Positions 1-49,853 of a DNA stretch of 49,853 bases are shown piece by piece. The stretch is from an uncultured Bacilli bacterium (GTDB lineage: Bacteria; Bacillota_I; Bacilli_A; RF39; UBA660). The stretch lies in NCBI GenBank assembly GCA_944358255.1, contig CALVQQ010000003.1, forward strand, positions 1 to 49,853, read 5' to 3'. Under the pieces are notes generated by a model that saw only the letters and a program-made list of their open reading frames with translations, was not told the origin of the DNA and made no database searches. The position numbers and the translations under genes were made by a program. Every line of letters starts with the position of its first letter. Within the stretch, counting starts at the first letter, position 1.

Positions 1-41
1 CTTTTTGGCGTAGGTTTCTTTCCAATTTATAACTTTCTATT

Positions 42-61
42 AAAAAGTCCTTGACTTTTAA
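42..61 (+). terminator. Possible intrinsic terminator after a truncated upstream + strand ORF (stop at 30-32)
   Basis: Hairpin AAAGTC-ctt-GACTTT (44-58) followed by TTTTA. An open frame runs from the window edge to TAA at 30-32 but is too short to identify. Confidence 0.4.
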
Positions 62-176
62 TAGTTAGCCTCCAATAATTTATATGATTAAATTATAATC
101 TATATTTTAAAAAAAATAAATTAAAATATTAATTAGTAAAAATTACATATTTATGATATAATGTCAATATTAAAAC

Positions 177-253
177 GTCCTTGTAACTCAGCTGGATAGA
201 GTAACGACCTCCTAAGTCGTAAGTCGGCAGTTCGAATCTGCCCAAGGACGCCA
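177..253 (+). tRNA. tRNA-Arg (anticodon CCT), CCA encoded
   Basis: Cloverleaf read by eye: acceptor GTCCTTG/CAAGGAC, D arm ACTC/GAGT, anticodon stem ACGAC/GTCGT with loop CTCCTAA (anticodon CCT), T arm GGCAG-TTCGAAT-CTGCC, discriminator G plus CCA. Extended -10 TGaTATAAT at 154-162. Confidence 0.9.
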
Positions 254-265
254 TATTGTCAATTA

Positions 266-300
266 AATGTCTTAAAATTTAAGACATTTTCTTTTATTTT
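266..300 (+). terminator. Intrinsic terminator after tRNA-Arg
   Basis: Inverted repeat ATGTCTT(AAA)/(TTT)AAGACAT at 267-287 followed by TTTTCTTTTATTTT. Confidence 0.6.
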
Positions 301-460
301 TATAATATATTAACAATATTAAACCATTTTATAAAAGAAATACAATCAATTATTTTAGTACATAAATTGTATACTTTCAAAGAAATCAACATATATAAAT
401 AGGTCTACTTTTTTAAATATAATTACTATTGCAAAAGAAATTTTAATGATATAATTAAAT

Positions 461-2236
461 ATGGAAGGTTGTGAAAAAATGTTAAATGATTTTTATAAAG
501 TTTTAATAGATACATTAAGAACTAATTCAGAATATGTATCAAACGACAACTCATTATTAAAGAACAAAATTTATGAAAGCGCTATGATGATGGATGAAAA
601 TTTAATAAAATTGCTTTTTGAAAACGAAACAATAAGAAGTAAATTATTTAAAAAAGTTGGTAAAACTTACATCTTTGACAAAGTGGAATTTAGTTGGCTA
701 ATAAATAATAAAGAATTTCTGCCAGACAGTTATACAAAATTTGCTAATAAAATTGGACTGACATCGAATGGTCAATATTTTAGTAAAAATAATGATGTCG
801 TATTAAATTTTCCATTTAAAGATTGCATTCTTGAAGGCGGTCAAACTAAAGAAGATCAAAAACGAAATGAGAGATTTTATAATGAAATAATAGCAAGTGA
901 TGAAATAACAAAAATGTTATCTCCAAAAGTTTTTACAAATATGACTTTATACAATAAAAACGGAAGCAAAAAAATAGATCATATTACAGATAATGATAAT
1001 TTGCTTATAAAAGGGAATAATTTATTATCAATAAGTTCATTACTGCCAAGATATGAAGGTAAAATTAAATTAATATATATTGACCCTCCTTACAACACCG
1101 GTTCAGACACTTTTTCTTACAATGATAGTTTCAGTAGAAGTTCTTGGCTAACATTTATGAAAAATAGATTGGAAATAGCAAAAAGATTATTATCCAAAGA
1201 TGGTGCTATATATGTTCAATTAGATTATCACCAAGTTCATTACTGCAAAGTTTTAATGGATGAAATTTTTGGAGAAGATAATTTTCAAAGAGAAATAATT
1301 TGGAGGATAGGATGGTTATCCGGATATAAAACAAAAGACAAAAATTGGATTAGAAATCATGATACAATTTTATTCTATTCAAAAAACAATTTAGAAATGA
1401 AAAAAAGTTTTAACAAATATTATCTATATAATATTGATTTTAAAGAATATATTGACGAAAAAACCTTAATTAACAAATTAAAAGAATATGGTATTGATAA
1501 AAACAAATCTAAATCAATAGCGAATTTTATAAACCATGAAAATAGACCAAAAAAATATCCAATCGAAGATATATGGAATGGAAATGAATATGATGATTTA
1601 AATAGCATTGCTATTATGTCATTTTCTGGTGAAACAGTTTCTAAAATGCTTAATAAAAATGATGCAGTTAAAGGACAAAAATCTGAAAAACTTTTAGAGA
1701 GAATAATTAAAGCTCACACAAAAGAAGGAGACATTGTATTAGACTTTTTTGGTGGCACAGGAACAACAGCAGCCACTGCTATGAAAATGAATCGTAAATT
1801 TATTATATGCGAACAACTAGATAAACATATCAGCATATGTAAACGAAGATTAGAAAAAGTTATTCAAGGTGAAGAAGTTGGCATATCTAAAAAATATAAT
1901 TGGTCTGGAGGAGGATCATTTATATATTGTGAGATGAAGGAATTAGGAAACAAATATATTAATAAAATAAATAATTGCTCATCGTCTAAAGAACTAATAT
2001 CTATATGGAATGAATTAAAAAAATCTACTTTTGTTAATTTTAGAATAGATATTGATGAGTTTGATAATAATATAAATCAATTTGAAAAATTAGATTTACC
2101 TACGCAAAAAGAAATATTAATTGGCACGGTTGATAAAAACCAATTATTTGTAAATTATTGTGACATAGACGACAAAGAATATTCTATATCAAACGATGAA
2201 AAAAAATTCAACAAAGAATTTTATGAAGGAGAATAA
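461..2236 (+). CDS. mod: Type III restriction-modification methyltransferase (Mod), N6-adenine beta-class
   Basis: 591-aa ORF. Motif IV IYIDPPYNTG lies upstream of the AdoMet motif LDFFGGTGTTAATA (beta-class order). The FPFKDCILEGG N-terminal region is typical of Type III Mod proteins. A Res gene follows 2 nt downstream. Alternative start ATG 479, preceded by GGAAGG at 463-468. Confidence 0.88.
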   Translation: MEGCEKMLNDFYKVLIDTLRTNSEYVSNDNSLLKNKIYESAMMMDENLIKLLFENETIRSKLFKKVGKTYIFDKVEFSWLINNKEFLPDSYTKFANKIGLTSNGQYFSKNNDVVLNFPFKDCILEGGQTKEDQKRNERFYNEIIASDEITKMLSPKVFTNMTLYNKNGSKKIDHITDNDNLLIKGNNLLSISSLLPRYEGKIKLIYIDPPYNTGSDTFSYNDSFSRSSWLTFMKNRLEIAKRLLSKDGAIYVQLDYHQVHYCKVLMDEIFGEDNFQREIIWRIGWLSGYKTKDKNWIRNHDTILFYSKNNLEMKKSFNKYYLYNIDFKEYIDEKTLINKLKEYGIDKNKSKSIANFINHENRPKKYPIEDIWNGNEYDDLNSIAIMSFSGETVSKMLNKNDAVKGQKSEKLLERIIKAHTKEGDIVLDFFGGTGTTAATAMKMNRKFIICEQLDKHISICKRRLEKVIQGEEVGISKKYNWSGGGSFIYCEMKELGNKYINKINNCSSSKELISIWNELKKSTFVNFRIDIDEFDNNINQFEKLDLPTQKEILIGTVDKNQLFVNYCDIDDKEYSISNDEKKFNKEFYEGE

Positions 2237-2238
2237 TT

Positions 2239-4848
2239 ATGTATTTATATGAAAAACTAGATGTATTTAGAGAAAATGGTGGCATTATTGAGGAAAAAAT
2301 ACCTTCATATATAACAAATAATTTGAATTCAAAATACTTACTTAGAAAATATCAAGAAAATGCTTTTCAAAATTTTATTCACTATTTTGAAAAATCAAAT
2401 TTATTAATAAAGCCAACACAAACATTATTTCATATGGCAACTGGTAGTGGCAAAACTTTAATTATGGCGGGTCTTATCTTATTTTTATATAAAAAAGGTT
2501 ATAGAAATTTTCTATTTTTTGTAAATTCAACAACAATTATTAATAAAACAAAGTCAAACTTTATTGATAATAATTCACCAAAATATTTATTTCAAGATGA
2601 AATAAATATAGATGGAAAACGAGTTTTAATAAAAGAAGTCAGCAATTTTCAAGAATCTGATGAAGATCACATAAATATTTGTTTTCAAACAATTCAAGGT
2701 TTACACATGAATATGAGTTTCCCAAGAGAAGACGCTGTAACATTTGATGATTTTCAAGACAAAAAGATTGTAATGATTTCAGATGAAGCGCATCATATCA
2801 ATGCTATGACTAGCATGGGAAGAATAAATAATGAAGAACGTGAGAACTTACATAATTGGGAATACACAGTCGAAAGAATTTTTCATTCAAATGTAGATAA
2901 CATTTTACTTGAATTTACAGCAACTTGCGATACTGAAAATGAATATATAAAATCGAAATATATAGACAAAATGATTTTTAATTATCCACTATCTAAATAT
3001 CGCGAAGATGGTTATTCAAAAGAAGTTGAAACTCTACAAAGTAATACTGATCTAACAACAAAAATGTTACAAGCAGTTTTGTTAAGTCAATATAGGCTTA
3101 AGATTTTTCAAGAAAATAAATTAGATGTTAAGCCAGTTATACTATTTAAATCAGATACCATTTCCAATAGTAAAAGTAACATGGAATTATTTAATAATTT
3201 AATTACAAATTTAACTGAAGATGATATTTATACTATTAAAACTAATTCAAGTAACCAATTAATAATAAATATGTTCACGTATTTTGAAGAAAATAACATT
3301 GACATAAAAAATTTAATATTAGAAATTAAAGATGATTTTTCAAATAATAAAATTTTAAGTGTTAATAATGTAAATGAGGCTATTGACATTCAGTTGATTG
3401 TAAATACACTAGAAGAAAAAAATAATCAATTTCGTGCAATATTTGAAGTAAAAATGTTAGATGAAGGCTGGGACGTACTAAATTTATTTGATATTGTAAG
3501 ATTATATGAAACCAGAGACGGAAAAAATGGTAAACCTGGGAAAAAAACCATTCAAGAAGCCCAATTGATTGGGCGTGGTGCTAGATATTTTCCTTTTAAA
3601 ATAAATGAAGAGCAAAATAAATATACAAGAAAATACGACAATGATATAGAAAATCCTTTAAGAATTTGTGAAACTTTATTATATCATTGTCAAATGGAAC
3701 CAAGATACATTTCTGAATTAAAAATAGCATTAAAAGAAACTGGTATTATTCCAGAAGAATCAAAAAAAATAAAATATGAAATAAAAAAATCTTTTAAAAG
3801 AACAGAATTTTACAAAACTGGTTTAGTTTTTTATAATAAAAGAAAGATGAAAAACAGATCAAAAGTTGATTCTATTCCAGATAGTATTAGATATAACACT
3901 TATAATTTTACTTTTGACTCTGGAAAAACAAAAACAGAAAATTTATTTAATACTTCTTCTGACTTTAAAAACATTGATGAAAAATTAAAAGAAATCGTTC
4001 TTAGTATTAAGGAAATATCAGATTTATCATATAACTTAGTATACTCAGCTTTCTCAAAATTCAAAATATTAAATTTTAATATATTAAAGCAATATTTTCC
4101 ATTATTAAAATCAACAAAGGAATTTATTACAAGTGAAAAATATTTAGGAAATATTAAAATTTCAATTAAATCAATATATAATTTTCCTACTAAAGAAATG
4201 TTTTATAAATCTTTAATCAATGTATTTAACAAAATAAAAGAAGATATTTTAAAATACGATGAGGTATATGAAGGAACAAAAGAATTTTATTCGAAAAGAT
4301 TTAACGAAATATTTAAAGATAAAATATGTAACATTGCGACTTTAAATAATGATAGCATAGGAATATCGCAAAACGAAGTTATAGATGAATCTTATAAATT
4401 GGATTTATCAGATAAAGAATGGTATATATATAATGATAACTATGGAACAACGGAAGAAAAAAAATTTGTCAAATATTTTAGTGAAAACATTGATAAGCTA
4501 AATGAAAAATTTGATGAAATTTATTTAATTAGAAATGAAAGAGAATTGCCGATATACTCTTTTGATTTTGGAGAGAGATTTGAACCAGATTATCTGCTTA
4601 TTATTATAGATAATAATAATTTAAGGCAAAGACAATACCAAATATTTATCGAGCCAAAAGGTTCACATTTATTAAATGAAGATAAATGGAAGGAAGAATT
4701 ATTAATATCCCTTTCAAATAAGGCGATACCAATCACCAAATTCATTGATGATAGTGAATATTTAATATGGGGATTTCCATTCTTTAATAAAGACAACAGA
4801 TTGAGTGAATTTAATAACAGCATGGAAAAATTAATCAACGAAAATTAG
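2239..4848 (+). CDS. res: Type III restriction endonuclease Res subunit (SF2 helicase plus PD-(D/E)xK nuclease)
   Basis: 869 aa. Walker A MATGSGKTL, DEAH box SDEAHH, motif III FTATC, motif VI QLIGRGARY. C-terminal PDYLLII...IFIEPKG is nuclease-like. Tightly coupled to mod. Confidence 0.88.
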   Translation: MYLYEKLDVFRENGGIIEEKIPSYITNNLNSKYLLRKYQENAFQNFIHYFEKSNLLIKPTQTLFHMATGSGKTLIMAGLILFLYKKGYRNFLFFVNSTTIINKTKSNFIDNNSPKYLFQDEINIDGKRVLIKEVSNFQESDEDHINICFQTIQGLHMNMSFPREDAVTFDDFQDKKIVMISDEAHHINAMTSMGRINNEERENLHNWEYTVERIFHSNVDNILLEFTATCDTENEYIKSKYIDKMIFNYPLSKYREDGYSKEVETLQSNTDLTTKMLQAVLLSQYRLKIFQENKLDVKPVILFKSDTISNSKSNMELFNNLITNLTEDDIYTIKTNSSNQLIINMFTYFEENNIDIKNLILEIKDDFSNNKILSVNNVNEAIDIQLIVNTLEEKNNQFRAIFEVKMLDEGWDVLNLFDIVRLYETRDGKNGKPGKKTIQEAQLIGRGARYFPFKINEEQNKYTRKYDNDIENPLRICETLLYHCQMEPRYISELKIALKETGIIPEESKKIKYEIKKSFKRTEFYKTGLVFYNKRKMKNRSKVDSIPDSIRYNTYNFTFDSGKTKTENLFNTSSDFKNIDEKLKEIVLSIKEISDLSYNLVYSAFSKFKILNFNILKQYFPLLKSTKEFITSEKYLGNIKISIKSIYNFPTKEMFYKSLINVFNKIKEDILKYDEVYEGTKEFYSKRFNEIFKDKICNIATLNNDSIGISQNEVIDESYKLDLSDKEWYIYNDNYGTTEEKKFVKYFSENIDKLNEKFDEIYLIRNERELPIYSFDFGERFEPDYLLIIIDNNNLRQRQYQIFIEPKGSHLLNEDKWKEELLISLSNKAIPITKFIDDSEYLIWGFPFFNKDNRLSEFNNSMEKLINEN

Positions 4849-4980
4849 AATAACCAATATTGATTATTCTTTTTAATATTTTAAAACCTTAAAAGCATAA
4901 CATAGCCTCATCAGTTTTTTAACAATATAATTTGTTATTACTTTCTTCAATATTTAATTTACTATTTCTTCTAATAATAA

Positions 4981-5007
4981 AAAAATTAGTAATAGATACT
5001 AATTTTT
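4981..5007 (-). terminator. Bidirectional hairpin terminator between res and the HD gene
   Basis: 11-bp perfect stem AAAAATTAGTA (4981-4991) / TACTAATTTTT (4997-5007), loop ATAGA. It overlaps the stop codon of the minus-strand HD ORF. Confidence 0.5.
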
Positions 5008-5488
5008 ATCTTATATTATATAAAAACAATATTGCAATCCCAACAGCTGTTGCTGTTTGAAATCTCAATGCTTCATAACAACTCGCTGCTTTATCAACTA
5101 AACTAACCAATATACTTTCTTTGTATTTTGGTTTTTTTCTAGTTATCGGATACATGTGCTTGCTTATAATATCTTCTTCTATTTCATTAATTTCGAAATA
5201 TTTTTTACTATTTTCAAGAGCAATCAAAGGATGCCCTTTTAAAAATTCATTGTAGTTTTCTCTATTTATATCATCATTAGTAAAAAAATCATGAAGTAAC
5301 GCTCCTCTAGTAACAGATTTTGTATCTAATTTTAATACTTTAGATACACAAAAACTCCATCGCGCTACTCTATTTACGTGTTCTAATCTAGTTAGTCCAT
5401 GATGAATATTTTCTGATAATTTTTTAAACTCTGAATTTTTTTCAAATTCTTTATATATATTCTCATATTCCAGATTTATTTTTTTCAT
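5006..5488 (-). CDS. HD-domain phosphohydrolase family protein
   Basis: 160 aa with RLEHVNRVA ... GALLHDFF (H...HD pattern of HD domains). No closer assignment is possible by eye. Confidence 0.65.
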   Translation of the reverse strand: MKKINLEYENIYKEFEKNSEFKKLSENIHHGLTRLEHVNRVARWSFCVSKVLKLDTKSVTRGALLHDFFTNDDINRENYNEFLKGHPLIALENSKKYFEINEIEEDIISKHMYPITRKKPKYKESILVSLVDKAASCYEALRFQTATAVGIAILFLYNIR

Positions 5489-5527
5489 TATTTTCTTTCA
5501 CCAACCAACACATTATAACATATTTTT

Positions 5528-7201
5528 TTACATTTTACTAGGTATTTTTATACTTAGCATATTTAAGCATTCTTTCATAACATTATATGCAAAGTTTAAG
5601 ATAATAAGCCAATCATTTTTATTAGTTTTATCTTGCAAGTTAGAAATGTTATTTTTTTGATAAAATGTACTAGTTAAATCTGCAATATCATATACATATT
5701 CTGCAATTATGCTTGGTAATCTTTCTTCTATACTTTTTGTTATATATTTATCAAAATCAAGCAATTTTATTCTTAAATTTCTATCTATATCATCATAAAT
5801 TTTGTCACTTACTGTACCATCAAATGTATTATTTTCTAAGATTTTCTTTATTCTTAATGCTGAATAAAGTATATAAGGTCCTGTTTTACCATTAACATCA
5901 CTAAACTTTGATAAATCAAAAACATAATTCTTTTCTCTGTTATTAGACAAATCTGCATATTTTATTATTGCATTTACTATTATATCTAAATCTTCTTTAT
6001 TCATATCCGCGTTTTCTTCACGTTTTTGTATGAATGTTTCTTTAGTCATTTTTATTAGTTCATCTAATTTTAGTGTTTCTCCACTTCTAGTTTTAAATGG
6101 TTTGCCATCACTACCATTTATAGTTCCAAATGAAATGTGTTCAAAGTTGTTTTTCCATCCTATTTTTTTACATGTTCTAAATACTTGTTCAAAATGTAGA
6201 CTTTGTCTAGCATCAACTACATATAAAATATATTTTGGATTATACTTTTCTATTCTTTCATAAATTGTAGCTAAATCAGTTGTAGCATACATAAATGACC
6301 CGTCACTTTTTAAAACTATTAATGGTGGCATTTCTTTATTGTCGTTTTCTTCTTGCAATTTTACTATTTTTGCGCCATCATCTTCTACTAATAATTGTTT
6401 TTGTAAAAGTAAATCAATTAATTTTGAAATATAAGGCTTTGAATCGCTTTCGCCTAGCCATAAATCGAAATTTATATCCAAATATTTATAAAGTCTTTTT
6501 ATATCTTTTAAACTCTCTTCATATATTTTATTCCATAATTCGTTATATTCTTTATTACCATTTTGCAATTCTTTTACAATGTTTTTACATTCTTCGTATA
6601 CTTTTTCATAACTTTTGCATAACGCGCTTATTTCAGGATAACATTTGTTTAAATAATTAATGTTTATATCTTCTAATTTTATTTTATCTCTTTTTATCCC
6701 ATATATTACTTGACCCATTTGCAAACCGTAGTCGCCTAAATGAACGTCACTTAATGTTTTATATCCTTTGTAGTTTATTATTCTTTTTAGACTTTCTCCT
6801 ATAATTGCTGGTCTTAAGTGTCCAATATGTAATGGTTTTGCAATGTTTGGGCCACCATAATCTAAGAAATACAATTCGTCACTTTCTACTTTATTTACTC
6901 CTAAATTGTTAAGTGATTTGTTGATCCATTTGTTTATAAATTTATCACTAATAGTTATGTTTATAAATCCATTTAAAAACGATACTTCTTTAAAATATTC
7001 ATCAAAGTTTTTTAGTTCGTTTATTTTTTTTGTAATTGTTGTTCCTATTTCTAATAAGTTTACTTTTAATTCTTTAGCAATACGAAAAAGACTATTTATT
7101 TGATAGTCACATATTTCTTTTTTATTACTTTCGCTAACATAAAAATCATAGTTAAAAGAGTCAAATATTGGCTTTATAAACTCTTCTATATCTTTTATCA
7201 T
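5528..7201 (-). CDS. argS: Arginine--tRNA ligase
   Basis: 557 aa. Class I HIGH motif AKPLHIGHLR, typical ArgRS length, and the C-terminal ...KM ending. Confidence 0.93.
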   Translation of the reverse strand: MIKDIEEFIKPIFDSFNYDFYVSESNKKEICDYQINSLFRIAKELKVNLLEIGTTITKKINELKNFDEYFKEVSFLNGFINITISDKFINKWINKSLNNLGVNKVESDELYFLDYGGPNIAKPLHIGHLRPAIIGESLKRIINYKGYKTLSDVHLGDYGLQMGQVIYGIKRDKIKLEDININYLNKCYPEISALCKSYEKVYEECKNIVKELQNGNKEYNELWNKIYEESLKDIKRLYKYLDINFDLWLGESDSKPYISKLIDLLLQKQLLVEDDGAKIVKLQEENDNKEMPPLIVLKSDGSFMYATTDLATIYERIEKYNPKYILYVVDARQSLHFEQVFRTCKKIGWKNNFEHISFGTINGSDGKPFKTRSGETLKLDELIKMTKETFIQKREENADMNKEDLDIIVNAIIKYADLSNNREKNYVFDLSKFSDVNGKTGPYILYSALRIKKILENNTFDGTVSDKIYDDIDRNLRIKLLDFDKYITKSIEERLPSIIAEYVYDIADLTSTFYQKNNISNLQDKTNKNDWLIILNFAYNVMKECLNMLSIKIPSKM

Positions 7202-7209
7202 ATAATCAC

Positions 7210-7749
7210 CTAGATTGTCATAAGTTCTTTTTCTTTTTCTTTAAATTTTTCTTCTACTATATCGTTATATTTATCTATTAGTTTTTGAACGCTTTCTAAA
7301 TATATTTTTTCTTCATTTTCGCTAAATTCTTGTCTTTTTATTGCGTTGTTCGCGTCTTGTCTTACATTTCTTAAAGCTATTCTTGCATCTTCTGCCATAT
7401 CTTTTACTTGCTTAACAAATGCTCTTCTACTATCTTCTGTTAGTTCTGGAATAGTTAATATTAAAACTTCACCGTTATTTGTAGGTGCCATACCTAAATT
7501 TGCTTCAAATAATGCTTTTTCTATATTTTTTAAAGCAGATTTATCAAATGGTTTTATTACTAGTTGTCTTGCTTCAGGTATACTTATATTGGCTATTCCT
7601 TGAATTGGTGTTGGCACTCCATAATATTCTACCATTATTCCATTTAAAATATTTGGGTTAGCTCTTCCTGCCCTGACAGTTGTAAGTCTAGATTCTAATG
7701 ATTCTATAACTTTATCCATTTTTGTTTTAACTTCGTTTTCGTTAAACAT
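7210..7749 (-). CDS. frr: Ribosome recycling factor
   Basis: 179 aa. Reads as RRF throughout (LTTVRAGRANPNILNGI, IPELTEDSRR, RNVRQDANN). Confidence 0.95.
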   Translation of the reverse strand: MFNENEVKTKMDKVIESLESRLTTVRAGRANPNILNGIMVEYYGVPTPIQGIANISIPEARQLVIKPFDKSALKNIEKALFEANLGMAPTNNGEVLILTIPELTEDSRRAFVKQVKDMAEDARIALRNVRQDANNAIKRQEFSENEEKIYLESVQKLIDKYNDIVEEKFKEKEKELMTI

Positions 7750-7767
7750 AACTCACTCTCCACTTTA

Positions 7768-7796
7768 ATTATACATAATAGTATTTAAAAAGTAAA
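7768..7796 (-). promoter_or_regulatory. Sigma-A-type promoter for frr-argS
   Basis: On the minus strand TTTACT - 17 nt - TGTATAAT (extended -10), followed by GGAGAG and the frr ATG. Confidence 0.5.
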
Positions 7797-7822
7797 TTAA
7801 AAAACCCATTTAATGGGTTTTT
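7795..7822 (-). terminator. Intrinsic terminator after rpoC
   Basis: Stem AAACCCA/TGGGTTT (7802-7820) with a U-run on the minus strand (A-run 7799-7804). It overlaps the rpoC stop codon. Confidence 0.7.
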
Positions 7823-10800
7823 AATCACAAAAAGTTTCTTCTAATACTTCACTAGCATCGTCGCTTAAAAATTCTTTTTCTAGCATTAAGCTTATGTCTG
7901 AATATTCTTTAGCACCTGTTCCAGCAGGTATTAATTTACCTAGTATTACATTTTCTTTAAGTCCATTTAACATATCAACTTTGCCTTTTACTGCGGCCTC
8001 TGTTAATATTCTTGTAGTTTCTTGGAATGATGCTGCAGATAAGAATGAATCTGTTTCAAGTGATGCTTTTGTTATACCAAGTAATATTGGTTTCCCTGTC
8101 GCTGGAGTTTTTCCTTCTAGGATTATTGGTTTATTTACTTCTCCAAATTCTCTTAATGAAACTGAAGTTCCTTCAACTAGGTTTGTATCTCCAGATTCTA
8201 CTATTTTGATTTTAGATATCATACGTTTTACTACAATTTCTACGTGTTTATCTGATACGTCAACACCTTGTGATTTATAAACTTTTTGTATTTCTTTAAC
8301 AATATATTGTTGTACTGTAATTGGATCAGTTACAGCAAGTAGTTCTTTTGGTGCGACTGAGCCTTCAGTTAATGCATCTCCGGCTTCTACCATTTGTCCT
8401 TTTTCTACTTTTAGTTTTGAGTTATATAATGTAACATGTTCTCTAACTTCAAGATCATTTGTTATATATATCTTAAATTTACCTTTATCCTCAGTAATTT
8501 TTGTTATTTTGCCGCTTATTTCAGCTATAGTTGCTTTTGCTTTTGGTGTTCTTGCTTCAAATAATTCTTCTACACGTGGTAAACCTTGTGTGATATCTGT
8601 TGCTGATGCAACACCACCAGTATGGAATGTTCTCATTGTTAACTGAGTACCAGGCTCTCCTATAGATTGTGCAGCCATTATTCCTACTGCTTCTCCAACT
8701 TCAACTGTATTTCCTGTTGCTAGATTTCTTCCATAACATTTTTTACATACACCATTTACAGTTTTACATGTTAGTACACTTCTGATTTCTACTTTAGTAA
8801 TTCCTGCTTTTACTATTTTGTCAACTATTGGTTCTGTTATTAATTCTCCTTTATCTATAATTAATTCTTTTGTTTCAGGATTAATAATTTTTTGATTTGT
8901 GTATCTTCCAATAATTCTTTCTTCTAGGCTTTCAAGTACTGCTCCACTATTTTCATCAATAAATGCACTTACTTCAACTCCTTGTATAGTTCCACAATCG
9001 TGTTCTTTTACAATTATATCTTGTACTACATCTACTAATCTACGTGTTAAATATCCAGCATCGGCTGTTTTTAAAGCTGTGTCAGCTGTTCCTTTTCTTG
9101 AACCATGAGTACTTAAGAAGAATTCTTGCACGTCAAGTCCATCTTTAAATGATGCTGTGATAGGGATTTCAACAACTTCACCATTAGGTTTTTTCATACT
9201 TCCGCGCATTCCAGATAATTGTCCTAATTGGTTTTTCTTACCACGAGCACCAGATGAGAATATCATGTTTAGTGGATTATCTGGATTACTTGATAATTCA
9301 TTTATTACTTCACCTTGTATGTTATTTGTTGTATCTGCCCATAATTTTACTATTCTGTCATGTCTTTCTTCATTAGTTATTAAACCTCTTTTAAATTGTT
9401 TTGTAACTTGATCAACCATTTTATTAGTTTCTTCAATCATTGATTCTTTTTTATCAGTTACTGGTACGTCACTAAGTGAGAAAGTTATACCTGACTTTGT
9501 ACTGTATTTAAAGCCTTGATTTTTTAATTTGTCTAGCATGATTGATGTTTCTGTTGTTTTGTATCTTTTGAATATTTGTGAAATTAATTTTTCCAAGTCT
9601 TTGTTTATTAATGGTTTTGTTATTGGCATTTCCGCAACTTTTTGTGGTAAATTTTCACCTTTTTCTATAAAGAATTTATTTGGTGTTATTTTCTCTATGT
9701 TTTCTTTACTACCTTCATTTATGTATGGATATGTGTCTGGTAGTATTTCGTTAAATATTAATTTACCTGGTGTAGTTACTAAGTATTTGTCTTTTTGTTC
9801 GTCTGTAAACATTTTATATTTAAAACTTTTTACTGGTAAGCATATTCTTGTATGAAGTGTTAAATCTCCTCTTTCGTATGCCATTAATGCTTCATTTGAA
9901 TTTTTGTAAGCTTTTCCTTCATTTGGTAATCCTGGTGTTTCTATTGTTAAATAGTAATTACCTAATACCATATCTTGTGATGGTGTTACTATTGGACTAC
10001 CATCTTTTGGATTAAGTATGTTATTTGCGCCTAACATTAATATTCTAGCTTCTGCTTGTGCTTCTTCACTTAGTGGTACGTGAACAGCCATTTGGTCTCC
10101 ATCGAAGTCTGCGTTAAATGCTGGACAAACTAATGGATGCAATCTTAATGCTTTTCCACCTACTAGTTTTGGTTCAAATGCTTGTATACCTAGTCTATGT
10201 AGTGTTGGAGCACGGTTTAATAGTACTGGATGTTCTTTGATTACTTCTTCAACAATATCCCATACTCTTTCGTCTTGTGCTTCAATTAATTTTTTTGCAC
10301 CTTTTATGTTGTGTGCCATTTCTCTTTCTACTAATTCGTGTATTACATGTGGTTTGAATAGTTCTAGTGCCATTTCTTTTGGTATTCCACATTCATACAT
10401 TTTTAGCGTTGGTCCTACTACGATAACACTACGTCCAGAGTAATCAACACGTTTTCCAAGTAAGTTTTGACGGAATCTTCCTTGTTTACCTTTAAGCATA
10501 CTACTTAATGATTTTAATGCACGATTTCCTGCACCTTGTACGCTTCTTCCTCTTCTTCCGTTATCTATTAATGCATCTACTGCTTCTTGTAACATACGTT
10601 TTTCGTTTTGAACTATTATTGTTGGCGCTCCTAGTTCAATTAATTTCTTTAAACGATTGTTTCTATTTATTATTCTTCTATATAAGTCGTTTAAGTCACT
10701 TGTAGCAAAACGGCCTCCAGGTAGTTGTATCATAGGTCTTAATTCTGGTGGAATAACTGGTAATGCTTCAAGTATCATCCATTCTGGTCTATTTCCACTT

Positions 10801-11453
10801 TCTATAAATGCATTTATGCAATCTAGTCTTTTTACAAGTCTAATTTTCTTTTGTCCTTGGCTTTTTTCAATTTCTTTCTTTAAGTTTTCTGCTTCTACTT
10901 CCAAGTTAACTTCACTTAGCAATTTTTTAATTGCTTCAGCACCCATTCCTACAGTAAATCCGTTTCCATATTTTTCATAATATGCACGGTATTCTTTATC
11001 GGATAATGTTTGTTTCTTTTCTAATGGTGCAATTCCTGGGTCTATTACTACATAACTTACAAAGTATATTACTTCTTCTAAGTCTCTTGGAGACATATCA
11101 AGTACTAATCCAATTTTTGGTGGTACTCCTTTTGTATACCAAATGTGAGCAACTGGAGTAGCTAGTTCAATGTGTCCCATTCTCTCACGTCTTACTTTTG
11201 ATCTAGTTACTTCTACTCCACATCTATCACAAATTATGTTTTTGTATCTTAATCTTTTATATTTTCCACAACTACATTCGTAGTCTTTTGTTGGACCAAA
11301 TATTTTTTCACAGAATAGTCCATCTCTTTCTGGCTTTAATGTTCTGTAGTTAATTGTTTCTGGTTTTTTTACTTCACCATATGACCATTCTCTTATTTTT
11401 TCTGGGGATGCAATTCCTATTTTGATTCCTTCAAAATTATTTACTTCCATCAT
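7821..11453 (-). CDS. rpoC: DNA-directed RNA polymerase subunit beta'
   Basis: 1210 aa. Zn-binding CSCGKYK...CDRCG and the catalytic [12 protein letters not shown] motif. Confidence 0.98.
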
Positions 11454-14400
11454 TATTCTTCACTCCCCTCATACTCTAAATCATCTAAGGCATCGTAACC
11501 TGAATTTTCCTCAAATTCATCTTCAATCTCTTCTTCTATTGTTGGCTCTTCCACAGGTTCTTCAAGTTTTGTTACATCTATTTCTTCTATTGTAACTGGT
11601 ACGTCTTCTTTATCTTCTTCTCTTTCTAGATCTCTTAAATCTTTTGTTTCGCCATCTTTAGTTATTATAGAGATATCTAAACCTAATGCTTGGAATTCTT
11701 TTATTAATACTCTAAATGATTCTGGAACTCCTGCTTGGTCAACTACTTTACCTTTTACTAATTGTTCGTAAACTTTTACTCTTCCTAATACATCATCGGA
11801 TTTTACAGTAAGTACTTCTTGTAAGATATGTGCTGCACCGTATGCATATAGTGCCCATACTTCCATTTCTCCAAATCTTTGTCCACCAAATTGGGCTTTT
11901 CCTCCAAGTGGTTGTTGTGTTACTAAACTGTATGGTCCAGTACTTCTAGCGTGTAATTTGTCATCTACCATGTGGTTAAGTTTAATCATGTACATTACAC
12001 CAACTGCAACTCTTTTATCGAATTTTTCTCCTGTTCTACCATCATATAAATCTGTTTTATAGTCTGGAGCAAGTCCAGCTTCTTTTGTCATTGCTTTTAA
12101 ATCTTCTTCAGTTGCACTGTCAAATACTGGTGTAGCAACGTGAACACCTAGTGTCTTAGCTGCCATTCCTAAATGGATTTCAAGAATTTGGCCTAAATTC
12201 ATACGTGATGGAACACCCAATGGGTTTAACATTATGTCAACTGTTCTTCCATCTGGTAAATATGGCATATCTTCTTCTGGTAATACTAGTGATACAACAC
12301 CTTTATTACCATATCTTCCTGCCATTTTGTCACCAACTTGCATTTTTCTCTTTTGTATTAAGTATACTCTTATTACTTTTAATACTCCTGCTGGTAATTC
12401 ATCTGAATTTTCTTTTGTAAATACTTGAATATCATGTACAATTCCTGCACTTCCATGTGGTACTCTTAATGATGTATCTCTAACTTCTCTAGTTTTTTCA
12501 CCAAATATTGCATGTAAAAGCTTTTCTTCACTTGATAATTCTTGCATTCCTTTTGGTGTTATTTTACCAACTAATATATCATTTTCTTTTACTTCAGTAC
12601 CAATACGTACAATTCCGTTTTCATCAAGATTTTTTCTTGCTTCTTCACTGACATTTGGTATATCTCTTGTGAATTCTTCTGGTCCAAGTTTCGTATCACG
12701 TATTTCTACTTCTTTCATTTCAATGTGAATTGAAGTTAATACGTCATCTTTTACTATTCTTTCATTTAATATTACAGCATCTTCATAGTTATAACCATTA
12801 AATGTCATAAATGCTACTAAAAGGTTTTTACCTAATGCGATTTCTCCCATGTCAGTAGATGGTCCATCAGCTATGACCATTCCAGCTTTTATTTCTTCGC
12901 CTTTTTTAACTATTGGTCTTTGATTATAACATGTTTCTGCGTTACTTCTTTCATAATTTATTAATTCGTATTCAGTTTTTCCTTTAGAATTTTTAATTAT
13001 TATTTTCTTTGAATCAACATAATCTACTATACCATCTTCTTTTGCTACTACAACTGCTCCTGAATCTTTTGCAACTTGTGCTTCTACTCCTGTACCTATA
13101 ATAGGTGCTTCAGGTTTTAATAGTGGCACTGCTTGACGTTGCATGTTTGCTCCCATAAGTGCACGGTTAGCATCGTTGTGTTCCAAGAATGGTATCATGC
13201 TTGTAGTAACAGATACGATTTGTGATGGGCTTACATCTGTATAATCAACTTGTTCTTTCTTTACAATTAAGTTATCGCCTTTAAATCTTACTGGTACGCT
13301 TTCTTCTGTTATTTCATTTCTTCCATTTACATCTATTGTTGCTGGAGCGATATAGTAGTCTTCTTCTTCGTCAGCTGTCATGTATACTATTTCGTCTGTT
13401 AATTTACCATTTTTTACTTTTCTATATGGAGTCATGATAAATCCATACTCATTTACTTTTGCGTATCCTGCAAGGGATGTAATTAAGCCAATGTTTTGTC
13501 CTTCTGGTGTTTCAATTGGACAAATTCTTCCGTAATGGCTTGGATTAACGTCACGTACTTCCATTCCAGCACGATCTCTTGATAATCCACCAGGCCCTAA
13601 TGCACTTAATCTTCTCTTATCGTTAAGTTCTGCGATTGGGTTTATTTGATCCATAAATTTTGATAATTGGCTGCTTCCAAAGAATTCTTTTAATGCTGCT
13701 GTAACTGGTCTTATATTTATTAAACTTTTTGGTGTTACTGAGTCAATTTCTTGTGTAGTCATTCTTTCTCTAATGACTCTTTCCATTCTTACTATTCCAA
13801 TTCTGAATTGATTTTGAATTAATTCACCACTTTGTCTAACACGCCTGTTTCCTAAATGGTCAATTTCATCTATGTTACCAACACCATAATGTAAGTTCAT
13901 ATAATATGAAATTGATGCATATATATCGCTTATTGTAAGTCTCTTAACGTCTATGCTTTGATCGTTACCAATTACTTTTATTATTTTCTTTGAGTCATCA
14001 TTTGCATATACTAAAACTTCTTGAACTTTGTTATAAGAGTCAAGTTCTTCATTTATCTTTACTTCTTTTAATCCGTATCCAGCTGCAAATATTGGTTTTA
14101 AAGTTTCTAGTAATTCTTTAGTTATTACTGTACCTTTACTAACTATAACATTGCCTTTTTCATCTTTTATGTCTTGGGCAATTTTGTTATTAAGTAATCT
14201 ATCTATAACATTAAGTTTTTTATTGAATTTATAACGCCCAACTTTTGCTAAATCATACCTAAAACTATCAAAAAATCTTACGATTAATTGGTTTTTAGCT
14301 GAATCTAAAGTTGCAGGCTCACCTGGTCTTAATTTTTCATATATCTCTATTAATGCTTCATCAGTATTTTTAGTGCTATCTTTTGCTATTGTATTTTCTA

Positions 14401-15049
14401 AATATTCATCTTTTCCAAATACTTTGTATATATCTTCTTCATTACTAAGACCTAATGCTCTTAAAAATGTTGTTATTGTTACTTTTCTTGTTCTATCAAT
14501 TCTTACATATAAAATCCCTCGAGCATCTAATTCGTACTCAAGCCATGTACCTTTACTAGGAATTACTTCACTAGATATTATATGTCTTCCATTTTTATCT
14601 ATTTCGTTTTTAAAATATATACTAGGTGAACGCACTAATTGACTGTTAATAACTCTTTCTACTCCATTAACGATAAAACTACCATTTTCAGTCATTAATG
14701 GCATATCTCCTAAATATACTTCTTGTTCTTTAACTTCTCCTGTTTCATTTATGAAAAGTCTTGCTTGCACTTTTAAAGGTGCTGCATATGTAACTCTTCT
14801 TTCTTTGCTTTCTTTAACAGTGTATCTTGGTTTATCAAATGAATACTCTCCAAGTTCAAGTGATAAACTTCCTGAGAAACTTTCAACTGGGAAAATATCG
14901 TCGAATACCTCTTTTATTCCTTCCTCTAGAAATCTCTTATATGAGTCTTTTTGTATCTCTAATAAGTTTGATAATTCTAGTCTATTCTTTAGTTTTGAGA
15001 AATTTCTTCTTTCTCTATGGTCTCCAAATTTTTCTACTTTGTAAGCCAC
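11453..15049 (-). CDS. rpoB: DNA-directed RNA polymerase subunit beta
   Basis: 1198 aa. Conserved rpoB blocks ([18 protein letters not shown]-like [23 protein letters not shown]). GTG start after GGGGTG. The stop overlaps the rpoC start by 1 nt (TAATG). Long acidic C-terminal tail. Confidence 0.98.
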
Positions 15050-15137
15050 TTTTTCACCCCAATTCTATAGTTTTAAAAGAACATGTAATTTTATAAAAAA
15101 TTATGTGTTGCCAATTTATAATGTTAGCAAACATTTT

Positions 15138-15737
15138 TCAATTTGTCAACGCAAAATCTGCTTTATAAATATAATATCCTCTTTGTTTTTCTATTAATTT
15201 TATATTATAGTTTTCTTTTAATTCTTTTTCTATTGTTTTAGCACCTTGATCTTTTCTAACTACAAACCAAAGTTCTCCATTTGGTTTTAAGTATTTATGT
15301 GCTTCTTTTAATATCGTCATGTAAATTTTTTTGCCCGCTCGTATAGGTGGATTTGTTATTATAACGTCAAATTTGTTTGTTATTTTTTCGTAAATGTTGC
15401 TTTCGTAAATTTTACTCTTTGTTTTATTTTCTTTATTATTCATTTCAGTTAAATGTAATGCACGTTTATTGACGTCAACTTGTTCAATTTCTTGTCCTTT
15501 TATTTTGTTTATTACTATGCCTATAACTCCGTATCCACAACCTATATCGAGAACATTTCCTGTTTTTTTGCTGTTATCTAAATATGTTTTTATTAATAAA
15601 TCTGTTCCATAATCTACTGTAGATTTGGAAAATACTCCGTTGTCAGTATAGAACACAAAAGAAGTATTTTTAACTGTGTATTCAATACTTCTTAAATTGC
15701 TTTTTAAATTTTCATTATTTGTAAAATAGTGTTCCAT
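15138..15737 (-). CDS. Class I SAM-dependent methyltransferase (RsmC/YbxB-like small-domain rRNA methyltransferase)
   Basis: 199 aa. AdoMet motif VLDIGCGYGVIG and IITNPPIRAGK (NPP[FIH] motif). It lies between rplL and rpoB, as ybxB does in Bacillus. Confidence 0.75.
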   Translation of the reverse strand: MEHYFTNNENLKSNLRSIEYTVKNTSFVFYTDNGVFSKSTVDYGTDLLIKTYLDNSKKTGNVLDIGCGYGVIGIVINKIKGQEIEQVDVNKRALHLTEMNNKENKTKSKIYESNIYEKITNKFDVIITNPPIRAGKKIYMTILKEAHKYLKPNGELWFVVRKDQGAKTIEKELKENYNIKLIEKQRGYYIYKADFALTN

Positions 15738-15758
15738 ATTATCCCCTTTTTATAAACG

Positions 15759-15788
15759 CAAAAAAGCCTATTTTAATAGGCTATTTTA
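15759..15788 (-). terminator. Intrinsic terminator/attenuator after rplL
   Basis: Stem AGCCTA/TAGGCT (15765-15782) followed on the minus strand by TTTTTT. Confidence 0.7.
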
Positions 15789-15790
15789 AT

Positions 15791-16159
15791 TTATGCTAAT
15801 TCTACTGTTGCGCCAGCTTCTTCTAATTTAGCTTTAATATCGTTTGCTTCTTCAGCAGGAACGTTTTCTTTAACATTTCCTCCAGCATCAGCTATATCTT
15901 TTGCTTCTTTTAGTCCAAGACCAGTTATTTCTCTAATTACTTTAATAACTTGTAATTTAGCTGCTCCAGCATCTTTTAAAACTACTGTTTTGTTTCCTCC
16001 ATCTTCTTCTACTGCTGCTTGAACTGGTGCTGCTGCTACTGCAACTGCACTTGGGTCAACTCCTAATTCTTCTTTCATTAAATCTACTAGTTCTTTTACT
16101 TCTAGAACTGTCATTTCTTTTACTGCGTCTAAGATTTCTCTACTTGTTAATTTTGCCAT
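15791..16159 (-). CDS. rplL: 50S ribosomal protein L7/L12
   Basis: 122 aa. Ala-rich hinge and the C-terminal KVIREITGLGLKEAKD motif. Confidence 0.96.
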   Translation of the reverse strand: MAKLTSREILDAVKEMTVLEVKELVDLMKEELGVDPSAVAVAAAPVQAAVEEDGGNKTVVLKDAGAAKLQVIKVIREITGLGLKEAKDIADAGGNVKENVPAEEANDIKAKLEEAGATVELA

Positions 16160-16659
16160 TATTTTTCTCCTCCTTCTAATTTTTCAGCATATAAATTTAA
16201 TGCTATACTTAAATTTTTAACGTGTTCAATAAGTCCACCTGCAAACATTGTAAGTAATCCTTCATAGCTTGGTATGCTTGCGTATTCTTTTATTACATCT
16301 AATCCAACTACATTGCCATCAATATAACCTGCTTTTATTTTTAAACTTTCGTTTCCTTTAGCAAATTCGCTGACAGTCTTTATTGGTTCGATGATGTCTT
16401 TAGAAAAAACGTAAACGTTTGGCCCAGCCATAAATTCACTTAGTTCTATTTTTTTGTCTTTTAAAGCTAAATCCATTAATGTGTTTTTATATACTTTGAT
16501 GCTACTTCCACCAGCTTTTAATTCGTTTCTTAATTTAGAAAAATCTGCTACTGATAGTCCTTGATTTTCAAGTAATAAAAACGTACTAGAATTGTTAAGT
16601 TTATCTATGATTTCATTAACAACTTCTTTTTTAGCATTTAAATTTTTCTCGCTTGCCAT
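16159..16659 (-). CDS. rplJ: 50S ribosomal protein L10
   Basis: 166 aa. Sits upstream of rplL with a 1-nt overlap. L10-like sequence throughout. Confidence 0.95.
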   Translation of the reverse strand: MASEKNLNAKKEVVNEIIDKLNNSSTFLLLENQGLSVADFSKLRNELKAGGSSIKVYKNTLMDLALKDKKIELSEFMAGPNVYVFSKDIIEPIKTVSEFAKGNESLKIKAGYIDGNVVGLDVIKEYASIPSYEGLLTMFAGGLIEHVKNLSIALNLYAEKLEGGEK

Positions 16660-16763
16660 TTTTCCTCCTTATAAATATTAAAACTCACCTTACACGAGTG
16701 AGCTTACTTAAAAGATAAGTTCCTCGGTAGGGTTTACTTCTGACCTACTGTCTTCGGTTCTTC
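16660..16763 (-). promoter_or_regulatory. rplJ leader, probably the L10(L12)4-binding autoregulatory leader
   Basis: A structured 5' UTR of about 100 nt. The minus-strand read ...GAACCGAAGACAGUAGGUCAGAAGUAAACCCUACCGAGGAAC... contains paired segments CCGAAGACAGUAGG/CCUACCGAGG in the position where Firmicutes carry the L10 leader. Confidence 0.55.
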
Positions 16764-16769
16764 TTCAAT

Positions 16770-16798
16770 ATTGTATTATATTTTTATTTAATTGTCAA
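16770..16798 (-). promoter_or_regulatory. Promoter for rplJ-rplL
   Basis: Minus strand TTGACA - 17 nt - TACAAT. The -35 box overlaps the end of rplA. Confidence 0.5.
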
Positions 16799-17483
16799 AA
16801 GAATTTTTATCGATTTTTATTCCAGGACCCATAGTACTTGAAATACTAATGTTTTTGATAAATATTCCTTTAACTCCACTTGGCTTAATTTTGATTAAGT
16901 TACGTATGAATGCAACTAAGTTTTCTTCAAGTGCTTTTTCTGTAAATGATACTTTTCCTATGATTGAATGAACATTTCCATAACTGTCAGCTTTGAATTC
17001 AATCATACCTTTTTTAACATTTTCTATTGCTTCTTTTACGTTTGTTGTAACTGTTCCTGTTTTAGGATTTGGCATTAAACCTTTTGGTCCTAAAACCTTT
17101 CCTAATTTTCCTAAGCTTGCCATCATATCAGGTGTTGCTATAATTACATCAAAATCAAACCAATTTTCTTTTTCGATTTTTTCAATCATGTCAACGTCAC
17201 CTACATAATCAGCTCCGGCTGCTTTTGCATCTTCTTGTGAAGTCTTTGTTACAACTAAAATTTTCTTTGTTTTTCCAGTACCATTTGGTAAAACAAATGA
17301 ACTTCTTACTTGTTGATCACCTTTTGTTGTATCTATGTTTAAATTAACTGCTACTTCTACAGTCTCATCAAATTTTCTCTTTGATAATGATTTTACTAAT
17401 TTTATCGCCTCAGATACTGTGTACTCTTTATCTTTTTCCACATTTTCTCTAGCTTCCACATAAATACGTCCATGTTTTTTCAT
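16788..17483 (-). CDS. rplA: 50S ribosomal protein L1
   Basis: 231 aa. L1 sequence throughout (FDETVEVAVNL, LGPKGLMPNPKTGTVT). Confidence 0.96.
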   Translation of the reverse strand: MKKHGRIYVEARENVEKDKEYTVSEAIKLVKSLSKRKFDETVEVAVNLNIDTTKGDQQVRSSFVLPNGTGKTKKILVVTKTSQEDAKAAGADYVGDVDMIEKIEKENWFDFDVIIATPDMMASLGKLGKVLGPKGLMPNPKTGTVTTNVKEAIENVKKGMIEFKADSYGNVHSIIGKVSFTEKALEENLVAFIRNLIKIKPSGVKGIFIKNISISSTMGPGIKIDKNSFDN

Positions 17484-17518
17484 TTTTTCCCTCCTTTATG
17501 TGGTGTATTTTGGATTTA

Positions 17519-18121
17519 TTATTCCTCGCTTGTTTCATTTTCGTCTTTTTGTTCTGTTGATTCTACTTCTGGCATATCTGCATCAGCCATTGCTTTAGCT
17601 TGTGCTTCCATCTCTTCAAGTTCTGCATCTAGTTTAGCCATTTCTGCTTCAGCTTCTTTTGCTTCTTCAGCTTGTTCTGCTAATTCTGCATCATTTAATC
17701 CTTTAACAGCAATCCCCATGTTTCTTGCTGTTCCTGCAACTATTCTCATCGCTGCTTCAATATCATTTGTGTTTAAGTCTGGTAATTTTATTTCAGCTAC
17801 TTTTCTTAAATCATCTTTTGTTATTGTTGCAACTATGTCGTTTGCTCCTTTGACACTACCTTTTTGTATTCCAGCTACTTCAAGTAATAAACTTGGAGTT
17901 GGTGGAGTTTTTAAAACAAAGTCAAATGATCTATCTTCATATACGCTGATTTCAACTGGAACTATACTTCCCATTTTATCTTTTGTTGCATCGTTGTATT
18001 TTGTACAGAATTCATTTAAGTTTATTCCAACAGGCCCTAACATTGTTCCAACTGGTGGAGCTGGTGTTGCTTTACCCGCAGGTAGTTGTAATTTGATTAC
18101 TTTTTCAACTTTTTTTGCCAC
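17519..18121 (-). CDS. rplK: 50S ribosomal protein L11 with a C-terminal acidic extension of about 60 aa
   Basis: [29 protein letters not shown]... is canonical L11. The likely start is the GTG at 18121, 8 nt after AGGAGG (18130-18135). The ORF-track start at 18130 lies inside the RBS. The homology normally ends near ...[10 protein letters not shown], but this ORF continues for about 60 Ala/Glu-rich residues. Confidence 0.9.
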
Positions 18122-18260
18122 GAAAAACACCTCCTATTTATCAGTTTATTTTTTCGCGAGTGGTTTTAATGATAACCCAAAAAATCTCCCACTTTTTTAG
18201 TATATATATTAAAATATATAACTCGTTTTTAATATTAACACATTTTTTTCGGTTTTACAA

Positions 18261-18800
18261 TTAATTTTTACTTATTTGCAATAATTCAACTTCGACAGGT
18301 GTTTCTTGACCGAATAAGTCTATTAATACAGTTAATTTGTTGTTTTCTAAATCTATGCTTTCTATTTTTCCGTACATTCCTTTAAATGGTCCATCTATAA
18401 TTGTAACACTGTCTCCTTCTTTTAAGTCTGCTTCTATGTCTACTCTACTCATTCCTTCATTGATTAGAATCTTATCTATTTCTTGTGGTGATAATGGAAT
18501 AGGTTTTGCGCCTTTACCACTCGAACCAATAAATCCTGTTACGCCTGGAGTATTTCTTACTGCATACCAAGCTTCATCACTCATTATCATTTCTACTAAT
18601 ACGTATCCAGGAAACATTTTTTTAATTTTTTCCTTTTTAACTCCATCTTTTATTTCAACTTCCTTTTGCTCTGGAACGATTACTCTAAAAATGTTATTTT
18701 CCATACCCATTGACTGTGCTCTCATAAGTAAGTTATCTCTTACTTTACTTTCATGTCCCGAATATGTATTTACTACATACCATAATTTTTGTTCTTCCAT
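18261..18800 (-). CDS. nusG: Transcription termination/antitermination factor NusG
   Basis: 179 aa. NGN domain (WYVVNTYSGHE) and KOW motif (GDSVTIIDGPFKGMYGKI). Confidence 0.95.
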   Translation of the reverse strand: MEEQKLWYVVNTYSGHESKVRDNLLMRAQSMGMENNIFRVIVPEQKEVEIKDGVKKEKIKKMFPGYVLVEMIMSDEAWYAVRNTPGVTGFIGSSGKGAKPIPLSPQEIDKILINEGMSRVDIEADLKEGDSVTIIDGPFKGMYGKIESIDLENNKLTVLIDLFGQETPVEVELLQISKN

Positions 18801-18979
18801 TAGTTAATCAATCCTTTCAAAAAAGCAAATAATACATCTAATCCATAAAAGAATGCAGCAAAGAATACTAGCATTACTACAACTACAACGGAATATGTTA
18901 TAGTTTCTTTCATTGTTAACCATTTAGTTTTCTGTGCTTCTTTTTTTACACCTCTAAAAAACGCTTTGATTTTTTTCAT
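18800..18979 (-). CDS. secE: Preprotein translocase subunit SecE
   Basis: 59-aa version MKKIKAFFRGVKKEAQKTKW... with a single TM helix. ATG at 18979 is preceded by GGGAGG-taaa. The 81-aa ORF-track version would run into the promoter. 1-nt overlap with nusG. Confidence 0.85.
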   Translation of the reverse strand: MKKIKAFFRGVKKEAQKTKWLTMKETITYSVVVVVMLVFFAAFFYGLDVLFAFLKGLIN

Positions 18980-19016
18980 TTTACCTCCCATAAAAAAAAC
19001 ACCTACGTGTACAAAC

Positions 19017-19045
19017 ATATTAGCATATTTTATATAATCTTTCAA
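19017..19045 (-). promoter_or_regulatory. Promoter for secE-nusG
   Basis: Minus strand TTGAAA - 17 nt - TAATAT. Confidence 0.5.
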
Positions 19046-19086
19046 GGGATTTCAAAATATTTCTAAACAAAATAAAAAGAGTATAT

Positions 19087-19197
19087 TTACTCATATCTAG
19101 TTGTTTTAAAAAATTTACTCTCTTTATCAAACAATTCTCTTTTATTATCAGACATATAACTTCTTAACTTACTAAGCGTAACATTTTTTACATTCAT
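19087..19197 (-). CDS. Possible small basic protein (36 aa), unknown function
   Basis: MNVKNVTLSKLRSYMSDNKRELFDKESKFFKTTRYE. GGGTG lies 5 nt upstream of the ATG. A hairpin GAGTA-aata-TACTC plus T-run overlaps the stop codon. No recognisable family; it is not L33. Confidence 0.3.
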   Translation of the reverse strand: MNVKNVTLSKLRSYMSDNKRELFDKESKFFKTTRYE

Positions 19198-19229
19198 ATT
19201 AACACCCAGTAATATTTTATACAATTATT

Positions 19230-20405
19230 TTATAAATATTCACTAATCTCCTTTTTAATTGGAACTTTAATAATCAAAATATCTTCTATTGCTTTATCAA
19301 TCAAATTAAAATCAAATTTTTCTTCCTCAGAACGAATCACATCAAGTTTCGGATTAATTACGGGATGTTTAGGAACAAAAACAGTACAACAGTCTTCATA
19401 AGGCAAAATACTTATATCATACGAACCAATTTTCTTAGCAATATCAATTATTTCCAATTTATCATACGTTGCAAGAGGTCTAATAATAGGAAAAGTTGTA
19501 ACATCATTTACTGCTTTAATACTAGTTAAAGTTTGACTAGCAACTTGTCCAATGTTTTCACCATTAATTATTGCAGTTGCTCCTATATTTTCAGCTAACT
19601 TTTCTGCTATTCTATACATCATGCGTCTCATAAACGTAATCAAATAATCACTTTTCATATTCTTATAAATATATTCCTGTATATTAGTAAAATTAACGAC
19701 ATAAACATTACCAACATTACCATAATTACACAATATATTTGCAAGATTTATAACCTTATTTCTAGCTTCTAGGCTAGTATGAGGAATACTTTCAAAGTAT
19801 ACAAAATCCAAACTAACTCCCCTTTTAATTGACAAATAACCTGCGACGACACTATCTATCCCACCGCTTAACATAAGAAGCGCTCTACCCATAGTTCCGA
19901 TTGGATATCCATTCATACCCGCATGACTTTCATAATAAAGATAAACAGCTTCTCTTCTTATCTCAACATTTAAAATAATATCGGGATTATGAACATCTAC
20001 AGAAATACCTTTTATATTTTTTAAAACAGCAGATCCCACAATTCTACTAACTTCATCACTTTTAATTTCATAGGACTTATCACTTCTATTAGTCTCAATT
20101 TTAAATGTTTTAAAACTAACATCACTTAAAACATCAACAGCAGATTTACAAATACTATCAATACCAGTATCATTTACTTTATAAGCAACGACAATTCCAT
20201 GAATACCAAAAACACTTTTTAATTTATCTAAAACCATATAAATATCATCAGTATGAATAAACATTCTATAATAATCTTTTTCAATTTTATAATCTATCCC
20301 AGCTAATTTATTTTCAATTGATTTAACTAAAAAATTAATAAAATAATTTCTATTATCCTTTTTAGTCGTAAGTTCTCCATACTTTATTAGCAAAAGTTTT
20401 TCCAT
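19230..20405 (-). CDS. thiI: tRNA 4-thiouridine synthase ThiI
   Basis: 391 aa. THUMP-type N-terminal half and PP-loop LMLSGGIDSVVAG. Confidence 0.9.
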   Translation of the reverse strand: MEKLLLIKYGELTTKKDNRNYFINFLVKSIENKLAGIDYKIEKDYYRMFIHTDDIYMVLDKLKSVFGIHGIVVAYKVNDTGIDSICKSAVDVLSDVSFKTFKIETNRSDKSYEIKSDEVSRIVGSAVLKNIKGISVDVHNPDIILNVEIRREAVYLYYESHAGMNGYPIGTMGRALLMLSGGIDSVVAGYLSIKRGVSLDFVYFESIPHTSLEARNKVINLANILCNYGNVGNVYVVNFTNIQEYIYKNMKSDYLITFMRRMMYRIAEKLAENIGATAIINGENIGQVASQTLTSIKAVNDVTTFPIIRPLATYDKLEIIDIAKKIGSYDISILPYEDCCTVFVPKHPVINPKLDVIRSEEEKFDFNLIDKAIEDILIIKVPIKKEISEYL

Positions 20406-20414
20406 AAAATCACC

Positions 20415-21539
20415 TTACTTTTTAAGTAAAAGTTCATCATAAACTTTATAAAAAATTCTAATAAACTCATTTATCTCCAATTTTGTTGTAAAATGACTTA
20501 AACTAATCCTAATACTAGTAGTATTTATTGTTTTATCATCTGTGACAGCCTTTAGCACGGTACTACTTTCCAAACTTGAGCAAGCAGTATTGGTCGAAAT
20601 ATAAACTTCATATTTTTCAAGCGATCTAACAAAGGTTTCACTTCTAATACACTTTAAACTCAAATTAACTATATGAGGAACACACAAATTATTAGAATTG
20701 ATATGAATTCTGTCATCATTAAGTCCACTTACTAAAAGTTCATTTAATTTAGTAACTTTTTTAATATTATTTTCCAAATTTTCATTCATAATTCTCATAG
20801 CCTTAGCCAAACTTACAATTAATGGAAGTGGTGGTGTTCCACCTCTAAACTTAGCATTTTCAGTTAAGCCCCAAATTAAAGGCTCAATTTCAACCTTTTT
20901 AGATTTATACAAAATACCTATTCCCTTAGGGGCATAAATCTTATGACCAGAAAAACTTGCAAGATCAACATCATTTAAATTTACTTTAATTTTTCCTAAT
21001 GCCTGAGTCATATCTGAATGAAACAATACATTACTATTTTTCTTATTAATAACCTGGCGTATAGTTTTAAGAGGTGCGCGATAACCGACTTCACTATTCA
21101 CCGCACAAATAGACACTAAAATTGTATCATCTCTAACCAAAGACTCTAAATCTTTCAAATCAACTTGACCATCAGAAGTTAATTTAACATAACTTACTTC
21201 AAAACCACATATTTCCAAATATTTTAAAGTATCCAAAACACTTTTATGTTCCAGAGGACTACTTATAATATGTTTACCTCTCCTGCAATGCTTAAAAGCA
21301 ACGCCCTTTAAAGCAGTACTATTACTCTCACTTGCCCCACTAGTATAAACAATCTCATTTGGTTCACAATTTAATATCTCACTAATCTGTTTAGTAGCTT
21401 TCAACAACAATTCCTTACTTCTAACGCCCAAATTATGAATACTATTAGCATTACCTATAAAATCTTTAGTAACGTGCACATAACTATCAAGCACTTCATC
21501 AATAACTGGCGTCGTAGCCGAATAATCCAAATAAATCAT
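20415..21539 (-). CDS. iscS: Cysteine desulfurase (NifS/IscS/NifZ family, class V aminotransferase)
   Basis: 374 aa. PLP-lysine motif SFSGHKIYAPKGIG and catalytic-Cys region STNTACSS. Paired with thiI, as nifZ-thiI is in Bacillus. Confidence 0.88.
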   Translation of the reverse strand: MIYLDYSATTPVIDEVLDSYVHVTKDFIGNANSIHNLGVRSKELLLKATKQISEILNCEPNEIVYTSGASESNSTALKGVAFKHCRRGKHIISSPLEHKSVLDTLKYLEICGFEVSYVKLTSDGQVDLKDLESLVRDDTILVSICAVNSEVGYRAPLKTIRQVINKKNSNVLFHSDMTQALGKIKVNLNDVDLASFSGHKIYAPKGIGILYKSKKVEIEPLIWGLTENAKFRGGTPPLPLIVSLAKAMRIMNENLENNIKKVTKLNELLVSGLNDDRIHINSNNLCVPHIVNLSLKCIRSETFVRSLEKYEVYISTNTACSSLESSTVLKAVTDDKTINTTSIRISLSHFTTKLEINEFIRIFYKVYDELLLKK

Positions 21540-21541
21540 AA

Positions 21542-23188
21542 TTACACCTCTTGAATAACCGTCAATATAACCGGTTTACTTTCAGTTTTCTTATAAAGCA
21601 TAGATCCAATATTCTCTCTAATTTCATTTCGTATTTTAGTATAATCAGCATACTTCTCATTAGTATTATTTTTAATTATTTCCTCACTCTTATTCTTAAT
21701 CTCCATTATTAAATCCATATTATCTTTAACATAAATAAAGCCTCTAGTGAGAACCTCGGGACCCACAACAATCTTTTTCGTCTTTTTATCCATTGTCGCA
21801 CTTATAAGAACAACGCCATTATTTCCTAACATTTCCCTATCTTTAAGTACCAATTCACCCACATCATTAATACTTTTACCATCAATTAATATATCATTAA
21901 CATCAATATGTTCAAAATCATCTACAAGATTTCCATCTACCAAATGAATAACGTCGCCATTTTCCTTAAGCAAAATATTTTCTTTTTTCATGCCGACATT
22001 AAAAGCCAAATTACCATTTTCAACCTGATAACGATATTCACCTTTAATAGGAATATAATATTTAGGATTAAAAAGTTTAATTATAAGCATAATATCTTCA
22101 CTAGACGCATGCAAACGAACACTATTTTCCCTAGGAACAGACTCAATACTAGCCCCTATAACAGCAATGTCATTTTTAAGTTTAACTTCAGCAAGTTCAT
22201 ACGCATCATAACTTGGCTCTGCAAAAACAACAGTATCAGTTTCTCTTAAAGTAACAAACTTATCATAGCCACTAACAATTCTATTAAGATTATAAAAAGG
22301 CATTTCCCTATCATTACTTACCAGAATCACAGAATTCTCATCTTTCAAATTAGTCAAGTCACCTATCAATTCAGGAGAAACTTTTAAATAGCCCTCTTTA
22401 ATAGCCATATTAATAATAAGTTGAAGTTTTTTGCCCATAACAACAACCTTACGTTTTTTACCCTTTAATGCATCAATTATTTCTTCTATAGTATGTAGAT
22501 GCAAACTTAAAAGAGAAATAATAATTCTTCCCTGATTTTTATCAATAACACTTCTAAAAAACTTATCAAGTTTATGTCGAGGACTAGTAAATCCTTTTTT
22601 CTCAGCAAAAACACTTTCACACATAAGAGCTAAAACACCCTGTTTACCAATATAAGCAAGTTTACCCAAATCCATATCATAAAAACCGCTCATAGTAGGA
22701 TCTATCACAAAATCGGCCATATAAATAATTGCCCCATCCTTAGTATTAATAGCATAACCAACACTTTCAGGTGCCGAATGAGTTACACTAAAAGGAAACA
22801 CACTAAAACTGCCAAAAGAAAGTTTTTTATACGGTTTAATAACATTCAAATTTTTAATAGATACATTTTCTTCTTTGCACTCTATATCGATAATCTTACT
22901 AGTGTAATTAGTAGCATATACCTTAATATCAGGAATCGTTTTAATAAGCTCAGTCAAAGCTCCCATATTTTCATAATGAGCATGACTAATAAAAACACCA
23001 ACAATTTTATCCTTATTTTGAACCAAATAAGTAAAATCAGGGATTATATAATCAACCCCATACATATTATCACTTGCATATTTAATACCAACATCAAATA
23101 TAAGAATATTGCCATCAATATTAACAGTATAAATATTCTTACCATTTTCGTTTAGTCCACCTAAACTCATCATTTTAATATTACTCAT
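21542..23188 (-). CDS. rnj: Ribonuclease J family protein (metallo-beta-lactamase/beta-CASP) with a degenerate active site
   Basis: 548 aa. Appears colinear with Bacillus RNase J1 as I recall that sequence, from LGGLNENGKN to the ...PVILTVIQEV end. HxHxDH reads HAHYEN, SGH reads SSE, and PIHGEYR reads PIKGEYR. Confidence 0.88.
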   Translation of the reverse strand: MSNIKMMSLGGLNENGKNIYTVNIDGNILIFDVGIKYASDNMYGVDYIIPDFTYLVQNKDKIVGVFISHAHYENMGALTELIKTIPDIKVYATNYTSKIIDIECKEENVSIKNLNVIKPYKKLSFGSFSVFPFSVTHSAPESVGYAINTKDGAIIYMADFVIDPTMSGFYDMDLGKLAYIGKQGVLALMCESVFAEKKGFTSPRHKLDKFFRSVIDKNQGRIIISLLSLHLHTIEEIIDALKGKKRKVVVMGKKLQLIINMAIKEGYLKVSPELIGDLTNLKDENSVILVSNDREMPFYNLNRIVSGYDKFVTLRETDTVVFAEPSYDAYELAEVKLKNDIAVIGASIESVPRENSVRLHASSEDIMLIIKLFNPKYYIPIKGEYRYQVENGNLAFNVGMKKENILLKENGDVIHLVDGNLVDDFEHIDVNDILIDGKSINDVGELVLKDREMLGNNGVVLISATMDKKTKKIVVGPEVLTRGFIYVKDNMDLIMEIKNKSEEIIKNNTNEKYADYTKIRNEIRENIGSMLYKKTESKPVILTVIQEV

Positions 23189-23257
23189 AATTCATCTCCT
23201 TAAAAAAGTTCACGTGCTAAACAATTATAACATAAAACTAAAAAAAAGGAAATAAAT

Positions 23258-23286
23258 TTGATTTTTTCCTTTAAATATGGTATAAT
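23258..23286 (+). promoter_or_regulatory. Promoter for the kinase-like gene
   Basis: TTGATT - 17 nt - TGGTATAAT (extended -10). Confidence 0.55.
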
Positions 23287-23310
23287 TACATCATATTAAT
23301 GGGGGGTTGT

Positions 23311-24201
23311 ATGAAGGTTGTAAATTTATCAAAAAATCAATTTTATCGTTTATCACCTTTACCACTAGAAACAGGAATATGTAACAGTGAAGGTGATATT
23401 TTAGAATTCCAAAAAAGAACAAAATCTTACATTCTAAAAAAATTAAAAGAAACTGAAGGACCAGTTTTTGCAAATAAATTATACACTATAGAAATGTTAG
23501 ATGCACACAGAGATTCTATTCCTAGCGAATTCACTTTACCGACAAGTTTATTATCAATTCAAGGAAAATTATCTGGTTTTGTTATGCCTAAAATACAAGG
23601 TGTCAATTTACAAACAGTTTTAGACGATCCAACAGTTGATGTTAAAGAAAAAATTTACTACCTAAAAACTATTGGCCAATTATTAGAAAAAATCAAGCAC
23701 TTACAACAATATGGTAATTTAAGTGATTTTCACATAAACGATTTACATGAATCAAACATCATAATAAACCCACAAAAAAAAGAGATTCACATCGTTGATA
23801 CAGATAGTTGCAAAATTGCAGATAACAAAACATTTTTCGCTAGATATTTATCTCCAAGCGCACTTCTAAGTCATGAAATTTCTGGAAAATATCCAATTAC
23901 CGAGAACAATGGGATGGGAGCTTTTGTAGATGCAACTGAAAACACGGACCTATATTGTTACATGATTATGATATTAAATTTCTTAAGTCGTACTAAAGAC
24001 TTCAACTTTTCAAAACCAGAAGAATTTTACTCATATCTAACATATTTATCTGACATTGGAATAGATAAAGAGTTAATAGACATTTTTGCTAATCTATTAA
24101 CAGCAAAACAAAACCAAAATCCGTATCACTTGCTTGATACACTATCATATGAACAACTTGGAAAAGCATCAAAAAATGTATTTAGTTTAAAAAAATCATA
24201 A
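23311..24201 (+). CDS. Atypical protein-kinase-like fold protein
   Basis: Catalytic-loop-like FHINDLHESNIIIN, DFG-like IVDTDS, and a possible VAIK-like SYILKKL. ATG 23311 follows GGGGGG-ttgt. The ORF-track start at 23299 lies in the RBS. Confidence 0.55.
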   Translation: MKVVNLSKNQFYRLSPLPLETGICNSEGDILEFQKRTKSYILKKLKETEGPVFANKLYTIEMLDAHRDSIPSEFTLPTSLLSIQGKLSGFVMPKIQGVNLQTVLDDPTVDVKEKIYYLKTIGQLLEKIKHLQQYGNLSDFHINDLHESNIIINPQKKEIHIVDTDSCKIADNKTFFARYLSPSALLSHEISGKYPITENNGMGAFVDATENTDLYCYMIMILNFLSRTKDFNFSKPEEFYSYLTYLSDIGIDKELIDIFANLLTAKQNQNPYHLLDTLSYEQLGKASKNVFSLKKS

Positions 24202-24218
24202 TCATACAAACTTAAAAA

Positions 24219-25163
24219 TTATCTCTTTTTACTATAAACAAATCTCTTTTGAGACTCTACAAAACAATTTTCATCATCAAAAAATTCAATTGTATCCAAT
24301 TGCATAGGGCATAAATGATTTAACCAATGCAACATTTTAGGCGCGCAGTTTTGTATTTTAACAATCCCGCCACTAATAATTAAAATCACATCATTGCCCA
24401 ATATTCTTACACCACGAACATTATTTGGAAACAATTCTTTTTTTGGGCTAATAATTCCCCTATTACCATTACCCAAGCCAAAAGGAACACACCCATCATG
24501 ATCATGTCCACTTACAAGTAAATCATAGTCACGAAACAATTCCAAATTACTAGAAGAATTAACAAATTCAGGAGAATGTATTAAACAAACTGAAGGAACA
24601 TTTTGAGGAACATTACGATACAAATATTCCCGTTGAACAAAATCCTTATAAAAAGCAACTTGATCAATTTTACTAAAATCATTCTTATCATAATAATAAT
24701 CTAATGGCTGTGTATATCCCATAAAATAAACAAAATCATCAATATAATAATCACCATTTAGCAAATAAACATTATCATAAGAAGATATTTCAGCCCAAAA
24801 ATCTTCATCATAAGAAAACGAAGGATACTGCCCAATTTCCGAAACAAAATCATGACTTCCCAAAATAACCATAGTTTTACCTAAAGATGCAGAAGCCTTT
24901 ATTAAACCTTTCAATTCTCTTCGTATATTTTCTTTTAATAACTCTTCAGGTTCATCAATCAAATCCCCCAAAAATACATAATAATCTCCCGATTCTCTTT
25001 CTAATTGATATTTAATTGAACTCAATTTTTTATCTGAAACTAAATCACTTAAATGAACATCACCAAGAGCTACAATTTTAAATGCTTTTTTTGCTTTTGG
25101 AGTATAAATTTTTGTATTTCTTACTTGAAAATAATCATCTGGCAATAAAATCATAATTATCAC
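24219..25163 (-). CDS. Calcineurin-like metallophosphoesterase
   Basis: 314 aa. Motifs ALGDVHL, FLGDLID, GSHD, GHDHDG. Confidence 0.8.
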   Translation of the reverse strand: MIIMILLPDDYFQVRNTKIYTPKAKKAFKIVALGDVHLSDLVSDKKLSSIKYQLERESGDYYVFLGDLIDEPEELLKENIRRELKGLIKASASLGKTMVILGSHDFVSEIGQYPSFSYDEDFWAEISSYDNVYLLNGDYYIDDFVYFMGYTQPLDYYYDKNDFSKIDQVAFYKDFVQREYLYRNVPQNVPSVCLIHSPEFVNSSSNLELFRDYDLLVSGHDHDGCVPFGLGNGNRGIISPKKELFPNNVRGVRILGNDVILIISGGIVKIQNCAPKMLHWLNHLCPMQLDTIEFFDDENCFVESQKRFVYSKKR

Positions 25164-25217
25164 TTCTTTGCCTTATTTTAAATGATTTATAACAATTGTC
25201 AAGTTATTAATATCAAT

Positions 25218-26033
25218 TTATTGTAACAATTCTTGCAAAGAAACAATATCAATACCTTTACCATTTATATGACTTATAATACTACTAAGTTCACTGGTAA
25301 CATATTTATTTCCTTTTAAAATATATATGTTACCTTTTTCTAATGTATTTTTAATATTTAACAAAAAATTCTTATTATAAATAAAATCAGTTTTAACAGA
25401 ATTAACACCTTTATCTTTACAAATACCAATTACATCATAATCATTATAAATACAAAAAGTATCTGTTTTAAAGTCATCAATTACTTTATGAAAATCATTA
25501 AAATCTTCCTTGTTATTACCACCATACAAAATAGTATTACCATTATTAGCTAAATCATAAAACAAACTTTTATTATCTTGAAGTATTTCACCATCAACAA
25601 TATAATTTAAATTAACACCTTTACTTAAAGCTATATCATTTATACTACTTATAAAATCAACATCATCAACTAAAATAAGCAAACTAACAGCATTTTTACT
25701 TTCATTTCCCCTAATAATATATTTATCAACATACTCAGCCTTATTAATAGAACAAGCATCTTCTTCAAAAGCAAAAAGATCCTCATTATATCCAAAACCT
25801 TTCATATTAGAATAACTGGTATATTCATCAACCACTAAACCACTTACTCCAAGAACAACACCCTCATCAGTAGAATAGCCCTCAACGCAAGAAGAATTAT
25901 TAACAGATGCATACTTGACAATTTGTTCCATCAAAGGATCATTTTTATTAACCATTTTAACAGCCTTATCAGTATAATAAAAACTAAAAACAACCAAAAC
26001 TAAAAGGCCAATATATTCAAATGTTTTTTTCAC
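25218..26033 (-). CDS. Membrane-anchored hypothetical protein, possibly a divergent polysaccharide-deacetylase-like (PdaB-like) protein
   Basis: N-terminal TM segment. The C-terminal ...GNIYILKGNKYVTSELSSIISHINGKGIDIVSLQELL resembles the end of NodB-type deacetylases, but I could not see the catalytic motifs. GTG start at 26033, 6 nt after GAGGTG. Confidence 0.4.
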   Translation of the reverse strand: MKKTFEYIGLLVLVVFSFYYTDKAVKMVNKNDPLMEQIVKYASVNNSSCVEGYSTDEGVVLGVSGLVVDEYTSYSNMKGFGYNEDLFAFEEDACSINKAEYVDKYIIRGNESKNAVSLLILVDDVDFISSINDIALSKGVNLNYIVDGEILQDNKSLFYDLANNGNTILYGGNNKEDFNDFHKVIDDFKTDTFCIYNDYDVIGICKDKGVNSVKTDFIYNKNFLLNIKNTLEKGNIYILKGNKYVTSELSSIISHINGKGIDIVSLQELLQ

Positions 26034-26089
26034 TAAATACACCTCATTTAAATATATGACCTTTATTAATTTTTAAAACATACTTTATT

Positions 26090-27385
26090 TTATTTTTTAG
26101 GTTTAACAACCTTAATTCCACCCATATAAGGAGTTAAAACTTCTGGAACAGTAATACTTCCATCACTTTGATAATTATTTTCAACTACAGCAATTAATCC
26201 CCTAGGAGTTGCAAGAACAGTATTATTAAGAGTTGCGACATACTTATTACCATCTTTAGTTTTCATCCTAATACTCAACCTTCTCGCTTGAGCTTCACCT
26301 AAAGTAGAACAAGACCCAACTTCAAAATACTTTTGTTGTCTAGGACTCCATGCTTCTATATCACAAGACTTAACTTTCAAATTAGCAAGGTCTCCACTAC
26401 AGCACTCCAAAGTACGAACAGGAACGTCTAAACTCCTAAAAAAGTCAACAGTATACTTCCACATTTTGTTATACCAATCCATTGCATCTTCAGGCTTACA
26501 AAGAACAACCATTTCTTCCTTTTCAAACTGGTGAACCCTATAAATACCCCTTTCCTCAATACCATGCGCTCCAACTTCTTTTCTAAAACATGGAGAATAA
26601 GAAGTCAAAGTAATTGGAAGTTCTTCCTCTTTAACAATTTGACCCTTAAACTTACCAATCATAGAATGTTCACTTGTACCAATCAAATACAAATCCTCAT
26701 CTTCAATTTTATACATCATATTATCCATTTCTTCAAAACTCATAACACCACTTACTACATCACTTCTAATCATAAAAGGAGGAACACAATAAATAAAACC
26801 TTTATCAATCATAAAATCCCTAGCATAACTAATCAAAGCAGAATGAAGTCTTGCAATATCTCCCATCAAATAATAAAAACCATTACCACTCACCCTACCG
26901 GCGCTATCTTTATCGAGACCACTAACACTTTCAAAAATATCTGCGTGATGAGGTATTTCATAATTTGGAACGACAGGGTTTCCAAACTTTTCAATTTCAA
27001 CATTTTCAGTATCATCTTTACCAATTGGAACACTATCATCAATTAGTTGAGGAATATCTAACATTTTAGTTTTAATCAACTCTTCAAGCCCTACTTCAAT
27101 TTTCTCATACTCTTCAATATCATCATCTATTTTAGAAATATCAATTCTAACTTGAGCAGCATCATCCTTCTTACCCTCGCGCATCAAAGCACCAATTTTA
27201 TCACTCAACTTATTTTTTTCACTTCTCAAGTTATCAGCATTACTTTTAGCCTCTCTAAACCTAACATCAAGTTCATAAATTTCATCTACCAAAGGAAGTT
27301 TTTCATCTTGAAACTTCTTTTTAATATTTTCCTTAACTAACTCTCTATTTTCCCTAATCAAATTAATATCTATCATATCATTCAC
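26090..27385 (-). CDS. serS: Serine--tRNA ligase
   Basis: 431 aa. N-terminal coiled-coil arm and class II motifs (FRKEVGAHG...RVHQFEKEE, GSCSTLGEAQARR). Confidence 0.95.
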   Translation of the reverse strand: MNDMIDINLIRENRELVKENIKKKFQDEKLPLVDEIYELDVRFREAKSNADNLRSEKNKLSDKIGALMREGKKDDAAQVRIDISKIDDDIEEYEKIEVGLEELIKTKMLDIPQLIDDSVPIGKDDTENVEIEKFGNPVVPNYEIPHHADIFESVSGLDKDSAGRVSGNGFYYLMGDIARLHSALISYARDFMIDKGFIYCVPPFMIRSDVVSGVMSFEEMDNMMYKIEDEDLYLIGTSEHSMIGKFKGQIVKEEELPITLTSYSPCFRKEVGAHGIEERGIYRVHQFEKEEMVVLCKPEDAMDWYNKMWKYTVDFFRSLDVPVRTLECCSGDLANLKVKSCDIEAWSPRQQKYFEVGSCSTLGEAQARRLSIRMKTKDGNKYVATLNNTVLATPRGLIAVVENNYQSDGSITVPEVLTPYMGGIKVVKPKK

Positions 27386-27423
27386 CCTTTCTTTAGATAT
27401 TATTTTCCAAAAAACCTATAAAA

Positions 27424-27590
27424 ATAAAAAAAGACGGTACAAGGAGTGCGAAGCACGGTACCATCCCATCTTTAACTTATTTACATATAACGGTCTCCCG
27501 GAAATAGTTTACTATTCTGCTCTAAGGAAGAAATTAAAAATCATATTTATTAGTTTACACCAGCCACTAACTCTCTTTAAAATACAAATA
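27424..27590 (-). promoter_or_regulatory. T-box leader (tRNA-sensing riboswitch) upstream of serS
   Basis: Minus-strand read contains AGAGAG stem-I start, a UCU/UCC-containing candidate specifier region (UUUCUUCCUUAG), the T-box sequence AAAGAUGGGAUGGUACCGUGC (27454-27467 core), and a terminator helix GAUGGUAC...GUACCGUC followed by U7. Confidence 0.75.
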
Positions 27591-27663
27591 ATTAATCATA
27601 CCCTTTTCACTGCATTTAGTAACTAAATGTTAACATAATAAAAATATAAAGTCAAATTCAAAA

Positions 27664-27692
27664 TTGACAAACATTTGTTTATAAAGTAAAAT
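27664..27692 (+). promoter_or_regulatory. Consensus-like promoter for uvrB
   Basis: TTGACA - 17 nt - TAAAAT. The spacer holds AAAC-ATTT-GTTT (27669-27680). Confidence 0.6.
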
Positions 27693-27736
27693 AAAATACA
27701 ACGAACTTAAACTAGATTTAAAAAGGAGAAAATAAA

Positions 27737-29692
27737 ATGTTCAAATTAGTATCAAAATACAAACCTAGTGGTGATCAACCACAAGCAATAAAAGAATTAG
27801 TTGATGGAATTAATTCTGGAAAAAAAGAACAAGTACTTTTAGGTGCAACAGGAACAGGTAAAACTTTTACAATTGCAAACGTTATACAAGAAGTTAACAA
27901 ACCTACCCTAGTTTTAGCCCATAACAAAACATTAGCAGGACAATTATATAGTGAATTCAAAGAACTATTTCCTGAAAATCGTGTTTTATATTTTGTTAGT
28001 TATTACGACTACTACCAACCAGAAGCATATGTTCCAAGTAAAGACTTATACATAGAAAAAGATGCAAGCATCAATGACGAAATAGATGAATTAAGACACG
28101 CAGCGACAAGTAGCCTATTAAATAGAAGTGATTGTATAGTAGTTGCAAGTGTATCGTGCATATACGGTATTGGAGAAGTCGAAGAATACAAAAACAAAAT
28201 GTTAACATTAATAGTTGGCGACACAATAGACAGAGACGCAATACTAGAAAAACTAGTCAACATGCTTTACGAAAGAAGTGTAAATGACTTTACAAGAGGA
28301 ACATTTAGAGTAAAAGGTGACACAATAGAAATAATACCAGTATATGAAAAAAAGAACGGAATTAGAATAGAACTATTTGGTGACGAAATAGAAAAAATAT
28401 ACGAATTTGACACATTAACAGGAAACATCATTAGTGAGAAAAAAAGTGTCAGTATATTCCCAGCATCACACTTTGTAACGAGCGAAGAAAAACTAAAAGA
28501 AGCAATCAAAAGAATAGAAAAAGAATTAGAAGAAAGACTTATAGAACTTGATAAGCAAGGAAAAATAGTAGAAAAAGAAAGACTAAAACAAAGAACAATG
28601 TACGACATAGAGATGCTAAAAGAAACAGGATTTTGTCATGGTGTTGAAAACTACAGCAGACACCTTGCACTTAGAGAAGAAGGAGAAACACCTACTACAC
28701 TCATAGACTTTTTCCCAAAAGACTTTCTACTAGTTGTTGACGAATCGCATGTCACATTACCACAAGTAAGAGGAATGTATAACGGTGATAGACAAAGAAA
28801 GCAAACACTTGTAGACTATGGATTCCGTTTACCTAGTGCTAGAGACAATAGACCTTTAAAATTTGAAGAATTCGAGCAAAAAATAAATCAAGCAATATAC
28901 GTATCAGCGACACCAGGGGATTACGAACTAGAAAAAACAAAAGGAGAAATAGTTGAACAAATAATAAGACCTACTGGACTATTAGATCCAACAATCGAAG
29001 TAAAACCAACAAAAGGACAAATAGATGACATAATAAACGAAATAAAAGTTAGAACAGAAAAAAATGAAAGAATATTAATCACAACCCTTACAATTAGAAT
29101 GGCAGAAGAACTAACTAACTATTTAAAAGACATGGGAGTAAAAGCATTATACTTACACAATGAAATAAAAACACTAGAAAGACTAAACATAATAAGAAAT
29201 TTAAGACTAGGAAAAATAGATGTAATTGTAGGAATCAACCTATTAAGAGAAGGAATAGACATACCAGAAGTATCACTAATTTGCATAATGGATGCTGACA
29301 AACAAGGATTTTTAAGAAGTGATAGAAGTTTAATACAAACAATAGGAAGATGCGCTAGAAACAAAAATGGACACGTAATCATGTATGCAGACACAATAAG
29401 TGAAGCAATGAAAATAGCAATAGAAGAAACAAAAAGAAGAAGAACAATACAAGAAAAATATAATATTGAGCACAACATAACCCCACAAACAATAGTAAAA
29501 GAAATACATGATAACGTCACAAACATAGAAGAAACAAAACCTAAAGCAATCAAAAAAGACTCTAAAAAGAACAAACAAGAACTAATTAGAGAACTAGAAA
29601 TAGAAATGAAAAAAGCGGCCAAAGAATTAGACTTCGAACGCGCTATGGAACTAAGAGATGCAATGTTTGAATTAAGTGTAAACGAAGACTAA
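27737..29692 (+). CDS. uvrB: Excinuclease ABC subunit B
   Basis: 651 aa. [10 protein letters not shown] Walker A, DESH box (VVDESHV), and C-terminal UVR domain ([15 protein letters not shown]). Confidence 0.97.
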
Positions 29693-30408
29693 TAAATAAC
29701 CCTATTTAAATAAAGACCGCCAGGAAAAGCAGGTTTACCAATAGAAGACCTGTTTTTTAATTCAAAAATATCAGTTATATCATTCAAATTAACTTTACCT
29801 TCATTTAAATCCAACAAAAGCCCAACAATATTTCTAATCATATACCTTAAAAAACCAGAAGAAACAAACTTAATAATCAAAATATTATTTTTAACAACAA
29901 AAGAAATATCAACATTTCTCACATAATCATCATACTTACCAGAAGTAAAACTTTCAAAGTCATGCGTACCAGATAACAACTTAATTGCTTTTCTTAATTT
30001 AATCAAATCAAAACCATTATTATACTGAAAAACATAATTAACCATACAAGGATTATACTTTCCCAAATTAATAAGATAAACATACTCTTTTTTCTTAACA
30101 CTATACCTAGCATGAAACTCATCACGAACAACCAAAACATCATCAACAAAAATACTTGAAGGTAACAATTTATTTAAACTATTCCTAATAACTAAAACAT
30201 CCTTCACCTTAGAAGAATCAAAATGAAAATAAAACTCATTAGCATGTACACCCCTATCAGTACGAGAACAACCAACACACTTAACTTCTTCATCAAAAAT
30301 TTTAGAAAGACATCTATCAAAAATACCCATTACAGTAACCTTATCATTTTGCCTTTGTGAACCATAAAAAGCACTACCATCATAACAAATTTTAACCAAA
30401 TATCTCAT
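29689..30408 (-). CDS. truA: tRNA pseudouridine(38-40) synthase TruA
   Basis: 239 aa. Catalytic Asp motif [11 protein letters not shown]. Follows ecfT, the typical Firmicute order. Confidence 0.9.
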
Positions 30409-31163
30409 AACAAATTCACTTCCAAAATATAACCATACAAAAACAATAAATGAAAAACAAGTAACATAAAAGCATAAAAATTAAACTTACCCGTTTTCAT
30501 ATTGGTGCGCCTTTTTTTAACACTAAACATCCTTAACTTAGCCAAATTATTAACATCTTTCATACGTTTAAAAGTAAGTCTAATACTATTTTTAAAAGAA
30601 TACAAAACAGCATAATATTTACCTACAATACCACTATGAACATAATCAATTCCCCTACTAGCTTGACACCTTAAAACACGATTTTCCGTAGTTACAAGTG
30701 CCGGAATAAATCTGAACACATTTCCAACCACAAGAGAGATATAAGAAACATTTAAATTTAAAAAATTAATAGGATTTAAAACCTTATAAATACCATAATC
30801 AAACTCACTCCAACTAGTCGTAAACACCAACAATGCCAAATACTGAGTAACGAGAATAAACTTTAGCAGATAAACCAAAGAAAGTTCTAAAGAAAAACCA
30901 GCACCTGCAAATACAAAAATCAAAACCAAATAGAGATACCTAAATCCATAAAACATATTAAAGAAAAACCTAAAAGGAACTTTAGACTCAATAATTTGAA
31001 GTACCAAAATAGCAAGAACAAACAAATGTAATTCCAAACTTTTGCTACCAATCATAACCAAAACAAACAAGAAAAAATTCAAAAGTTTAACAACAACACT
31101 CATTTCATGAATTTTACTATTAACGGGGTAATAAGACCCAAACATCCCCTTAGAGTACATCAT
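30405..31163 (-). CDS. ecfT: Energy-coupling factor transporter transmembrane subunit EcfT
   Basis: 252 aa, polytopic. N-terminal GSYYPVNSKIHEM and coupling-helix ...CQASRGID motif. Downstream of two EcfA-like ATPases. Confidence 0.8.
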   Translation of the reverse strand: MMYSKGMFGSYYPVNSKIHEMSVVVKLLNFFLFVLVMIGSKSLELHLFVLAILVLQIIESKVPFRFFFNMFYGFRYLYLVLIFVFAGAGFSLELSLVYLLKFILVTQYLALLVFTTSWSEFDYGIYKVLNPINFLNLNVSYISLVVGNVFRFIPALVTTENRVLRCQASRGIDYVHSGIVGKYYAVLYSFKNSIRLTFKRMKDVNNLAKLRMFSVKKRRTNMKTGKFNFYAFMLLVFHLLFLYGYILEVNLL

Positions 31164-31995
31164 TACAAACCCCCTTTACCAAATCTAAAACGCTTTTATA
31201 ATATTTAAAATTCTTATTATATTTACTCCTAACCAAATTAGAAAAAGTAACAATTAAAGGACTAGAAATATCATATTTAGAAAGCTTATTTTCATCATAA
31301 AAAATATCATTATTACCCTGCATAACCAATTCGCCATTACTTAAAACTAGAATATTAGAATTAAACTCATATATAAAATCAACATCTCTACTCATAACAA
31401 TAATTGTTTTACCGTACTTTTCATTAATAAAATTAAGAATACGAATTAATTCCCTTTTTTCACGAGAATTAAAATGTAAAGTGGGTTCATCCAATATAAT
31501 AACCTTAGGATTATAAACCAGAACAGATGCAAGACCAATTTTTTTAGCTTCACTAAGAGACAAATCATCTATATTTTTATTTAAATATTCTTCACCCAGT
31601 CCAACAATTTTAAGAGCCTCAATAGATCTAACCACCTTTTTATTAGTTTTATACTTAAAAAACTTCATAGCAAACTCAAGTTCATCCTTAACTTTTTTAT
31701 TAAAAAACATATCATCTTTATTCTTATAAACAACACCAACATCAAATCTAAGACTATTAACATTTTTTATATTTCTTCCATCATTTACAAACTCACCAAT
31801 TCTAACGGAACCTTTTGATGGCTTAACAACACCATTAATCAAGTCTCCAATTACAGACTTACCAGAATTAGAATTACCCAGAAAACAATATTTTTTACCA
31901 CTTTCAAGTTTAAAACTAACATTTTTTAATAATAACTTTTCAGCATAAGTCCTACTATTAACAACCAAACTAACATCATTAAATTCTATTTCCAT
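31150..31995 (-). CDS. ecfA2: ECF transporter ATPase EcfA2 (divergent)
   Basis: 281 aa. Walker A GNSNSGKS and Walker B IILDEPT. The signature reads LSLSEAKK, not LSGGQ, and the H-loop position reads SRD. Confidence 0.78.
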   Translation of the reverse strand: MEIEFNDVSLVVNSRTYAEKLLLKNVSFKLESGKKYCFLGNSNSGKSVIGDLINGVVKPSKGSVRIGEFVNDGRNIKNVNSLRFDVGVVYKNKDDMFFNKKVKDELEFAMKFFKYKTNKKVVRSIEALKIVGLGEEYLNKNIDDLSLSEAKKIGLASVLVYNPKVIILDEPTLHFNSREKRELIRILNFINEKYGKTIIVMSRDVDFIYEFNSNILVLSNGELVMQGNNDIFYDENKLSKYDISSPLIVTFSNLVRSKYNKNFKYYKSVLDLVKGVCNDVL

Positions 31996-32771
31996 ATATC
32001 ATCCACCAACTCACTGACACTATCAAAATACTTATCAACAATACCGTAATCCATCAAATACTTATTAACTTCGATCAAAAAAGGAAGTCCAACACCCAAT
32101 TTTTTCATAAGTTTATCTTCATTTAAAACATTAATAGTTTTACCACTGATTAAAATTTTTTCATTATTTAAGACAACAACATCACTACCAAATAAACACT
32201 CACTCACATCAGAAGTAAAATTAAAAACAATATTATCATTATTAACAAAATCATTTAAATTTTTAATAACCATATTTAAATCACATTTATCAAGTTCACA
32301 CAAAACTTCATCCAAAACCAAAACCTTAGGTTCACAAACAAGCGACCCAACTATTTTTATTTTAACTTTATCACTTATACCTAGAGAATTTGGATCTTTA
32401 TCTAACAAATTCATAATTTCAAACTTCTTAGCATATTTTAAAATCTTATCTTCCATCTCATTTTTATTTAATCCCAAACATTCCATACCAAAAGCAATAT
32501 CATCACTAACAGTTTCACCAACAAACAAATTAAGATGATCATGCAAAACAAAAGAAACATTTTTTTTATATTTAAAAATGTTTTTAGAATTAATCTTAGC
32601 AAACATTAAAGTAATATAATCATGATTATTTTTAAAAAGCAAATTATTGATTAACCTTTTATTCCCATCACCCAAAAAAGTAACAAATGAACGCGTTGGA
32701 AAACTAAAAGAAAAATCTTTACTTTCAATATATGTAAAATAATTATTAAAATTCATCACAAAACTCCTCAT
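31986..32771 (-). CDS. ecfA1: ECF transporter ATPase EcfA1-like (strongly degenerate nucleotide-binding motifs)
   Basis: 261 aa. ABC-like layout and position, with Walker B VLVLDEVL. Walker A reads LGDGNKRL, the signature reads LGISDKVK, and there is no H-loop His. Confidence 0.62.
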   Translation of the reverse strand: MRSFVMNFNNYFTYIESKDFSFSFPTRSFVTFLGDGNKRLINNLLFKNNHDYITLMFAKINSKNIFKYKKNVSFVLHDHLNLFVGETVSDDIAFGMECLGLNKNEMEDKILKYAKKFEIMNLLDKDPNSLGISDKVKIKIVGSLVCEPKVLVLDEVLCELDKCDLNMVIKNLNDFVNNDNIVFNFTSDVSECLFGSDVVVLNNEKILISGKTINVLNEDKLMKKLGVGLPFLIEVNKYLMDYGIVDKYFDSVSELVDDIWK

Positions 32772-32828
32772 AATTATTATACAATAACAAAAAAGAATAT
32801 TAAAGTTTTTCTAAAAACTCATCAATTT

Positions 32829-32865
32829 TAAAAAATAAAAGCAAAGCCTTATTTCACCTTGCTTT
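32829..32865 (-). terminator. Intrinsic terminator after the rpsP/KH operon
   Basis: Minus strand AAAGCAAGGUGAAAUAAGGCUUUGCUUU followed by UAUUUUUU. Confidence 0.55.
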
Positions 32866-33106
32866 AAAAAGAATCTATATTAATTTTAACATTTTTTATA
32901 CCGCTTAAAAATGCCTTTGTTTGAATCAATGTTTTAATAGAATTAGCTACTTTTCCACCCTTACCAATTACAGATGGCATATCACTTTCATTAACCAAAA
33001 CTTCAATAATTAATCCTTCTTCAGTATCAAAATCTTTAACTTTTATCATATCAGGATCACTTACTAAATTTTTAACTAAATATTCAGTATACTCTATTAA
33101 AGACAT
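32864..33106 (-). CDS. KH-domain RNA-binding protein (YlqC family)
   Basis: 80 aa. GKGGKVANSIKTL (KH GxxG loop). Immediately downstream of rpsP, as in Bacillus. Confidence 0.85.
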   Translation of the reverse strand: MSLIEYTEYLVKNLVSDPDMIKVKDFDTEEGLIIEVLVNESDMPSVIGKGGKVANSIKTLIQTKAFLSGIKNVKINIDSF

Positions 33107-33373
33107 TTATTTTCTTTTACTATTATGAAACTTTTCCATAATTCCAACTTGACTGAAAATACTTCTAACAGTATCAGTTGGCATAGCTCCCATATTTAAC
33201 CATTTAATAGCTACTTCTTCATTAATATTATATTTATTAGATTCTTCTAATGGATGATATGTTCCAATAAGTTCAATAAAACTACCATCTCTTTTATCTC
33301 TAGAATCAGCTGCCACAATACGATAACTTGGCTTCTTTTTTGATCCAGTTCTTTTTAATCTTAATTTTACCAT
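33107..33373 (-). CDS. rpsP: 30S ribosomal protein S16
   Basis: 88 aa. [25 protein letters not shown] is canonical S16. Confidence 0.96.
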
Positions 33374-33396
33374 AATATTCCCTCCACTTACTAAAT

Positions 33397-33425
33397 ATAA
33401 TACACTACAAAAGAAAAGATGTCAA
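33397..33425 (-). promoter_or_regulatory. Promoter for rpsP
   Basis: Minus strand TTGACA - 17 nt - TATTAT. Confidence 0.5.
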
Positions 33426-33431
33426 CATTTT

Positions 33432-35060
33432 TTAGTTGACACAATATAACTTATCTTCTTCAATCCTATTATATAATAATTTTAAATCTTCTATTTTTAT
33501 ATCACCCTTAATGATCTGTTCTTTCCAACCAAAATCTTTTATATTCAATATTTTTCTGATTTTTTCAGACCCAATTGGTAATATTGGATGAATCATATTA
33601 GCGATATTTGCCATCATATAAACACATGTATACGTCGTTTTATTAAATTCGTCAATATTTTCCTTTACTTGTACCCATGGTTCTTTACTATCATAATATT
33701 TATTAGCTAAACTTATATATTCTATAATTTTTATAGCTGCATTTCTTATTTCGCCTTTTTCAAAACAATCCCCTATTACTTTATATGCATTTATCGTTTC
33801 GTCTTTAATATCTTTGTCGATATCAGCTTCTTTAATCACTCCATCAAACTTTTTAACTATAAACGATAAATTTCTATTTACAAAATTTCCTAACATTCCA
33901 ACTAAAAATTTATTATGTGTTTGCACAATATCTTCCATAGAACAGCTAACATCATTTGTTTCTGGACCCTTAAACGCAAAATAAAATCTAATTGTATCAC
34001 TATCAAAATGCTCTAATAATTCATTCACTGTTATTAAATTTCCTTTTGATTTACTCATTTTCTCATTGTTTAAATTTACATAAGCTGAAGAAACTATATA
34101 ATCAGGCAATCTATAATTATTTTTCATTGCACTAATCAAAGCTGGATATATAATCGCATGAAACGGAATATTATCTTTTCCATGAACATAATAAGTTTTT
34201 AAATTTTCATTATCATTAGACATAAATTTATCAAAATCAATTTGTCTTGAAGCTGCAACTTTACTACCGACTGATAAATAACCTAAAACTGCCTCAATCC
34301 AAACATATATCCTTTTATCTTCATAACCAGACACAGGTACTGGAACACCCCATTCTATCTGTCTAGTAGCCGCACGATCAACAAGTCCCATATCGATATA
34401 TTTTTGTGCTTCTCCTACCGCATTTTTTCTCCATGTATTTTTATTTTTATCAATCAATTCCTGCAACACCTTTTCAAATTTAGTCAAAGCAAAATATAAA
34501 TGTTTATTAGTTTTACAAACAGTATTAGACCCACAAATAATACACTTTTTATTTAAAACTTCAGTACTATTCAAAGAATGATTACATTCTTCACACTGAT
34601 CTCCTGTACTTTTACCACCACAATATGGACAAGTTCCAATTATTTCCCTATCAGATAAAAATTTATTACATTTTTCACAATAGTCTTGCAATTCTTCTTT
34701 TTCATAAATATATCCATTATCCAACATCCTTTTAAACTGTTCCATTACATACATTTTATGATGTTCATACATAGTAGCGGAATATTCATCATATTCAAAA
34801 CCAGCGTTCTTAAATGTTTTAATAAATTCATTATGATAAAAAGTTGCTATCTCACTAGGTTCAACACCTTCTTTTCTTGCTCTTTCTGTAATAGGCGTAC
34901 CATGGCAATCAGACCCAGAAACATAAATAACCTCATCACCATTTTCCCTAAAATACTTAGCAAGTATATCCCCAGGTAACAAAGCTGCCAAATGTCCAAT
35001 ATGCAAATAATAATTAGCATAAGGCCATGCACCACCTATAAGTATATTTCTTTTTGACAT
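33432..35060 (-). CDS. metG: Methionine--tRNA ligase
   Basis: 542 aa. HIGH motif (LHIGHL), KMSKS motif (KMSKSKGN), and Zn knuckles CPYCGG...CEEC. Confidence 0.95.
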   Translation of the reverse strand: MSKRNILIGGAWPYANYYLHIGHLAALLPGDILAKYFRENGDEVIYVSGSDCHGTPITERARKEGVEPSEIATFYHNEFIKTFKNAGFEYDEYSATMYEHHKMYVMEQFKRMLDNGYIYEKEELQDYCEKCNKFLSDREIIGTCPYCGGKSTGDQCEECNHSLNSTEVLNKKCIICGSNTVCKTNKHLYFALTKFEKVLQELIDKNKNTWRKNAVGEAQKYIDMGLVDRAATRQIEWGVPVPVSGYEDKRIYVWIEAVLGYLSVGSKVAASRQIDFDKFMSNDNENLKTYYVHGKDNIPFHAIIYPALISAMKNNYRLPDYIVSSAYVNLNNEKMSKSKGNLITVNELLEHFDSDTIRFYFAFKGPETNDVSCSMEDIVQTHNKFLVGMLGNFVNRNLSFIVKKFDGVIKEADIDKDIKDETINAYKVIGDCFEKGEIRNAAIKIIEYISLANKYYDSKEPWVQVKENIDEFNKTTYTCVYMMANIANMIHPILPIGSEKIRKILNIKDFGWKEQIIKGDIKIEDLKLLYNRIEEDKLYCVN

Positions 35061-35084
35061 AAATTCACCTCATTCATGACTTTA

Positions 35085-35113
35085 ATTATATCAGCAATCA
35101 TGCATTTTTTCAA
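35085..35113 (-). promoter_or_regulatory. Promoter for metG
   Basis: Minus strand TTGAAA - 17 nt - TGATATAAT (extended -10). Confidence 0.6.
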
Positions 35114-35177
35114 TTTATTAATAAAACATACATTAAAATACTATATAATTTTTTTAACATATTCAACGATTTTTTTG

Positions 35178-35211
35178 ACAAAAAAACAAAATATTTGATT
35201 CAAATATTTTG
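35178..35211 (-). terminator. Intrinsic terminator after cotE
   Basis: 12-nt inverted repeat CAAAATATTTGA/TCAAATATTTTG followed on the minus strand by U7. Confidence 0.7.
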
Positions 35212-35219
35212 CCTTAAAA

Positions 35220-35762
35220 CTAATTTAAATAATCTTCATTTACATCATCTATTTCACTTATCACTTCATCAAGTTCTTCTTCACTCATAGTATCATCTAA
35301 AGTTTCATATTCTTCCTCATCATTATAAATAGCAATTTTTACTTTAGTATCACCAATAATTTCAATACCAAGTTCCTTTTCGACTACATACTTTATAACA
35401 TTATCTTCACTACTAACTTCTACACAAGTAGGATTTTTAAGGCTCCTAATTATAATTTCAGAACTATCATTTAAATTACCATCATCTTTCAAACTTATAT
35501 CAACATTATGTTCATAATTTATTCTCTTACTAGCAACATCGGTTTTTGTATTACCATCATAACTATACCAAATATTAACATCATAACTACCATTAATCTT
35601 AACTTTACCATTATTATTTTTACCACTCATTGTATGATTTATAATCCAACAACCAAGTACAGTATCGACCTCATCTTCAAGAGCAATTTCATAATTATTT
35701 TTAAAAGTTTTTTTACCCTTACCAACAATTGCTTTAGTAACAATTTCTTTAAACTTATTCAC
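35220..35762 (-). CDS. cotE: Spore coat morphogenetic protein CotE homologue
   Basis: Blocks match B. subtilis CotE as I recall it: EIVTKAIVGKGKK, LGCWIINH, YDVNIWYSYDGNTKTDV, NPTCVEV, and an acidic C-terminal tail. About 180 aa, like CotE. It neighbours miaB, as in Bacillus. Likely GTG start at 35762, 5 nt after AGGTGA. Confidence 0.72.
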   Translation of the reverse strand: MNKFKEIVTKAIVGKGKKTFKNNYEIALEDEVDTVLGCWIINHTMSGKNNNGKVKINGSYDVNIWYSYDGNTKTDVASKRINYEHNVDISLKDDGNLNDSSEIIIRSLKNPTCVEVSSEDNVIKYVVEKELGIEIIGDTKVKIAIYNDEEEYETLDDTMSEEELDEVISEIDDVNEDYLN

Positions 35763-35812
35763 ACATATCACCTAGTTTAATTTATGCAAAAAAACTAATT
35801 TATGTGCCTATC

Positions 35813-37216
35813 TTACTGAGCTAACACACCATCCATACTAAAACTTTTAGTATCAGTTATTCTAACTTTTACAATTTGACCTATTAACTCATTCCCACCG
35901 ACAACATTAACCAATTTCATATTTTCAGTATACCCCATAACTTTATCTTCACCTTTTTCACTCTTACCCAAAACCAAAACATTTACTATTTTATCTAAGT
36001 ATTTAGAGTTACCCATATTACTATACTTATTCACAACTTCATTTAACCTATTAAGTCTTTCAAATTTTACATCTTCATCAACTTGATCTTTCATAATACT
36101 AGCAGGAGTATTTTCACGAGGAGAATAAGCAAAAGTAAACGCACCATCAAACTTACACGTATTAACCAAGTCAAGAGTTTCATTAAAGTCTTCTTCCGTC
36201 TCACCAGGAAAACCAACAATAATATCAGTAGTTATACTAACACCTTCAATACTTCTAAGTTTATTATAAAGACTAATATAACTTTCCTTCGTATAACGTC
36301 TCCCCATTAATTTAAGAATCCTATTACTACCAGACTGAACAGGCAAATGAACATAAGGCATTACATTAGGCAAATCTCTAATCGCACAAACCATTTCATC
36401 GGTAAAATCCCATGGATGACTAGTAACAAAGCGTATTCTTTCAATACCAGTATCACTAACATCCTTCAAAAGATTAGCAAGAGTATAATTTTCATAAATA
36501 TCTTTTCCATATGCATTCACATTTTGCCCCAAAAGAGTAACCTCTTTAAAGCCCTGTTTTTTTAGATTAACGACTTCCTCAACAATACTTTCCTTACTCC
36601 TACTCCTCTGCGCGCCTCTAGTATAAGGAACAATACAATAAGTACAAAATTTATCACAACCAAGAATAATATCAACATAAGCAGTTATATTATTACTCCT
36701 TTTAAAAGGGAATCCCTCGCAAACATCACCATACTTACTAAAAACTTCAATACTTTGTTTACCACTAGTAACAGACTCATTAATAAGTTTTATAACATCT
36801 TCTATATTATGTGTACCAAAGACAAAATTAACAAACTTATACTTATCTTTAAGTTCATTAGTAACACTTTCTTCCTGAGGCATACAACCACAAACACCAA
36901 TAACCAAATCTTTTTTAGTTTCTTTCAAATGTTTAAGTTGACCCAAAAAGCCAAAAACCTTATTATGTGCATTTTCTCTAATCGCACATGTATTTATAAT
37001 AACAACATCAGCATCAACATAATTTTCGCATGCAACAAAACCATTTGATTCCAAAATACCTTTAATCTTTTCAGTGTCATGCTCATTCATTTGACATCCA
37101 TATGTTCTAATAAAATATTTCTTATTCTTTAAAACGCACTTTACGTCTTCATAATTATAAACATTAAATTCCTTTTTATTCCTTTTTTTAGCTTCAATCA
37201 TATTTGGTAGATTCAT
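35813..37216 (-). CDS. miaB: tRNA-2-methylthio-N6-dimethylallyladenosine synthase MiaB
   Basis: UPF0004 N-terminal cysteines (YGCQMNEHD), radical-SAM CDKFCTYCIVP, and a TRAM C-terminus. ATG at 37216 after GGGTGA. Confidence 0.92.
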   Translation of the reverse strand: MNLPNMIEAKKRNKKEFNVYNYEDVKCVLKNKKYFIRTYGCQMNEHDTEKIKGILESNGFVACENYVDADVVIINTCAIRENAHNKVFGFLGQLKHLKETKKDLVIGVCGCMPQEESVTNELKDKYKFVNFVFGTHNIEDVIKLINESVTSGKQSIEVFSKYGDVCEGFPFKRSNNITAYVDIILGCDKFCTYCIVPYTRGAQRSRSKESIVEEVVNLKKQGFKEVTLLGQNVNAYGKDIYENYTLANLLKDVSDTGIERIRFVTSHPWDFTDEMVCAIRDLPNVMPYVHLPVQSGSNRILKLMGRRYTKESYISLYNKLRSIEGVSITTDIIVGFPGETEEDFNETLDLVNTCKFDGAFTFAYSPRENTPASIMKDQVDEDVKFERLNRLNEVVNKYSNMGNSKYLDKIVNVLVLGKSEKGEDKVMGYTENMKLVNVVGGNELIGQIVKVRITDTKSFSMDGVLAQ

Positions 37217-37253
37217 AAACTTCACCCGAGAAGTATTATATCACAAATAAAAA

Positions 37254-37571
37254 CTACTTTTCACTAATTTGTAATATATCTTTAATAGGTATAACTTTAT
37301 TATCAATTGTTAAAACACCATCGTTAGTTTTAGCAATCAAAGTTTCCTCCCTCTTTCCATCCTTCAAAGTTAGAATAACATTAACCTTATACACAAAATT
37401 AGAAGAATTAAAAATATCATTTATCTTTTTTTGAACCAATAAATTATTAACAGCACTAGAACTATCTAACGTTTTAGAAACACTTTTACCCTTTTTAGAA
37501 TAAAAAACTTCTTCATTATTAACACTTTTGCTACTTATTTTATTAACATAAACTTTAGGCAGTTTATTCAT
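37254..37571 (-). CDS. Hypothetical small protein
   Basis: 105 aa from ATG 37571 (AGGTGA RBS). The C-terminal half is beta-rich (VYKVNVILTLKDGKREETLIAKTNDGVLTIDNKVIPIKDILQI). No family recognised. Confidence 0.5.
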   Translation of the reverse strand: MNKLPKVYVNKISSKSVNNEEVFYSKKGKSVSKTLDSSSAVNNLLVQKKINDIFNSSNFVYKVNVILTLKDGKREETLIAKTNDGVLTIDNKVIPIKDILQISEK

Positions 37572-37646
37572 ATCAATCACCTATGTTATTTTATGAAAAA
37601 CATAAAAAATAGTTCTAAATAACACAAACATGTAAATACTAATACT

Positions 37647-38774
37647 ATGAAAACAAAAAATTACAACATACTAATAATAACATGTTTTTTATTTATGATT
37701 AGTATAGGTATACTATCTATTTATAGTGCTTCAGTACTCATTGGCACTTCTTACAGTAATCTATACATAAAACAAATAACATCAATAATAACTGGAATTA
37801 TAATAATGATATTTCTAATAATAATTGGAAACGAAAAAATACTAAAATATTCTAAAGTAGCTTATATAACGTCAATATTTTTATTAACAATAACGTTATT
37901 CATAGGAAAAGAAATAAACGGATCAAAATGTTGGCTTACACTAGGAGGAATAACATTCCAACCTTCAGAATTTATGAAAATCTCATTAATATTATTACTA
38001 AGCGAAATAATAGAAAAATATCATTTTAAAAACAAAAGAAACATAAAAGAAGAATTAAAACTAATTATAACAACACTGATAATAACTTTAATACCATCAT
38101 TTCTAGTATTCATAGAGCCAGACACCGGTTCAGTAATAATGTACATTTTAATATGGTTAACACTATTATTCATAAGTCCACTTAGAAACAGATGGATTAT
38201 AATACTAATAACATTCATAACATTACTTTTTTCATCATTCATACTGACATACATATTTTATCCAGACATACTCATAAAAATATTTAGTAGTTCAATTTTT
38301 TACAGAATTGATAGAATATTAAATTGGCAAATAAGTGAAGGAATGCAATTAGAAAACAGTTTAATAGCTATTGGTACCGGTGGATTTAAAGGAACAGGAT
38401 TAACAAATACACCTATTTACATTCCAGAAGCATACTCAGACTTTATATTTCCAATATACGCGAACAACTTCGGACTTATAGGAGTAGCAACACTAATAAG
38501 TATAATAATAATATTTAATCTAATCAGTATAAACAAAATAATAAACACATCAAAAACAGTTGAAAAATATTTAATAACCGGCGTTATAATAACACTAATA
38601 TTTAGTCAAATACAAAACATAGGAATGACACTAGGACTATTACCAATAATGGGAATACCCTTACCATACATTAGTTACGGAGGAAGCAGCATAATAACTT
38701 ATACAATATTTATAGCATTCATAATAAATACAAACCGAAAAAAAAGTCATACTTTGTCTAAACAATTGAAGTAA
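37647..38774 (+). CDS. FtsW/RodA/SpoVE-family peptidoglycan glycosyltransferase (SEDS)
   Basis: 375 aa, about 10 TM segments. SEDS blocks QPSEFMKISLILLL, EPDTGS, LPYISYGGSS. Confidence 0.9.
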   Translation: MKTKNYNILIITCFLFMISIGILSIYSASVLIGTSYSNLYIKQITSIITGIIIMIFLIIIGNEKILKYSKVAYITSIFLLTITLFIGKEINGSKCWLTLGGITFQPSEFMKISLILLLSEIIEKYHFKNKRNIKEELKLIITTLIITLIPSFLVFIEPDTGSVIMYILIWLTLLFISPLRNRWIIILITFITLLFSSFILTYIFYPDILIKIFSSSIFYRIDRILNWQISEGMQLENSLIAIGTGGFKGTGLTNTPIYIPEAYSDFIFPIYANNFGLIGVATLISIIIIFNLISINKIINTSKTVEKYLITGVIITLIFSQIQNIGMTLGLLPIMGIPLPYISYGGSSIITYTIFIAFIINTNRKKSHTLSKQLK

Positions 38775-38800
38775 AATATCTAGCGTAATATAATAAAAAC

Positions 38801-39346
38801 ATGAAAAAAATAATAACAATATCATTTGCAATATTTGCATTAATTATAATACCAATTCATTTTATAAACAAAATCAAAGAAATAGAAAAACAAAATACAA
38901 TAACTAAGTATTCATACACATACAATTACACAAGCGAAGGAATTAATTTTTATAAAACAAGTAATACAAGCACATTACTAAGTTATTACGAATGCGATGA
39001 CTGTGTATTACACAACATAAATACAAACATTTACTTCAAAGATGGTGTAACAATAATAAAAGATAATGATGCCTTAATAACATTTGACTTTGTAAACAAC
39101 AAAACACTAAACACAAAAAAATATGAAAACAAAACATACGACTACATAAAAACATACGATGACTTTTTACTCGTTATAGAAAATGACACTTTAAAGCTGA
39201 TAGATTACAAAGAAGACGACCTATTAATAATTGACAAAATAACCGAATACACCAACATCACAAGTGAATTAAAAAACAATTTATTAACAGTAAAAACAAA
39301 CAATAAAACATACAACATCAATACACTAACATACGAATTAACATAA
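38801..39346 (+). CDS. Hypothetical membrane-anchored or secreted protein
   Basis: 181 aa. N-terminal hydrophobic segment, Asn/Thr/Tyr-rich body, no recognisable motifs. Confidence 0.5.
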   Translation: MKKIITISFAIFALIIIPIHFINKIKEIEKQNTITKYSYTYNYTSEGINFYKTSNTSTLLSYYECDDCVLHNINTNIYFKDGVTIIKDNDALITFDFVNNKTLNTKKYENKTYDYIKTYDDFLLVIENDTLKLIDYKEDDLLIIDKITEYTNITSELKNNLLTVKTNNKTYNINTLTYELT

Positions 39347-39391
39347 TTTGGAAATTGACTAAATAGTCTTTTTTTTATATACTAGTTATAG

Positions 39392-39405
39392 CGAACAAAA
39401 GTTGG
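39392..39405 (+). promoter_or_regulatory. LexA (Cheo/SOS) box-like operator upstream of the Y-family polymerase gene
   Basis: CGAACAAAAGTTGG against the Gram-positive consensus CGAAC-N4-GTTCG (one core mismatch). It lies between a TATACT -10-like hexamer (39377-39382) and the ATG. Confidence 0.5.
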
Positions 39406-39413
39406 TGTTATAT

Positions 39414-40664
39414 ATGGAAGAAAGAAATATTATTTGTATTGATTTAAAAAGTTTTTTTGCTTCAGTTGAATGCGTAAATCGAGGACTAGACCCTGATACT
39501 ACCCCACTTGTAGTAACAGACATAACAAGAGGTGAAGGTGCGATTACACTAGCAGTAACCCCATATTTAAAAAAAATGGGAGTAAAATCAAGAGGCCGAA
39601 TTTTTGAATTGCCAAAAAACATAAAAATCATATATGCAAAACCAAGAATGAAACTATACCTAGAAAAAAGCAAAGAAATAATTGAAATATATTTAAACTA
39701 TGTAAGTAAAGATGACATGCACATTTATTCAATTGACGAAGTATTTTTAGATGTAACAGATTATTTAAAACTTTATAAAATGACAGATTACGAACTAGCA
39801 CTAAAAATAAAAGAAGATATATTTAATAAAACCAAAATAAAAAGTAGCGCTGGAATAGGACCAAATCTATTTTTGGCAAAAGTCGCAATGGATGTGGAAT
39901 CAAAACACAATGAAAACGGAATAGCAAAATGGACAAAAGAGGATATAAAAACTAAATTATGGAATATAACTCCACTTGATAAAGTATGGTCTATAGGGAC
40001 GAAAACAATGAAAAAATTAAATTCATTAGGCATATATAAACTTGGAGATATTAATAAATATGATATAAATTTTTACAAAAAAAGATTTGGTATTTTAGGA
40101 GAAGATTTATATTTACACGCGAATGGTATTTATTTCAGTAAAATAAGTGAAAAAGAAGAAATAAAAAATAAAAGTTATGGAATAAGTCAAATACTATACA
40201 AAGACTACAACATAGAAACAACAAAACTAATTATAAAAGAAATGTGTTCTAAAATAGCAAAACGTTTAAGAGAAAACAAAAAAAATTGTATGTTATTATC
40301 ATTTGGAATATCATATTCAAGGGTTATAGGAGGTGGTTTCCACCATTCAAAAAAACTTGACAGCGAAACAGATGATGAAGAAACACTATACAAAATATGT
40401 ATAAGCATATATGAAAACTATGTAGAAGATTTACCAATAAGAAAAATATCAATTGCAGTTGGAAAAATTTCAGACAAGTTATATAAACAACTAAACCTAT
40501 TTGAAGAAAACGAAAAACAAGAAAATAACGAAAAACTTATAAAAGGATTAGACGAAATTGCAAAAAGATTTGGTGACAATGCAGTTTTAAGAGCATCAAG
40601 TTTATTAGATTATTCAACTATTAAGAAGAGAAATAACACTTTAGCTGGGCATAATAAAGAATAA
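39414..40664 (+). CDS. Y-family DNA polymerase (UvrX/YqjW/ImpB-type translesion polymerase)
   Basis: IICIDLKSFFASVECV N-terminal catalytic motif and SIDEVFLDVT. About 416 aa from ATG 39414 (the ORF track starts at TTG 39402). Confidence 0.9.
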   Translation: MEERNIICIDLKSFFASVECVNRGLDPDTTPLVVTDITRGEGAITLAVTPYLKKMGVKSRGRIFELPKNIKIIYAKPRMKLYLEKSKEIIEIYLNYVSKDDMHIYSIDEVFLDVTDYLKLYKMTDYELALKIKEDIFNKTKIKSSAGIGPNLFLAKVAMDVESKHNENGIAKWTKEDIKTKLWNITPLDKVWSIGTKTMKKLNSLGIYKLGDINKYDINFYKKRFGILGEDLYLHANGIYFSKISEKEEIKNKSYGISQILYKDYNIETTKLIIKEMCSKIAKRLRENKKNCMLLSFGISYSRVIGGGFHHSKKLDSETDDEETLYKICISIYENYVEDLPIRKISIAVGKISDKLYKQLNLFEENEKQENNEKLIKGLDEIAKRFGDNAVLRASSLLDYSTIKKRNNTLAGHNKE

Positions 40665-40673
40665 GGTGATCTT

Positions 40674-40979
40674 ATGCGCAAAATGATTAAATGGAAGCCA
40701 TTTAACACAATTCCTGAAATGAGTAAAATAATAGATGAAATTGAAGAAAAGAAAACAAAACAACCTCTTCCAATAATGATGCAAGATTTAACAGAAAGCA
40801 TAAATTACAATATAAAGGAAGCAATACACGATAACAAAAAAATTGAAATAAAATATTTTAAACAAGGATTTTTAAAATACGAACACGGATATATAGAAAA
40901 AATTGATACAAACAAAAAATATATCTTAATAAACAATACAAAGATATATTTTAAATACATTATTAATGCAAAGATTTAA
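40674..40979 (+). CDS. YolD-like protein (accessory partner of UvrX/YqjW-type polymerases)
   Basis: 101 aa. WKPFNTIPE motif and size are typical of YolD-like proteins. It follows the Y-family polymerase gene by 9 nt. RBS AAGGTGA. Confidence 0.62.
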   Translation: MRKMIKWKPFNTIPEMSKIIDEIEEKKTKQPLPIMMQDLTESINYNIKEAIHDNKKIEIKYFKQGFLKYEHGYIEKIDTNKKYILINNTKIYFKYIINAKI

Positions 40980-41415
40980 AAGATCTAGAAAATCCAATAT
41001 CTGATCTTAAATCATCTATAGACAAACCATGGGGAAATTTAATACTTTTCCACTTATTATATTCATCACTATTCCAAATTTCAGCATAATCTCTCATACC
41101 CGTCCAAGTCATTACCGGAGTAACACTATTTTCCCTTATAAAACTTGTAGGCAATACAATTCTCCTTTGAGCATCCATTTTACAAGAAAATGTAGACGAA
41201 TAAATACCTCTCCCATAATTTTCACGAAGTTGATCCGATTTACCACTTAAAAAACTTTCAACCAAAATTTCAAAATTTTCTGGAGTACTAACTAATATAA
41301 ACTCTTTTAAATTTGTTAAAAACAAAATCTTAGACTTAAATTCACTAGCAAAAGCACTAGGAACAAATAATCTGTTTTTTGAATCTAATCTACTATCATA
41401 TTTTCCTAATAACAC
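40963..41415 (-). CDS. mraZ: MraZ-family transcriptional regulator (stand-alone)
   Basis: 150 aa with the two MraZ repeats LDSKNRLFVPSAF and MDAQRRIVLPTSF, then YAEIWNSDEYNKW. GTG start 7 nt after GGAGG. Confidence 0.8.
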   Translation of the reverse strand: MLLGKYDSRLDSKNRLFVPSAFASEFKSKILFLTNLKEFILVSTPENFEILVESFLSGKSDQLRENYGRGIYSSTFSCKMDAQRRIVLPTSFIRENSVTPVMTWTGMRDYAEIWNSDEYNKWKSIKFPHGLSIDDLRSDIGFSRSFKSLH

Positions 41416-41439
41416 AACAAAACCTCCTCATGAATCAAA

Positions 41440-41468
41440 ATTATACCATAATTCATTAAATATGTCAA
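41440..41468 (-). promoter_or_regulatory. Consensus promoter for mraZ
   Basis: Minus strand TTGACA - 17 nt - TGGTATAAT. Confidence 0.6.
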
Positions 41469-41492
41469 AAAGTGTAAACTAAAAAAAATATC

Positions 41493-41521
41493 TTGCATTA
41501 TATAAAAATACAAAATATAAT
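41493..41521 (+). promoter_or_regulatory. Promoter for the lipoprotein gene
   Basis: TTGCAT - 17 nt - TATAAT. Confidence 0.6.
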
Positions 41522-41557
41522 TACATTGAAAGCATATTAGGTAAAGGAGGATAAAAA

Positions 41558-42016
41558 ATGAAAAAATATCTAATAATCTTACTAACTTTTGGAATGTTTT
41601 TTGTAACTGGATGTGGAAATAGTTCTGGAACACTAACTTGCACAAAAACAGAAATGAGCGAAGATGGGTATAGTACCAATACTACTATGGTGGTAACTTA
41701 TGCAGACAAAATAGTTACTAAAGTCGAACAAACTAGTATCGAAGAAATGGAAGCAGATTTTGTTGATACATCTATTTATTTTAGTCAATTACTAGCAGAA
41801 TCATTAAATGAAATAGACGGTTATAATATAACATTTGAAAAAGAAAATGACATGGCTGTTAGAATTGTAACTACAATTGATTATACTATATTAGATAGTG
41901 AAAAAATAAAAGAAACATTTGGAAGTTCATACAAAGAAGACGCTTTATACTCACTTTCAAACATCACTATAGAAGATTTTAAAGAAACTCAACTAGACGG
42001 ATATACTTGCAAATAA
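41558..42016 (+). CDS. Lipoprotein (YehR/DUF1307-like size and layout)
   Basis: 152 aa. Signal peptide with lipobox FFVTGC. RBS AAAGGAGG. Confidence 0.8.
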   Translation: MKKYLIILLTFGMFFVTGCGNSSGTLTCTKTEMSEDGYSTNTTMVVTYADKIVTKVEQTSIEEMEADFVDTSIYFSQLLAESLNEIDGYNITFEKENDMAVRIVTTIDYTILDSEKIKETFGSSYKEDALYSLSNITIEDFKETQLDGYTCK

Positions 42017-42022
42017 AAATTT

Positions 42023-42047
42023 AAACGACTTAACAAAAGTCGTTTTT
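42023..42047 (+). terminator. Intrinsic terminator after the lipoprotein gene
   Basis: AAACGACTT-aacaa-AAGTCGTTT followed by TT. Confidence 0.7.
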
Positions 42048-42092
42048 ATGTGCTTAAAAATATATTTATATTTAAACTAATATCAAGATAAA

Positions 42093-42186
42093 TTTAAGTA
42101 ATTTTTAAGTAATTTGAAACATTCAACAATGAAAAAAGCCCATAAACACGGGCTTTGCGGTCATTTTGGTGGAGAATGTGGGACTT
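42093..42186. repeat. Left 94-bp direct repeat (att site, displaced copy of the tRNA-Ala 3' end plus its downstream flank)
   Basis: Base-for-base identical to 45581-45674 (checked by eye over all 94 nt). Contains the last 20 nt of tRNA-Ala (TGGTGGAGAATGTGGGACTT on the + strand) and a copy of its terminator hairpin. Confidence 0.88.
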
Positions 42187-42294
42187 CCCAAAATATGTTT
42201 TATTTCATTCTTTTACCTATTTTACCGTACTTCTTCTTACTTTATATTACTAATTTTTACTACATTTAACTTAAATTTAAGTAATTTTTAAGTA

Positions 42295-43212
42295 ATGAAA
42301 AACAACGAAAATAAACATATTGTTTGTCGCACTATCCAGTGCGACAACAATTTACTTGATAGTAAGCACATAACTCCGACAAATAAAAAGCTTTACAATA
42401 TAAAATTAGTAGAATGTGGCGATTATATACAAATATATTTTTATAATAGTAAAAAACTTAAAAGTGTAAAAGAAAATGATGAATTTAACTTAATCAAAAA
42501 AAATATTAGTAATAATTGTGAAAATAATGATAATAATAAAATCTTTTTAAACGATGAAAACAATTCAATAGATAAGAACATTGAAATGCGAAGTATTATA
42601 AGAAGTAAATTACAATGTCAAAGAATTGCTAAAACAAACATGAAAGAGTGGAAATCATTTATAACATTAACATTTGGCGATAATATTACTAACGTAAAAC
42701 TTGCAAATAAACAATTTCAATATTATAGAGATAAAGTTAAACGAGTAAAAAAAGATTTTAAATATTTATGCATCCCTGAATTTCAAAAACGTGGAGCAGT
42801 TCATTACCATTTATTAACTAATATTCCTTGTAATAGTAATTTAATACCAAAAAGAATTTTAAAAAATTTATATAATCCCATAAATAATACATGGAAAAAA
42901 TTAAACTATTATGATTTAAAATACTGGAACAATGGATTTTCAAGCGCCGAGATTATTACTGGAGAAGTAAAAAAAATTATAGGTTATATTGCAAAATACA
43001 TGACCAAAAATATTGATAATCGCCTATTTAATCATCATAGATATTTTTATAGTCAAAATTTACAAAAACCAAAGGAAAGTTTTATAAATATAGATAAAAA
43101 AATTGAAAAAGAATATTTAACAAAAAAACTTAAAAATAAAACTATTATATATGAAAATGACTATTTAAACCCACTCACAAATGAAATTATAAATTTTCAA
43201 GAATTAATATAA
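42295..43212 (+). CDS. rep: HUH-superfamily rolling-circle replication initiator (Rep), two-tyrosine type
   Basis: 305 aa. Motif I FITLTF (res 122-127), motif II HUH = AVHYHLL (res 168-174), motif III GYIAKYMTK (res 230-238; compare phiX174 gpA YVAKYVNK). No Shine-Dalgarno sequence. The ATG is embedded in the TTAAGTAAT repeat. Confidence 0.78.
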   Translation: MKNNENKHIVCRTIQCDNNLLDSKHITPTNKKLYNIKLVECGDYIQIYFYNSKKLKSVKENDEFNLIKKNISNNCENNDNNKIFLNDENNSIDKNIEMRSIIRSKLQCQRIAKTNMKEWKSFITLTFGDNITNVKLANKQFQYYRDKVKRVKKDFKYLCIPEFQKRGAVHYHLLTNIPCNSNLIPKRILKNLYNPINNTWKKLNYYDLKYWNNGFSSAEIITGEVKKIIGYIAKYMTKNIDNRLFNHHRYFYSQNLQKPKESFINIDKKIEKEYLTKKLKNKTIIYENDYLNPLTNEIINFQELI

Positions 43213-43671
43213 CTATTTTTCATCATTTCTAAAAAGATAATAAATGAAAGCTAAATTAATAATTCCTCTATCATATAAACCTAAACATTTATAGAAAATT
43301 GAAAAAGCTTCTAATTCCCCTATTTTATTTTGTTTGTAATCATCTACAACTTTATTTAAATCTATTTCATTTTTAGAATTACAATATCTTTTATATAATT
43401 TTTCACTTGAACCTAAAAATTCAAAATCTTGCAAATTATTAAGTAATTCAACATCAAAACCTTCATAATTACAAGCTTTTAATAATTTTACAATTGATAT
43501 ATCAAGAGTTTCACTAAGATTAAATAGTATAAATAGATTAGGTTTTTGCACTTCTCCACTCTCTATTCTTGATATAAGAGAATTGTCTACATTTATTTTT
43601 TTTGCAAGTTCTCTTTGTGAAATATTTAATTTATTTCTTTTTTCTTTTATTAAATCGCTTAAATTATTCAT
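43213..43671 (-). CDS. XRE-family HTH repressor (cI-like) with an uncharacterised C-terminal domain
   Basis: 152 aa. N-terminal LNISQRELAKKINVDNSLISRIESGEV helix-turn-helix. Divergent from the xis-like gene. Its stop codon abuts the rep stop codon with 0 nt between them. Confidence 0.85.
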   Translation of the reverse strand: MNNLSDLIKEKRNKLNISQRELAKKINVDNSLISRIESGEVQKPNLFILFNLSETLDISIVKLLKACNYEGFDVELLNNLQDFEFLGSSEKLYKRYCNSKNEIDLNKVVDDYKQNKIGELEAFSIFYKCLGLYDRGIINLAFIYYLFRNDEK

Positions 43672-43696
43672 AATTATTACCTACTTACTAAATAAA

Positions 43697-43725
43697 ATAA
43701 TATCATAAAAACTACGTATAATCAA
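43697..43725 (-). promoter_or_regulatory. Promoter of the XRE repressor gene
   Basis: Minus strand TTGATT - 17 nt - TGATATTAT (extended -10). Confidence 0.5.
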
Positions 43726-43741
43726 ACTAATAATAAAAGTG

Positions 43742-43770
43742 TTGACACATTCAACAAACAATGATATATT
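43742..43770 (+). promoter_or_regulatory. Rightward promoter (xis-like/orf79/int) with operator-like repeats
   Basis: TTGACA - 17 nt - TATATT. TTCAACAA (43750-43757) and its inverse TTGTTGAA (43775-43782) bracket the -10. A third ATTCAACA lies at 43785-43792. Confidence 0.55.
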
Positions 43771-43810
43771 TATCTTGTTGAAGAATTCAACAGAAAGGAG
43801 AAGTAATTAT

Positions 43811-44074
43811 ATGAATTATCAAGAATTATTTAATTTAATATCAAAGCCATGGGCAAGCGTAAAAGACATAAAAAAAATTGCTAATTGTGGTAGAGATAGA
43901 GCATCTAAAATTAGAGATACTATTATTCTAGATATTATTAATAATGGCAAAAACATACCTATTGCACGAGAAAAGATTGTACCTATGGAAAATGTTATAA
44001 GCTATTTAAATCTAAATTTAGATTATATTTTTACAATGGCTCAAAAAGAAAAGCTAATACAAGTTTGTAAATAG
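43811..44074 (+). CDS. Small DNA-binding protein, excisionase/DUF3173-like
   Basis: 87 aa from ATG 43811 (RBS AAAGGAG, 9-nt spacing). The layout ...DIKKIANCGRDRASKIRDTI...KIVPMENVISYL resembles the small Xis-type proteins found upstream of tyrosine integrases in Firmicute integrative elements. The assignment is by resemblance only. Confidence 0.45.
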   Translation: MNYQELFNLISKPWASVKDIKKIANCGRDRASKIRDTIILDIINNGKNIPIAREKIVPMENVISYLNLNLDYIFTMAQKEKLIQVCK

Positions 44075-44220
44075 GCAATTGGAATATCGCACCCGCTACA
44101 TAAGTATGCGGGGAGAATATGCCGAGAAAACTATTTACAAACAATACACAATTATAATGGTATTGCAAAAATGAAATTAGAATAATTCATTTTTGTTATA
44201 TATCATGGAAAGGACACGTT

Positions 44221-44460
44221 ATGAAAAATACAAACAATATACAAGTCACAAATCTAAATATTGAAGAAATTAATCTTTATGTAATAAATGAATTATTGAA
44301 TAGCATATCTTATTTAGAAATTCCACTAAACTTTAAAAATACATTAGATAATCTTATTTTTGACATAGAAAATTATCTTTTTCCACTTCCTAATTCATTA
44401 AGACAAAAAGATGCCTATAATCAAAAATGGACTGTTACAACATTTTTTTCTAACAAATAA
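44221..44460 (+). CDS. Hypothetical protein (orf79), the only candidate cargo of the element
   Basis: 79 aa. RBS GGAAAGGA 7 nt upstream. Its stop lies 7 nt before the int ATG. No recognisable motif. Confidence 0.4.
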   Translation: MKNTNNIQVTNLNIEEINLYVINELLNSISYLEIPLNFKNTLDNLIFDIENYLFPLPNSLRQKDAYNQKWTVTTFFSNK

Positions 44461-44467
44461 TAGGTGT

Positions 44468-45553
44468 ATGGCTGTATATAAAAACAAAAATACGTGGTTT
44501 TTCCGTACTTATGTTACTGATAATTTAGGACATAGAAAACAAATATATAAAAGCGGTTTTGCATCAAAATCTATTGCAAAATTGGAAGAACAGCAATATA
44601 TTTTACAATATAAAAAAATAGTTGGAGAAAATATCTTATTTAGTGATTTATACGAACAATATAAAACATTTAAAAGTCAAACTATTAAACCGCAGTCTTT
44701 TATAACTATTTGTAATAAAATTGAAAATCATATTTTGCCCTATTTTAAAGATTATAAAATAAAAGAAATAAATCATATAGTATATATAAATTGGAAAAAA
44801 TACATTTTACAAAAAAAATATTCTTTTAAATATATGTCTAGTTTACATATTTGTATGGTTAACATCTTGAATTATGCTATGCAATATTTTGGATTAGAAA
44901 ATAATGTGGCAAGTAAAACTGGAAATTTTATTAATATAAATGCTATAAAAAAATATGACTATTGGACTTTTGAAGAATTTTACACATTTATAAATAAAGT
45001 TAATGAAATAGAATATAAAGTTTTATTTCGTGTACTATTTTTTACTGGCATGAGATTAGGAGAATGTTTAGCACTTAATTGGGAAGATATCAAAAGCGAT
45101 TATATAAGTATTAATAAAACTATCGCACAAAAAGTAAGAACTAATGGAAACTATATAGTTACTACACCAAAATCACTATCTTCAAATAGAGTTATCAAAT
45201 TAGACAAAGAAACAATTTATAATTTAAATTTATTAAAAAGATTTTATAGTCAATTTATAGGCTTTAATAATAACTGGTATATCTTTGGTGGTATTAAGCC
45301 ACTAGCAACAACAACTATTTCAAGAAAAAAAAATTACTATTGTGATTTAGCAAAAGTAAAAAGAATAAAAATACACGAATTTAGACATAGTCATGCAAGT
45401 TTATTAATATCAAAAGGAATACCAATTACCATGATAAGCGCTAGATTAGGACATAGAGATGTATCAATGACATTAAAAGTTTATTCTCATTTAATACCAC
45501 ATGATGAAGAAAAAATTATCAACTTAATTAATCAAGTTGAAGAAAGGAATTAA
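44468..45553 (+). CDS. int: Tyrosine recombinase / phage-type integrase
   Basis: 361 aa from ATG 44468 (RBS AGGTG). Catalytic residues FTGMRLGE (R), HEFRHSHAS (H-x-x-R-H), GHRDVSMTLKVYSHL (H...Y). N-terminal AVYKNKNTWFFRTY is an arm-binding-type domain. Confidence 0.92.
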   Translation: MAVYKNKNTWFFRTYVTDNLGHRKQIYKSGFASKSIAKLEEQQYILQYKKIVGENILFSDLYEQYKTFKSQTIKPQSFITICNKIENHILPYFKDYKIKEINHIVYINWKKYILQKKYSFKYMSSLHICMVNILNYAMQYFGLENNVASKTGNFININAIKKYDYWTFEEFYTFINKVNEIEYKVLFRVLFFTGMRLGECLALNWEDIKSDYISINKTIAQKVRTNGNYIVTTPKSLSSNRVIKLDKETIYNLNLLKRFYSQFIGFNNNWYIFGGIKPLATTTISRKKNYYCDLAKVKRIKIHEFRHSHASLLISKGIPITMISARLGHRDVSMTLKVYSHLIPHDEEKIINLINQVEERN

Positions 45554-45560
45554 TACTACT

Positions 45561-45603
45561 TTAAGTAATTTTAAGTAATTTTTAAGTAATTTTTAAGTAA
45601 TTT
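45561..45603 (+). repeat. Four tandem copies of TTAAGTAATT(T), 10-11-bp period, at the int-proximal end of the element
   Basis: Units at 45561-70, 45571-81, 45582-92 and 45593-603. Two more at 42094-42115 (left repeat) and two at 42277-42296 (overlapping the rep ATG). All eight are in the same orientation. Confidence 0.85.
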
Positions 45604-45674
45604 GAAACATTCAACAATGAAAAAAGCCCATAAACACGGGCTTTGCGGTCATTTTGGTGGAGAATGTGGGACTT
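45581..45674. repeat. Right 94-bp direct repeat (att site overlapping the tRNA-Ala 3' end)
   Basis: Identical to 42093-42186. Positions 45655-45674 are the 3' 20 nt of the intact tRNA-Ala. Confidence 0.88.
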
Positions 45675-45731
45675 GAACCCGCGACCCCCTGCGTGCAAGG
45701 CAGGTGCTCTAGCCAACTGAGCTAATTCCCC
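45655..45731 (-). tRNA. tRNA-Ala (anticodon TGC), CCA encoded
   Basis: Minus strand GGGGAAT-TA-GCTC-AGTTGGCTA-GAGC-A-CCTGC-CTTGCAC-GCAGG-GGGTC-GCGGG-TTCAAGT-CCCAC-ATTCTCC-A-CCA. It has the G3:U70 Ala identity pair. A terminator hairpin (AAAGCCC-GTGTTTAT-GGGCTTT + T-run) lies downstream. Confidence 0.92.
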
Positions 45732-45767
45732 AAAATGGTAGGCACTTGATATTAATCAAGCATAAAG

Positions 45768-45797
45768 AGTGTATCATATTATAAACGAGTATGTCAA
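45768..45797 (-). promoter_or_regulatory. Promoter for tRNA-Ala
   Basis: Minus strand TTGACA (overlapping the yvcK stop codon) - 18 nt - TGATACACT (extended -10). Confidence 0.45.
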
Positions 45798-46744
45798 GAC
45801 TTTTCTGAAAGTAAATAAGAAAAAATAGCCATACTTAATTTTAAAGAATCATGCCTAATCATATTATTTTGAAGTTGAAAAAAGTTAGAGGCTATAACCT
45901 TAGTATCAGTTAAATTTTCAAAATCAACAATCACTTGATCCTTTTGTTCCTCATTAGCATATTTATCAAGCAATTTCTTAGGAATATTTTTATTATTAAC
46001 CAAAACAGTATGAATTTTTTTTGTACCCAAATAACTATTCAGCAAACTAACATGATCACTAACTTTAAAACCATCAGTCTCACCAGGCTGTGTCATCATA
46101 TTGCAGACGTAAATAATATTAGCATTAGACTTATCAATTTCATCTATTACACTTTTACATATTAAATTAGGAACAATACTTGTAAAAACACTACCCATGC
46201 TTAATATTATTAAATTTGCCTCTCTAATAGCTTTAAGAGCCAAAGAATTTATCTCAGGTGTATCCTTATAAAAAACCTCTTTTATTTTCTTATCACTTTC
46301 AGTAATATTATGTTCTCCCTCAATAATAGAATCATCTTCCATTCTACCCATCAAAGTCACATTATCTTCCGTCAACGGAACTACTTTTCCTCTTAAATTA
46401 AGAACTTTTGACAAAGCTTCTACTCCGTCACTCATATTACCGGTTATATTTGAAGCAGCAGTTAAAAGCAAATTTCCAACAGTATGTCCATTCAAATCAC
46501 TCGTAGTATTAAACCTATAATTAAGCAATTTTTCCACCAAAGGCTCAGTTTCTGACAAAGCAACTAAAACCTGTCTAACATCGCCAACCGCAGGAATATT
46601 AAACTCATCTCTCAATCTACCAGTACTTCTACCATCATCACTTACAGAAACAATCGCAGTAATATCAACCGGAAACATTTTTAATCCTTTTAACAAAGTA
46701 GAAAGTCCAGTACCCCCGCCTAAAACAACAACTTTTTTATTCAT
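45794..46744 (-). CDS. yvcK: YvcK/GlmR family gluconeogenesis/cell-shape factor (CofD-like)
   Basis: 316 aa. N-terminal VVVLGGGTGLSTLLKGLK and family-typical blocks (SVSDDGRSTG, GPGSxxTS-like MGSVFTSIVPNL). Confidence 0.9.
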   Translation of the reverse strand: MNKKVVVLGGGTGLSTLLKGLKMFPVDITAIVSVSDDGRSTGRLRDEFNIPAVGDVRQVLVALSETEPLVEKLLNYRFNTTSDLNGHTVGNLLLTAASNITGNMSDGVEALSKVLNLRGKVVPLTEDNVTLMGRMEDDSIIEGEHNITESDKKIKEVFYKDTPEINSLALKAIREANLIILSMGSVFTSIVPNLICKSVIDEIDKSNANIIYVCNMMTQPGETDGFKVSDHVSLLNSYLGTKKIHTVLVNNKNIPKKLLDKYANEEQKDQVIVDFENLTDTKVIASNFFQLQNNMIRHDSLKLSMAIFSYLLSEKS

Positions 46745-46752
46745 AAATCCCC

Positions 46753-47700
46753 CTATTTAACATAATATTCATAATATTCATCAAAAGTCAGACCCTTATC
46801 ATGAATTTGAAGTGCCGCATTTCTTCCAACATATCTAAATCTCCAATTATTAGCTTCAAATCCAGTAATATCCTCTTTACCCTCTTCATATCTTAAAATA
46901 AAACCATACTTATAAGCATTACTCATCAACCACTCATGTTCAGCACTCATTGTAACATCCTCTACCTTTTTATTATAAGGTTCAATATCAACCCCAAGAC
47001 CAGTTTGATATTCAGAATGTCCAGGTCTAGCCACAAATTCATCTGCCTCACTAGTACTATAAGAACTCTTATAATTATTATATGTTTCTTCTTGGTCAGC
47101 ATAACTTCTATAACCTTGAGTAACTACCAAAGTAAAACCATCATCCCTAGCAGCATCTAATAAACCAATCAAATCATCATACATACTAGTACTAACATAT
47201 TTATTTGCATAAGCATACGTACTAGAAACCAACACAAGTTCAGGTTCATAATCACTAGGCAACCCATAAAACTTATTAACGATCATCAAATTTCCTTTAG
47301 AAACATCAGTTTCTTCGACATCTTCATACCAATCCCTATTCGCACCGACATTAACAACAGCAATAACTTTATCAATAGAAGCACCACTATTATTATTACT
47401 ATATTCCATATACTGATCTAATTTATCAAAATCAAAATATTCCTCATTTAATAATTCTATATATTTTGAATCATATTCTTTATTTAACAAAATATCCAAT
47501 TGAGAACTATCTAATTTTTCTTTTAAAACAGAAATCTCATCTAAACTATACCCTATTTGTCCAAACTTATATTCATAAGTTTCCTTTTCTTTTTTATCAT
47601 CCGCATATTTCTTAAAACCAAAAACAATAACTAAAATTATTATTAAAATTAAAACTATAGCTATAACTACTTTTTTAATATTTAACTTTTTAACAGTCAT
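46753..47700 (-). CDS. VanY/LdcB-like M15B D,D- or L,D-carboxypeptidase homologue with substituted zinc ligands
   Basis: 315 aa. N-terminal TM anchor. Family blocks QGYRSYADQ, ARPGHSEYQTGLGVD, YGFILRYEEGKEDITGFEANNWRFRYVG. The canonical SEHQTG His reads Y, and the WH(x)RYVG His reads R. Confidence 0.8.
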   Translation of the reverse strand: MTVKKLNIKKVVIAIVLILIIILVIVFGFKKYADDKKEKETYEYKFGQIGYSLDEISVLKEKLDSSQLDILLNKEYDSKYIELLNEEYFDFDKLDQYMEYSNNNSGASIDKVIAVVNVGANRDWYEDVEETDVSKGNLMIVNKFYGLPSDYEPELVLVSSTYAYANKYVSTSMYDDLIGLLDAARDDGFTLVVTQGYRSYADQEETYNNYKSSYSTSEADEFVARPGHSEYQTGLGVDIEPYNKKVEDVTMSAEHEWLMSNAYKYGFILRYEEGKEDITGFEANNWRFRYVGRNAALQIHDKGLTFDEYYEYYVK

Positions 47701-47780
47701 ATCTTATCTCCTTATGATTAATTATAGCAAATTTTCAAATTTTTAACAATATAATGTATAATTATATTGGTGATAAAATT

Positions 47781-48617
47781 ATGACAAAATTGTTAAGTGG
47801 AATTGAATGCAGAAATAAACTTAAGGAAAAATTAACAAAAAAAATAAACAAAATAAAAGAGAAAATTACCATAACTGTAATAAGTGTTGGAAATGACGAA
47901 GCAAGTAAAATTTACATTAAGAATAAAATAAAAGAATGTCAAAGTGTAAACATAGAATGTCAACATTTACATTTTGAAAAAACAACAACGAATGAATTAA
48001 TAAACCTAATTACAAAATTAAACAAAGACAAAAATATAACTGGAATACTAGTACAATTACCACTACCTAAAAACATAGAAGAAAATAAAGTTATAAACAC
48101 AATAGATTACAAAAAAGACATAGATGGATTAACAAAATCAAACATTGCAAAACTTTATTCAAATCAAAAAGGAATTATTCCATGCACTGCAAAAGGAATC
48201 ATAGATTTATTAGAATATAATAAAATAGAGATAGAAGGGAAAAATATCACAATAATCGGAAGAAGCAACTTAGTTGGAAAACCATTAACTTTAGCACTAT
48301 TAAACAAAAACGCTACAGTTACTACATGCCATTCAAAAACAAAAGATTTAAAAAAACACACAAAAAAGGCGGATATAATTATTGTAGCAGTTGGCAAACC
48401 CAATTTAATTAAAAAAGAAATGATTTCAAAAAATAGTATAATAATAGACGTCGGAATTAATAGAATAAACGGAAAAATTTCTGGAGATATAGATAAATCA
48501 GTTTACAAAAAATGTAAAGCTATAACACCAGTTCCAGGAGGCGTAGGACCTATGACAGTCTACGAAGTTTTATCAAATACGCTAGAATGCTACGAATTAC
48601 AAAAAAACAAGAAATAA
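47781..48617 (+). CDS. folD: Bifunctional methylenetetrahydrofolate dehydrogenase/cyclohydrolase
   Basis: 278 aa from ATG 47781 (RBS GGTGA). ILVQLPLP, GRSNLVGKP, TPVPGGVGPMT. The ORF-track ATG at 47754 lies inside a TATAAT -10 box. Confidence 0.93.
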   Translation: MTKLLSGIECRNKLKEKLTKKINKIKEKITITVISVGNDEASKIYIKNKIKECQSVNIECQHLHFEKTTTNELINLITKLNKDKNITGILVQLPLPKNIEENKVINTIDYKKDIDGLTKSNIAKLYSNQKGIIPCTAKGIIDLLEYNKIEIEGKNITIIGRSNLVGKPLTLALLNKNATVTTCHSKTKDLKKHTKKADIIIVAVGKPNLIKKEMISKNSIIIDVGINRINGKISGDIDKSVYKKCKAITPVPGGVGPMTVYEVLSNTLECYELQKNKK

Positions 48618-48634
48618 AAATTTTCTTGTCTTTT
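48608..48634. terminator. Bidirectional terminator between convergent folD and thrS
   Basis: Stem CAAGAAA/TTTCTTG (48608-48628) flanked by an A-run upstream and TCTTTT downstream. Confidence 0.6.
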
Positions 48635-49853
48635 AAATATTTCTAGTTCTATCTTTAATTGCAGCTAAAACTAACTTAGTAAATTCATCAAAAGCAATAT
48701 TTTCAGTTTCATTTACCCCATATTTACGAACATTAACAAAATTACTTTCTTTTTCATTGTCACCTATAACTAAAGTAATTGGAATTTTTTTTGTTTGACT
48801 TTCTCTCATTTTATATCCAAGTTTTTCATCCCTATCATCTACTTCAGCTCTTAAACCCAAATCTAACAATTTATTTTTTATAGATAAAGCATAATCTAAA
48901 TGATAAGTATTATTAACAGGAATAATATTTATTTGTACAGGGCTTAGCCATAAAGGAAATGCACCAGCATAATGTTCAATTAAAATTCCAATAAATCTTT
49001 CAATAGATCCATAAATAACCCTATGAAGCATAATTGGCTCACGTTTTTCACCATGCTCATCAATATAGAATAACTCAAATCTTTTTGGTAACTGCATATC
49101 CAATTGAATTGTTCCACACTGCCAAGGTCTACCCAAAGAATCATAAACCTTAAAATCCAATTTAGGTCCATAGAAAGCCCCATCACCAGGATTTAATTTA
49201 TATTCTTTTCCGGCATTCAAAACAGCATTTTTAAGAGCTTCTTCAGCCTTATCCCAAACACTAATTTCTCCAATAAACTTATCAAGTGGTCTAGTACTAA
49301 GTTCAATAGAATAACTAAGGCCAAAAACAGCATACATTCTATCAATAAACTTAATTAAATTAATTACTTCACTTTCAATATCTTCTTCTTTCATGAAAAT
49401 ATGAGCATCATCTTGAGTAAAAGTTCTAACTCTAAATAAACCACTTAATGCCCCACTTGCTTCATGTCTATGTACAAGCCCTAACTCACCTATTCTAAGT
49501 GGTAAATCTCTATAAGAATGTAAACTATTTTTATAAACTAACATTCCACCAGGGCAATTCATAGGTTTAATAGCAAATTCCCTACCATCAATTTCACTAG
49601 TATACATATTATCTTTATAATTTGCCCAGTGGCCACTTAATTCCCAAAGTTCTTTACTCAACATAGTTGGAGTTTTAATAAATTTATAATTTTCTTTCGT
49701 ATGTTCCTCATACCAAAAATTTTCAAGAATATTTCTAATTATCATGCCATTTGGCAACCAAAAAGGAAAACCAGGACCAAAATCACTAATCATAAACAAA
49801 TCAAGTTCTTTACCCAATTTCCTATGATCACGTTTTTTTGCCTCTTCTAAGAA
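48633..49853 (-). CDS. thrS: Threonine--tRNA ligase (partial; N-terminus outside the window)
   Basis: The frame stays open to the window edge: FLEEAKKRDHRKLGKELDLF... then class II motifs (HRHEASGALSGLFRVRTFTQDDAHIF). The ORF-track start at 49817 is an internal TTG (Leu). Confidence 0.93.
   Translation of the reverse strand, partial: FLEEAKKRDHRKLGKELDLFMISDFGPGFPFWLPNGMIIRNILENFWYEEHTKENYKFIKTPTMLSKELWELSGHWANYKDNMYTSEIDGREFAIKPMNCPGGMLVYKNSLHSYRDLPLRIGELGLVHRHEASGALSGLFRVRTFTQDDAHIFMKEEDIESEVINLIKFIDRMYAVFGLSYSIELSTRPLDKFIGEISVWDKAEEALKNAVLNAGKEYKLNPGDGAFYGPKLDFKVYDSLGRPWQCGTIQLDMQLPKRFELFYIDEHGEKREPIMLHRVIYGSIERFIGILIEHYAGAFPLWLSPVQINIIPVNNTYHLDYALSIKNKLLDLGLRAEVDDRDEKLGYKMRESQTKKIPITLVIGDNEKESNFVNVRKYGVNETENIAFDEFTKLVLAAIKDRTRNI

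Follow-up and report, generated by a model that had tools for sequence, protein, structure and literature searches.

The window, meaning the whole 49,853-nt stretch of DNA analysed from an uncultured Bacilli bacterium (GCA_944358255.1 CALVQQ010000003.1:1-49853), contains a 3,488-bp unit bounded by direct repeats. The repeats (42093-42186 and 45581-45674) are identical at 94 of 94 nt, and the pair can be aligned over 118 nt with 92% identity. Genes for capsids, packaging or transfer were not found inside the unit. Its features are as follows.

42093-42186, no strand: attR copy of the 94-nt repeat, host-distal junction; exact duplicate of 45581-45674, single in the L002-L004 empty sites
42095-42116, plus: two TAAGTAATTT(T/G) 11-mers, host side of attR (sequence scan)
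42135-42156, minus: second copy of the tRNA terminator hairpin (terminator scan)
42167-42186, minus: duplicated last 20 nt of tRNA-Ala, crossover-containing region (repeat ends 20 nt into the tRNA)
42187-42294, plus: P arm, element-specific stretch between core and rep, missing from empty sites
42278-42296, plus: two arm-type repeats (TAAGTAATTTT, TAAGTAAT), the second overlapping the rep ATG (42295)
42295-43212, plus: rep, HUH rolling-circle initiator (PF23343, phrog_3419)
42319-42351, plus: GC-rich hairpin inside the rep ORF, directly 5' of the nick motif (fold z-score -5.1; also in the terminator scan)
42353-42364, plus: TACTTGATAGTA, with CTTG|ATA as the proposed nick site, lying in a loop whose 5-bp stem includes the flanking T and A
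43213-43671, minus: XRE-family repressor, N-terminal HTH (HTH_3, 1.7e-15) and C-terminal domain of ~85 aa without a match
43672-43810, no strand: divergent control region (promoter and repeat scans)
43811-44074, plus: 87-aa protein, encoded at the head of the rightward operon, candidate Cro-like regulator or excision factor
44075-44220, no strand: intergenic region of 146 nt with two hairpins (fold z-scores -3.4, both strands)
44221-44460, plus: 79-aa ORF specific to the element lineage (ORF call)
44468-45553, plus: int, tyrosine integrase with arm-binding N-domain, SAM-like domain and catalytic domain (profile searches)
45562-45604, plus: four tandem arm-type 11-mers (TAAGTAATTTT), P' arm directly past the int stop codon (repeat scan)
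45581-45674, no strand: attL copy of the 94-nt repeat, restoring the tRNA 3' end and terminator (repeat comparison)
45655-45731, minus: tRNA-Ala(UGC), intact, integration target (ARAGORN; Rfam)

A preliminary description of this DNA had proposed a minimal tRNA-targeted element with a tyrosine integrase, an XRE switch and a rolling-circle Rep, and empty sites, an attP-type junction and the Rep and Int profiles bore this out. Its reading of the boundaries, two identical 94-nt repeats, the right one overlapping 20 nt at the 3' end of an intact tRNA-Ala(UGC) and int adjoining, was likewise upheld. ARAGORN called the tRNA-Ala(tgc) gene (minus strand, 45655-45731) as intact, and Rfam concurs (65.4 bits), so that the right repeat takes in the final 20 nt of the tRNA. 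The remaining 74 nt contain the tRNA terminator hairpin (45623-45644), a second copy of which was detected at 42135-42156. An empty site in a sister genome (L003) matched the window at 37235-42186 and 45581-48619, the two matches overlapping by exactly the 94-nt repeat. The same pattern was found in two further sister genomes (L002 and L004), giving the single repeat copy that the preliminary description had suggested looking for. The TAAGTAATTT(T/G) 11-mers are also present in the empty sites, in 2-3 copies. Read at the sequence level, these sites show insertion of the element at the tRNA-Ala 3' end through site-specific recombination.

The preliminary description had noted that att identity reaching about 74 nt past the tRNA is long for a core site, and comparison with relatives showed that this length does not stem from the recombination site itself. 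The minimal repeat is 25 nt for the same element in other strains (L144 and L145), and repeats in family members are 17-21 nt (67 nt in one), always spanning the last 17-19 nt of the tRNA. In a secondary-site insertion of a relative, only ~TGGAGC is common to element and target. The attL 94-nt segment is element-borne, since it is placed after int in an attP contig (L147) and in L145. The extra 74 nt of att identity are the element's own arm (terminator and repeats), which in the window meets an identical host flank. Because the arm carries the tRNA 3' end and terminator, the tRNA would remain functional.

The int-side 11-mers were always present in four copies in the nine contigs reaching that junction. 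Two relatives (L104 and L109) have analogous repeats of different sequence immediately 5' of their own rep, and the sequence of the arm repeats varies from element to element. Matching repeats on both arms were found only in the window, L104 and L109, all three with an arm-binding domain in Int. The TAAGTAATTTT repeats are therefore, judging from their position, probably Int arm sites, because such repeats on both sides of the core were confined to elements whose Int carries this domain. The P arm also contains a weak promoter-like site (42221-42248, promoter scan score 9/12). The int ORF extends from 44411 to 45553 on the plus strand, with the true start probably at 44468, giving a protein of 361 aa and matching calls in other assemblies. 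Profile searches on Int, proposed earlier as a check, returned Phage_integrase (2.4e-19), Phage_int_SAM_3 and Arm-DNA-bind_4 (28.4 bits, cut-off 22.3).

Rep passed the corresponding check, with PF23343, a plectrovirus/inovirus family, as its best Pfam family (1.3e-18, 67.6 bits, cut-off 27.8) and a match to phrog_3419 (1e-27). The motifs FITLT, HYHLL and GYIAKYMTK (Y-x3-Y) were invariant in alignment A1, as was the tyrosine pair Y231-x3-Y235. Of the earlier designation as a phiX-type two-Tyr Rep, the two-Tyr motif stands, while the phiX/P2-type Pfam model Phage_GPA stayed under its cut-off (23.6 vs 31.4 bits). The motif TACTTGATAGTA occurs once in the window, and all 54 of the 54 rep genes compared (sharing 34-58% amino-acid identity) keep its DNA sequence unchanged, synonymous positions included; among relatives it is usually preceded by a GC-rich hairpin. 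The 50 nt upstream of the motif were more stable than rep-internal controls of the same gene in 34 of 45 distinct relatives (median free energy -6.2 vs -1.8 kcal/mol; GC 38% vs 24%). The pC194/pUB110 family has CTTGATA as its origin core (PMC5031790). The invariance of TACTTGATAGTA and the usual upstream hairpin place the predicted rolling-circle origin inside the rep gene, at this motif, and the hairpin at 42319-42351 is the probable Rep-binding part of the double-strand origin.

The XRE protein scored 34.9 bits against the RstR-family model, under the cut-off of 80. A rightward promoter at 43742-43770 (TTGACA-17-TATATT with TG) lies in the divergent region, along with three TTCAACA half-sites that resemble operators; we infer promoter and operator roles in the element from position. 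The 87-aa protein had no match in Pfam, PHROG, NCBIfam or PDB sequences, and its AlphaFold model, although confident (pLDDT 88), gave no significant fold match. Its earlier description as Xis-like was therefore not sustained, every profile and fold test being negative, and no excision factor was identified for the element. Homologues of the 87-aa protein were confined to the XRE subfamily (L104, L109 and L125) among the family loci compared. The profile searches suggested for both small ORFs matched nothing; the 79-aa ORF had no match in Pfam, PHROGs, NCBIfam or PADLOC and no homologue in the other loci compared. The hairpins in 44075-44220 are, speculatively, a candidate lagging-strand origin or packaging signal.

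Divergence of the element across strains was 0.06-0.8%, and that of the left flank and far right flank 2-5%. Variant contigs contained 14 synonymous and 6 non-synonymous SNPs in rep and 10 synonymous and 2 non-synonymous SNPs in int, showing purifying selection on both genes. In one strain int has a stop codon at 44627 and in another the XRE gene is truncated, so that some copies are decaying.

Sequence comparison assigns the element to a family, widespread and 2.6-3.9 kb in unit size, of which no earlier description was found in the literature and which would be among the smallest elements able to both integrate and replicate by themselves. The combination of Rep, Int and tRNA was found at 20 loci in uncultured gut Bacilli, each unit, 2.6-3.9 kb long, adjoining a tRNA-Gly, tRNA-His or tRNA-Pro gene at its 3' end. 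Most members lack the XRE switch and encode a putative ribbon-helix-helix protein instead. The attP junction sought earlier was found for the same element in a metagenome contig without N (L147), in the order int, four 11-mers, terminator, tRNA 3' 20 nt, CCCAAAATATG and rep. Joining of int to rep through one repeat copy indicates a circle or a tandem array. The L147 junction could derive from a chromosomal tandem instead of a free circle, and a 94-nt repeat may in principle mislead an assembler, yet the L147 repeat has its own allele. A relative encoding Rep, XRE, an 87-aa homologue and Int (L125) has a 77-nt terminal overlap and closes as a 3,925-bp circle, and another (L092) is a tandem of 2 x 2,790 bp with units 100% identical and three repeat copies. 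The same element (L131 and L128, 99.9% over 3,245 nt) occurs once at a non-tRNA site and once at tRNA-Gly.

Rep homologues lie beside Zot-type ATPase and/or pIII-like genes at 12 genome loci and in four IMG/VR contigs; L127 additionally has a coat-like gene, and most Zot-linked loci have the same TACTTGATAGTA nick motif. The preliminary description had suggested looking for the Rep beside capsid genes and had named a Microviridae-like phage as a possible source. The nearest capsid-linked relatives of the predicted Rep are Zot-encoding filamentous (inovirus-like) phages rather than Microviridae, and microvirus Reps are more distant (25-34% identity). The L125 Rep has 80% nucleotide identity to that of L124, which falls inside the phage-associated clade. 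The UBA5026 genome was the sole one among those examined with both a mini-element and a Zot prophage. No non-coding sequence common to mini-elements and Zot phages was found outside rep, no packaging signal was identified in the element, and no helper phage lies within the window.

The unit is best read as an active integrative rolling-circle mini-episome. It is probably the integrated form of a self-integrating, self-replicating episome whose replication module came from filamentous (inovirus/plectrovirus-like) phages. The core of its life cycle, as predicted from gene content and sites, can be proposed with considerable confidence. The XRE repressor would silence the strong rightward promoter driving int and the genes for the 87-aa and 79-aa proteins. 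Once repression is lifted, Int would excise the element, perhaps aided by an excision factor, possibly the 87-aa protein, and would be steered through its arm-binding domain on the TAAGTAATTTT repeats flanking the core on both sides. In the circle, rep would lie immediately downstream of the int operon with its start codon inside the overlap with an arm repeat, so that excision and the expression of rep are probably coupled. Rep would then nick CTTG|ATA in the TACTTGATAGTA stem-loop of its own gene and initiate rolling-circle replication. Lacking genes for transfer and capsids, the element would need a helper to move between cells. Packaging of single-stranded circles by a co-infecting filamentous phage takes the largest single share among the routes weighed and is advanced tentatively, with the RS1 and TLC satellites of Vibrio as precedents for filamentous-phage packaging (PMC3545932). 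Weighing against this route are the failure to identify a packaging signal, the lack of a helper phage in the window and of non-coding sequence shared with Zot phages outside rep, the single examined genome with both types, the free plasmids driven by homologous Reps, and the absence of the XRE switch from most family members.

It is rather unlikely that the unit is instead an integrative and mobilisable element, its Rep serving after excision as a putative relaxase at the same nick site and a resident conjugative element moving the single strand. Streptococcal elements of this kind do carry both a tyrosine integrase and an RCR-type relaxase (classes PHA00330, Rep_2 or Rep_trans), some without a coupling protein (PMC5357655, PMC5704250); ICEBs1 is able to mobilise Mob-less rolling-circle plasmids (PMC5714925), and L131 adjoins a Mob_Pre relaxase gene. 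However, neither a coupling protein nor an accessory factor nor a separate oriT is present in the element, conjugation genes are absent from the window and from beside all family members examined, and the closest non-mini relatives of Rep are phage Reps, not relaxases. A similarly low probability is given to an integrating cryptic plasmid without dedicated transfer, inherited vertically with plasmid-like replication and spread only via transformation, vesicles or generalised transduction. Nothing in the element indicates a helper, L125 has a circular form, and Reps at 28-34% identity drive free 1.5-5 kb plasmids in Geobacillus, Brevibacillus, Clostridium and Fusobacterium. Yet the element is near-identical (0.06% divergence) across strains with a 2-5% divergent left flank, and one relative's Rep sequence is listed in 86 blocks of the contig collection and is present at two different sites, which together suggest frequent horizontal movement. 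Furthermore, a lysogeny-type repressor switch better suits an inducible, helper-timed cycle than constitutive maintenance.

A decaying, immobile filamentous prophage remnant that has lost its structural genes is very improbable. The phage-type Rep and the copies with an int stop codon or truncated XRE are in keeping with decay, but the minimal layout is found intact in >20 species-level genomes, across four further tRNA genes, selection on rep and int is purifying, and attP, circular, tandem and secondary-site forms are present. Moreover, an Int of this kind is missing from the Zot prophages, which have only Xer-like recombinases (23-30% identity) nearby. That the 94-nt repeat is dispersed or arose by chance, unrelated to recombination, is scarcely credible even in an AT-rich region with short tandem 11-mers. 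Its 71-nt core has two exact copies in the window against none expected from shuffles, contrary to the dispersed repeat that the preliminary description had allowed for, empty sites have exactly one copy, and one repeat copy is the tRNA 3' end throughout the family.

Among known systems, RS1/TLC of Vibrio cholerae (helpers CTXphi, KSF-1phi, fs2phi) resemble the active mini-episome favoured here in their size (~3-5 kb), lack of morphogenesis genes, XRE/RstR-type repressor, filamentous-phage-type rolling-circle initiator, and integrated, tandem-array and plasmid-like circular forms (PMC3545932). They differ in using host XerCD at dif without an integrase, whereas the mini-elements have their own tyrosine integrase and tRNA 3' ends; for the mini-elements, helper dependence and packaging are conjectural, the host is an uncultured gut Bacillota lineage, and the RstR-family model stayed under its cut-off. 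Streptococcal RCR-relaxase elements tend toward larger size and cargo genes. Those with Rel_PHA00330 and Rel_PF01719 (Coluzzi 2017, Guedon 2017) share a tyrosine integrase, an HUH Rep-like protein, site-specific integration (some in tRNA genes) and the absence of conjugation pore genes. In contrast, the mini-element family is 2.6-3.9 kb without coupling protein or cargo; of the 118 elements in streptococci whose relaxase is of the RCR type, 83 have a TcpA coupling protein as well (PMC5357655, PMC5704250). pSAM2-type actinomycete elements likewise combine a rolling-circle initiator, which copies the excised circle, with Int (and Xis) sited where a tRNA gene ends, at its 3' side, but pSAM2 is 10.9 kb, has FtsK-like transfer and spread genes and belongs to another host phylum (PMC2440964). 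RepSA matched the element Rep over a 20-residue HUH stretch only (29.6 bits, cut-off 34). PICMIs (phage-inducible chromosomal minimalist islands) of Vibrionaceae are ~5-6 kb, are not known to have an HUH Rep, and have tailed helpers. Like the mini-elements they are minimalist, integrated and devoid of capsid-remodelling genes, but they are satellites of virulent phages of marine Vibrionaceae (PMC10803314).

Small plasmids of Geobacillus (NC_022994, 1.5 kb, 'Rep5'), Brevibacillus (NC_004938, 1.8 kb) and Fusobacterium (NC_003091, 5 kb) are similarly tiny replicons with a homologous Rep (28-34% identity over 57-87% of length), but their records describe free replicons. In the same host group, inovirus/plectrovirus-like prophages and viral contigs (L112-L127, IMG/VR L148-L150) have a homologous Rep with 34-48% identity and, in most cases, the identical TACTTGATAGTA and upstream hairpin. 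They differ in having Zot-type ATPase and/or pIII-like genes and no tRNA-targeting Int; structural genes are wholly absent from the mini-elements.

The segments at 42093-42186 and 45581-45674 are fully identical over 94 nt, and the right copy consists of the last 20 nt of an intact tRNA-Ala(UGC) gene (45655-45731, minus strand; ARAGORN and Rfam) together with 74 nt of downstream sequence that includes the tRNA terminator hairpin. This agrees with the preliminary description, which had also proposed looking in relatives for an empty site. Such a site is present in three sister genomes (L002-L004; 95% identity in the neighbouring CofD/YvcK-like protein), where the gene order is tRNA-Ala, terminator, two to three short 11-mer repeats and lipoprotein gene. 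In the sister genome L003, matches to window positions 37235-42186 and 45581-48619 overlap by exactly the 94-nt repeat, and no counterpart of 42187-45580 was found there. A chance or dispersed repeat was rejected, as the 71-nt repeat core occurs exactly twice in the window (0 expected by chance) and the L003 matches overlap by one repeat copy. On three grounds the unit is a tRNA-targeted integrative element: its direct repeats cover the tRNA 3' end, the tRNA is intact, and relatives have the site empty. It resides in an uncultured gut bacterium of the Bacillus class ("Tenericutes"/RF39-like) whose GC content is about 25%. The 3,488-bp unit holds five ORFs, among them the XRE repressor that had been described (HTH_3, 1.7e-15), and its features are as follows.

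42093-42186, left repeat copy (attR)
42295-43212, plus strand, rep, rolling-circle replication protein
42319-42364, candidate double-strand origin within rep
43213-43671, minus strand, XRE repressor gene
43742-43770, best promoter, facing the 87-aa ORF, the 79-aa ORF and int
44468-45553, plus strand, int, tyrosine integrase
45581-45674, right repeat copy (attL)
45655-45731, minus strand, tRNA-Ala(UGC), the sole match in the Rfam scan

Structural genes were not found in the unit by ORF calls, Pfam or PHROGs, and PADLOC returned only generic HTH matches for the element, giving no sign of defence cargo. The 87-aa and 79-aa ORFs had no match in Pfam, PHROGs, NCBIfam or PADLOC. The description of the 87-aa product as Xis-like found no support: it matched neither Xis/HTH_17 nor any other family, and its AlphaFold model (pLDDT 88) had no significant Foldseek match in the PDB (best E-value 0.5), the weak look-alikes being winged-helix or EF-hand. 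PDB sequence searches with the Rep and 87-aa profiles yielded nothing meaningful.

Strains L144 and L145 carry this element too (about 99% identical), next to a different host-side terminator and with a repeat of only 25 nt. Therefore, the 94-nt segment is the element's own arm, and the extent of the match in the window is a coincidence of the local sequence downstream of the tRNA. The earlier view of a long core site is accordingly set aside, the extra length being element arm, and a recombination-site requirement for 94 nt of identity was rejected given repeats of 17-21 nt in the family and 25 nt in L144/L145. More generally, sequence downstream of a tRNA gene, here its terminator, can come from a mobile element.

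Rep had been described as a phiX-type rolling-circle protein with two tyrosines. It passed profile searches as a rolling-circle initiator, matching PF23343 (REP_ORF2-G2P) at 67.6 bits (cut-off 27.8, E = 1.3e-18) and phrog_3419, "rolling circle DNA replication initiation", at 1.3e-27. The motifs FITLTF, HYHLL and GYIAKYMTK represent motif 1 (FxTLT), the HUH motif and Y-x3-Y, and residues T124, L125, T126, H170, H172, Y231 and Y235 were invariant in an alignment of 16 sequences. The two-tyrosine character (Y231, Y235) is thus retained, whereas the phiX affiliation is not, since the Pfam Phage_GPA profile (phiX174/P2 gpA) scored 23.6 bits, below its cut-off of 31.4; the relationship to gpA is at the superfamily level only.

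A 12-base motif, TACTTGATAGTA, is located at rep codons 20-24 and was unchanged, third codon positions included, in 54 of 54 rep genes whose proteins are 34-58% identical. With the flanking T and A it folds into a 5-bp stem with a TGAT loop, and it is usually preceded by a GC-rich hairpin that varies in sequence between elements. CTTGATA is the origin core of phiX174, whose origin likewise lies within its initiator gene. CTTGATA likewise forms the core of pC194/pUB110-family plasmid origins (PMC5031790). Based upon the invariant motif, the stem-loop, the upstream hairpin and the CTTGATA core, the putative double-strand origin was placed at 42319-42364, with a predicted nick between G42358 and A42359.

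Searching with Rep yielded 1,406 relatives; among species-representative genomes there were 43 loci, every one of them from uncultured gut Bacilli. Close to half of the latter (20 of 43) share one arrangement, in which Rep is followed by one or two small genes and Int, and beyond Int by a tRNA on the opposite strand, in units of 2.6-3.9 kb with direct repeats of 17-21 nt (67 nt in the L104 locus) that each include the last 17-19 nt of the tRNA. The targets of these mini-elements are tRNA-Gly(UCC), tRNA-His, tRNA-Pro(UGG) and tRNA-Gly(GCC). One locus (L092) is a perfect tandem dimer, and L125 forms a circular contig of 3,925 bp that encodes Rep, XRE, a homologue of the 87-aa protein and Int. 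The Rep sequence of one relative was found in 86 blocks of the contig collection, and its element is located at tRNA-Gly in L128 and at a non-tRNA site in L131. The L131 site has only about TGGAGC in common with the tRNA target, placing the crossover at the extreme tRNA 3' end. In L131 (3797-4035 and 5256-6647) the insertion adjoins a Mob_Pre (MobV) relaxase gene and may lie inside another mobile element. Two sub-families were distinguished: in the window element, L104, L109 and L125, Int is long (about 360 aa), carries an arm-binding domain and is accompanied by an XRE protein and the 87-aa protein, and the rest have a short Int (about 300 aa) and a protein of about 110 aa that, judged by eye, looks like a putative ribbon-helix-helix protein. 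No description of the mini-element family was found in the literature searched.

The tyrosine integrase call was confirmed by a Phage_integrase match of 70.2 bits; further matches to Phage_int_SAM_3 (37.8 bits) and Arm-DNA-bind_4 (28.4 bits, cut-off 22.3) complete a set of catalytic, SAM-like core-binding and arm-binding domains that fits the lambda-type class. Arm-type repeats occur on both sides of the attP core, four after int and two before rep. Short repeats flank the core only in long-Int elements (TAAGTAATTTT in the window, TAAGAGAA in L104 and L109); their layout is the same and their sequence different between the window, L104 and L109, and they are absent where Int has no N-domain. 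The copies on the rep side always overlap the ribosome-binding site or start codon of rep. The repeats have the layout of integrase arm sites and would presumably be bound by Int. Among short-Int elements, L085, L087, L089, L090, L093, L098, L102 and L108 have a conserved arm between the int stop and the tRNA, made up of one hairpin at the stop codon of int, the inverted repeat AGATTTAA...TTAAATCT and another, small hairpin preceding the tRNA end. These members also carry, 60-110 nt upstream of the nick motif, a long GC-rich hairpin that may serve as lagging-strand origin or packaging signal.

Distant homologues of Rep occur in tiny plasmids (28-34% identity) and microviruses (25-34%). Closer relatives (34-48%), most with the same nick motif, are encoded beside a Zot-type assembly ATPase and/or a pIII-like protein, which are filamentous-phage modules, at 12 genome loci and on four IMG/VR viral contigs. 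An IMG/VR scan with a single Rep sequence gave no match; the Rep relatives there were found by a profile scan. The locus L127 has a full filamentous-phage layout, with an XRE repressor, a 60-aa coat-like protein, a 578-aa pIII-like protein with signal peptide, a 91-aa protein, a Zot-type ATPase and Rep. The preliminary suggestion of a Microviridae-like satellite was rejected, as was a Microviridae prophage: microvirus Reps share only 25-34% identity, and the nearer Rep relatives lie beside Zot-type, pIII-like and, in L127, coat-like genes. L127 (2179-8035), as well as L113, L114 and L119-L123, are complete-looking filamentous prophages in uncultured gut Bacilli. A Xer-like recombinase gene is located 4-5 kb downstream in L114, L119 and L127, possibly a sign of dif-type integration.

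Neighbour-joining placed the mini-element Reps in a group next to the phage Reps, and the Rep of L125 fell inside the phage-associated clade, with 80% nucleotide identity to the Rep of L124, which belongs to that clade. No related integrase was found with the Zot phages, the sole recombinases nearby being Xer-like (23-30% identity). Because the Rep is of phage type and the phages have no related Int, the mini-elements are chimeras of phage replication and a tRNA-targeting integration module; for the same reason a simple deletion derivative of Zot prophages was rejected.

A tentative reading, which we consider possible rather than probable, is that the family consists of integrase-equipped filamentous-phage satellites of uncultured gut RF39-like Bacilli, reduced to a tRNA-targeting integrase and a phage-type Rep whose gene contains the origin, with helper inoviruses packaging them as ssDNA circles. 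Among the routes between cells, packaging by a filamentous helper is tentatively favoured, in part because the filament length of filamentous phages adapts to genome size. The precedents of RS1 and TLC (PMC3545932) point to the same route, as do the lysogeny-style switch and the phage character of Rep and its origin; however, no helper was identified, and no packaging signal common to mini-elements and Zot prophages was found by sensitive blastn, in which similarity was confined to rep. Conjugative mobilisation with Rep as relaxase is possible, as mobilisable elements with a rolling-circle relaxase also combine an integrase and a HUH Rep-like protein in an integrated element, but the unit has no ORF for a coupling protein (TcpA). 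A plain integrating plasmid is likewise possible, consistent with Rep homologues (28-34% identity) that run tiny plasmids.

Elements that combine an integrase with a rolling-circle Rep, and filamentous-phage satellites, are already known. The window element resembles RS1 and TLC in its filamentous-phage-type Rep (PF23343 being the best family) and in having no morphogenesis genes, but differs in using its own integrase at tRNA-Ala, where theirs is XerCD/dif integration. Its XRE protein scored 34.9 bits against the RstR-family model NF041951 (cut-off 80), with a clear generic HTH_3 domain. Streptococcal mobilisable elements and pSAM2 also have an integrase and a rolling-circle Rep; unlike pSAM2, the element has no transfer gene and is much smaller, and a pSAM2-type element was rejected on RepSA profiles below their cut-offs (Pfam 29.6 bits, cut-off 34, over 22 residues only; NCBIfam 13 bits vs 700). 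In contrast to PICI and PICMI, the element is only 3.5 kb and has neither a primase-helicase module nor packaging or capsid-redirection genes; a PICI-type satellite was rejected since none of its module genes were found in the unit by Pfam or PHROGs. From streptococcal mobilisable elements, pSAM2 and filamentous-phage satellites alike, the family is set apart by one defining feature or another, namely no coupling or transfer genes, an integrase of its own rather than XerCD, and RepSA and Phage_GPA scores below cut-off.

The best promoter in the element (TTGACA-17-TATATT with TG) is divergent from XRE and surrounded by three TTCAACA half-sites, whereas the only promoter belonging to rep itself is weak. 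Circularisation puts rep immediately after int, and the intervening terminator is oriented for the tRNA strand. XRE would hold the element silent, release from XRE would lead to excision, and circularisation would then switch on rep. Under the satellite reading, the overlap of Int arm sites with the start of rep would couple replication to excision. Three exact copies of the 11-mer ACATTCAACAA are present in the window, in the -35/spacer region of the rightward promoter (43747-43757) and once per repeat copy (42119-42129 and 45607-45617), and the 11-mer may be a repressor site common to promoter and att arm.

An attP-type junction, also suggested earlier as a check, was found in the contig L147 (ENA ERZ16268230 scaffold_58505), where the same element runs XRE', 87-aa gene, 79-aa gene, int, four 11-mers, terminator and the 3' 20 nt of the tRNA, followed directly by CCCAAAATATG and rep. 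L147 has its own terminator allele and contains no N, and the junction is, at contig level, that expected of an excised circle or tandem array. The 87-aa protein was unchanged on at least 23 contigs, most of which show the integrated form. Between strains the element diverges by 0.06-0.8% vs 2-5% for the left flank and far right flank, with <1% in the genes just right of the tRNA. The low element divergence fits recent horizontal spread, while recombination of a larger chromosomal block may also explain it. Synonymous changes prevail among 42 SNPs (rep 14 vs 6 non-synonymous, int 10 vs 2). One strain (L081/L140) has a nonsense mutation in int at 44627, and a 46-nt deletion at 43577-43624 shortens XRE to 112 aa in L144, so some copies are undergoing inactivation.

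Mini-elements are common in human and animal gut metagenomes, and their hosts belong to an uncultured reduced-genome lineage in which mobile elements are almost unknown. The family accounts for many contigs of about 3 kb ending at tRNA fragments, and ties together three usually separate classes, i.e. small rolling-circle plasmids, filamentous phages and integrative islands. If the satellite reading is true, these would be the smallest self-integrating satellites and, to our knowledge, the first filamentous-phage satellites outside Vibrio; if it holds, they would also be among the smallest elements capable of both integration and autonomous replication, some with just three genes. They would then show the minimum needed for an integrate-and-replicate life style. 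They offer a concrete system for studying how phage replication modules give rise to satellites or integrative plasmids. Their parts, an Int with a roughly 25-nt tRNA core and a Rep with its hairpin and 12-nt nick motif, are compact and clearly bounded and might provide a starting point for genetic tools in these hosts.

Several further observations concern the host side of the insertion. The "empty" sites of L002 (10088-10175), L003 (3040-3115) and L004 (10088-10165) already hold a terminator and two to three copies of TAAGTAATTTT, comparable to window 42070-42116; this repeat otherwise looks element-derived, and the host flank at 42070-42092 resembles the element P arm at 42253-42275. Relics of earlier occupancy may persist at the tRNA-Ala site, or host flank may have been taken up by the element. 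When 75 more distant relatives were examined for the source of the host-side 11-mers, the tRNA-Ala context was non-syntenic. In L145 (90-290) and L144 (730-980), the host side of attR contains a decayed copy of the window-type terminator, followed by about 110 nt with three inverted AAGTAAT-like motifs and then the different terminator; L144 also has a 44-nt tandem duplication. This host side has the look of older insertions whose remnants lie in layers. Immediately to the left of the lipoprotein gene, window 39402-41415 contains a gene for a Y-family DNA polymerase (IMS domains) and, after it, a YolD-like gene, with a lone MraZ-like gene on the opposite strand.

Follow-up and report, generated by a model that had tools for sequence, protein, structure and literature searches.

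The region 42319–42372, at the beginning of the rep gene, is probably the cognate nick site and double-strand origin of the two-tyrosine HUH Rep that this gene encodes, with a cut between G42358 and A42359; we put the probability of this reading at about 0.8. Because the hairpin and the adjacent motif are conserved as DNA and not as protein, the region is very probably the place where Rep nicks. The original prediction of a candidate double-strand origin is supported by this DNA-level conservation, and we infer the cleavage itself and the bond that is cut.

The integrated element

The site is located in an element of 3,488 bp, which is integrated at the 3' end of a tRNA-Ala gene in the analysed window (the whole stretch of 49,853 nucleotides). 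It carries genes for Rep, an XRE regulator and a tyrosine integrase as well as two small ORFs, arranged as follows.

42069–42186, no strand: att, left copy of a 118-nt direct repeat, element boundary
42295–43212, plus strand: rep, HUH rolling-circle initiator, 305 aa, with motifs I (FITLTF), II (HYH) and III (YIAKY, two tyrosines)
43213–43671, minus strand: XRE/Cro-C1-type HTH regulator (PF01381, 1.7e-15; PHROG transcriptional repressor families)
43742–43770: best promoter-like site, TTGACA-17-TATATT
43811–44074 and 44221–44460, plus strand: two small ORFs, between the best promoter-like site and int
44471–45553, plus strand: tyrosine integrase with arm-type DNA-binding N-terminal domain (PF00589, PF14659, PF14657; phrog_1 integrase, 6.6e-61)
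45557–45674, no strand: att, right copy of the 118-nt direct repeat, overlapping the tRNA-Ala(tgc) 3' end
45655–45731, minus strand: tRNA-Ala(tgc), its 3' end within the right att

The two att copies are 92% identical at a spacing of 3,488, and the final 20 nt of the left copy duplicate the 3' end of tRNA-Ala. Run X3 contains an element-free allele with the junction 42092→45581, and the element is polymorphic in chicken-gut metagenomes. The integrase, the att repeats at a conserved target (tRNA-Ala) and the element-free allele together mark the element as mobile. In run X1 the depth of the element (13.9) equals that of its flanks (12–13.7; the runs are assembled contigs), thus that sample gives no hint of an amplified episome.

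The XRE regulator is likely the repressor of the element. Neither small ORF has a match in Pfam, PHROG or NCBIfam; one of them could, as a guess from position, be an excisionase. Rfam gives no match at the origin site, and in the region it finds just the tRNA and one sub-threshold match, to a Na+ riboswitch at 43397–43453, which was taken as chance.

Rep is a two-tyrosine HUH protein

Rep matches PF23343 (REP_ORF2-G2P) over residues 121–239 with 67.6 bits, well above the gathering cut-off of 27.8, and phrog_3419, "rolling circle DNA replication initiation", at 1.3e-27. The motifs originally ascribed to it, FITLTF, HYH and Y-x-x-K-Y (YIAKY), are present and invariant in homologues; in 36 of these, the invariant residues are F122/T124/L125/T126, H170/H172 and Y231/K234/Y235. 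Judged from these residues, Rep carries the full catalytic set of an HUH initiator, encoded in cis. A protein search finds 1,405 homologues, mostly in gut metagenomes, and their carriers are integrating Rep+integrase elements of ~3 kb in uncultured gut Bacilli and "Tenericutes" MAGs.

Other family assignments are weak or lacking. Rep has no match to Rep_1 (PF01446) at E <= 0.01, to Rep_trans (PF02486) in Pfam, or to any family in NCBIfam. Its catalytic half matches Pfam Phage_GPA weakly (E = 3e-5, 23.6 bits, below the gathering threshold of 31.4), and RepSA (PF20199) reaches 29.6 bits against a threshold of 34. A sequence search of solved structures returns no relevant relative, and Foldseek with the Rep model gives no significant match. 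The weak top Foldseek matches are mostly HUH nucleases (Helitron, SIRV1 ORF119, and geminivirus, circovirus and AAV Rep), which is compatible with an HUH fold of the model. Literature searches for PF23343, REP_ORF2-G2P and phrog_3419 found nothing.

In the protein alignment, residues L21, D22 and S23 never vary, whereas the peptide before them is hypervariable and cannot be aligned among homologues. In the Rep model, residues 1–22 and 24–29, which flank this tripeptide, have pLDDT < 50. The rep start codon at 42295 is not certain, because no obvious Shine-Dalgarno sequence precedes it.

Hairpins and motif at the site

The candidate origin is composed of a G+C-rich hairpin, a small second hairpin directly behind it, and a conserved core that overlaps the beginning of the Rep reading frame.

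42319–42351, plus strand: hairpin I, 10-bp core extended by ATTGT/ACAAT flanks to a 14-bp stem (ssDNA fold)
42352–42365, plus strand: mini-hairpin II, TTACT-TGAT-AGTAA (ssDNA fold), directly after hairpin I and carrying ACTTGATA
42353–42372, plus strand: conserved 20-nt DNA core, TACTTGATAGTA-AG-C-A-CATA, overlapping Rep codons 20–26 (L-L-D-S-K-H-I)

The arms TTGTCGCAC (42324–42332) and GTGCGACAA (42339–42347) and the motif ACTTGATA (42354–42361) are located exactly where they had been placed. The proposed 9-bp stem with a 6-nt loop is indeed a perfect repeat, and its size is corrected here: the core joins TTGTCGCACT (42324–42333) with AGTGCGACAA (42338–42347) in 10 perfect pairs around the 4-nt loop ATCC. 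The hairpin fold at the site has an MFE of −14.7 kcal/mol (z = −5.7), and none of 200 shuffles is as good. The chance of such a stem had been estimated at about 1%. This estimate holds only with the G+C content counted, because bare stems are common: dinucleotide shuffles of the element contain a perfect stem of at least 9 bp in 49% of cases and of at least 10 bp in 20%, whereas a stem of at least 9 bp with at least four G:C pairs occurs in 0 of 300.

The 49.8-kb window contains the 12-mer TACTTGATAGTA a single time, at 42353. Likewise, a covariance model of the site has a single hit in the window, at 42317–42375 (33.2 bits, E = 2.5e-6). Bare CTTGATA is weak evidence for an origin: the window contains 19 copies against 10 expected, five of them in or at the element. 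The four other copies there (42081 minus, 43500 minus, 43568 plus and 43817 minus) are treated as chance because they lack the extended motif. The regions 42187–42294 and 44075–44220, which had been named as alternative places for nicking, contain neither a covariance-model hit nor CTTGATA.

Conservation in related loci

Conservation was analysed in 55 related loci, whose Rep proteins are 34–58% identical to the one here and which were retrieved by peptide patterns in Rep motifs II and III, far from the site. The motif is kept in all 55, once per rep gene, on the rep strand and at an equivalent place ~400–600 nt upstream of the HUH motif. The DNA string common to these loci is TACTTGATAGTA..C.CATA, and the family consensus of the core reads TACTTGATAGTA[AG][GT]C[TA]CATA. 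The 12-mer is exact in 51 loci; three carry a 3-nt AAT insertion, which falls after CTTGAT, and one has two synonymous changes. L048 tolerates CTCGATAGC.

The codons under the core are fixed beyond the residues that they encode. For Leu21, 48 of 49 loci use CTT, a codon with 16% usage in the remainder of these genes, and Ser23 is AGT in 48/49 (39% elsewhere). The next Leu is CTC in 41/41 although this codon makes up 2.4% of usage elsewhere in the same genes, and where His stands in its place it is CAC in 6/6 (17% elsewhere). In addition, Ile is ATA in 46 of the 49 loci, and the codon before Leu21, whether for L or I, always ends in TA. This pattern argues strongly for conservation that acts on the DNA, beyond what the protein requires.

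The upstream hairpin behaves differently from the motif. Its 5' arms comprise 46 distinct sequences in 49 loci, with the stem at an equivalent position. The mean folding energy is −11.2 kcal/mol in origin windows and −3.9 in other 80-nt windows taken from these genes (Mann-Whitney p = 1.6e-23). Of the origin windows, 45% contain a strong perfect stem, versus 3.7% of control windows. When 61 distinct sequences are aligned with the covariance model, the share of paired cells is 80.6%, compared with 52% in shuffles and 40–47% in slid controls, and doubly changed cells number 208 versus 64; both counts come from an alignment fitted to the structure and are biased toward pairing. By these comparisons it is the pairing of the upstream stem, not its sequence, that is conserved. 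The check that had been proposed, whether arms and CTTGATA are conserved at synonymous positions, comes out strongly positive, with the motif in 55/55 loci, third positions fixed, rare codons retained and the stem kept.

The geometry of the site is not uniform. The gap between stem and motif is 4–15 nt in most loci, whereas in L009, L015, L022 and L023 the stem encloses the motif, which lies in the loop. In L038 a big hairpin is located upstream of the rep ATG, and in some loci a simple scan found no strong stem close to the motif. With the stem adjacent to the motif or enclosing it, the predicted secondary structure has the potential to expose a nick site.

More distant relatives

Among more distant homologues the site moves out of the reading frame. 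In two Erysipelotrichaceae loci (L054 and L057), TTACTTGATA occupies the loop of a non-coding hairpin that immediately precedes the rep ATG, and in L056 the same motif lies within a perfect 10-bp stem. The small plasmids pGTG5 (Geobacillus, 1,540 bp) and pCCIFB3C5_2 (Clostridium cadaveris, 1,618 bp) encode Reps that are 28–29% identical over 73–87% of the query. Both have a stem and CTTGATTATAG in non-coding DNA ~45–70 nt upstream of rep. Their motif has three extra bases (TAT) after CTTGAT, and the integrase, present in the element here, is absent from both. We know of no mapping of the origins of these two plasmids, and a literature search on pGTG5 and pKH9 found nothing on origin mapping.

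The pKH9 Rep is 30% identical to the Rep here (E = 8e-11), and we take it to be a PHA00330-type protein. No comparable motif was found near rep in pKH9 and in a Vagococcus plasmid; according to one paper, pKH9 is able to replicate without its own rep gene. In the homologues from Patescibacteria and proteobacteria (L058–L080), the ACTTGATA pattern was not found at the corresponding place, and these may use another nick sequence.

Comparison with known origins

A close parallel is phiX174. Both phiX174 and the element contain ACTTGATA, the phiX174 origin being annotated at A4306 (CAACTTG|ATATTAATAAC) inside gene A. In both, the origin is located inside the initiator's own ORF and the initiator combines HUH with two tyrosines in Y-x-x-K-Y. 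Around the nick, 15 of the first 22 aligned positions match, by our count. The two differ in initiator family (microvirus A family versus PF23343) and in the position of the origin, which is mid-gene in phiX174 and within codons 9–26 here. Moreover, a G+C-rich hairpin precedes the origin here, while the phiX174 origin is not known to need one. Unlike phiX174, the element has a tyrosine integrase and integrates; no capsid, scaffold or lysis genes of microvirus type were found in it (ORFs, Pfam, PHROG).

In P2, the ori nick is likewise annotated inside the initiator gene, gene A. P2 is a 33-kb tailed phage, unlike the 3.5-kb element, and the likeness consists of the ori location and the weak, sub-threshold Phage_GPA match to Rep. 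Rep is closer in logic to phiX174 and P2 than to pC194.

The core CTTGATA is contained in the pC194 origin fragment TTCTTTCTTATCTTGATAATAAGGG (PMC7072734), so the claimed occurrence of CTTG/ATA in phiX174 and pC194 agrees with the phiX174 record and with this fragment. Like the element, pC194/pUB110 are small Firmicute RCR replicons with this core. Their initiator is a Rep_1 protein with one tyrosine (in pC194 RepA, a single Tyr works together with Glu residues; PMC5703833), whereas the Rep here has two tyrosines in motif III and lacks PF01446. The suggested link to the pC194 family therefore stands for the CTTGATA core, which alone is in common, and fails for the Rep family, which is the two-tyrosine PF23343 and not Rep_1.

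Most RCR plasmids have the dso upstream of rep; in pT181 it is located within rep, where the nick becomes accessible through an extruded palindrome (PMC5703833). Both precedents that had been cited for an origin inside the initiator gene are thus found, in the phiX174 record and in this review. The pT181 initiator is a Rep_trans protein with an unrelated, non-HUH fold and its nick sequence differs, leaving the origin-inside-rep layout in common; membership of this family was rejected on the missing PF02486 match.

A further comparison concerns streptococcal IMEs of the PHA00330 class and actinomycete elements of pSAM2 type (RepSA). These combine a tyrosine integrase with an RCR-type initiator, as here, and their target is the 3' end of a tRNA gene or of another conserved gene. 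The element is far smaller, with 3.5 kb and no coupling protein or transfer gene, and the hosts of the element and its relatives are uncultured gut Bacilli and "Tenericutes" MAGs, unlike those of the streptococcal and actinomycete systems. The passages of PMC5357655 and PMC5704250 on these elements mention no mapped nick site.

Other readings of the site

The site could mainly be an oriT, the element being an IME and Rep a non-canonical relaxase that hands a single strand to a helper, with replication just associated with transfer; we consider this improbable. It would fit the architecture of streptococcal IMEs, in which an integrase and an RCR-type initiator are found at a tRNA gene and 118 of 144 carry a putative relaxase akin to RCR initiators, the PHA00330 class among them, and reviews call the distinction between Rep and relaxase blurred (PMC5357655, PMC5704250). 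The PHA00330 class may include the pKH9 Rep, a distant homologue of the protein here, since PMC5357655, as we read it, cites the pKH9 paper among its domain sources. The equal depth of element and flanks in X1 points the same way. However, no TcpA coupling protein or other transfer gene is present among the element ORFs (ORF list, Pfam), the distant Rep homologues are the main gene on 1.5-kb plasmids, where they presumably act as replication initiators, and PHROG labels the family as replication initiator. Moreover, Rep would nick at this site by the same chemistry in both cases, and this reading therefore concerns the use of the site and not its identity.

Very unlikely is a role at the RNA level, in which a structure in the leader or early coding part of the rep mRNA would act by attenuation, translation occlusion or as an antisense target, for copy control as in pT181/pMV158. 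The stem does lie where the rep transcript begins, at its 5' end, the hairpin 42324–42347 followed by CAATTTACTT also fits the crude terminator pattern of a terminator scan, and conservation of structure alone does not separate RNA from single-stranded DNA (see also PMC5737381). An RNA hairpin would, however, leave unexplained the 12–20 nt of invariant sequence that match a mapped DNA nick site. Most homologues lack a T-run behind the stem, and Rfam has no matching family. In addition, the position relative to the start codon varies (in the ORF, upstream of the ATG, or 45–70 nt upstream) while the distance to the motif is kept.

It is scarcely credible that the site has no function as nucleic acid, with LDS as a protein motif and the hairpin as a chance by-product of two Cys/Arg/Asp codons: the invariance of L21, D22 and S23 and the frequency of stems of at least 9 bp in element shuffles (49%) speak for it, whereas the fixed synonymous positions and rare codons and the persistence of the motif outside the ORF in distant relatives contradict it, disorder is predicted for the N-terminal region around LDS, stems of different sequence recur at the same place, and, for the variant of an integrase recombination site, the att repeats lie elsewhere (42069–42186 and 45557–45674).

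A probable DNA element overprinted on coding sequence

HUH nick sites built around CTTG|ATA are already well known, as are origins inside the initiator gene. The double-strand origin proposed here adds a precise candidate for a large uncharacterised Rep family (1,405 homologues). To our knowledge, no genetic tools exist for the uncultured Bacilli and "Tenericutes" hosts; Rep together with its ~55-nt origin would form the minimum kit for a shuttle or integrative vector.

The site would also offer a clear case from nature in which a coding sequence is overprinted with a DNA cis-element, with seven codons fixed, including the very rare CTC. The overlapped codons (NTA-CTT-GAT-AGT-ANN-CNC-ATA) would be frozen because the site must stay constant. 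The invariant LDS is thus probably no protein motif, rather a product of the origin, and selection for a stem of arbitrary sequence would give rise to the hypervariable N-terminal peptide. This calls for caution in reading conservation from Rep alignments.

Proposed mechanism

The integrase would excise the element as a circle. In the supercoiled circle, the G+C-rich hairpin I would extrude, or aid the melting of the adjacent AT-rich DNA, so that TACTTGATAGTA is displayed on a short TTACT/AGTAA stem capped by the loop TGAT. Rep would then cut the rep-sense strand, most likely at G42358/A42359 as in phiX174 CTTG|ATA; this bond, which we infer by analogy, is located in the 4-nt loop of mini-hairpin II. 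One tyrosine of the invariant Y231-x-x-K-Y235 pair would link to the 5' phosphate, and the 3'-OH would prime leading-strand synthesis rightwards through rep. After one round, the second tyrosine would cut the regenerated site and the displaced strand would be sealed, as with phiX174 gpA. Given a helper conjugative element, the same nick may also act as an oriT. The peptide upstream of the site would be free to vary, provided that the DNA still forms a stem.

Whether the placement within the first 26 codons is itself functional, tying origin firing to rep expression, to transcription of rep after excision and to an oriT role, is a more speculative matter, and we regard it as rather unlikely. 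Transcription or translation through the hairpin may open the site, and a cis-acting Rep may nick its own encoding molecule; phiX174 gpA acts in cis on the molecule that encodes it. When integrated, rep has no strong promoter of its own; its transcription may have to await excision and then come from the int operon, reading through attP. If this placement is functional, the ~3-kb Int+Rep elements of uncultured gut Bacilli would be the smallest known self-replicating, integrating and mobilizable elements.

Circular or multimeric forms exist among the relatives: one locus (L082) is a circular unitig in which int→rep is contiguous, and in L009 a 2,790-bp unit is repeated perfectly in tandem.

The integrated element and its initiator protein

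The integrated element is bounded by two 118-nt direct repeats (att repeats), with five genes between them.

Features of the integrated element
42069-42186 and 45557-45674: direct repeats (att), 118 nt, 92% identical, 3,488 bp apart
42295-43212, + strand: rep
43213-43671, strand opposite to rep: XRE-type HTH gene
43811-44074 and 44221-44460: two small ORFs without assignment
44471-45553: tyrosine integrase gene (int), product with arm-binding domain
45655-45731, - strand: tRNA-Ala(tgc), 3′ end overlapped by the right 118-nt repeat

Depth and joint contigs show that the element is polymorphic across chicken-gut metagenomes. In run X3, a contig joining 42092 to 45581 represents the empty site at depth 31, the element's own contigs standing at about 5; the element is therefore mobile. 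The empty site holds one 118-nt repeat copy, kept whole and including its TTAAGTAAT copies, and such retention of the entire repeat is unusual for an attB. In run X1, element depth equals that of the flanks (13.9 vs 12-13.7), and this sample contains one integrated copy and no amplified episome.

Judged from its sequence, Rep is an HUH rolling-circle initiator. It matches PF23343 REP_ORF2-G2P (67.6 bits, cut-off 27.8) and phrog_3419 'rolling circle DNA replication initiation' (1.3e-27), with sub-threshold matches to RepSA (pSAM2) and Phage_GPA (P2). The motifs that the original prediction had recognized in Rep (FLTLT-like, HUH and Y-x-x-K-Y) are invariant as FxTLT, HxH and Y-x-x-K-Y in the protein alignment of 36 homologues.

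The rep start at 42295 has no recognisable Shine-Dalgarno sequence or ribosome-binding site, and upstream of it lies just a weak promoter-like site (42221-42248, 9 of 12). On the excised circle, rep would follow the int operon across attP, and the tRNA terminator hairpin of the att repeat faces the other strand. Given this read-through layout, rep might, speculatively, be expressed mainly after circularisation.

A DNA motif conserved within the rep reading frame

A homologue search of proteins yielded 1,405 Rep homologues, many on 2.7-3.5 kb contigs. Genomes were scanned by peptide patterns of motifs II and III, so that retrieval was independent of the tested site, giving 80 loci, mostly from uncultured gut Bacilli or 'Tenericutes' MAGs. 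The motif, a CTTGATA-containing string, is present in all 55 close relatives (L001-L053, L055, L061; Rep match E ≤ 1e-33, tblastn identity 32-54%). Each rep gene has a single copy, in the same orientation as rep, 400-600 nt 5′ of the HUH codons. Its form is exactly TACTTGATAGTA in 51 loci, TACTTGATAATAGT in three, where a 3-nt insertion encodes L-D-N-S, and CTCGATAGC in one. The 12-mer TACTTGATAGTA occurs once in the window, and elsewhere in the 384 kb of loci only in second rep copies of two loci.

In the protein alignment, residues before 20 are unalignable, and L21-D22-S23 are invariant. Their codons, CTT-GAT-AGT, constitute the motif. The codons here are nearly fixed, and the preceding codon, for L or I, has a constant TA ending, which together define the conserved string TACTTGATAGTA[AG][GT]C[TA]CATA (window 42353-42372).

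Codons at the motif and their frequency elsewhere in the same genes (raw counts, which overstate significance because the loci share phylogeny)
Leu21: CTT 48/49; elsewhere 16%
Ser23: AGT 48/49; elsewhere 39%
Next Leu: CTC 41/41; elsewhere 2.4%
Alternative His: CAC 6/6; elsewhere 17%
Ile: ATA 46/49; elsewhere 45%

On this comparison, motif conservation is at the DNA level. Simple recent ancestry is countered by the spread of Rep identity (34-58%) and by the variation in flanking codons. In the AlphaFold model, residues 1-22 and 24-29, flanking LDS, have pLDDT < 50, which agrees with a tripeptide having no structural role.

Hairpins at the motif

The inverted-repeat arms and nick motif claimed in the original prediction were all located at the predicted positions by a base check of the window.

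Hairpins and motif at the start of rep
42324-42332: inverted-repeat arm TTGTCGCAC
42339-42347: inverted-repeat arm GTGCGACAA
42354-42361: nick-motif string ACTTGATA
42319-42351: hairpin I, 14 pairs (ssDNA fold)
42352-42365: mini-hairpin TTACT (42352-42356)-TGAT-AGTAA (42361-42365), directly adjoining hairpin I (ssDNA fold)

The stem, described as 9 bp and perfect, is one pair longer: the repeat finder gives TTGTCGCACT/AGTGCGACAA, 10 perfect pairs with a 4-nt loop, ATCC. As ssDNA, 42300-42385 adopts a fold with two directly adjacent hairpins (MFE -14.7 kcal/mol, z = -5.7), a value equalled by 0 of 200 shuffles. The estimated chance of about 1% for such a stem fails for the bare stem, since dinucleotide shuffles of the 3.4-kb element contain a perfect stem of at least 9 bp in 49% of cases and of at least 10 bp in 20%; its rarity holds when at least 4 G:C pairs are included (0/300 shuffles of the element). 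CTTGATA is found 19 times in the window (10 expected), five times in or at the element, and by itself this 7-mer is weak evidence. The case therefore cannot rest on the window sequence alone. The other four copies in or at the 3.6-kb element (42081-, 43500-, 43568+, 43817-; ~0.7 predicted from the window-wide shuffle rate) all lack the extended motif, and we put them down to chance or to an effect of AT-rich codons.

The homologues share no common sequence 5′ of the motif, yet nearly all possess a stem there. The 5′ arms are of 46 different kinds among 49 loci, and the stem typically ends 4-15 nt 5′ of CTTG; in L009, L015, L022 and L023 it encloses the motif, with CTTGA in the loop. Of the origin windows, 45% contain a perfect stem with a score of at least 16, compared with 3.7% of 587 windows of equal size taken elsewhere in these rep genes. 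Moreover, origin windows have a lower mean MFE (-11.2 vs -3.9 kcal/mol, Mann-Whitney p = 1.6e-23) and a higher G+C content (36% vs 25%).

In eleven loci aligned in register, 10 of 15 pairs are changed on both sides, and the observed score was reached by 0/500 shuffles. A covariance model built from these loci and searched against 61 sources gave one match per rep gene, on the + strand throughout; its sole match in the window is 42317-42375 (33.2 bits, E = 2.5e-6). In the model-derived alignment of 61 distinct sequences, 80.6% of cells are paired (52% in shuffles, 40-47% with slid partners) and doubly changed cells number 208 vs 64, figures that lean to structure because the alignment was fitted to it. 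The fold-energy and perfect-stem controls are free of this bias. The homologues bear out the conservation expected for hairpin and CTTGATA, the motif being universal in close relatives, synonymous sites fixed and stems kept.

A second, weaker model match with the exact 12-mer (L040:7554-7603, 21.8 bits), 3.6 kb downstream of the first on the same MAG contig, may be a second element or a remnant.

The motif outside the reading frame

Among Erysipelotrichaceae relatives at a greater distance, TTACTTGATA is non-coding and located directly 5′ of the rep ATG. There it occupies the loop of stem GAAGCCTTAT/ATAAGGCTC in L054 and of GAGGTTTC/GAAACCTC in L057, while in L056 it is within a perfect 10-bp stem, TGTGGCTTAT/ATAAGCCACA. 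In L038 the ORF starts just 8 codons 5′ of the motif, with a 12-bp hairpin upstream of the ATG. In addition, the Reps of two tiny plasmids, pGTG5 (1,540 bp) and one of 1,618 bp from Clostridium cadaveris, are 28-29% identical to that of the window, and on both plasmids CTTGATTATAG comes after a stem, 45-70 nt ahead of rep. These placements argue that the site is a nucleic-acid signal holding its place relative to rep, translated or not; in the window clade the rep reading frame merely runs across it.

A proposed double-strand origin

The motif contains the phiX174 nick core: the phiX174 record annotates the viral-strand origin at A4306, CAACTTG|ATATTAATAAC, inside gene A, as the original prediction had stated. 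Taken with the two-tyrosine HUH Rep encoded in cis, this match is best explained if 42319-42372 serves Rep as its cognate nick site and the excised circle as its double-strand origin, a reading we judge probable (about 0.8). On supercoiled DNA, hairpin I would extrude or aid melting, and the mini-hairpin would display T-G|A-T as its loop. By analogy, one tyrosine would cut between G42358 and A42359, synthesis would then run rightwards, and the second tyrosine would resolve the regenerated site. Hairpin I may be a binding site, an extrusion aid or a termination signal.

Natural spacing variants occur at the site: L034, L044 and L053 have CTTGAT-AAT-AGT (L-D-N-S), and two distant 1.5-kb plasmids (L086:495, L087:985) have CTTGAT-TAT-AG. 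They suggest that three additional bases just past the presumed cut may be tolerated, or be specific to the cognate Rep.

Among relatives, L082 is a circular unitig of 3,233 nt whose ends overlap by 30 nt (k-1), and its gene order, int->rep, is permuted relative to the integrated form. L009 carries a perfect tandem of a Rep+Int unit (L009:984-5990, to the contig end; 100% identical, period 2,790 bp). They suggest circular or concatemeric forms, or an assembly artefact.

An oriT as the main use of the site is unlikely. Streptococcal IMEs encode an integrase together with 'relaxases' that resemble RCR initiators, the PHA00330 class among them, and reviews describe the distinction between Rep and relaxase as blurred (PMC5357655, PMC5704250); the element lacks a coupling protein and homologous Reps are found on 1.5-kb plasmids, which therefore favours replication as the primary role. 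The site may also serve both replication and transfer. Less probable still is a role in RNA, as an attenuator or a structure affecting translation: the stem fits a crude terminator pattern, but this reading leaves unexplained both the invariant 12-20-nt match to a mapped DNA nick site and the variable distance to the start codon, and the site has no Rfam match. Protein constraint alone with a chance hairpin is contradicted by the fixed synonymous and rare codons and by the non-coding motifs of the Erysipelotrichaceae relatives and two tiny plasmids, and an integrase site by the position of the att repeats elsewhere (42069-42186 and 45557-45674).

Relation to known systems

The proposed origin resembles those of phiX174 and P2, which have a two-tyrosine HUH initiator and an origin within the initiator gene; the ori nick of P2 is likewise annotated inside gene A. 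The precedents cited in the original prediction are sound, as phiX174 has its origin in gene A and the dso of pT181-family plasmids is located inside rep (PMC5703833). The CTTGATA heptamer is indeed also present in the pC194 origin fragment (PMC7072734). Membership of the pC194 family was rejected: Rep has no Rep_1 domain and a different catalytic motif, the CTTGATA core alone being common to both. As a whole, the element is like streptococcal IMEs, but much smaller and in uncultured gut Bacilli; pSAM2-type elements are more remotely alike. Our literature search found no paper on the family of the window Rep or its origin. This kind of site is already known, and the element adds a new member to it; its notable feature is the overprinting, with a replication signal fixing seven codons and mimicking a protein motif.

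Other repeats and structures in the element

The 9-mer TTAAGTAAT has 11 copies in the window (3.5 expected; 0/100 shuffles reach 11). Nine are in or beside the element (42094-42113, 42277-42296, 45561-45601, also 43439-43447) with a spacing of 10-11 nt, four right after int, two across the rep start codon and two within the left att repeat. After excision, the circle would carry copies on either side of the att core, which fits candidate arm-type sites for the integrase with its Arm-DNA-bind_4 domain; alternatively, they form a Rep 'bind' locus.

The 16-mer TTGA[AC]ACATTCAACAA has three copies (42114-42129, 43742-43757, 45602-45617), one per att repeat and the third across the -35 hexamer of the promoter-like site listed below.

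Best promoter-like site
43742-43770: TTGACA-17-TATATT

This third copy is part of an 18-nt inverted repeat (43740-43792) separating the divergent XRE gene from the small-ORF/int operon, probably the operator of the XRE repressor. Between the two small ORFs, 44070-44225 (+) folds as ssDNA at -19.5 kcal/mol (z -3.8), with one G+C-rich stem (~44091-44115) and one AT-rich stem (44166-44195), and is a candidate single-strand origin or terminator/regulatory structure.
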